DNA from: Candidatus Omnitrophota bacterium | GTDB lineage: Bacteria > Omnitrophota > Gorgyraeia > Zapsychrales > Zapsychraceae | Assembly: GCA_015233405.1 (NCBI GenBank) | Contig: JADFXT010000022.1 | Span: forward strand, 1-24,823 | Length of the DNA: 24,823 nt | Direction of reading: 5' to 3' | Shown: positions 1 to 24,823 of the stretch, in pieces | Position numbering within the stretch: position 1 is the stretch's first letter | Layout of the letters: each line of letters begins with the position of its first letter | Translations under genes and position numbers: made by a program | Notes under the pieces: model-generated | What the model was told of the DNA's origin: nothing | Database searches by the model: none | What the model saw: the letters and a program-made list of their open reading frames with translations, nothing else

Positions 1-150
1 TGCGGCGCGGATACGGTCGACGTAATAGACCCGGCAGAGCATAAAATTTTTGAGGAAACGCTTGAAAAAAGGCTTACGGAGAACCAGTTATCGGTCATTA
101 TTGCCCGTCGGCCATGTATTTTAATCGTGCATAAGGCTAAATCATCATGA
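1..150 (+). CDS. iorA: Indolepyruvate:ferredoxin oxidoreductase alpha subunit, 3'-terminal fragment (gene begins upstream of the window)
   Basis: Frame 1 is open from the window edge to a TGA at 148-150 (…AVIDPAEHKIFEETLEKRLTENQLSVIIARRPCILIVHKAKSS*). The stop overlaps the iorB ATG (ATGA), the usual iorA-iorB coupling. Identity is inferred mainly from position upstream of iorB. Confidence 0.45.
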   Translation, partial: CGADTVDVIDPAEHKIFEETLEKRLTENQLSVIIARRPCILIVHKAKSS

Positions 151-638
151 AGGATCAAAAACCTTTATCAATTGTTTTTTATGGCATCGGAGGACAGGGC
201 GTCTTAAAGGCCGCTGAGGTCTTGGGCTGGGCGGCTTTGTTTGCCGGTTATCATGTTAAAAAAACTGAGGTCCATGGTATGTCCCAGCGCGGAGGCTCGG
301 TTGAATCGTATATCCGTTTTGGCAAACGCGTTTATTCTCCGTTACCGGAAGAACAGGGCGTGGACATCCTTGTTTGTCTGCATGAAGAAGAGTATGAGCG
401 GCTGAAACATCAGCTTAAAAAAGGAGGCAAGGATTTATTTTCTTATCTTGCCGAAGCCCATCAATCCGTCGGGGAACAGAAGATTTTCTTAAATACGTTT
501 ATGCTCGGAGTATTATCTGCATTTTTACCGATTAAGATAGATGACTGGCTTAAAGCGCTACAGCATGTTTTTAAACGTGCAGAGGAGGAAAATAAAAACT
601 TTTTTCTTAAAGGACGACAAAAGGGAGAAGCAAAATGA
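147..638 (+). CDS. iorB: Indolepyruvate/2-oxoacid:ferredoxin oxidoreductase beta (gamma-type) subunit
   Basis: 163-aa ORF; the N-terminus IVFYGIGGQGVLKAAEVLGWAA…VHGMSQRGGSVESYIRFG is the conserved GGQG…EVHGM(A/S)QRGG signature of IorB/OFOR gamma subunits. Its stop overlaps the paaK start (ATGA at 635-638). Confidence 0.8.
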   Translation: MKDQKPLSIVFYGIGGQGVLKAAEVLGWAALFAGYHVKKTEVHGMSQRGGSVESYIRFGKRVYSPLPEEQGVDILVCLHEEEYERLKHQLKKGGKDLFSYLAEAHQSVGEQKIFLNTFMLGVLSAFLPIKIDDWLKALQHVFKRAEEENKNFFLKGRQKGEAK

Positions 639-1936
639 TCTTTAACGAAAAAATGGAATGTTTAGATGCGCAAGCATTAAAAACGGTTCAATCCGAAAGG
701 CTTGTTAACACGGTTTCGTATTTGCATAAGAATTCCCCTTTTTATCAGAAACGGTTCGCCGAATTCGGTGTTTCGCCGAAAGATATCAAATCCATTGATG
801 ATATCGTCAAGCTTCCATTTACGATCAAGGATGATTTGCGCGACACGTATCCATTCGGCCTTCTCTCCAAACCGTTACGTGAGATCAGAGAAGTCCACGT
901 TTCCAGCGGGACGACAGGGAATCCAACCACCGTCGGATACTCCAAAGAAGATATTGATTTATGGTCTGAAGTTATCGCCCGAAGCCTTTGTTGCGGCGGG
1001 GCAGTGCCCGGAGATATGATTCAGATTGCTTATGGGTATGGGTTATTTACCGGAGGGCTGGGGCTTCATTACGGAAGTCTTTTATTGGGCTTGACCATTA
1101 TTCCTTGTTCGTCGGGGCAAACGAAACGGCAGCTTAAAATTTTGCAGGATTTTAAACCCAGGATTCTGGCATGTACGCCGTCGTATTCGCTCTATATGGC
1201 AGAAACGGCGCACGAGATGGGGATTGATACTAAGAAGATCAGTTGGGACATCGGCATCTTCGGCGCGGAACCATGGAGCGAGGCGATGCGTAAAGAGATT
1301 GAGTCCAACTGGAATCTGCAGGCCTTGGATATTTATGGGTTGTCAGAGATCATCGGCCCTGGGGTTGCGAACGAATGCCAGCATAAAACGGGGCTGCATG
1401 TCCAGGCCGACGTCTTTTATCCTGAAGTCATTGACCCAAAGACCAATAAGCCGGCTGCGCCTGGTGCTTCCGGAGAGCTTGTTTTAACTCCCATCACCAA
1501 AACCGGCATGCCGTTGATTCGCTATAGGACCAGGGACATCGTGACCTTGACCTATGACAAATGCCGCTGCGGCCGCACCACGCCGAGAATCAGTAAAATT
1601 TTGGGCCGCACTGATGACATGATCATTGTCCGCGGCATCAATGTTTTTCCGTCTCAGATCGAAGAAGTGCTGTTAAATATTGAAGGGACACAGCCGCATT
1701 ATCAGATCATTGTGGACCGTCAAAAAGGCGGGCTTGATGACCTTGAGGTCTTGGTCGAGCTTCAAGAGTCATTTTTCTCCGACGAGGTCAAGCAACTTCA
1801 GCATTTTGAACAGCGGATCGCCAAGGAAATTGAATCTGTTTTAAGCGTTGGGGTTAAAGTCCGGTTGGTGGAACCAAAAACCATCGAACGCAGTGAAGGC
1901 AAGGCCAAGCGCGTTATTGATAAAAGAACTCTTTGA
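635..1936 (+). CDS. paaK: Phenylacetate-CoA ligase (AMP-forming)
   Basis: 433 aa. AMP-binding motif VSSGTTGNPTTVGYSKEDIDLW, YGLSE, and the C-terminal PaaK block (RTDDMIIVRGINVFPSQIEEVL). The iorAB-paaK arrangement is classic. Confidence 0.9.
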   Translation: MIFNEKMECLDAQALKTVQSERLVNTVSYLHKNSPFYQKRFAEFGVSPKDIKSIDDIVKLPFTIKDDLRDTYPFGLLSKPLREIREVHVSSGTTGNPTTVGYSKEDIDLWSEVIARSLCCGGAVPGDMIQIAYGYGLFTGGLGLHYGSLLLGLTIIPCSSGQTKRQLKILQDFKPRILACTPSYSLYMAETAHEMGIDTKKISWDIGIFGAEPWSEAMRKEIESNWNLQALDIYGLSEIIGPGVANECQHKTGLHVQADVFYPEVIDPKTNKPAAPGASGELVLTPITKTGMPLIRYRTRDIVTLTYDKCRCGRTTPRISKILGRTDDMIIVRGINVFPSQIEEVLLNIEGTQPHYQIIVDRQKGGLDDLEVLVELQESFFSDEVKQLQHFEQRIAKEIESVLSVGVKVRLVEPKTIERSEGKAKRVIDKRTL

Positions 1937-1938
1937 CC

Positions 1939-1959
1939 TGTCCACACCCGGTGTGGACA
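1939..1959. promoter_or_regulatory. Hairpin/inverted repeat TGTCCACAC-CCG-GTGTGGACA (9-bp stem, 3-nt loop) just after the paaK stop
   Basis: Perfect 9-bp inverted repeat seen directly at 1939-1959, followed by TTGGTAATCTTT (weak U-tract) and then the RBS of the ACT gene. Could be an attenuator/partial terminator or an operator. Confidence 0.3.
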
Positions 1960-1986
1960 TTGGTAATCTTTAAAAAGGGAGAGAAT

Positions 1987-2418
1987 ATGAAAATTACACA
2001 GATTTCCGTTTTTCTCGAGAATAAAAAAGGGCGGTTATATGATGCCGCAGAAGCTTTAGGCAAAGCAAATATTGATATCAAAGCCTTGACCATTGCCGAG
2101 AACGAAGACTTTGGGGTTTTAAGGATGATCGTTAACAAGCCCGATGAGGCGGTTAAGACTCTTAAGGCTGCCGGATTGGTCGCGACCATTACCGACATCG
2201 TTGCCGTCGAGGTTAATGATGCCCCTGGCGGGTTGGCCAATGTGCTTAAGGTCCTTATCAAAGACGACATCAACGTGGAGTATATGTATGCGTTCGTCGA
2301 GAAATCGCAGGACAAGGCCATTGTGGTCTTTCGTTTTGATGATCCGGACAAGGCGATCGCCAGCCTGACTAAGAATAAAATTCGTATTATTGGAAAAAAA
2401 GACATTCAAATTTTCTAG
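1987..2418 (+). CDS. ACT-domain protein (small regulatory-domain protein typically encoded next to paaK)
   Basis: MKITQISVFLENKKGRLYDAAEALGKANIDIKAL… has an ACT-like beta-alpha-beta-beta-alpha-beta layout. AGGGAG RBS lies 6-8 nt before the ATG at 1987. The ORF-track start at 1933 overlaps the hairpin and lacks an RBS, so 1987 is preferred. Confidence 0.75.
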   Translation: MKITQISVFLENKKGRLYDAAEALGKANIDIKALTIAENEDFGVLRMIVNKPDEAVKTLKAAGLVATITDIVAVEVNDAPGGLANVLKVLIKDDINVEYMYAFVEKSQDKAIVVFRFDDPDKAIASLTKNKIRIIGKKDIQIF

Positions 2419-2430
2419 GGAGATAAAACT

Positions 2431-2820
2431 ATGTCGGAGAATTTTGCATTTAATGATCAATTTGCTCCTCATTTGGGGATGGAATATTTAGACGTCAAAG
2501 ATGGTTATTCCAAGGTGAAGTTAAAGGTGCAAGACCATTTTCTAAATGGGGCGGGGACTGTTCATGGCGGAGTGATTTTCTCATTAGCGGATTATGCTTT
2601 TGCTTTAGCGGCTAATACCAGCGGGGAAATGGGCTTAGCGATTCACGGAGACATTAATTTTATCAAGCCCGGCATGCCCGGTGATGAATTGATTGCTGAA
2701 GTCAAATTGGATTCCCGCAGCCGTCGACTCGGAAATTACAGCGGCACCATTTCTAACCAGAATAAAGAACCCCTGGCCTATTTTCACGCCATTGCCTATT
2801 TTAAAAAACCTAAAAAGTAA
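2431..2820 (+). CDS. paaI: PaaI/PaaD-type hotdog-fold acyl-CoA thioesterase
   Basis: 129 aa. GTVHGGVIFSLADYAFALAAN matches the 4HBT/PaaI hotdog thioesterase core. GGGAG RBS upstream. Sits in the paa context. Confidence 0.75.
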   Translation: MSENFAFNDQFAPHLGMEYLDVKDGYSKVKLKVQDHFLNGAGTVHGGVIFSLADYAFALAANTSGEMGLAIHGDINFIKPGMPGDELIAEVKLDSRSRRLGNYSGTISNQNKEPLAYFHAIAYFKKPKK

Positions 2821-2845
2821 TAGAAAAAATTTTGGAGCTTTTTTA

Positions 2846-3379
2846 ATGGATATAGAAGAATTGTGGAATAAGGCTCTGAAACATACGGAAATTATCCGCT
2901 CCCGGATTCAGGCACTTAAGGTGTTTTCTGAAACGCATGTGCCGTATATTTTACTGTCGGAATCTACCATTAATGTAGGGGACACCGTCGTTCGTAAGGG
3001 AGAGGTCGTCGTGGAAAAGCCGTCCTTGCTTGTCCCGCCGCATAATCCGATGTTCGAGGGGTTTGATTTTGACGGCGAGGAAAAATTTAATGAGAATAAT
3101 TTTATTAATTTTCTTCTGATTCGAGGGATTACCTTGCCATCCTTAAAATATGATAATAAAATCCATACGCTGGAGGTGCATGAAGGCAAGTTGTCCGATA
3201 CGATAAAATATTTTGAGAAGGGCTTGCAGCAAAAAGAGGATGTCCAGACGGGGCTGATTGCCGGACCTGAAGATTGCTGGCAGTTTTCTTTGCTGATTTT
3301 TATTTTCTCCCAGATTGTCCGCGATGCGGATAATGATATTCGTAAACTTTTGGAGAAACATCACAAAACCGATGAGTGA
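2846..3379 (+). CDS. Hypothetical protein (178 aa), no recognised family
   Basis: ATG at 2846 with a GGAG RBS (2835-2838). The longer ORF-track version (2693..) would overlap paaI in another frame and is rejected. No motif recognised. Confidence 0.5.
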   Translation: MDIEELWNKALKHTEIIRSRIQALKVFSETHVPYILLSESTINVGDTVVRKGEVVVEKPSLLVPPHNPMFEGFDFDGEEKFNENNFINFLLIRGITLPSLKYDNKIHTLEVHEGKLSDTIKYFEKGLQQKEDVQTGLIAGPEDCWQFSLLIFIFSQIVRDADNDIRKLLEKHHKTDE

Positions 3380-3399
3380 TTCTTAGAAAAGGAAATAAT

Positions 3400-5991
3400 A
3401 TGCGAAAAAGTTTTAGCGGTATTTTATTTGTATCTTTGATATTTTTTATTTGCGGGTACAGTTTTGCCGCTGAGGTGCAGTCCTCAAAACAGATTTTGGA
3501 TAATGGCCTGACCGTTTTGATTAGTGAGATCCCGACGAGTCCGGTCGTGAGCGTGTTTGGTTTAGTCAAAACAGGGGCAGCGACCGAAGGCCGATTCTTA
3601 GGTTCCGGTATTTCGCATTTGGTCGAGCACATGCTTTTTAAAGGGACACAAAACAGAAAAGCCGGTGAGATCGCCTCCGCAATCCAAGCCGTCGGAGGGA
3701 CCATTAATGCCTCAACGGACAAAGACTATACCATATATACTATTACCGTTCCGTATCAGAAATTTGATGTGGCATTGGATATTTTGGCGGATATGCTGCA
3801 AAACGCCTCATTCAACGTCGAGGAATTCAAGAAAGAAAAAGAAGTCATTCTGTCTGAGATCCGTATGCATGGCGATGATCCGGACAGGAAATTAAATGAC
3901 TTGGTATTCGAGAATGATTATGTTCGGCATCCTTACCGTATTCCGACGATCGGTTATGAGCAGCTGTTTTCTTCTCTAAAGCAGGGCAACGCAACGAAAT
4001 ATTATCGAATGATGTACGTTCCCAATAATATGGTTATTTCAATCGCTGGACATGTGGATAGCCAAGAGGTTTCTTCAAAAGTCGCAAATCAGTTTAAAGG
4101 GTTTTTACGGAAGTTCGACGTCGTGCGCAATCTTCCCCAAGAGCCTCAGCAAATAGCCCCGCGGTATTATGAAGAACAATACCCCACACCGCTGGCGCGG
4201 TTTTCCATGACGTTTCAGGGCGTGAATATTCTCCATGAAGATTTGTATGCGCTTGATGTGCTCGCGTCCATTTTAGGCGAAGGAGAAAGCTCAAGGCTCT
4301 TTTTAAATGTCTATAAGAAAAAGCAGCTTGTCTATTCTATCTCGGCGTATGATTACACGCCCATGGACCAGGGTTATTTTGGTGTGGATGCTGTTTTGGA
4401 AGAAAAAAATATTCCTGCGGCCATCGACGCCATTTGGGAGGAAATCAAAGAAATTCAGGCCAAAGGCGTCTTAGCCCCGGACATGGAAAAGGCCAAGAAA
4501 CAGGTTTTGGCGAAATACATTATGGGGCGGCAAACGGCTGATCAAGTCGCTTACACCCAGGCTATCGACGAGGCCTTTAGCGGCGATTATCGTTTTTCCG
4601 AAAAATATGCCAAAGCCGTCCAGGATATCAAGGCGGAAGATATTAAGCGAGTCGCACAGCGGTATTTAAAAGACAGCCGTCTGACAACGGTTGTTTTAAA
4701 ACCAAAGAAAGAAGCCCCTGTTGCTGTTTTAGGAGAAAAAAAGGCTGCCAGTGAACCGGCTATCCAGAAAGTCCAGTTCAGTAACGGCGTTACGGTTCTT
4801 ATCAGGGAAAACCATGCGTTTCCCGTCGTGTCTATGGATGTAGTGATGCAGGCCGGAACGCTTCAAGAGCCAGAGGCGCTTAATGGAATATCCAATTTGA
4901 CGGCGTTGATGTTGACTCAAGGAACGACGTCCAAAAACGCGCAAAAGATCGCCGGGATTATTGATTCTTTAGGGATGAGCTTGTCGGGATTTTCAGGAAG
5001 AAATAGTTTTGGGGTCACAATGGAATGTCTCTCTGCGGATTTTAAGCCGGCCTTGGATTTGTTGGAAGATGTAGTTAAGAATCCCTCATTCCCCGATGAT
5101 GAGCTTTTAAAAAATAAGGAAACGGTCAAGGCGGACATTAAATTAAAAGAAGACAGTATTTCGCAGATGACCGGGCAGGCTTTAAGACAGACGCTTTTTG
5201 TCAAACATCCGCTACGGTTTGATATCGAAGGGACCATTCCATCAATCGATAAAATGACAAGGAAGGATATCGTCGGATTTTATGACCAGTTTGCCGTTGG
5301 CGCTAATATGGTCGTATCTGTTTTTGGTGATATCAATGCGCAAGATGTTTTAAAGGACCTTCAAAAAAGGTTTGGGAATATAAGCTCTAAGAAAGTGGAA
5401 TTAAAAAGTTTTACTGAAGAGCCGCCGACCAAGGAGCGCGAAAAAGCCCTGACTATGAAAAAAGAACAGGCGATGTTCATGCTTGGGTTTCAAGGACCAG
5501 GGTTTCATGACCAGGACAAATATGCATTAGAGGTCTTAACCGGGATCTTAGGTTCATCGTTTGACGGACGGATGTTCCGGAATATCCGCGACCAATTAGG
5601 CAAGGCCTATTCGTTAGGTGGCAGTTATACTCCTGGTCCGGATATGGGATTTATTTATTTTTATGTTCTGACGACTGAGAAGGATATCTCTAAGGTAAAA
5701 GAATTGATGGCTGCTGAAATCAAGAACCTTCAGGACAAAGACGTTTCCGCCGAGGAGCTCAACGAGATAAAGACTTATTTGAAAGGGACCTTTGTGGCCG
5801 GATTGGAAACGAATGCGTCTTTGGGCCTTAAGGTCAGTTTGGATGAGCTTTATGGGTTAGGTTTTGGGGATTATCAAAATTATGCGAAGGCCATTGACCG
5901 GGTGACGGCGCAGGACATTCGCCGCTTGGCGTTACGATATCTGGATTTGAATAAAAGCGCTTTGGTCATTACGACTCCGTCGGCGCATTGA
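3400..5991 (+). CDS. Secreted tandem M16-family (pitrilysin/PqqL-like) zinc metallopeptidase; active N-terminal unit plus a second, probably non-catalytic M16 unit
   Basis: Signal peptide MRKSFSGILFVSLIFFICGYSFAAE. Inverzincin motif HLVEHMLFKGT (HxxEH) with downstream E-rich region. A second M16-like unit begins near residue 480 (HAFPVVSMDVVMQAGT…). RBS AAAAGGAAA before the ATG at 3400; the track's GTG start at 3376 is less likely. Confidence 0.85.
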   Translation: MRKSFSGILFVSLIFFICGYSFAAEVQSSKQILDNGLTVLISEIPTSPVVSVFGLVKTGAATEGRFLGSGISHLVEHMLFKGTQNRKAGEIASAIQAVGGTINASTDKDYTIYTITVPYQKFDVALDILADMLQNASFNVEEFKKEKEVILSEIRMHGDDPDRKLNDLVFENDYVRHPYRIPTIGYEQLFSSLKQGNATKYYRMMYVPNNMVISIAGHVDSQEVSSKVANQFKGFLRKFDVVRNLPQEPQQIAPRYYEEQYPTPLARFSMTFQGVNILHEDLYALDVLASILGEGESSRLFLNVYKKKQLVYSISAYDYTPMDQGYFGVDAVLEEKNIPAAIDAIWEEIKEIQAKGVLAPDMEKAKKQVLAKYIMGRQTADQVAYTQAIDEAFSGDYRFSEKYAKAVQDIKAEDIKRVAQRYLKDSRLTTVVLKPKKEAPVAVLGEKKAASEPAIQKVQFSNGVTVLIRENHAFPVVSMDVVMQAGTLQEPEALNGISNLTALMLTQGTTSKNAQKIAGIIDSLGMSLSGFSGRNSFGVTMECLSADFKPALDLLEDVVKNPSFPDDELLKNKETVKADIKLKEDSISQMTGQALRQTLFVKHPLRFDIEGTIPSIDKMTRKDIVGFYDQFAVGANMVVSVFGDINAQDVLKDLQKRFGNISSKKVELKSFTEEPPTKEREKALTMKKEQAMFMLGFQGPGFHDQDKYALEVLTGILGSSFDGRMFRNIRDQLGKAYSLGGSYTPGPDMGFIYFYVLTTEKDISKVKELMAAEIKNLQDKDVSAEELNEIKTYLKGTFVAGLETNASLGLKVSLDELYGLGFGDYQNYAKAIDRVTAQDIRRLALRYLDLNKSALVITTPSAH

Positions 5992-6078
5992 TCAGGGGCT
6001 TCGGGCATTATTTTAAAGACAAGGGATGGTTAGTTAAAATCCAGGTTTACAATCGGAATTTTAAATGATACATTATTG

Positions 6079-6096
6079 TACTAATATTAATTAGTA
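6079..6096. promoter_or_regulatory. 18-bp palindrome TACTAAT-ATTA-ATTAGTA inside the AT-rich promoter region of the ATPase gene
   Basis: Seen directly. It overlaps a TATTATAAA -10-like element about 20 nt upstream of the RBS GAAGGA (6110-6115). Candidate operator. Confidence 0.3.
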
Positions 6097-6116
6097 TTAT
6101 AAAAAAAGATGAAGGA

Positions 6117-7478
6117 ATGAAAACAACCAGATTTTTTGAATTAGAAGAAGTTTTGGTCGACCGTTTGCTGGGGCATATGGCTCTTCTTCAGCCCCAATCG
6201 GAAAGAGAAGACTTAGTCGAGCTCGCCTTGATAAAGTTGCTAAAAGAAGGCGGATTTGAAGACCTGCAAAGCGATCTGGCGGATGATTTTCACCGCAAAA
6301 CCTTTATCCGAAAATTTCTTTCTTACGGGATTGTGGCGGATGTCTTATGTGATGTTTTTGTGGAAGATTTGACGGTCAACAATTTAAAGCCGATCTATAT
6401 TCATCATAGCCAAAAGGGATTTATATCGACGGGGAAGAGTTTTTCCAGCCAAAGGGAAATGAACCTTTTTATCAAGAAGCTTTTGTTGTTCTCCGGCCGC
6501 AGCAAGTTTTCTAAGATCATGAATTTGGAGTTGCCGAATTTGGAAGGCCGCGTCAATATCGCCCTTTCAGCCTTTGGCCCACAGGTCACTATCACCAAAG
6601 CCAAGGTTTCCCCGTTAAGCATTATCGACCTTATCCGGCAGAAGAGTTTGACGCATGAAGTCGCCGCGCAGTTATGGATTTATATTGAAGGGTTATCTAT
6701 CCGGCCTGCGAACATTATTCTCGCCGGAGGGCCTGGCGTCGGAAAAACAACGCTACTCAATGCCTTGTTTAGTTTTATTCCGACTTCGGACCGCATGGTC
6801 ATTATTGAAGATACGCTAGAGTTAAATACATTTTTAGATGACAGTTGCTCGCGTCTTGAGAGCGATGAAGATGTGTCGTTGGCTGATTTGGTAAAAAACA
6901 GTTTGCGTATGCGTCCGGAACGCATTATCGTCGGTGAAGTCCGTGGTGCCGAGGCCAGAGACATGATCACGGCTTGTAACGTCGGAAAATATTGCATGGG
7001 GACCATTCACGCTTTGACATCTCGAGAAGCCATTATGCGTCTACAGAATGAGCCGATGAATATCCCGGAAATGTTGATCAATTTGATCGATGTCTTTATC
7101 GTTTTAAAAAGATACCATGTCAAAGACAGAGTTTTTAGAGTCATTGATGAAATCAGCGAAACAAATGCCATGGAGAATGTCAAAATTTTGCTGTCAACCG
7201 TCTATAAATATGATTACGACACTATGAATGTTAGGATGATAAATCCCAGCACCATTTATCGTGATAAATTATGCCAGCAATCCGGAATGACGCCGGTGGA
7301 AATTATCAAAGAGCATAAGCTGCGGACTTTTCTTTTAAAACAGCTGGACGAGCGAAATATTATTACGATGAAAGAGATCAGCGCTTTTTGCCAGGCGTAT
7401 CATCGTGAGCCGCAGCAGACCGTTGCGGCATTAGGATTTGACCGTAACGATCTTTGGAAAAGGATCACTGTCGGGTAA
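6117..7478 (+). CDS. Type II/IV secretion-system family ATPase (CpaF/TadA-VirB11-FlaI-like) with N-terminal domain and ~100-aa C-terminal extension
   Basis: Walker A LAGGPGVGKTTLLNAL. The family-specific Walker B/Asp box is MVIIEDTLEL, and the His box is RIIVGEVRGAEARDMITACNVGKYCMGTIHA. No pilin, platform (TadB/C, GspF) or secretin genes are anywhere in the window. Confidence 0.8.
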   Translation: MKTTRFFELEEVLVDRLLGHMALLQPQSEREDLVELALIKLLKEGGFEDLQSDLADDFHRKTFIRKFLSYGIVADVLCDVFVEDLTVNNLKPIYIHHSQKGFISTGKSFSSQREMNLFIKKLLLFSGRSKFSKIMNLELPNLEGRVNIALSAFGPQVTITKAKVSPLSIIDLIRQKSLTHEVAAQLWIYIEGLSIRPANIILAGGPGVGKTTLLNALFSFIPTSDRMVIIEDTLELNTFLDDSCSRLESDEDVSLADLVKNSLRMRPERIIVGEVRGAEARDMITACNVGKYCMGTIHALTSREAIMRLQNEPMNIPEMLINLIDVFIVLKRYHVKDRVFRVIDEISETNAMENVKILLSTVYKYDYDTMNVRMINPSTIYRDKLCQQSGMTPVEIIKEHKLRTFLLKQLDERNIITMKEISAFCQAYHREPQQTVAALGFDRNDLWKRITVG

Positions 7479-7563
7479 TATTGCTTATCGTTGGAACAGT
7501 TTTAATGGACGGCGGGAAATTTTAATGGTATAAATGTTGTTTCATTTTGCGCCTGGTAGCGAG

Positions 7564-7640
7564 CCTTGGTTGTTTTTCCAAGGCGAAGTCCTGACGAATT
7601 TTGTCAGGACTCAACGAGGCCTGGCGATTTTTGCCAGGAC
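7564..7640. repeat. Array of three tandem hairpins with 7-8-nt T-rich loops
   Basis: Seen directly: CCTTGG-TTGTTTTT-CCAAGG (7564-7583), GTCCTGAC-GAATTTT-GTCAGGAC (7588-7610) and GCCTGGC-GATTTTT-GCCAGG (7619-7638). Units 2 and 3 are about 85% identical. No U-tract follows the stems, so these are not classic terminators. Confidence 0.4.
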
Positions 7641-7771
7641 GAAGTCTCAGCGCGAAGCGATGGGATTGGATAGTTGAAAATAAATGTATTTTGGCGCCCG
7701 TCCCGCGACTCGCTTGCGCTCGCGTGGGACAACGGCGCATATTTTTCTGGAAAAAATTTTAGTTGTAATAT

Positions 7772-7845
7772 GCGCCCGTAGCTCAATTGGATAGAGCATC
7801 AGCCTACGGAGCTGAGGGTTACAAGTTCGAATCTTGTCGGGCGCG
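7772..7845 (+). tRNA. tRNA-Arg(ACG)
   Basis: Manual cloverleaf: acceptor GCGCCCG/CGGGCGC, D-arm GCTC-AATTGGATA-GAGC, anticodon stem TCAGC/GCTGA with loop CTACGGA (anticodon ACG, G37), T-arm ACAAG-TTCGAAT-CTTGT, discriminator G. No encoded CCA. Confidence 0.85.
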
Positions 7846-7847
7846 TT

Positions 7848-8052
7848 TGCCGAGGACGAAATGTCCGAAGGCATGGTTGAGCATTAGCGAAATCATAATC
7901 ACCACAACGGTTTTCCGTTGAAAGCTGAAAATGATTGGCTCCAAGTTTGTCCGGGAAATCCTGCGAAGTGTAAGCGAAGCAGGATCGGGCGTTAACAAGT
8001 TCTCCCGTTTTTCTTGAAAGAATGAAAAGGAAACGGGATTTCGCCTTCGGCT
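7848..8052 (+). other. 205-bp highly structured non-coding spacer between tRNA-Arg and a copy of its 3' end
   Basis: Several local hairpins: GGAC-GAAAT-GTCC, AACGG-TTTTC-CGTT, CCTGC…GCAGG and GCC-TTCG-GGC. No ORF. Identity unknown; SRP/6S/RNase P signatures were looked for and not found convincingly. Confidence 0.3.
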
Positions 8053-8074
8053 CAAGAATCATGTCGGGCGCGTT
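8053..8074 (+). repeat. Degenerate direct duplicate of the tRNA-Arg 3' end (T-loop 3' half plus acceptor 3' strand)
   Basis: CAAGAATCATGTCGGGCGCGTT versus tRNA CAAGTTCGAATCTTGTCGGGCGCGTT (7822-7847): 18/19 identity over GAATC(T/A)TGTCGGGCGCGTT. Immediately followed by a perfect 10-bp-stem hairpin GAAATTCTGC-TGGG-GCAGAATTTC (8075-8098). Confidence 0.5.
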
Positions 8075-8202
8075 GAAATTCTGCTGGGGCAGAATTTCGG
8101 AGCAATCGAAAATTAAGAATTGAGATTAGACAAAAGAATTTCTCGATTGCGGCCAATTTTCGATTATTGATTTTCAAAGAACCTGCCTTTACGTTTTTCT
8201 AA

Positions 8203-16757: not shown

Positions 16758-18212
16758 ATGTTTAAATGTATCTTTAGAAAAGACCATATTTACAAATGTT
16801 TGTTAAACGGAGAGTGGGTCGAGTCTAAATCCGGGAAGACGAACAAGATTTTTTCTCCGGCGGACGGCTCTTTCTTAGGCGAACTTCAGGCTATGGGCCT
16901 TGAGGAGGCAGACCGGTTTATTTTGACTGCCAAGGCGGCGCAAAAATCATGGGGAGATACTGCCGTTAATGAGCGCGCTCAAATCCTTCATAAGGCCGCT
17001 GAAATCCTCGACAAACAAAAGGACATCATCGCCAATGTGATCGTCAAAGAGATCGCCAAGAACAAGAAGACAGCCTTGTCTGAGGTCGAGCGAAGCGTAG
17101 ATTATATCCATTTTACCGCCGAGGAAGGAATGAGGGTTTCCGGCGAGAACTTATCATCCGATGTTTTTCCGGGATTTAATAATAAAAAGTTGTCCATTAT
17201 CAGCCGCGTTCCGTTAGGGGTCGTTTTGGCGGTCTCACCTTTTAATTATCCGGTCAATCTTTCGGCATCAAAAATCGCGCCCGCTTTAATCGCCGGCAAT
17301 GCGGTCGTTTTTAAGCCGCCGACCCAAGGAGCTATTAGCGCGTTATATCTGGCGCGTGTTTTTTGTGAGGCTGGAATCCCGGCGGGCGTTTTAAATGTTA
17401 TTACCGGCCAGGGACGGGAAATCGGCGATTATTTGGTCAAACATCCAGATATTAATATGGTCAATTTTACCGGCAGTAGCTCCGTCGGCCGGCATATTGC
17501 AGAAATTGCTGGAATGAAGCCGTTACTCTTAGAGCTAGGCGGCAAGGACGCGGCCATTGTCCTTGAGGATGCAGACATTTCTTTTGCAGCAAAGAATATC
17601 GTTTCCGGTGCGTATTCTTATTCCGGCCAAAGATGCACCGCCGTTAAGCGCATTTTGGTTCTTGAGTCTATCGCGGACAATCTGGTCGACGAAATGCTTC
17701 CATTGGTGAAAAAATTAAGCGTTGGGAATCCGGCGGACGATGCGGACATTACTCCGCTTATCTCTGATGCGGCTGCGGATTTCGTCCAAGGGATCATAGA
17801 TGATGCCAGACAAAAAGGGGCGAAGCTTTTGTTCGGCGATCAAAGAGAGAAGAATCTAATCTATCCAACCTTGTTTGACCATGTGACTGTTGATATGCGC
17901 TTGGCGTGGGAAGAACCGTTTGGCCCGGTCTTACCGATCATCCGTGTGAAGTCTATTGAGGAAGCCATTGATATTTCCAATCGTTCGGAATACGGGTTAC
18001 AGGCTTGCATTTTTACGCAGGACATTGACAACGCTTTTGACATTGCTTCGAAGCTCGACGTCGGAACGGTTCAGATCAATAATAAATCAGAACGTGGGCC
18101 GGACCATTTTCCGTTTGGCGGAGTCAAGAGCTCCGGCTTAGGCACGCAAGGCATTCGTTATTCTATCGAGGCGATGTCACGGTCCAAGGCGGTTGTAATT
18201 AATTTTAAGTGA
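16758..18212 (+). CDS. gapN: NADP-dependent non-phosphorylating glyceraldehyde-3-phosphate dehydrogenase (ALDH superfamily)
   Basis: FNYPVNLSASKIAPALIAGNAVVFKPPTQGAIS, MKPLLLELGGKDAAIVLEDADI and YSGQRCTAVKRILVLES match the GapN family very closely (catalytic Cys in GQRCTA, Glu in ELGGKD). Confidence 0.85.
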   Translation: MFKCIFRKDHIYKCLLNGEWVESKSGKTNKIFSPADGSFLGELQAMGLEEADRFILTAKAAQKSWGDTAVNERAQILHKAAEILDKQKDIIANVIVKEIAKNKKTALSEVERSVDYIHFTAEEGMRVSGENLSSDVFPGFNNKKLSIISRVPLGVVLAVSPFNYPVNLSASKIAPALIAGNAVVFKPPTQGAISALYLARVFCEAGIPAGVLNVITGQGREIGDYLVKHPDINMVNFTGSSSVGRHIAEIAGMKPLLLELGGKDAAIVLEDADISFAAKNIVSGAYSYSGQRCTAVKRILVLESIADNLVDEMLPLVKKLSVGNPADDADITPLISDAAADFVQGIIDDARQKGAKLLFGDQREKNLIYPTLFDHVTVDMRLAWEEPFGPVLPIIRVKSIEEAIDISNRSEYGLQACIFTQDIDNAFDIASKLDVGTVQINNKSERGPDHFPFGGVKSSGLGTQGIRYSIEAMSRSKAVVINFK

Positions 18213-18232
18213 CAAGATTTTTCTAAAAGAGG

Positions 18233-18260
18233 TTGATTTGCTTTCTCGGTCCACTATAAT
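18233..18260 (+). promoter_or_regulatory. Sigma70-like promoter for tex: TTGATT -35, 16-nt spacer, TATAAT -10
   Basis: TTGATT at 18233-18238 and TATAAT at 18255-18260, about 70 nt upstream of the tex ATG. Confidence 0.4.
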
Positions 18261-18331
18261 CTCACCGAAAGTAAAAATTCTAGTATTTATCAGGCAAATC
18301 ATTATCATCCGCACAAGGATCCATTTACAAA

Positions 18332-20467
18332 ATGACCATCAATTACAGTGATAAGATCGCCAAGGAATTAAACTTACTTGGCGCCCAGGTTTCTTCGACG
18401 ATCAGCCTGCTTGAAGAAGGCGGGACCGTGCCTTTTATTTCCCGTTACCGTAAAGAAGCGACGGGAAACCTAAATGAAGTTTCCATTACAAGTATTCGCG
18501 ATCGTTTAAAGCAGCTTCAAGAACTTGATAAGCGGCGCGAGGCGATCCTTACGAGCATCCAGGAGCAAGGCAAACTCACCGACGAGCTTAAAGGTAAAAT
18601 TCTTAAGGCCGAAACAATGGCGGTGTTGGAAGATATCTATTTGCCTTACCGGCCTAAACGTCGGACGCGCGCGACCGTTGCCAAGGAAAAGGGACTAGAG
18701 CCTTTGGCGCAAAAGATTTTTGAGCAGACGGGCATCGATGTAGAAAAAGAGGCAAAGGCTTACGTTGACTCGGAGAAGAAGGTCTCTTCCGTCGAGGAAG
18801 CCTTAGCCGGCGCCAGGGACATTATCGCTGAGTGGATCAATGAAAGTCAGGATGCGCGCGCTAAGCTGCGCTTGCTCTTCGAGAAACAGGCGGTCATCTA
18901 TTCTAAGGTGCTTAAAGGCAAAGACGTCGACGGTATTAAATATAAGGATTATTTTGATTGGCACGAACAGGCATCTTCCGCACCGTCGCATCGGATCTTG
19001 GCCGTGCGCCGAGGAGAAAAAGAAGGCTTTTTAAGTGTGGCCGTTTATCCGACGGAAGATGATGCTTTGCGTATTTTAGCGGAGATGTTTATTAAGGGTA
19101 AGAAAGAGGATTCCCGTCAAGTCGCTTTGGCCGCAGATGATAGTTATAAGCGTTTGTTGTCCTTGTCTTTGGAGACAGAGCTTGCCGTCCAGCTTAAGAA
19201 GCGTGCGGACAAGGAAGCGATTGAGATTTTTAAAAGTAATTTGCGTCAACTTTTGATGGCGCCGCCTTTGGGTCAGAAAAATATCCTCGCCGTTGACCCA
19301 GGCTTACGAACGGGGTGTAAGGTCGTGTGCCTGGATAAGCAGGGCAAGCTTTTGATCAACCAGACAGCGTATCTCGTCGGGTCTGACCGGCAAAAAGAGG
19401 AAGCCGCGGATTGTATTAAAACGCTTTGTAAAAAATATGAGATCGAGATCATTGCCATTGGAAACGGCACGGCCAGCCGTGAGACAGAAAGTTTTGTTAA
19501 AAGTTTGGGGCTTTCTAAAAATATCCACGTCATCGTCGTCAGTGAAAGCGGCGCGTCCGTTTATTCCGCATCCGACGTGGCCCGCGAAGAATTTCCAGAT
19601 TATGATGTCACCGTGCGCGGAGCGGTTTCTATCGGCCGGCGTTTGATGGACCCGTTGGCCGAACTCGTGAAAATAGACCCCAAGGCCATTGGGGTGGGGC
19701 AATATCAGCATGACGTAGACCAGACGTTGTTAAAGGACAGCCTCGACGATGTAGTTATTAGCTGTGTTAATCAAGTCGGTGTGGAGATCAATACCGCCAG
19801 CAAACAGCTTTTGACCTATGTTTCCGGCTTAGGTCCGTCGCGCGCCAAGGCGATCGTAGAATATCGTAATCAGAATGGACCATTTTCCTCGAGAAAAGAA
19901 TTTACCAAGGTCCCCGGTTTAGGGCCAAAGGCCATTGAGCAGGCGGCCGGGTTTTTGCGTATCAAAGATGGGAAGAATCCTTTGGACGCGAGCGCCGTCC
20001 ATCCCGAGACCTATGAGATCGTCGAGCGGATGGCCAAAGACCTGGGGATTTCGGTCGATAAATTAATTAATAGCGACGCATTGGTCAATAAAATTGACCT
20101 CAATAAATATGTGACGGCGACGATCGGCTTGCCGACGCTTATGGATATTAAAAAAGAACTCGTCAAGCCTGGCCGCGACCCGCGGCAACCGTTCGAACTG
20201 TTTAGTTTTAAGGATGGGATCGAAAAACTCGAGGATTTGAAAGAAGGGATGAAGCTTCCGGGGGTCGTCACTAACATCACTGCCTTTGGTGTTTTCGTCG
20301 ATATTGGCGTTCATAACGACGGGTTGGTGCATATCAGCGAGCTTTCCAAACGGTTTGTCAAAAACCCTCACGATATCGTCAAGGTCCATCAGAAAGTTCA
20401 GGTGACGGTATTATCCATCGACTTACAACGCAAACGCATTGCACTTAGCACAAAAGACAGCCTATAA
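18332..20467 (+). CDS. tex: Transcription accessory protein Tex (YqgF/RuvC-like, HhH and S1 domains)
   Basis: 711 aa. N-terminal HTH/Tex region, YqgF-like nuclease fold (ILAVDPGLRTGCKVV), HhH motifs (GLGPSRAKAIVEYR, VPGLGPKAIEQAAGF), and C-terminal S1 domain (GMKLPGVVTNITAFGVFVDIGVHNDGLVHISEL). Confidence 0.85.
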   Translation: MTINYSDKIAKELNLLGAQVSSTISLLEEGGTVPFISRYRKEATGNLNEVSITSIRDRLKQLQELDKRREAILTSIQEQGKLTDELKGKILKAETMAVLEDIYLPYRPKRRTRATVAKEKGLEPLAQKIFEQTGIDVEKEAKAYVDSEKKVSSVEEALAGARDIIAEWINESQDARAKLRLLFEKQAVIYSKVLKGKDVDGIKYKDYFDWHEQASSAPSHRILAVRRGEKEGFLSVAVYPTEDDALRILAEMFIKGKKEDSRQVALAADDSYKRLLSLSLETELAVQLKKRADKEAIEIFKSNLRQLLMAPPLGQKNILAVDPGLRTGCKVVCLDKQGKLLINQTAYLVGSDRQKEEAADCIKTLCKKYEIEIIAIGNGTASRETESFVKSLGLSKNIHVIVVSESGASVYSASDVAREEFPDYDVTVRGAVSIGRRLMDPLAELVKIDPKAIGVGQYQHDVDQTLLKDSLDDVVISCVNQVGVEINTASKQLLTYVSGLGPSRAKAIVEYRNQNGPFSSRKEFTKVPGLGPKAIEQAAGFLRIKDGKNPLDASAVHPETYEIVERMAKDLGISVDKLINSDALVNKIDLNKYVTATIGLPTLMDIKKELVKPGRDPRQPFELFSFKDGIEKLEDLKEGMKLPGVVTNITAFGVFVDIGVHNDGLVHISELSKRFVKNPHDIVKVHQKVQVTVLSIDLQRKRIALSTKDSL

Positions 20468-20478
20468 TCCTTGTTTTT

Positions 20479-20503
20479 TGTCATTCCCGCGAAAGCGGGA
20501 ATC
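20479..20503. repeat. Left terminal hairpin repeat of the GIY-YIG mini-element: TGTCA-TTCCCGC-GAAA-GCGGGAA-TC
   Basis: 8-bp stem, GAAA loop, preceded by TGTCA. Sits between the tex stop and the GIY-YIG RBS (TAGGAG). Confidence 0.6.
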
Positions 20504-20515
20504 TAGGAGCCTTAA

Positions 20516-20800
20516 ATGTCTTATTATGTTTACATTTTAGCCAGCCAGCGGAATGGAACATTGTACATTGGTGTAACAAAGGATTTATTAAGGCGGGTTT
20601 ATGAGCATAAGAATAATCTTGTTAAAGGTTTTACTGAAAAATACCGCATTAATTTGTTAGTTTATTTTGAAAAGTTGGATAATGTAGGAGAGGCAATAAC
20701 AAGAGAGAAACAAATCAAAAAATGGAACCGTGATTGGAAGATTGAAATGATTGAGAAAAACAATCCTCAGTGGAAAGATTTATATGAGGATTTGGTTTAA
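20516..20800 (+). CDS. Small stand-alone GIY-YIG (URI-domain, COG2827-type) nuclease
   Basis: 94 aa. YYVYILAS…GTLYIGVT…L..R..EH…E…REKQIKKWNR is the canonical GIY-YIG catalytic module with nothing else attached. Confidence 0.8.
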   Translation: MSYYVYILASQRNGTLYIGVTKDLLRRVYEHKNNLVKGFTEKYRINLLVYFEKLDNVGEAITREKQIKKWNRDWKIEMIEKNNPQWKDLYEDLV

Positions 20801-20807
20801 ATAACTG

Positions 20808-20832
20808 GATCCCCGCTTTCGCGGGGATGACA
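20808..20832. repeat. Right terminal hairpin repeat, inverted relative to the left copy: GA-TCCCCGC-TTTC-GCGGGGA-TGACA
   Basis: It is the reverse complement of the left copy except for two positions (T/C and A/G) that change in a base-pair-compensating way (ATTCCCGC/GCGGGAAT versus ATCCCCGC/GCGGGGAT). A half-copy GGGAATGACA follows at 20846-20855. Confidence 0.6.
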
Positions 20833-20968
20833 GTGAAGCTGGATGGGAATGACAAGAAAAATAGAATAAGGCCCTTTTAATCAGTTATTGTATTGACAAT
20901 GAAATTCAGACCAGCTAACATAAAAATTGTTTCATTTGTTTGTCATTCGCAATCATATATTACATCAT

Positions 20969-21046
20969 TGTCATCCCCGAATGTCTTAGTCGGGGAACCA
21001 TAGGGTTTTAATATGGATTCCCGATAAAAGATTTCGGGAATGACAG
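20969..21046. repeat. Two further copies of the same hairpin-repeat family in the dnaX upstream region
   Basis: TGTCAT-TCCCCGA-atgtcttag-TCGGGGA (20969-20996) and ATTCCCGA-taaaagat-TCGGGAAT-GACAGTGAG (21017-21050). They share the TCCCG/CGGGA stem and the flanking (A)TGACA(GTGA) with the terminal repeats. A half-copy TTGTCATTCGC sits at 20940-20950. Confidence 0.5.
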
Positions 21047-21092
21047 TGAGATGGAATGTTGTTGACAGTTGTATCAAGGGAAATTCAATATT

Positions 21093-22739
21093 ATGTCTTA
21101 TTTAGTCTTAGCGCGTAAATATCGCCCTCAAACCTTTGCCGATGTTATCGGTCAGGACCATATTACCGAGATTTTAAAGAAAGCCGTCGAGTCGAACCGG
21201 GTGGCACACGCCTATCTTTTCTGCGGGCCGAGAGGGATAGGAAAGACTTCTTGTGCGCGCATTTTGGCCAAGTCTTTAAATTGTGAAAATGGCCCGACGA
21301 ACAATCCTTGCGGCAAATGCCCGGCGTGCTTGGAAATCGCTAAAGGGACGAGCTTTGATGTCTTAGAGATCGATGGAGCGTCGAACCGCGGTATTGATGA
21401 GATCCGTTCGTTAAGGGAAAATGTTAAGTTCGCCCCCAGTTACGGTCGGTATAAAATTTATATTATTGATGAAGTCCATCAGATTACGACGGACGCGTTT
21501 AATGCGCTTTTAAAGACGCTCGAAGAGCCGCCGGAGCACGTCAAATTTATTTTTGCCACGACCTCGCCGCAAAAAGTGCCATCGACCATTATCTCGCGCT
21601 GCCAGCGGTTTGATTTTAAGTCGATTGCGATAAAAACCATCGTCGAGATGCTGGCGTCTGTGTGCAAGGAAGAAAAATTGACCATTGACCAGGAAGCCCT
21701 TTATGCCGTCGCTAAAGCCGCGCAGGGGAGTTTCCGTGATGCGTTAAGTGTTCTTGATCAATTAAGCGCTTTAAGTGATGAAGGGATCAAGGCCGACGAT
21801 GTCTATTCCATGCTCGGGCTTGTGGAAACAGACTTGATCTTTAATCTCGTCGATGCGCTGGGAGATAAAAATTGCCAGAAGGCGCTTGAGATCTTAGAGG
21901 AGATTATCACCAAAGGTAAAGACGTCCGCCAACTTGCAAAGAATTTAAACGAGCATCTTCGAAATTTGATGGTCATTAAAATCGGCGGAAAGTCTTTGGG
22001 AAAATTGGTCGACTATCCTATTGTTATTAAAGACATGTTTCTGGCGCAATGTGATAAGTTTACGTTAAAGGAAATCATCAACGCTATCGATACTCTGACC
22101 GAGGCGCAGGAATCTGCTCGTATCACGGAATCGATTCGCATGTCTCTAGAAGTCGCTTTTGCGAAATTGACCTATCAAGGGGAAACTAAAGCGCCGGCGC
22201 CGAAATTGCAGAAGCCTGAACCGGCCATTCAGATCGCTTCCGTCAAGAAGCCAATGCCTTCAGCGGGGATATTGTCGAACAATAAAGGCGAGGTGGATAT
22301 TTCTGGACGGAAAAAAGAGGTCGTGCTCGATGTTGTTGAGGAAAAAATAGAGGTCAGCGAAGAGGGTTTTTCCGGCGAAGAAACGGGGACGCTTGATTTT
22401 GACAGAATAAAACGCATGTGGGATTCTTTGACTTATGCGGTGAGCCGGAAACGAATGTCCGTCTCGACCTATTTGCAGGAGGGCAGCCCGCAAGCATTTA
22501 AAGATTTGAAACTGACAGTGATTTTTCCGCCGCATTGCCGGTTCCAGAAAGAGGCCTTGGAAGATTCTCAAAATGTCCAGATCGTTGAAGATGTTCTTTA
22601 TGAAAAATTAAAAGCAAAAGTGAGAATTGCCTATGAATTGTCTGAAGATTTTAAGTCTCCGACGGCAGAAGAGCCGGAAGTCAAAGAAATTTTAGATACT
22701 TTTAAAGGAAAAATAACAAATAAGTGGCATAATGAATAA
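21093..22739 (+). CDS. dnaX: DNA polymerase III subunits gamma/tau
   Basis: MSYLVLARKYRPQTFADVIGQ, Walker A GPRGIGKTS, zinc module CGKCPAC, DEVH, SRC-like TTSPQKVPSTIISRCQRF. ATG at 21093 preferred over the TTG at 21069. Confidence 0.9.
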   Translation: MSYLVLARKYRPQTFADVIGQDHITEILKKAVESNRVAHAYLFCGPRGIGKTSCARILAKSLNCENGPTNNPCGKCPACLEIAKGTSFDVLEIDGASNRGIDEIRSLRENVKFAPSYGRYKIYIIDEVHQITTDAFNALLKTLEEPPEHVKFIFATTSPQKVPSTIISRCQRFDFKSIAIKTIVEMLASVCKEEKLTIDQEALYAVAKAAQGSFRDALSVLDQLSALSDEGIKADDVYSMLGLVETDLIFNLVDALGDKNCQKALEILEEIITKGKDVRQLAKNLNEHLRNLMVIKIGGKSLGKLVDYPIVIKDMFLAQCDKFTLKEIINAIDTLTEAQESARITESIRMSLEVAFAKLTYQGETKAPAPKLQKPEPAIQIASVKKPMPSAGILSNNKGEVDISGRKKEVVLDVVEEKIEVSEEGFSGEETGTLDFDRIKRMWDSLTYAVSRKRMSVSTYLQEGSPQAFKDLKLTVIFPPHCRFQKEALEDSQNVQIVEDVLYEKLKAKVRIAYELSEDFKSPTAEEPEVKEILDTFKGKITNKWHNE

Positions 22740-22744
22740 GGCCT

Positions 22745-23347
22745 ATGAGTTATCCTAAATTAATTGAGAATCTTATTGAGCAACTCTGCAAGCTTCCCGG
22801 CGTAGGGCGAAGAAGCGCCGAGCGCATGGTCTTCTGGCTTTTGGATAATCCTCTGGAAGACGCGCGGGCGATTTCCGACGGGATTTTGAAGCTTAAAGAG
22901 CGGCTTATGTTTTGCAAAATTTGCAATAACCTGACCGACACGGACATCTGCGCTGTTTGTAATGATACTTATCGCGATAAAACGTCTTTGTGCGTCGTGG
23001 AAAGTCCAAAAGATTTATTGGCGATCGAACGCACAGGTGCTTTTAAAGGCCGCTACCATGTGCTTTTAGGAACGATCGCGCCCATGGACGGCCGAGGGCC
23101 GGAATCATTAAAAATCCCCGAGCTTTTAGGCCGCATCAGGACCGAAGGCATTCAGGAAATCATTATCGCGACCGATCCTGATAATGAAGGAGAGATGACC
23201 GCGCTTTATTTAATTAAGCAGTTAAGACCGCTAGGCGTGCGTGTGAGCCGTATCGGGTTTGGGCTTCCCATGGGAAGTGCCGTCGAGTATGCGGACGCAT
23301 CCACTTTAAGCATGTCAGTTTCCTCCCGGCGAGAAATTTTGCAATAA
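22745..23347 (+). CDS. recR: Recombination protein RecR
   Basis: 200 aa. HhH N-terminus (LPGVGRRSAERMVFWLL), C4 zinc finger CKICNNLTDTDICAVC, Toprim domain. Directly follows dnaX, which is conserved synteny (ybaB absent). Confidence 0.9.
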   Translation: MSYPKLIENLIEQLCKLPGVGRRSAERMVFWLLDNPLEDARAISDGILKLKERLMFCKICNNLTDTDICAVCNDTYRDKTSLCVVESPKDLLAIERTGAFKGRYHVLLGTIAPMDGRGPESLKIPELLGRIRTEGIQEIIIATDPDNEGEMTALYLIKQLRPLGVRVSRIGFGLPMGSAVEYADASTLSMSVSSRREILQ

Positions 23348-23352
23348 GAAAT

Positions 23353-23380
23353 TTGACTTTTAAATCCTTTTATGTATAAT
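23353..23380 (+). promoter_or_regulatory. Near-consensus sigma70 promoter for the tRNA-Asn/intron transcript: TTGACT -35, 16-nt spacer, TATAAT -10
   Basis: TTGACT at 23353-23358 and TATAAT at 23375-23380, about 40 nt upstream of the tRNA 5' end. Confidence 0.45.
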
Positions 23381-23455
23381 TTTGTAACATCTGTTCTTTG
23401 AAGATATTTATAAAATCTATTCCCCTGTAGCTCAGCTGGTAGAGCAAGTGGCTGT

Positions 23456-24045
23456 TCGCGAGTTCTCGCTAAAGCGGGACGAGCGTCAGGAGTTAAAGGA
23501 GGCATCAACGGGATGGATAAGCGTCATTATAAGGATCGTCGTGAATATCTCATCAAAGCTGTTCATGCACGTCGGAAGAAGGTGCGTGAGATGGCTGTCG
23601 CCTATAAGGGTGGCAAATGTGAGAAATGTGGGTACGATCAATGTATTGATGCTTTAGATTTCCACCATGTTGATCCAGCTCAAAAAGACTTTAACATTTC
23701 TAGCAAAGGATATACGCGTAGCTGGGAAAGGGTTAAGGTCGAGTTGGATAAGTGCAAGATGTTATGCGCTAATTGTCACCGAGAACTTCACGCACAAAGT
23801 TAGCAGCCTCCATTAGGAATAATGGAGTGACAAGCGGGCTAAGTCAGGAAAATCCTAGACGACATCATTGGGACGACCGAAAGGAAGTCCTGAGGTAAGT
23901 TGAAGGACAATCCTGAGCTAGCAGTCGATTCGGCGTAAGCTGAAATTGATAGGCAAGTGCAGAGACTTTACACCCGCCACCCTAAGGTAATCAAATGCCT
24001 GGGTGAAGAGAAAGTCCGACTCTTCAGGTAACTGAAGTCAGATCG
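23456..24045 (+). mobile_element. Group I self-splicing intron (IC3-like core, about 243 nt at 23803..24045) with an ORF-bearing P1 loop
   Basis: The 5' exon ends …GGCUGU and the internal guide GCAGCC (23803-23808) is exactly complementary with a U·G at the splice site. A P2 hairpin CUCCAUUAGGAAUAAUGGAG follows. Core blocks CAAUCCUGAGC, GUGCAGAGACU, CCACCCUAAGG and AGAGAAAGUCC resemble (from memory) the Azoarcus tRNA-Ile and Anabaena tRNA-Leu introns. Terminal G at 24045. Confidence 0.75.
23513..23803 (+). CDS. Intron-encoded HNH homing endonuclease (96 aa)
   Basis: HNH/zinc motifs CEKCG…DFHHVDP…N…CANCH. Strong RBS AAAGGAGG (23495-23502). The stop TAG abuts the intron internal guide sequence. 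Confidence 0.75.
   Translation: MDKRHYKDRREYLIKAVHARRKKVREMAVAYKGGKCEKCGYDQCIDALDFHHVDPAQKDFNISSKGYTRSWERVKVELDKCKMLCANCHRELHAQS

Positions 24046-24823: not shown

Follow-up and report, generated by a model that had tools for sequence, protein, structure and literature searches.

How does the end of a tRNA gene come to stand twice in front of the gene whose product edits that very tRNA? This question is raised by the window, that is, the whole 24,823-nt stretch of DNA that was analysed, which is the entire contig from a Candidatus Omnitrophota MAG. A gene for tRNA-Arg(ACG), the substrate that TadA edits, is followed there by a short non-coding segment that ends in a copy of the tRNA's own 3' end, and then by tadA. 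The first-pass annotation had read this arrangement either as the scar of a lost integrative element or as a tiny tRNA-targeting non-coding element or sRNA. The answer that we favour, to which we give a probability of about one half, is that the segment is a lineage-specific remnant of a duplication of the type of the tRNA-linked repeats (TLR) of E. coli, co-transcribed with its neighbours and probably processed.

Gene order at the locus

The genes that frame the question belong to a conserved block (M16 peptidase, T2SSE, tRNA-Arg and tadA), the order of which is common to the related loci L081, L082, L083, L084 and L173. In the window, they are:

6117-7478, + strand: CpaF/T2SSE-family ATPase gene, the neighbour 5' of tRNA-Arg (Pfam T2SSE, 1e-29)
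7772-7845, + strand: tRNA-Arg(ACG), CCA not encoded (Rfam tRNA, 68.4 bits; ARAGORN, 7771-7846)
8203-8679, + strand: tadA, tRNA adenosine(34) deaminase (Pfam MafB19-deam, 1.8e-44)
8793-8884, + strand: tRNA-Ser(GCU), the conserved 3' member of the block (ARAGORN)

The encoded TadA is 100% identical to the NCBI TadA MBF0523245.1. The adjacency of tRNA-Arg(ACG) and tadA was seen in Omnitrophota and in some Planctomycetota.

Among 49 related loci with tRNA-Arg(ACG) directly 5' of tadA, the gap between the two is at most 200 nt in 39 and often lies between -5 and +20, which is so short that tRNA and tadA are expected to share one transcript in those relatives. Since the two genes abut, any insert between them falls inside the transcription unit of a substrate and its enzyme. 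A sequence scan of the interval between tRNA-Arg and tadA in the window predicted neither a sigma-70-like promoter nor a terminator. The best reading of these gene orders is that the ancestral locus was probably compact (T2SSE gene, tRNA-Arg(ACG), tadA), the tRNA lying within the transcription unit of its editing enzyme.

The repeat and the unit that it closes

Four features make up the segment between the tRNA and tadA:

7829-7847, + strand: 19-nt direct repeat, left copy, GAATCTTGTCGGGCGCGTT, which begins at G57 of the T-loop and takes in the discriminator and two further bases, TT
7848-8055, + strand: 208-nt non-coding body of the TLR-type unit (folds, GC content and homology searches)
8056-8074, + strand: 19-nt direct repeat, right copy, GAATCATGTCGGGCGCGTT, with a T-to-A change at 8061
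8075-8098, + strand: perfect 10-bp hairpin, GAAATTCTGC-TGGG-GCAGAATTTC, directly 3' of the right copy

The downstream copy of the tRNA-Arg 3' end that the first-pass annotation had pointed out is borne out. The two copies have the same orientation and are identical at 18 of 19 positions (in shared exact stretches of 5 and 13 nt), and they are the only sites in the window with at most three mismatches to the 19-mer, while 0 of 100 shuffles gave two matches. The recurrence of this tRNA tail is far beyond chance. The distance between the copies, given earlier as 205 bp, has to be corrected to 208 nt. The left copy ends 2 nt beyond the tRNA and right after it, on the + strand, begins a unit (7848-8074) that measures 227 nt with the right 19-mer, which is itself the end of the insert. 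ARAGORN found no tmRNA or permuted tmRNA, and Tandem Repeats Finder reported no tandem repeat.

The body has a GC content of 46.6%, compared with 29-41% in the other intergenic regions, and is predicted to adopt a multi-branch fold closed by helices 7870-7882/8050-8065 and 7887-7894/8036-8043. That the segment is structured, as had been claimed, holds, but 'highly' has to be toned down to moderately: folding of 7847-8074 exceeds that of shuffles by about 2.5 standard units on both strands alike (z = -2.53 for the + and -2.45 for the - strand), and z = -4.26 is reached only when the trailing 10-bp hairpin is included. This hairpin, correctly reported right after the repeat copy, is not followed by a U-run and was not called by the terminator scan. 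A supposed GC-rich stem with a TTCG tetraloop (GCCTTCGGC, 8043-8051) forms at most three pairs, is absent from every predicted fold and must be abandoned.

The description of the segment as devoid of ORFs is right for the plus strand (none of at least 60 aa) and wrong for the antisense strand, which has ORFs at 7799-8062 (87 aa) and 7819-8055 (78 aa). A scan of the first of these two, and of antisense ORFs of 75 and 72 aa, gave no Pfam or NCBIfam match. A mimic of the TadA substrate (a UACG loop) in the tadA leader was considered and, on the sequence and its predicted fold, discarded, the sole TACG (about 8189-8192) not being in a tRNA-like 7-nt loop.

Extra DNA on both sides of the tRNA

The segment downstream of the tRNA has a counterpart upstream, where the following features were recorded:

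7479-7680, + strand: lineage-specific extra DNA, about 200 nt, 5' of the tRNA (lacking in L083, L081, L082 and L173)
7563-7584: perfect hairpin 1, 7 bp, loop TTGTTTTT (perfect-hairpin scan)
7587-7611: perfect hairpin 2, 9 bp, loop GAATTTT (perfect-hairpin scan)
7620-7638: perfect hairpin 3, 6 bp, loop GATTTTT (perfect-hairpin scan)
7693-7741, + strand: GC-rich stem-loop that begins with GCGCCCGT, then TATTTTT (-26.5 kcal/mol, z = -2.46)

The three tandem hairpins with T-rich loops seen in the first pass are thus all there and all perfect, and the GC-rich stem-loop that shares GCGCCCGT with the tRNA 5' end is real as well. Perfect hairpins are dense in the whole region (9.7 per kb in 7479-8202 vs 2.4 per kb across the window). 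A motif resembling the tRNA trailer (7847-7865) occurs upstream in two copies, at 7574-7592 and 7630-7648. DNA is expanded on both sides of the tRNA, and both sides share a motif with its trailer.

Compared with compact relatives, the locus in the window is longer by about 200 nt on the 5' side of the tRNA and by 227 nt on its 3' side. In relatives that share the gene order, 8-73 nt separate the tRNA from tadA (L081, L082 and L173) and some 20-76 nt precede it, namely about 20-25 nt in these three and a 76-nt flank in L083, whose T2SSE protein is 82% identical and whose contig breaks inside tRNA-Arg. This flank aligns only to 7681-7798 (L083 4878-4974, score 42.75, reached by 0 of 500 shuffles), including the stem-loop at 7693-7741, which is orthologous to a hairpin in L083 and, lying just 5' of the tRNA, looks like a terminator or processing hairpin, to judge from the predicted fold.

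Of the two states that the first pass had envisaged in relatives, an empty site or a larger island, the empty site is present in L081, L082 and L173, and no island was found at tRNA-Arg(ACG) in 60 related loci. Five gaps of 1.2-1.8 kb were examined; each contains a protein gene of an ordinary kind, which in four cases encodes a histidine kinase, and none contains a repeat of the tRNA tail. Across 51-60 related tRNA-Arg loci, such a repeat was seen only in the window and, weakly, in L012, where 10 nt of the tail recur 58 nt downstream; in L082 there is a degenerate tail. The neighbouring tRNA-Ser was searched for a tail repeat as well and has none, hence there is no sign of an island there. The unit was seen in one genome, and alignment with these loci indicates that the extra DNA is real and apparently confined to this lineage.

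Homology searches were negative throughout. Neither 7479-7770 nor 7847-8202 has a homologue among 164 related loci searched with blastn and nhmmer (about 170 overall), and the body occurs once in the 24.8-kb window and not at all in about 170 related loci. In phages and plasmids (blastn, distant mode), the sole match was the tRNA itself. In viral contigs, exact searches with three 20-24-mers of the unit were negative, and a 17-mer from the tRNA tail gave five matches that are attributable to chance in GC-rich DNA, with neither a tRNA nor any extension. No known RNA family of Rfam 15 other than the tRNA was matched by cmsearch over 7400-8300, whether at the gathering score or at E<=10, apart from three chance-level miRNA/sRNA matches on the 10-bp hairpin at the latter threshold. 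No integrase or mobility gene was detected in the window (Pfam scan of most ORFs of at least 90 aa).

A duplicate of the tRNA unit or the trace of an element?

The reading that we favour starts from two segments of the unit that resemble parts of a tRNA gene:

7990-8002, + strand: fragment GTTAACAAGTTC, like the end of the tRNA variable loop, the 5' strand of the T-stem and TTC (alignment)
8008-8055, + strand: segment like the flank that precedes the tRNA, TTTTTCTTGAAAGAAT, followed by the tRNA 5' end, and abutting the 19-mer

The first of these resembles the bases directly before the 19-mer in the real tRNA, and the 8-mer ACAAGTTC, which is directly 5' of the repeat in the tRNA, is found again at 7995-8002. 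As a free local match the fragment is not significant (72-165 of 1000 shuffles are as good) and it is notable only for its exact adjacency in the tRNA. As for the second, the 16 nt just before the right copy agree with the tRNA 5' end at 11 of 16 positions (TTCGCCTTCGGCTCAA vs TGCGCCCGTAGCTCAA), and the L083 flank plus tRNA 5' end aligns with 7977-8055 at a level that 2 of 500 shuffles reach under a single scoring scheme. The repeat spacing is 266 nt for the flank vs 227 nt for the 19-mer tail, which implies an internal deletion of about 40 (~39) nt in the second copy. With the 19-mer left out, global alignment of 7631-7828 with 7848-8055 scored 15.25 vs 8.4 +/- 2.8 in shuffles, 16 of 1000 reaching it, under one scoring scheme; across five schemes, the same collinear similarity ranges from z = -1.1 to 2.4 and is weak and scheme-dependent. 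These traces suggest, on the alignments at hand, that the unit may go back to a duplicate of the tRNA unit that has since decayed and lost internal bases.

The first-pass annotation had counted a second, diverged tRNA gene that included the 19-nt match among the outcomes fatal to its own reading, and the 11/16 agreement, the recurrence of ACAAGTTC and the L083 alignment (2/500) point weakly to just that. A second tRNA or pseudo-tRNA was recognised neither by ARAGORN (default, -ps and -ps80) nor by Infernal (a single match to Rfam tRNA at E<=10), and none appeared after in-silico removal of the 53 nt at 8003-8055. The one setting that yielded a call (ARAGORN at -ps70, with introns allowed) gave a candidate that is not credible and was set aside.

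The favoured history would run as follows. (i) Unequal or illegitimate recombination, or replication slippage, would have duplicated part of the tRNA unit (flank, tRNA and trailer) in tandem. (ii) The downstream copy would then have decayed, losing some 40 internal nt, and left a 227-nt non-coding unit still ending in the last 19 nt of the tRNA. (iii) The unit would be transcribed together with the tRNA and tadA, as the compact spacing of these genes in relatives leads us to infer. (iv) The retained copy of the tRNA end may act as a processing site of the 3'-end type, from which the unit would be excised as a by-product RNA, and (v) the tadA message would afterwards begin at the 10-bp hairpin. 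Besides the weak similarity outside the 19-mer, the lack of a tandem repeat and the missing call of a second tRNA, two observations sit badly with this history. The 19-mers are 95% identical vs about 60% for the rest, so that a duplication needs gene conversion, selection or a separate later event, and the high GC content of the body (46.6%) does not fit an old, neutrally decaying spacer.

In a rival scenario, which we hold to be less likely, the unit is what is left of an integration into the 3' end of tRNA-Arg, with attL/attR repeats, a tyrosine integrase, a crossover in the T-loop and later deletion of nearly all of the element. The element-borne end would complete the gene (7829-7847), the displaced host end would lie at 8056-8074, and what was left behind may be non-autonomous and mobilizable in cis. 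A same-orientation 3'-end fragment that reaches the tRNA end is the signature of islands in Islander, and the start of the repeat in the T-loop is one of the named crossover subsites (PMC4383910). A highly identical 19-mer around unrelated-looking DNA is typical of att repeats, the body is unlike other intergenic DNA in GC content, relatives have empty sites, and the contig break in the L083 tRNA could reflect strain variation at the site. However, while the tRNA 3'-end repeat does bracket an insert, as the first pass had it, the integrative element lacks its defining parts, with no integrase or mobility gene in the window and no island at 60 related tRNA-Arg(ACG) loci, where there is no tail repeat beyond the weak one in L012. 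The interval of 227 bp is far below the size of islands (Islander drops candidates that are shorter than 2 kb or without an integrase; PMC4383910) and it resembles no phage, plasmid or viral contig. An integration also leaves unexplained the expansion upstream of the tRNA and the motif shared by both sides, which are not expected from an element inserting at a tRNA 3' end.

A functional RNA, either a structured sRNA of about 228 nt that a tRNA-like 3' end would free from the joint precursor of tRNA-Arg and tadA or a structured 5' leader tuning tadA against its substrate tRNA, is quite improbable in our view. Such an RNA would lie in an almost certainly transcribed unit, its fold beats shuffles (z = -2.5, and -4.3 once the trailing hairpin is included), it is richer in GC than other intergenic regions, and the T-to-A change in the right copy makes a pair in the predicted helix 7870-7882/8050-8065. 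There are precedents in E. coli, where some TLRs are processed or expressed RNAs (PMC8144298, PMC3318445), but most have no known function (PMC8144298). Moreover, no homologue exists in about 170 related loci, including compact relatives with 72-84% protein identity, no Rfam family matches at E<=10, the minus strand folds equally well and no anticodon loop imitates the TadA substrate, which leaves the sRNA of the first pass unsupported by conservation or Rfam.

Very improbable is a MITE-like element of about 197 nt (7869-8065) lying beside the tRNA, with the tRNA likeness of its right end due to coincidence or target preference: imperfect terminal inverted repeats (7870-7894 and 8036-8065) do form the closing helices of the fold and the body is missing from relatives, but the window and about 170 loci hold one copy only, there is no target-site duplication around 7869-8065, and an 18/19 match to the exact tRNA end plus 2 nt is left unexplained. 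An assembly artefact in a mixed-strain metagenome bin is scarcely credible, since, although a second T2SSE and TadA copy (79-84% identical) on another contig of the same NCBI submission (CpaF MBF0523330 and TadA MBF0523332, accessions close to MBF0523245) indicates that the bin may mix two populations, these are too divergent for co-assembly, the exact shared stretches (5 and 13 nt) are too short to cause a false join in a de Bruijn graph at usual k, and the 208-nt body is unique and its flanks continuous.

Comparison with known systems

How does the duplication remnant that we favour compare with what is known? Islander islands and att scars share with it an intact tRNA followed by a direct 3'-end fragment, a start in the T-loop and an empty site in relatives; it differs from them in having no integrase, 227 bp instead of at least 2 kb, no cargo, no related element and an upstream side that is also expanded. 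Tandem tRNA duplicates and pseudogenes share with it the presence, in order, of flank, tRNA 5' end and tRNA 3' end within 8008-8074, but ARAGORN and Infernal do not recognise the unit, and outside the 19-mer its similarity to the tRNA is marginal.

The closest parallel, which the first-pass annotation had overlooked, is provided by the TLRs of E. coli, which have been known since 1978 and for which we know of no agreed origin. [quoted passage not shown] Examples are rtT/RttR, with 178-bp units behind tyrV, and rrA/rrB/rrF, behind 5S rRNA. At tyrT/tyrV, a 19-mer (AATCCTTCCCCCACCACCA) that starts in the T-loop recurs with a period of 178 nt, and a 22-mer is found only in the true tRNAs. The likeness to the window is fourfold: (i) the repeat begins in the T-loop (A58 in tyrT/tyrV, G57 in the window), (ii) the tRNA is directly followed, in the same orientation, by some 100-230 nt of non-coding DNA (with a shared transcription unit predicted in the window), (iii) the 3' end of the unit repeats the last 18-19 nt of the tRNA (near-identically in the window, at 18/19) and (iv) the body is rich in hairpins and has a faint tRNA-like similarity. 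Loci hold one to five units in E. coli and one in the window. The differences are that the window belongs to the phylum Omnitrophota and that its unit has no sequence or Rfam relation to E. coli TLR/rtT, which makes it an analogue and not a homologue. Furthermore, its repeat carries one mismatch and ends with the discriminator plus TT (CCA not being encoded) instead of CCA, it lies between a tRNA and the protein gene tadA whereas the E. coli units lie at the operon end, and even close relatives lack it, in contrast to the conservation of rrA/B/F throughout Enterobacterales.

For this single locus, practical importance is small, the unit being lineage-specific, unconserved and probably neutral. 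It does add an independent case from a distant uncultured phylum, with a repeat that is equally long and starts at the same point of the T-loop. It is a long shot, but units of this type, ending in about 19 nt of a tRNA and starting in the T-loop, may arise repeatedly in distant phyla through one mechanism, either a tiny non-autonomous element recombining in the T-loop or selection for a second tRNA-end processing site; if the latter were true, the processed RNA would couple tRNA-Arg(ACG) output to TadA expression. Taken as an analogy, the parallel makes the window's unit look like a known, poorly understood kind of element (TLR-like) and not a new kind, and suggests that the TLR pattern may be a general by-product, or exploitation, of duplication and recombination at tRNA genes instead of an enterobacterial oddity.

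A repeated tRNA tail between tRNA-Arg and tadA

Spanning 24,823 nt, the window is a complete contig of a Candidatus Omnitrophota MAG. The locus carries a single tRNA-Arg(ACG) without an encoded CCA (ARAGORN and Rfam), the last 19 nt of which (GAATCTTGTCGGGCGCGTT), starting at G57 in the T-loop, are present again downstream with one T-to-A change. This near-exact copy, which had been noticed in a first-pass annotation, is borne out by an 18/19 match: with up to 3 mismatches allowed, the 19-mer has just two sites in the window, while two sites were found in 0/100 dinucleotide shuffles. The distance between the copies is 208 nt rather than 205 bp as originally reported.

Features of the locus (+ strand coordinates)
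6117-7478, CpaF/T2SSE-family ATPase gene (T2SSE)
7563-7584, 7587-7611 and 7620-7638, tandem hairpins
7693-7741, GC-rich stem-loop
7772-7845, tRNA-Arg(ACG)
7829-7847, last 19 nt of tRNA-Arg
7848-8074, the unit (body 7848-8055)
8056-8074, copy of the 19 nt
8075-8098, 10-bp hairpin
8203-8679, tadA

The hairpins described earlier around the tRNA are real, since the three upstream ones with T-rich loops and the 10-bp one right after the copy are all perfect, and the GC-rich stem-loop folds at -26.5 kcal/mol (z = -2.46). What had been called a highly structured insert is only moderately so (7847-8074 has z = -2.53 for the + strand, -2.45 for the - strand); the z of -4.26 of an extended fold hinges on the trailing 10-bp hairpin, and the supposed TTCG tetraloop stem has at most 3 pairs and is used by no predicted fold. 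The region has no + strand ORF of at least 60 aa, and an 87-aa antisense ORF, the one scanned of two within the unit, has no family match. Apart from the tRNA, no Rfam family reaches even E = 1 in the region.

Gains in a conserved gene order

Related loci were fetched via TadA from species-representative genomes and JGI metagenomes, and extra ones through homologues of TadA and T2SSE in closer relatives. The order tRNA-Arg(ACG)-tadA-tRNA-Ser is kept across Omnitrophota and extends to Scalindua/Planctomycetota (it is seen at 7772-8884 in the window, and in loci L003, L005, L013, L022, L086, L089 and others). Of the 49 loci with tRNA-Arg(ACG) upstream of tadA, 39 have a gap of at most 200 nt between the two, often -5 to +20 nt, which is too short for a separate promoter, so a single transcript must cover tRNA-Arg and the gene for its own A34 deaminase. 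The 10 larger gaps span 208 to 1813 nt; five of 1.2-1.8 kb that were examined have one long ORF each (a PAS-type histidine kinase in 4/5) and no tRNA-tail repeat.

Relatives with the full order of the window (M16 peptidase, T2SSE, tRNA-Arg, tadA) are all compact.

Flanks of tRNA-Arg in related loci
L081, ~25 nt 5' and 8 nt 3' of the tRNA
L173, 25 nt 5' and 39 nt 3' of the tRNA
L082, ~20 nt 5' and 73 nt 3' of the tRNA
L083, 76 nt 5' of the tRNA; T2SSE identity 82%

In the closest relatives, the tRNA starts only ~20-25 nt past the T2SSE stop codon, where it may punctuate a longer mRNA. The 76-nt flank of L083 aligns to window 7681-7798 only, GC-rich stem-loop included (score 42.75, 0/500 shuffles). 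This alignment and the compactness of the relatives together indicate that the window lineage gained ~200 nt upstream, which contain the hairpin array (7479-7680), and another 227 nt downstream (7848-8074). Homologues of either gain were found neither in 164 related loci nor in phage/plasmid collections or viral contigs, and five viral matches to the tRNA-tail 17-mer were dismissed as chance, in GC-rich DNA. The contig of L083, the closest of the relatives retrieved, stops inside the tRNA-Arg gene (4947-4974) and that of another locus, L177, ~100 nt past the T2SSE gene, which hints at assembly breaks at the locus in other samples (from repeats or strain variation).

Origin of the unit

A tRNA-tail repeat bracketing a lineage-specific insert is compatible with two origins, integration or local duplication followed by decay. 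Our leading reading, with a probability of roughly one half, is that the unit is a lineage-specific remnant of a local duplication of the tRNA unit, co-transcribed and processed, of the type known in E. coli as tRNA-linked repeats (TLRs), i.e. non-coding units whose 3' end repeats the last 18-19 nt of the upstream tRNA.

Several observations lean, although not robustly, toward duplication as read from the sequence. The DNA upstream of the tRNA is expanded, too, and has two motif copies (7574-7592 and 7630-7648) resembling the tRNA trailer (7847-7865). Next to the right repeat, 8040-8055 (TTCGCCTTCGGCTCAA) is similar to the 5' end of the tRNA (11/16) and follows a copy of the A/T-rich flank; the spacing there is 266 nt vs 227 nt in the case of the tail, a difference that implies the loss of ~39 nt from within. 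The flank and tRNA 5' end of L083 together align to window 7977-8055 (2/500 shuffles), and the score of the global alignment of 7631-7828 with 7848-8055, 19-mer excluded, is reached by just 16/1000 dinucleotide shuffles; this similarity is scheme-dependent (z from -1.1 to 2.4 over five scoring schemes). TRF found no tandem repeat at the unit, and no tRNA finder applied recognised a second tRNA. In a marginally supported alternative parse, ACAAGTTC at 7995-8002, which is the 8-mer directly 5' of the repeat in the real tRNA, would be followed by a 53-nt T-loop insertion.

Small tail remnants in two relatives suggest that local tail duplication is recurrent in the clade. In L012 (2831-2898), the last 10 nt of tRNA-Arg (GCTGGGCGCA) occur again 58 nt downstream as the end of a hairpin, the 5' side of which is similar to the 5' end of the tRNA, and in L082 (2958-2982), TGTCGGGACTGGGCGCGTT is closer to the window-type tail than to the tail of the L082 tRNA itself.

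Under the duplication reading, transcription would read through the unit from tRNA-Arg into tadA; a scan found no sigma-70-like promoter or terminator between the two genes, although promoters in this phylum may depart from that consensus. The kept copy of the tRNA end is probably still a 3'-end-type cleavage site, where cleavage would free 7848-8074 as a by-product. The perfect 10-bp hairpin would then stand at the start of the tadA message, whose 5' end it could stabilise.

The first-pass annotation had proposed the scar of a lost integrative element or a tiny element/sRNA, an interpretation only partly supported, in that the tail repeat does bracket an insert. A scar of site-specific integration into the tRNA-Arg 3' end is unlikely: a downstream 3' fragment in the same orientation and starting in the T-loop is an island signature (PMC4383910), but the whole window lacks an integrase, the interval of 227 bp falls short of the 2-kb minimum, no island was seen at tRNA-Arg(ACG) in 60 relatives, and phage, plasmid and viral-contig searches found no related mobile DNA. 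That the unit is a functional RNA is less probable still, even if its body has a higher GC content (46.6%) than other intergenic regions of the window (29-41%), folds moderately better than shuffles, and the lone substitution in the copy makes a pair in the predicted closing helix. Conservation is wholly absent in relatives at 72-84% protein identity, and we argue that any function would therefore be recent and dispensable. A MITE is very improbable, and an assembly artefact even more so.

Other features of the contig

At 23421-24089, a ~590-nt group I intron (Rfam Intron_gpI match at 23779-24038) interrupts a tRNA-Asn(GUU)-like gene in its anticodon loop and bears an HNH-like ORF (23513-23803, motif CANCHRELH). 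The gene escapes ARAGORN in its native form; joining 23455 to 24046 in silico yields a 76-nt tRNA-Asn with a CCA end. To our knowledge, no bacterial group I intron has been described in tRNA-Asn.

A small GIY-YIG ORF (20516-20800, 94 aa) has related hairpins on both sides (region 20483-21041), which may together form a small mobile or repeat-associated module; the related locus L084 also has a small GIY-YIG gene, which adjoins tadA.

Hairpins around the GIY-YIG ORF
20483-20502, ATTCCCGC-GAAA-GCGGGAAT
20809-20828, ATCCCCGC-TTTC-GCGGGGAT, then ATGACAGTGA
20974-20996, same family
21017-21041, same family, then ATGACAGTGA

Between tRNA-Ser(GCU) and dnaX-recR lie ~12 kb (8885-21068), with genes including DUF3192/BamE-like, FRG-domain protein, SPFH, UbiA, aldehyde dehydrogenase and Tex, and a 631-aa protein with no Pfam match; L081 and L173 have just tRNA-Ser and one small ORF at this site. 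No tRNA-Ser tail repeat or integrase was found in this stretch, which is thus not an obvious island.

The window TadA is 100% identical to NCBI MBF0523245.1. A second contig (12,714 nt) of the same submission appears to carry T2SSE and TadA paralogues or alleles (MBF0523330.1 and MBF0523332.1, 84% and 79% identity) with one annotated protein between them; the MAG may be a mixture of two related populations or bear two copies of the locus.

Comparison with tRNA-linked repeats of E. coli

The anatomy of the unit is that of E. coli TLRs; according to Stenum et al. (PMC8144298), most TLRs have no known function, and their repeat is believed to direct processing by RNases. In E. coli K-12, the tyrT/tyrV locus has the 19-mer AATCCTTCCCCCACCACCA once between the two genes and, downstream of tyrV, repeatedly with a period of 178 nt, whereas a 22-mer is confined to the true tRNAs, so the TLR repeat begins in the T-loop at A58, compared with G57 in the window. 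The E. coli TLR body has a faint tRNA-like similarity (14/1000 shuffles). In the same region (NC_000913.3, 1285500-1287800), every 178-nt unit after tyrV has CTTCGACCAAGGTTCGA ~66 nt upstream of the 19-mer, which resembles the variable region and T-arm 5' side of tRNA-Tyr (CTTCGAAGGTTCGA); on this likeness, the E. coli unit, too, has the look of a tRNA 3' half with an interruption in its T-loop. The window unit shares no sequence homology with E. coli TLRs; it is their analogue in a remote phylum and does not belong to the TLR family by descent. It is a further instance of a known, poorly understood kind, and is of interest mainly because a 19-nt T-loop-anchored repeat recurs across phyla, here placed inside an operon that pairs a substrate, tRNA-Arg, with the gene of its enzyme, tadA.

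Follow-up and report, generated by a model that had tools for sequence, protein, structure and literature searches.

The closest described counterpart of the locus considered here is the Ssn family, defined by Chenal and colleagues as single-domain GIY-YIG proteins (CDD cd10448) and founded on SsnA of Neisseria meningitidis, a protein of 94 amino acids (Chenal et al. 2025, Nat Commun 16:2388; PMC11893778). SsnA binds a repeat termed the NTS, CGTCATTCCCGCGMAVGCGGGAATCYRG, solely as single-stranded DNA and cuts it a few nucleotides upstream; double-stranded DNA, RNA and the complementary strand are not substrates, RNA is not bound, and only one of the two DNA strands is bound (PMC11893778). The mutants Y6A, Y17A and E64A are inactive. 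On the DNA side, the three nucleotides before the palindrome are important for cutting and the C after it for binding, the loop is dispensable, and changing the sequence of the stem with its pairing kept abolishes the activity of the N. meningitidis enzyme (PMC11893778).

Binding and cutting of single-stranded DNA beside hairpin repeats have been established biochemically for four Ssn homologues, and repeats of the wider class of Ssn-related motifs (SRM) lie near 71% of the bacterial homologues, on both sides of the gene in 42% (PMC11893778). SsnA makes N. meningitidis less transformable by DNA that carries the NTS, and the cutting of such incoming single strands is the sole Ssn role to have been tested (PMC11893778). 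The same authors raised the analogy with IS elements and REP/RAYT systems, together with a mobility hypothesis, and proposed that these enzymes could serve as a toolbox for cutting single-stranded DNA (PMC11893778).

The window, by which we mean the whole stretch of 24,823 nucleotides (24.8 kb) that was analysed, carries a small GIY-YIG gene in the spacer between tex and dnaX. An initial annotation had placed this gene between inverted hairpin repeats of about 25 nucleotides, with two more full copies and two partial copies ahead of dnaX; all of these features lie where it put them, and the flanking repeats turn out to extend to 28 nucleotides. The features of the region are as follows.

18332-20467: tex, the upstream neighbour of the ssn cassette, with Tex domains in a Pfam search
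20479-20506, plus strand: SRM/NTS copy A, TGTCATTCCCGCGAAAGCGGGAATCTAG, 11 nt past the tex stop, with its GTCAT head facing away from ssn
20505-20509, plus strand: AGGAG, a putative Shine-Dalgarno-like element 6 nt 5′ of the ATG, overlapping the tail of copy A
20516-20800 including the stop codon, plus strand: the ssn gene, for a single-domain GIY-YIG nuclease of 94 aa that belongs to the Ssn family
20805-20832, minus strand: SRM/NTS copy B, TGTCATCCCCGCGAAAGCGGGGATCCAG on the minus strand, 4 nt from the ssn stop, with its head facing away from ssn
20839-20854, minus strand: a collapsed SRM remnant, TGTCATTCCC running directly into ATCCAG, with head and tail kept and the hairpin core GCGAAAGCGGGA missing, presumably by deletion
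20941-20954, plus strand: a degenerate or collapsed SRM remnant, TGTCATTCGCAATC, of repeat family D1
20969-21001, plus strand: SRM copy E, of a 9-nt-loop subtype, TGTCAT-CCCCGA-ATGTCTTAG-TCGGGG-AACCAT
21013-21045, minus strand: SRM copy F, of the same 9-nt-loop subtype, on the minus strand TGTCAT-TCCCGA-AATCTTTTA-TCGGGA-ATCCAT
21069-22739: dnaX, the downstream neighbour, with its start probably at the ATG at 21093

The open reading frame is currently deposited under the generic name 'GIY-YIG nuclease family protein', and it is the only one in the interior of the cassette. Its product matches Pfam PF01541 (GIY-YIG) over residues 3-76 with E=2e-16; a second Pfam match, T5orf172 (E=4.6e-4), covers the same stretch and the search returned no further domain. 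At 94 residues the protein lies below the 150-aa limit of the small single-domain GIY-YIG class, and its AF2 model is one compact domain with a GIY-YIG fold (pLDDT 95), the best solved structural neighbours of which are UPF0213 and Slx1, GIY-YIG folds of about 90-100 residues. A sequence search of the PDB found no Ssn structure. Membership in UPF0213/YhbQ was considered and rejected, as similarity to EF2693 and BH0048 reaches only E=2.7e-4 and 7.9e-3; in fold the proteins do resemble each other, at a TM of about 0.58. The right end of the window was also checked for a tRNA or an integrase, a suspicion that was not borne out.

Membership in the Ssn family is defined in the original work by BLASTP to Neisseria SsnA with E <1e-10 and a query cover of at least 75%. 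For this comparison, N. meningitidis CAX49033.1 was represented by a gonococcal gene (L168:1501-1782, on a chromosome that PLSDB lists as a plasmid), which has NTS copies around it and which we take to be the SsnA orthologue from its length, its residue numbering and these NTS flanks. The window protein is 55% identical to this N. gonorrhoeae protein over 94/94 residues without gaps (E=3e-42) and so, judged against the gonococcal orthologue, falls well inside both limits. The three residues whose replacement inactivates SsnA (Y6, Y17 and E64) are found in the window protein at identical numbering and are invariant in 32 homologues.

NCBIfam holds no model for the Ssn family, and NCBIfam, PADLOC and PHROGs returned only weak matches to the GIY-YIG motif. 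From this weak profile similarity (TIGR01453 at 22 bits, phrog_5123 at E=5e-4, the PADLOC HEase model at E=4e-3) it could be argued that the gene encodes a homing endonuclease of the free-standing GIY-YIG type, with a double-stranded target in tex, dnaX or the spacer between them. We regard this as extremely improbable, since the scores lie far below the cut-offs and cover the N-terminal catalytic motif only (TIGR01453 reaches 22.1 bits against a cut-off of 56.05, over residues 5-39 only), the 94-aa protein has no C-terminal DNA-binding domain, ssn interrupts neither a gene nor an intron, and close homologues have been characterised as specific for single-stranded DNA (PMC11893778).

The repeats themselves also point to the Ssn system. 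Copy A agrees with the NTS consensus CGTCATTCCCGCGMAVGCGGGAATCYRG at 27/28 positions. Written in parts, its first 25 nucleotides (20479-20503, plus strand) read TGTCAT-TCCCGC-GAAA-GCGGGA-ATC, and copy B at 20808-20832 reads GA-TCCCCGC-TTTC-GCGGGGA-TGACA, which is the copy A unit on the minus strand. Together they form an inverted repeat (I2) with 28-nt arms that are complementary at 25/28 positions (89%). The only difference within the stem is T7/A22 in one copy versus C7/G22 in the other, positions that are paired with each other, which bears out the earlier observation that two covarying differences preserve an 8-bp stem; the third difference, T versus C at position 26, lies outside the stem. 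When folded as single-stranded DNA, copies A, B, E and F give -9.0, -12.0, -7.7 and -6.9 kcal/mol, with z values of -4.1, -6.1, -3.1 and -2.9 against shuffled sequences. The core GCGAAAGC is what we take to be a classic, very stable DNA mini-hairpin, and this stability fits recognition of the repeat as single-stranded DNA.

The published SRM motif is HGTCWYN(0-2)YYVSBRHN(0-5)WNVSBRGN(0-2)RNCYNB, and the accompanying criterion asks for at least one match within 500 bp on both sides of the gene. In the 24.8-kb window the motif has two matches, copies A and B only, where 0.03 would be expected from 200 dinucleotide shuffles, and these two, at 20479-20506 (plus strand) and 20805-20832 (minus strand), both lie within 500 bp of ssn, one on its 5′ and one on its 3′ side. 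The published motif misses copies E and F, owing to their 9-nt loop and CCCGA stem; the spacing from TCCC to GGGAATGACA is 8 nt in A and B and 13 in F. Copies E and F together form a heads-outward doublet (inverted repeat I1) with no gene between them. A scan of the remainder of the window with flexible repeat patterns revealed no SRM copy away from ssn. A lone CGGGAATGAC match at 10750, inside an ORF and without a hairpin, was treated as chance.

Hairpins of this kind would form in RNA as well, and a rival reading is that they act there, as terminators, attenuators or stabilisers of the GIY-YIG gene and its neighbours, with the nuclease being unrelated to them. Copy B scores as terminator-like on the minus strand, and copy A sits between tex and the ribosome-binding site of ssn, both of which would suit such a role. 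Several observations make it very improbable nonetheless: neither A nor B is followed by a T-run on the coding strand, a search of Rfam gave only sub-threshold noise and no family, and SsnA bound no RNA and one DNA strand only (PMC11893778). In addition, inverted copies amount to different RNA sequences within one transcript, yet the GTCAT and ATCCAG flanks are conserved on opposite strands.

The Ssn family is large, since clustering at 50% identity leaves 5,423 representatives at E<=1e-10, and homologous loci allow both the arrangement of repeats around the gene and the conservation of the hairpin to be assessed beyond the window. A scan of metagenomes for homologues gave 80 further loci, in which 76 genes have complete flanks. 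A GTCAT-anchored hairpin lies within 150 nt of the gene in 72/76 of these, so the co-occurrence of repeat and GIY-YIG gene that the initial annotation had asked about is the rule, and the repeats are not ubiquitous REP elements unrelated to such genes. The hairpin is upstream on the plus strand in 55/76 and downstream on the minus strand in 65/76, and 49/76 (64%) have both, which is the heads-outward layout of the window; the opposite orientations are rare (upstream on the minus strand in 6 and downstream on the plus strand in 9 of the 76 loci). Per kb, ssn loci carry 0.62 SRMs and a control set of 80 tex loci 0.031. The matches in the tex control loci look like chance.

The same hairpin arrangement is found within different gene neighbourhoods in another Omnitrophota genome (L001) and in an unrelated metagenome contig (L002). 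Large rhizobial and sphingomonad plasmids carry homologues, and the GIY-YIG relatives found in phage genomes are all distant (33-38%), giving no evidence for carriage by phages. Gene-less doublets recur as well, with 17 arranged heads outward versus 6 heads inward. The subtype represented by E and F is likewise not confined to the window, since a stem of ATYCCCGA/TCGGGRAT with a conserved 9-nt loop is present in two further loci (L089 and L113), in the first of which the 9-nt-loop repeat lies directly upstream of the ssn homologue.

The inference of selection on hairpin structure, which had been drawn from the two copies flanking the gene, holds across the family. For the covariation set, 84 loci were used, namely the 80 from metagenomes together with the window, L001, L002 and the gonococcal L168; they gave 79 distinct 28-mers, in which 98.3% of stem cells are paired. 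The rule for entry was at least 6/8 stem pairs, and with this allowed for, compensated cells still far outnumber unpaired ones. Double changes occur at 5/8 stem pairs in this set and number 39 cells versus 4.5 in shuffles, with 0/500 shuffles reaching 39. The swap from T-A to C-G at pair 7-22 is found in 10 distinct sequences, window copy B among them. Outside the stem, CCAG in the tail is conserved; ahead of the head the sequence varies, with only a pyrimidine at -1 in common, in agreement with the published logo (PMC11893778).

Taken together, the analysis establishes family membership, the identity of the repeats, a conserved architecture and covariation of the stem, and the locus has all those defining features of the Ssn/SRM system that could be tested. 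We therefore read it, with a probability of roughly 85%, as an Ssn-family nuclease gene with its cognate SRM/NTS hairpin repeats, as described by Chenal et al. 2025 (PMC11893778). The initial suggestion of a REP-like cluster on which the GIY-YIG protein acts, a relationship demonstrated for Ssn homologues (PMC11893778), probably applies here too, given that the locus has the attributes by which the family is defined.

By homology, the window protein itself is likely to be an active nuclease. It would recognise a 28-nt unit consisting of YGTCAT, an 8-bp stem with a 4-nt loop, and ATCYRG, solely in single-stranded DNA with the hairpin extruded, and recognition would read the sequence of the stem in addition to the asymmetric flanks, namely GTC before the palindrome and C after it. 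The enzyme would then hydrolyse the motif-bearing strand a few nucleotides 5′ of the motif and would leave double-stranded DNA, RNA and the complementary strand uncut. Because A and B have their heads outward, the predicted cuts fall just outside the cassette and on opposite strands, at around 20470-20478 on the plus strand, right after tex, and at around 20833-20842 on the minus strand. By the same reasoning, cuts would fall outside the E-F doublet too, with E and F regarded as putative substrates only. Not all copies need be equally good substrates: since SsnA activity is lost on a stem swap (PMC11893778), copy B, with its C-G variant, could be a poorer one. The biological purpose of such cutting may also differ from that in Neisseria. 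To our knowledge natural competence has not been described for Omnitrophota, so the role in limiting transformation may not transfer to this host.

How the cassette came to lie between tex and dnaX can be addressed by deep comparisons only, as the closest Tex homologue in the genome collection and the protein database is 79% identical and the search found no relative at the level of strains. The cassette is absent from all relatives found that have tex upstream of dnaX (Tex 61-79% identical). Two of these (L163/L164, Tex 79%) have a bare spacer of 124 nt with no SRM, and a more distant one (L059, Tex 61%) has a bare spacer of 103 nt. In others the spacer holds different genes, with labels read from translations: a response regulator, an epimerase-like gene and a small conserved ORF in L003 and L008, and a mechanosensitive-channel-type gene in L004 and L166/L167, preceded in L166/L167 by a GDSL-like gene. 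A further locus (L165) likewise shows no ssn, on a contig that ends within a 421-aa gene just after tex and before any dnaX. The spacer is thus not conserved together with the gene among relatives, and the absence of the cassette from every syntenic one indicates that it was gained at tex-dnaX in the lineage of the window.

A gain of this kind raises the possibility that SRM-ssn-SRM is a mobile element that is, or was until recently, autonomous, with Ssn as its mobility nuclease. E-F and similar doublets would then be its non-autonomous derivatives, in the relation that REPINs have to RAYTs. Such a reading is compatible with the identification of the gene as ssn and adds to it a claim about propagation. 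The layout is indeed IS-like, with terminal inverted repeats of 28-nt arms bracketing the gene, and homologous cassettes occur in unrelated gene contexts. The empty tex-dnaX sites in all syntenic relatives, the excess of heads-outward over heads-inward gene-less doublets (17 to 6), the presence of homologues on the large rhizobial and sphingomonad plasmids, and the many homologues on contigs of about 1 kb, which is expected where repeats break assemblies, all point the same way, and the Ssn authors raised mobility too (PMC11893778).

Against this stands a series of observations. No target-site duplication is seen by eye beside A/B or E/F, and the two ends are similar over the 28-nt SRM unit and no further. 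The recognition site is within the element and not in the empty target, unlike the situation in homing. Protein clusters at 90% identity are mostly found on 1-3 contigs only, and two paralogues on one contig (P0002 and P0005) are by eye only about 85% identical, which gives no sign of a burst of identical copies. The search found no filled and empty pair of strains, the best relative having a Tex of 79% identity, and the 24.8-kb window is elsewhere free of SRMs. No transposase or recombinase of a recognised type (DDE, HUH/Y1, serine or tyrosine) is encoded, GIY-YIG being the sole domain. GIY-YIG enzymes hydrolyse DNA and do not form a covalent intermediate, so they cannot by themselves carry out strand transfer, which also counts against mobility.

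Overall, the initial description of the unit as a minimal mobile cassette stands in so far as the cassette is lineage-specific at its site; target-site duplication, strain polymorphism and identical copies, by which movement would be recognised, were not shown. Mobility of the cassette is possible but unproven, and the reading of it as an autonomous or recently autonomous element strikes us as tentative, with the odds well against it. A still more specific proposal, and one that we consider doubtful, is that these cassettes form a still-active mobile class in which Ssn nicks outside each end on opposite strands and host replication or repair copies the unit, or SRM doublets, elsewhere, the insertion at tex-dnaX being one such event. 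If active mobility were true, Ssn would be the first GIY-YIG enzyme to drive the proliferation of bacterial repeats in a 'transposase-like' manner.

The main value of identifying the locus as an Ssn/SRM system lies in annotation, in that the gene can be named as an Ssn-family site-specific ssDNA endonuclease and the repeats as its SRM sites. The finding that the family, along with a near-canonical NTS sequence, reaches into Omnitrophota goes slightly beyond the original publication, as do the strong heads-outward preference, the 9-nt-loop subtype that escapes the published motif, the recurrent gene-less doublets and the lineage-specific gain. These side results bear on the question of how SRM repeats spread without answering it. 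The enzyme and its site are also a candidate pair for the ssDNA-cutting toolbox that the Ssn authors proposed.

It remains to place the locus among known systems. Homing endonucleases of the I-TevI type share the catalytic motif with the window protein and differ in having a C-terminal DNA-binding domain and double-stranded targets, and in being intron-borne or free-standing in phages. UPF0213/YhbQ (PDB 1ywl, 1zg2) and the Slx1 domain are the best structural matches to the window protein; however, at 26-28% identity they belong to another subfamily with no known SRM association, and Slx1 in addition requires Slx4 and cuts branched double-stranded DNA.

REP/REPIN-RAYT systems (Y1 HUH) and IS200/IS605 elements share the design of a single small gene between inverted hairpin repeats and a protein that recognises hairpins in single-stranded DNA, and the resemblance extends to gene-less inverted doublets, which are similar to REPINs, and to clusters, which are similar to BIMEs. 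In contrast to these systems, Ssn is a hydrolytic GIY-YIG nuclease and not an HUH tyrosine transposase, so that a covalent intermediate is impossible; its predicted cuts lie on opposite strands 5′ of each end instead of at both ends of one strand; and movement of SRM-ssn-SRM is a hypothesis only. As for the dRS3 repeats of Neisseria (ATTCCC-N8-GGGAAT), the core palindrome of copy A, ATTCCCGCGAAAGCGGGAAT, conforms to the definition quoted in PMC11893778, and mosaic dRS3 arrays are likewise intergenic repeat clusters of alternating orientation. That definition, however, ignores the oriented flanks, and dRS3 serves as a target for phage integration, nothing like which was seen at the window locus.

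The correspondence with the Ssn/SRM system itself (PMC11893778) is much fuller. The host here is an uncultured Omnitrophica bacterium, of a phylum that the paper does not mention; the four full repeats all adjoin the gene in the 24.8 kb seen, versus hundreds genome-wide; and E and F represent a 9-nt-loop subtype outside the published motif. The 94-aa single GIY-YIG protein, the residues Y6, Y17 and E64, the 28-nt repeat, the repeat-gene-repeat layout and the asymmetric flanks are all the same, and the locus is thus already known in kind, departing from the published system just in its host phylum and in minor variants of the repeat.

Beyond the intact hairpins that accompany the window's ssn gene, which encodes a GIY-YIG nuclease of the Ssn family, two collapsed copies of the repeat are present:

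20839-20854, minus strand, collapsed repeat copy
20941-20954, plus strand, collapsed repeat copy

The first reads TGTCATTCCC followed directly by ATCCAG, such that head and tail are intact and the hairpin core GCGAAAGCGGGA is gone, as expected from palindrome excision or from slippage across the palindrome. The two full copies further downstream belong to a recurrent hairpin subtype with the stem ATYCCCGA/TCGGGRAT and a conserved 9-nt loop, roughly A[AT][TG]YNTTT[AG], which goes undetected by the published search motif for these repeats (SRMs). It was found at the following places:

Window 20969-21045, 9-nt-loop hairpins
L089 395-439, 9-nt-loop hairpin directly 5′ of an ssn homologue (gene 450-725)
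L113 1050-1094 and 2231-2275, 9-nt-loop hairpins

In two metagenome loci (L156 and L158), ssn lies within a symmetric array instead of between a single pair of repeats. Five tandem copies upstream (plus strand) and five downstream (minus strand) recur regularly every 34 nt, except that the spacing is 39 nt for the outermost upstream copy, and the array reaches about 180 nt out from the gene in both directions. Another contig (L142) carries two ssn copies, at 862-1128 and 2383-2649, 1521 nt apart; the flanking repeats are identical at each, the copies share about 91% identity over 600 nt, and the pair looks like an older tandem duplication.

Many family members, P0247, P0243 and numerous further cluster representatives among them (5,423 protein clusters, 50% identity, E ≤ 1e-10), are annotated with 30–60 additional N-terminal residues that are translated upstream repeats (e.g., LSFPRKRESS...); the repeats have probably led to a wrong choice of start codon. 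Separately, two PLSDB “plasmids” of about 2.17 Mb (NZ_CP119140.1 and NZ_CP119142.1) are mislabelled N. gonorrhoeae chromosomes, with an ssnA orthologue and NTS copies all around (L168).

Placement of tex 5′ of dnaX-recR is kept in Omnitrophota relatives (L003, L004, L008, L059, L163-L167), and the content of the spacer is highly variable: it may be empty (103–124 nt), hold a response regulator, an epimerase-like gene and a small conserved ORF, or hold GDSL-like and MscS-type genes, these labels being assigned partly by Pfam and partly from translations. The junction seems to be a hot spot of gene gain and loss. At the right end of the window lie two ORFs, neither with a Pfam match nor with a tRNA nearby:

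23513-23803, plus strand, 96-aa Cys-rich ORF (CEKCGY...CANCHRELH), zinc-finger/HNH-like by eye
24024-24707, minus strand, 227-aa ORF

Repeat pairs without a gene between them are about three times commoner heads-outward than heads-inward (17 versus 6). The outward pairs, spaced by 7–87 nt, include:

Window 20969-21045
L085 (four places)
L153 (two)
L154, L128, L132, L146 and others

A variant hairpin, GTCAT-TCCGTG...CACGGA-ATC, also forms a heads-outward doublet upstream of tex in a Bacteroidia MAG (L044 3770-3872), a 6-kb locus with no ssn gene. The heads-outward gene-less SRM doublet is a REPIN-like arrangement, and the Ssn paper (Chenal et al. 2025, PMC11893778) does not discuss it.
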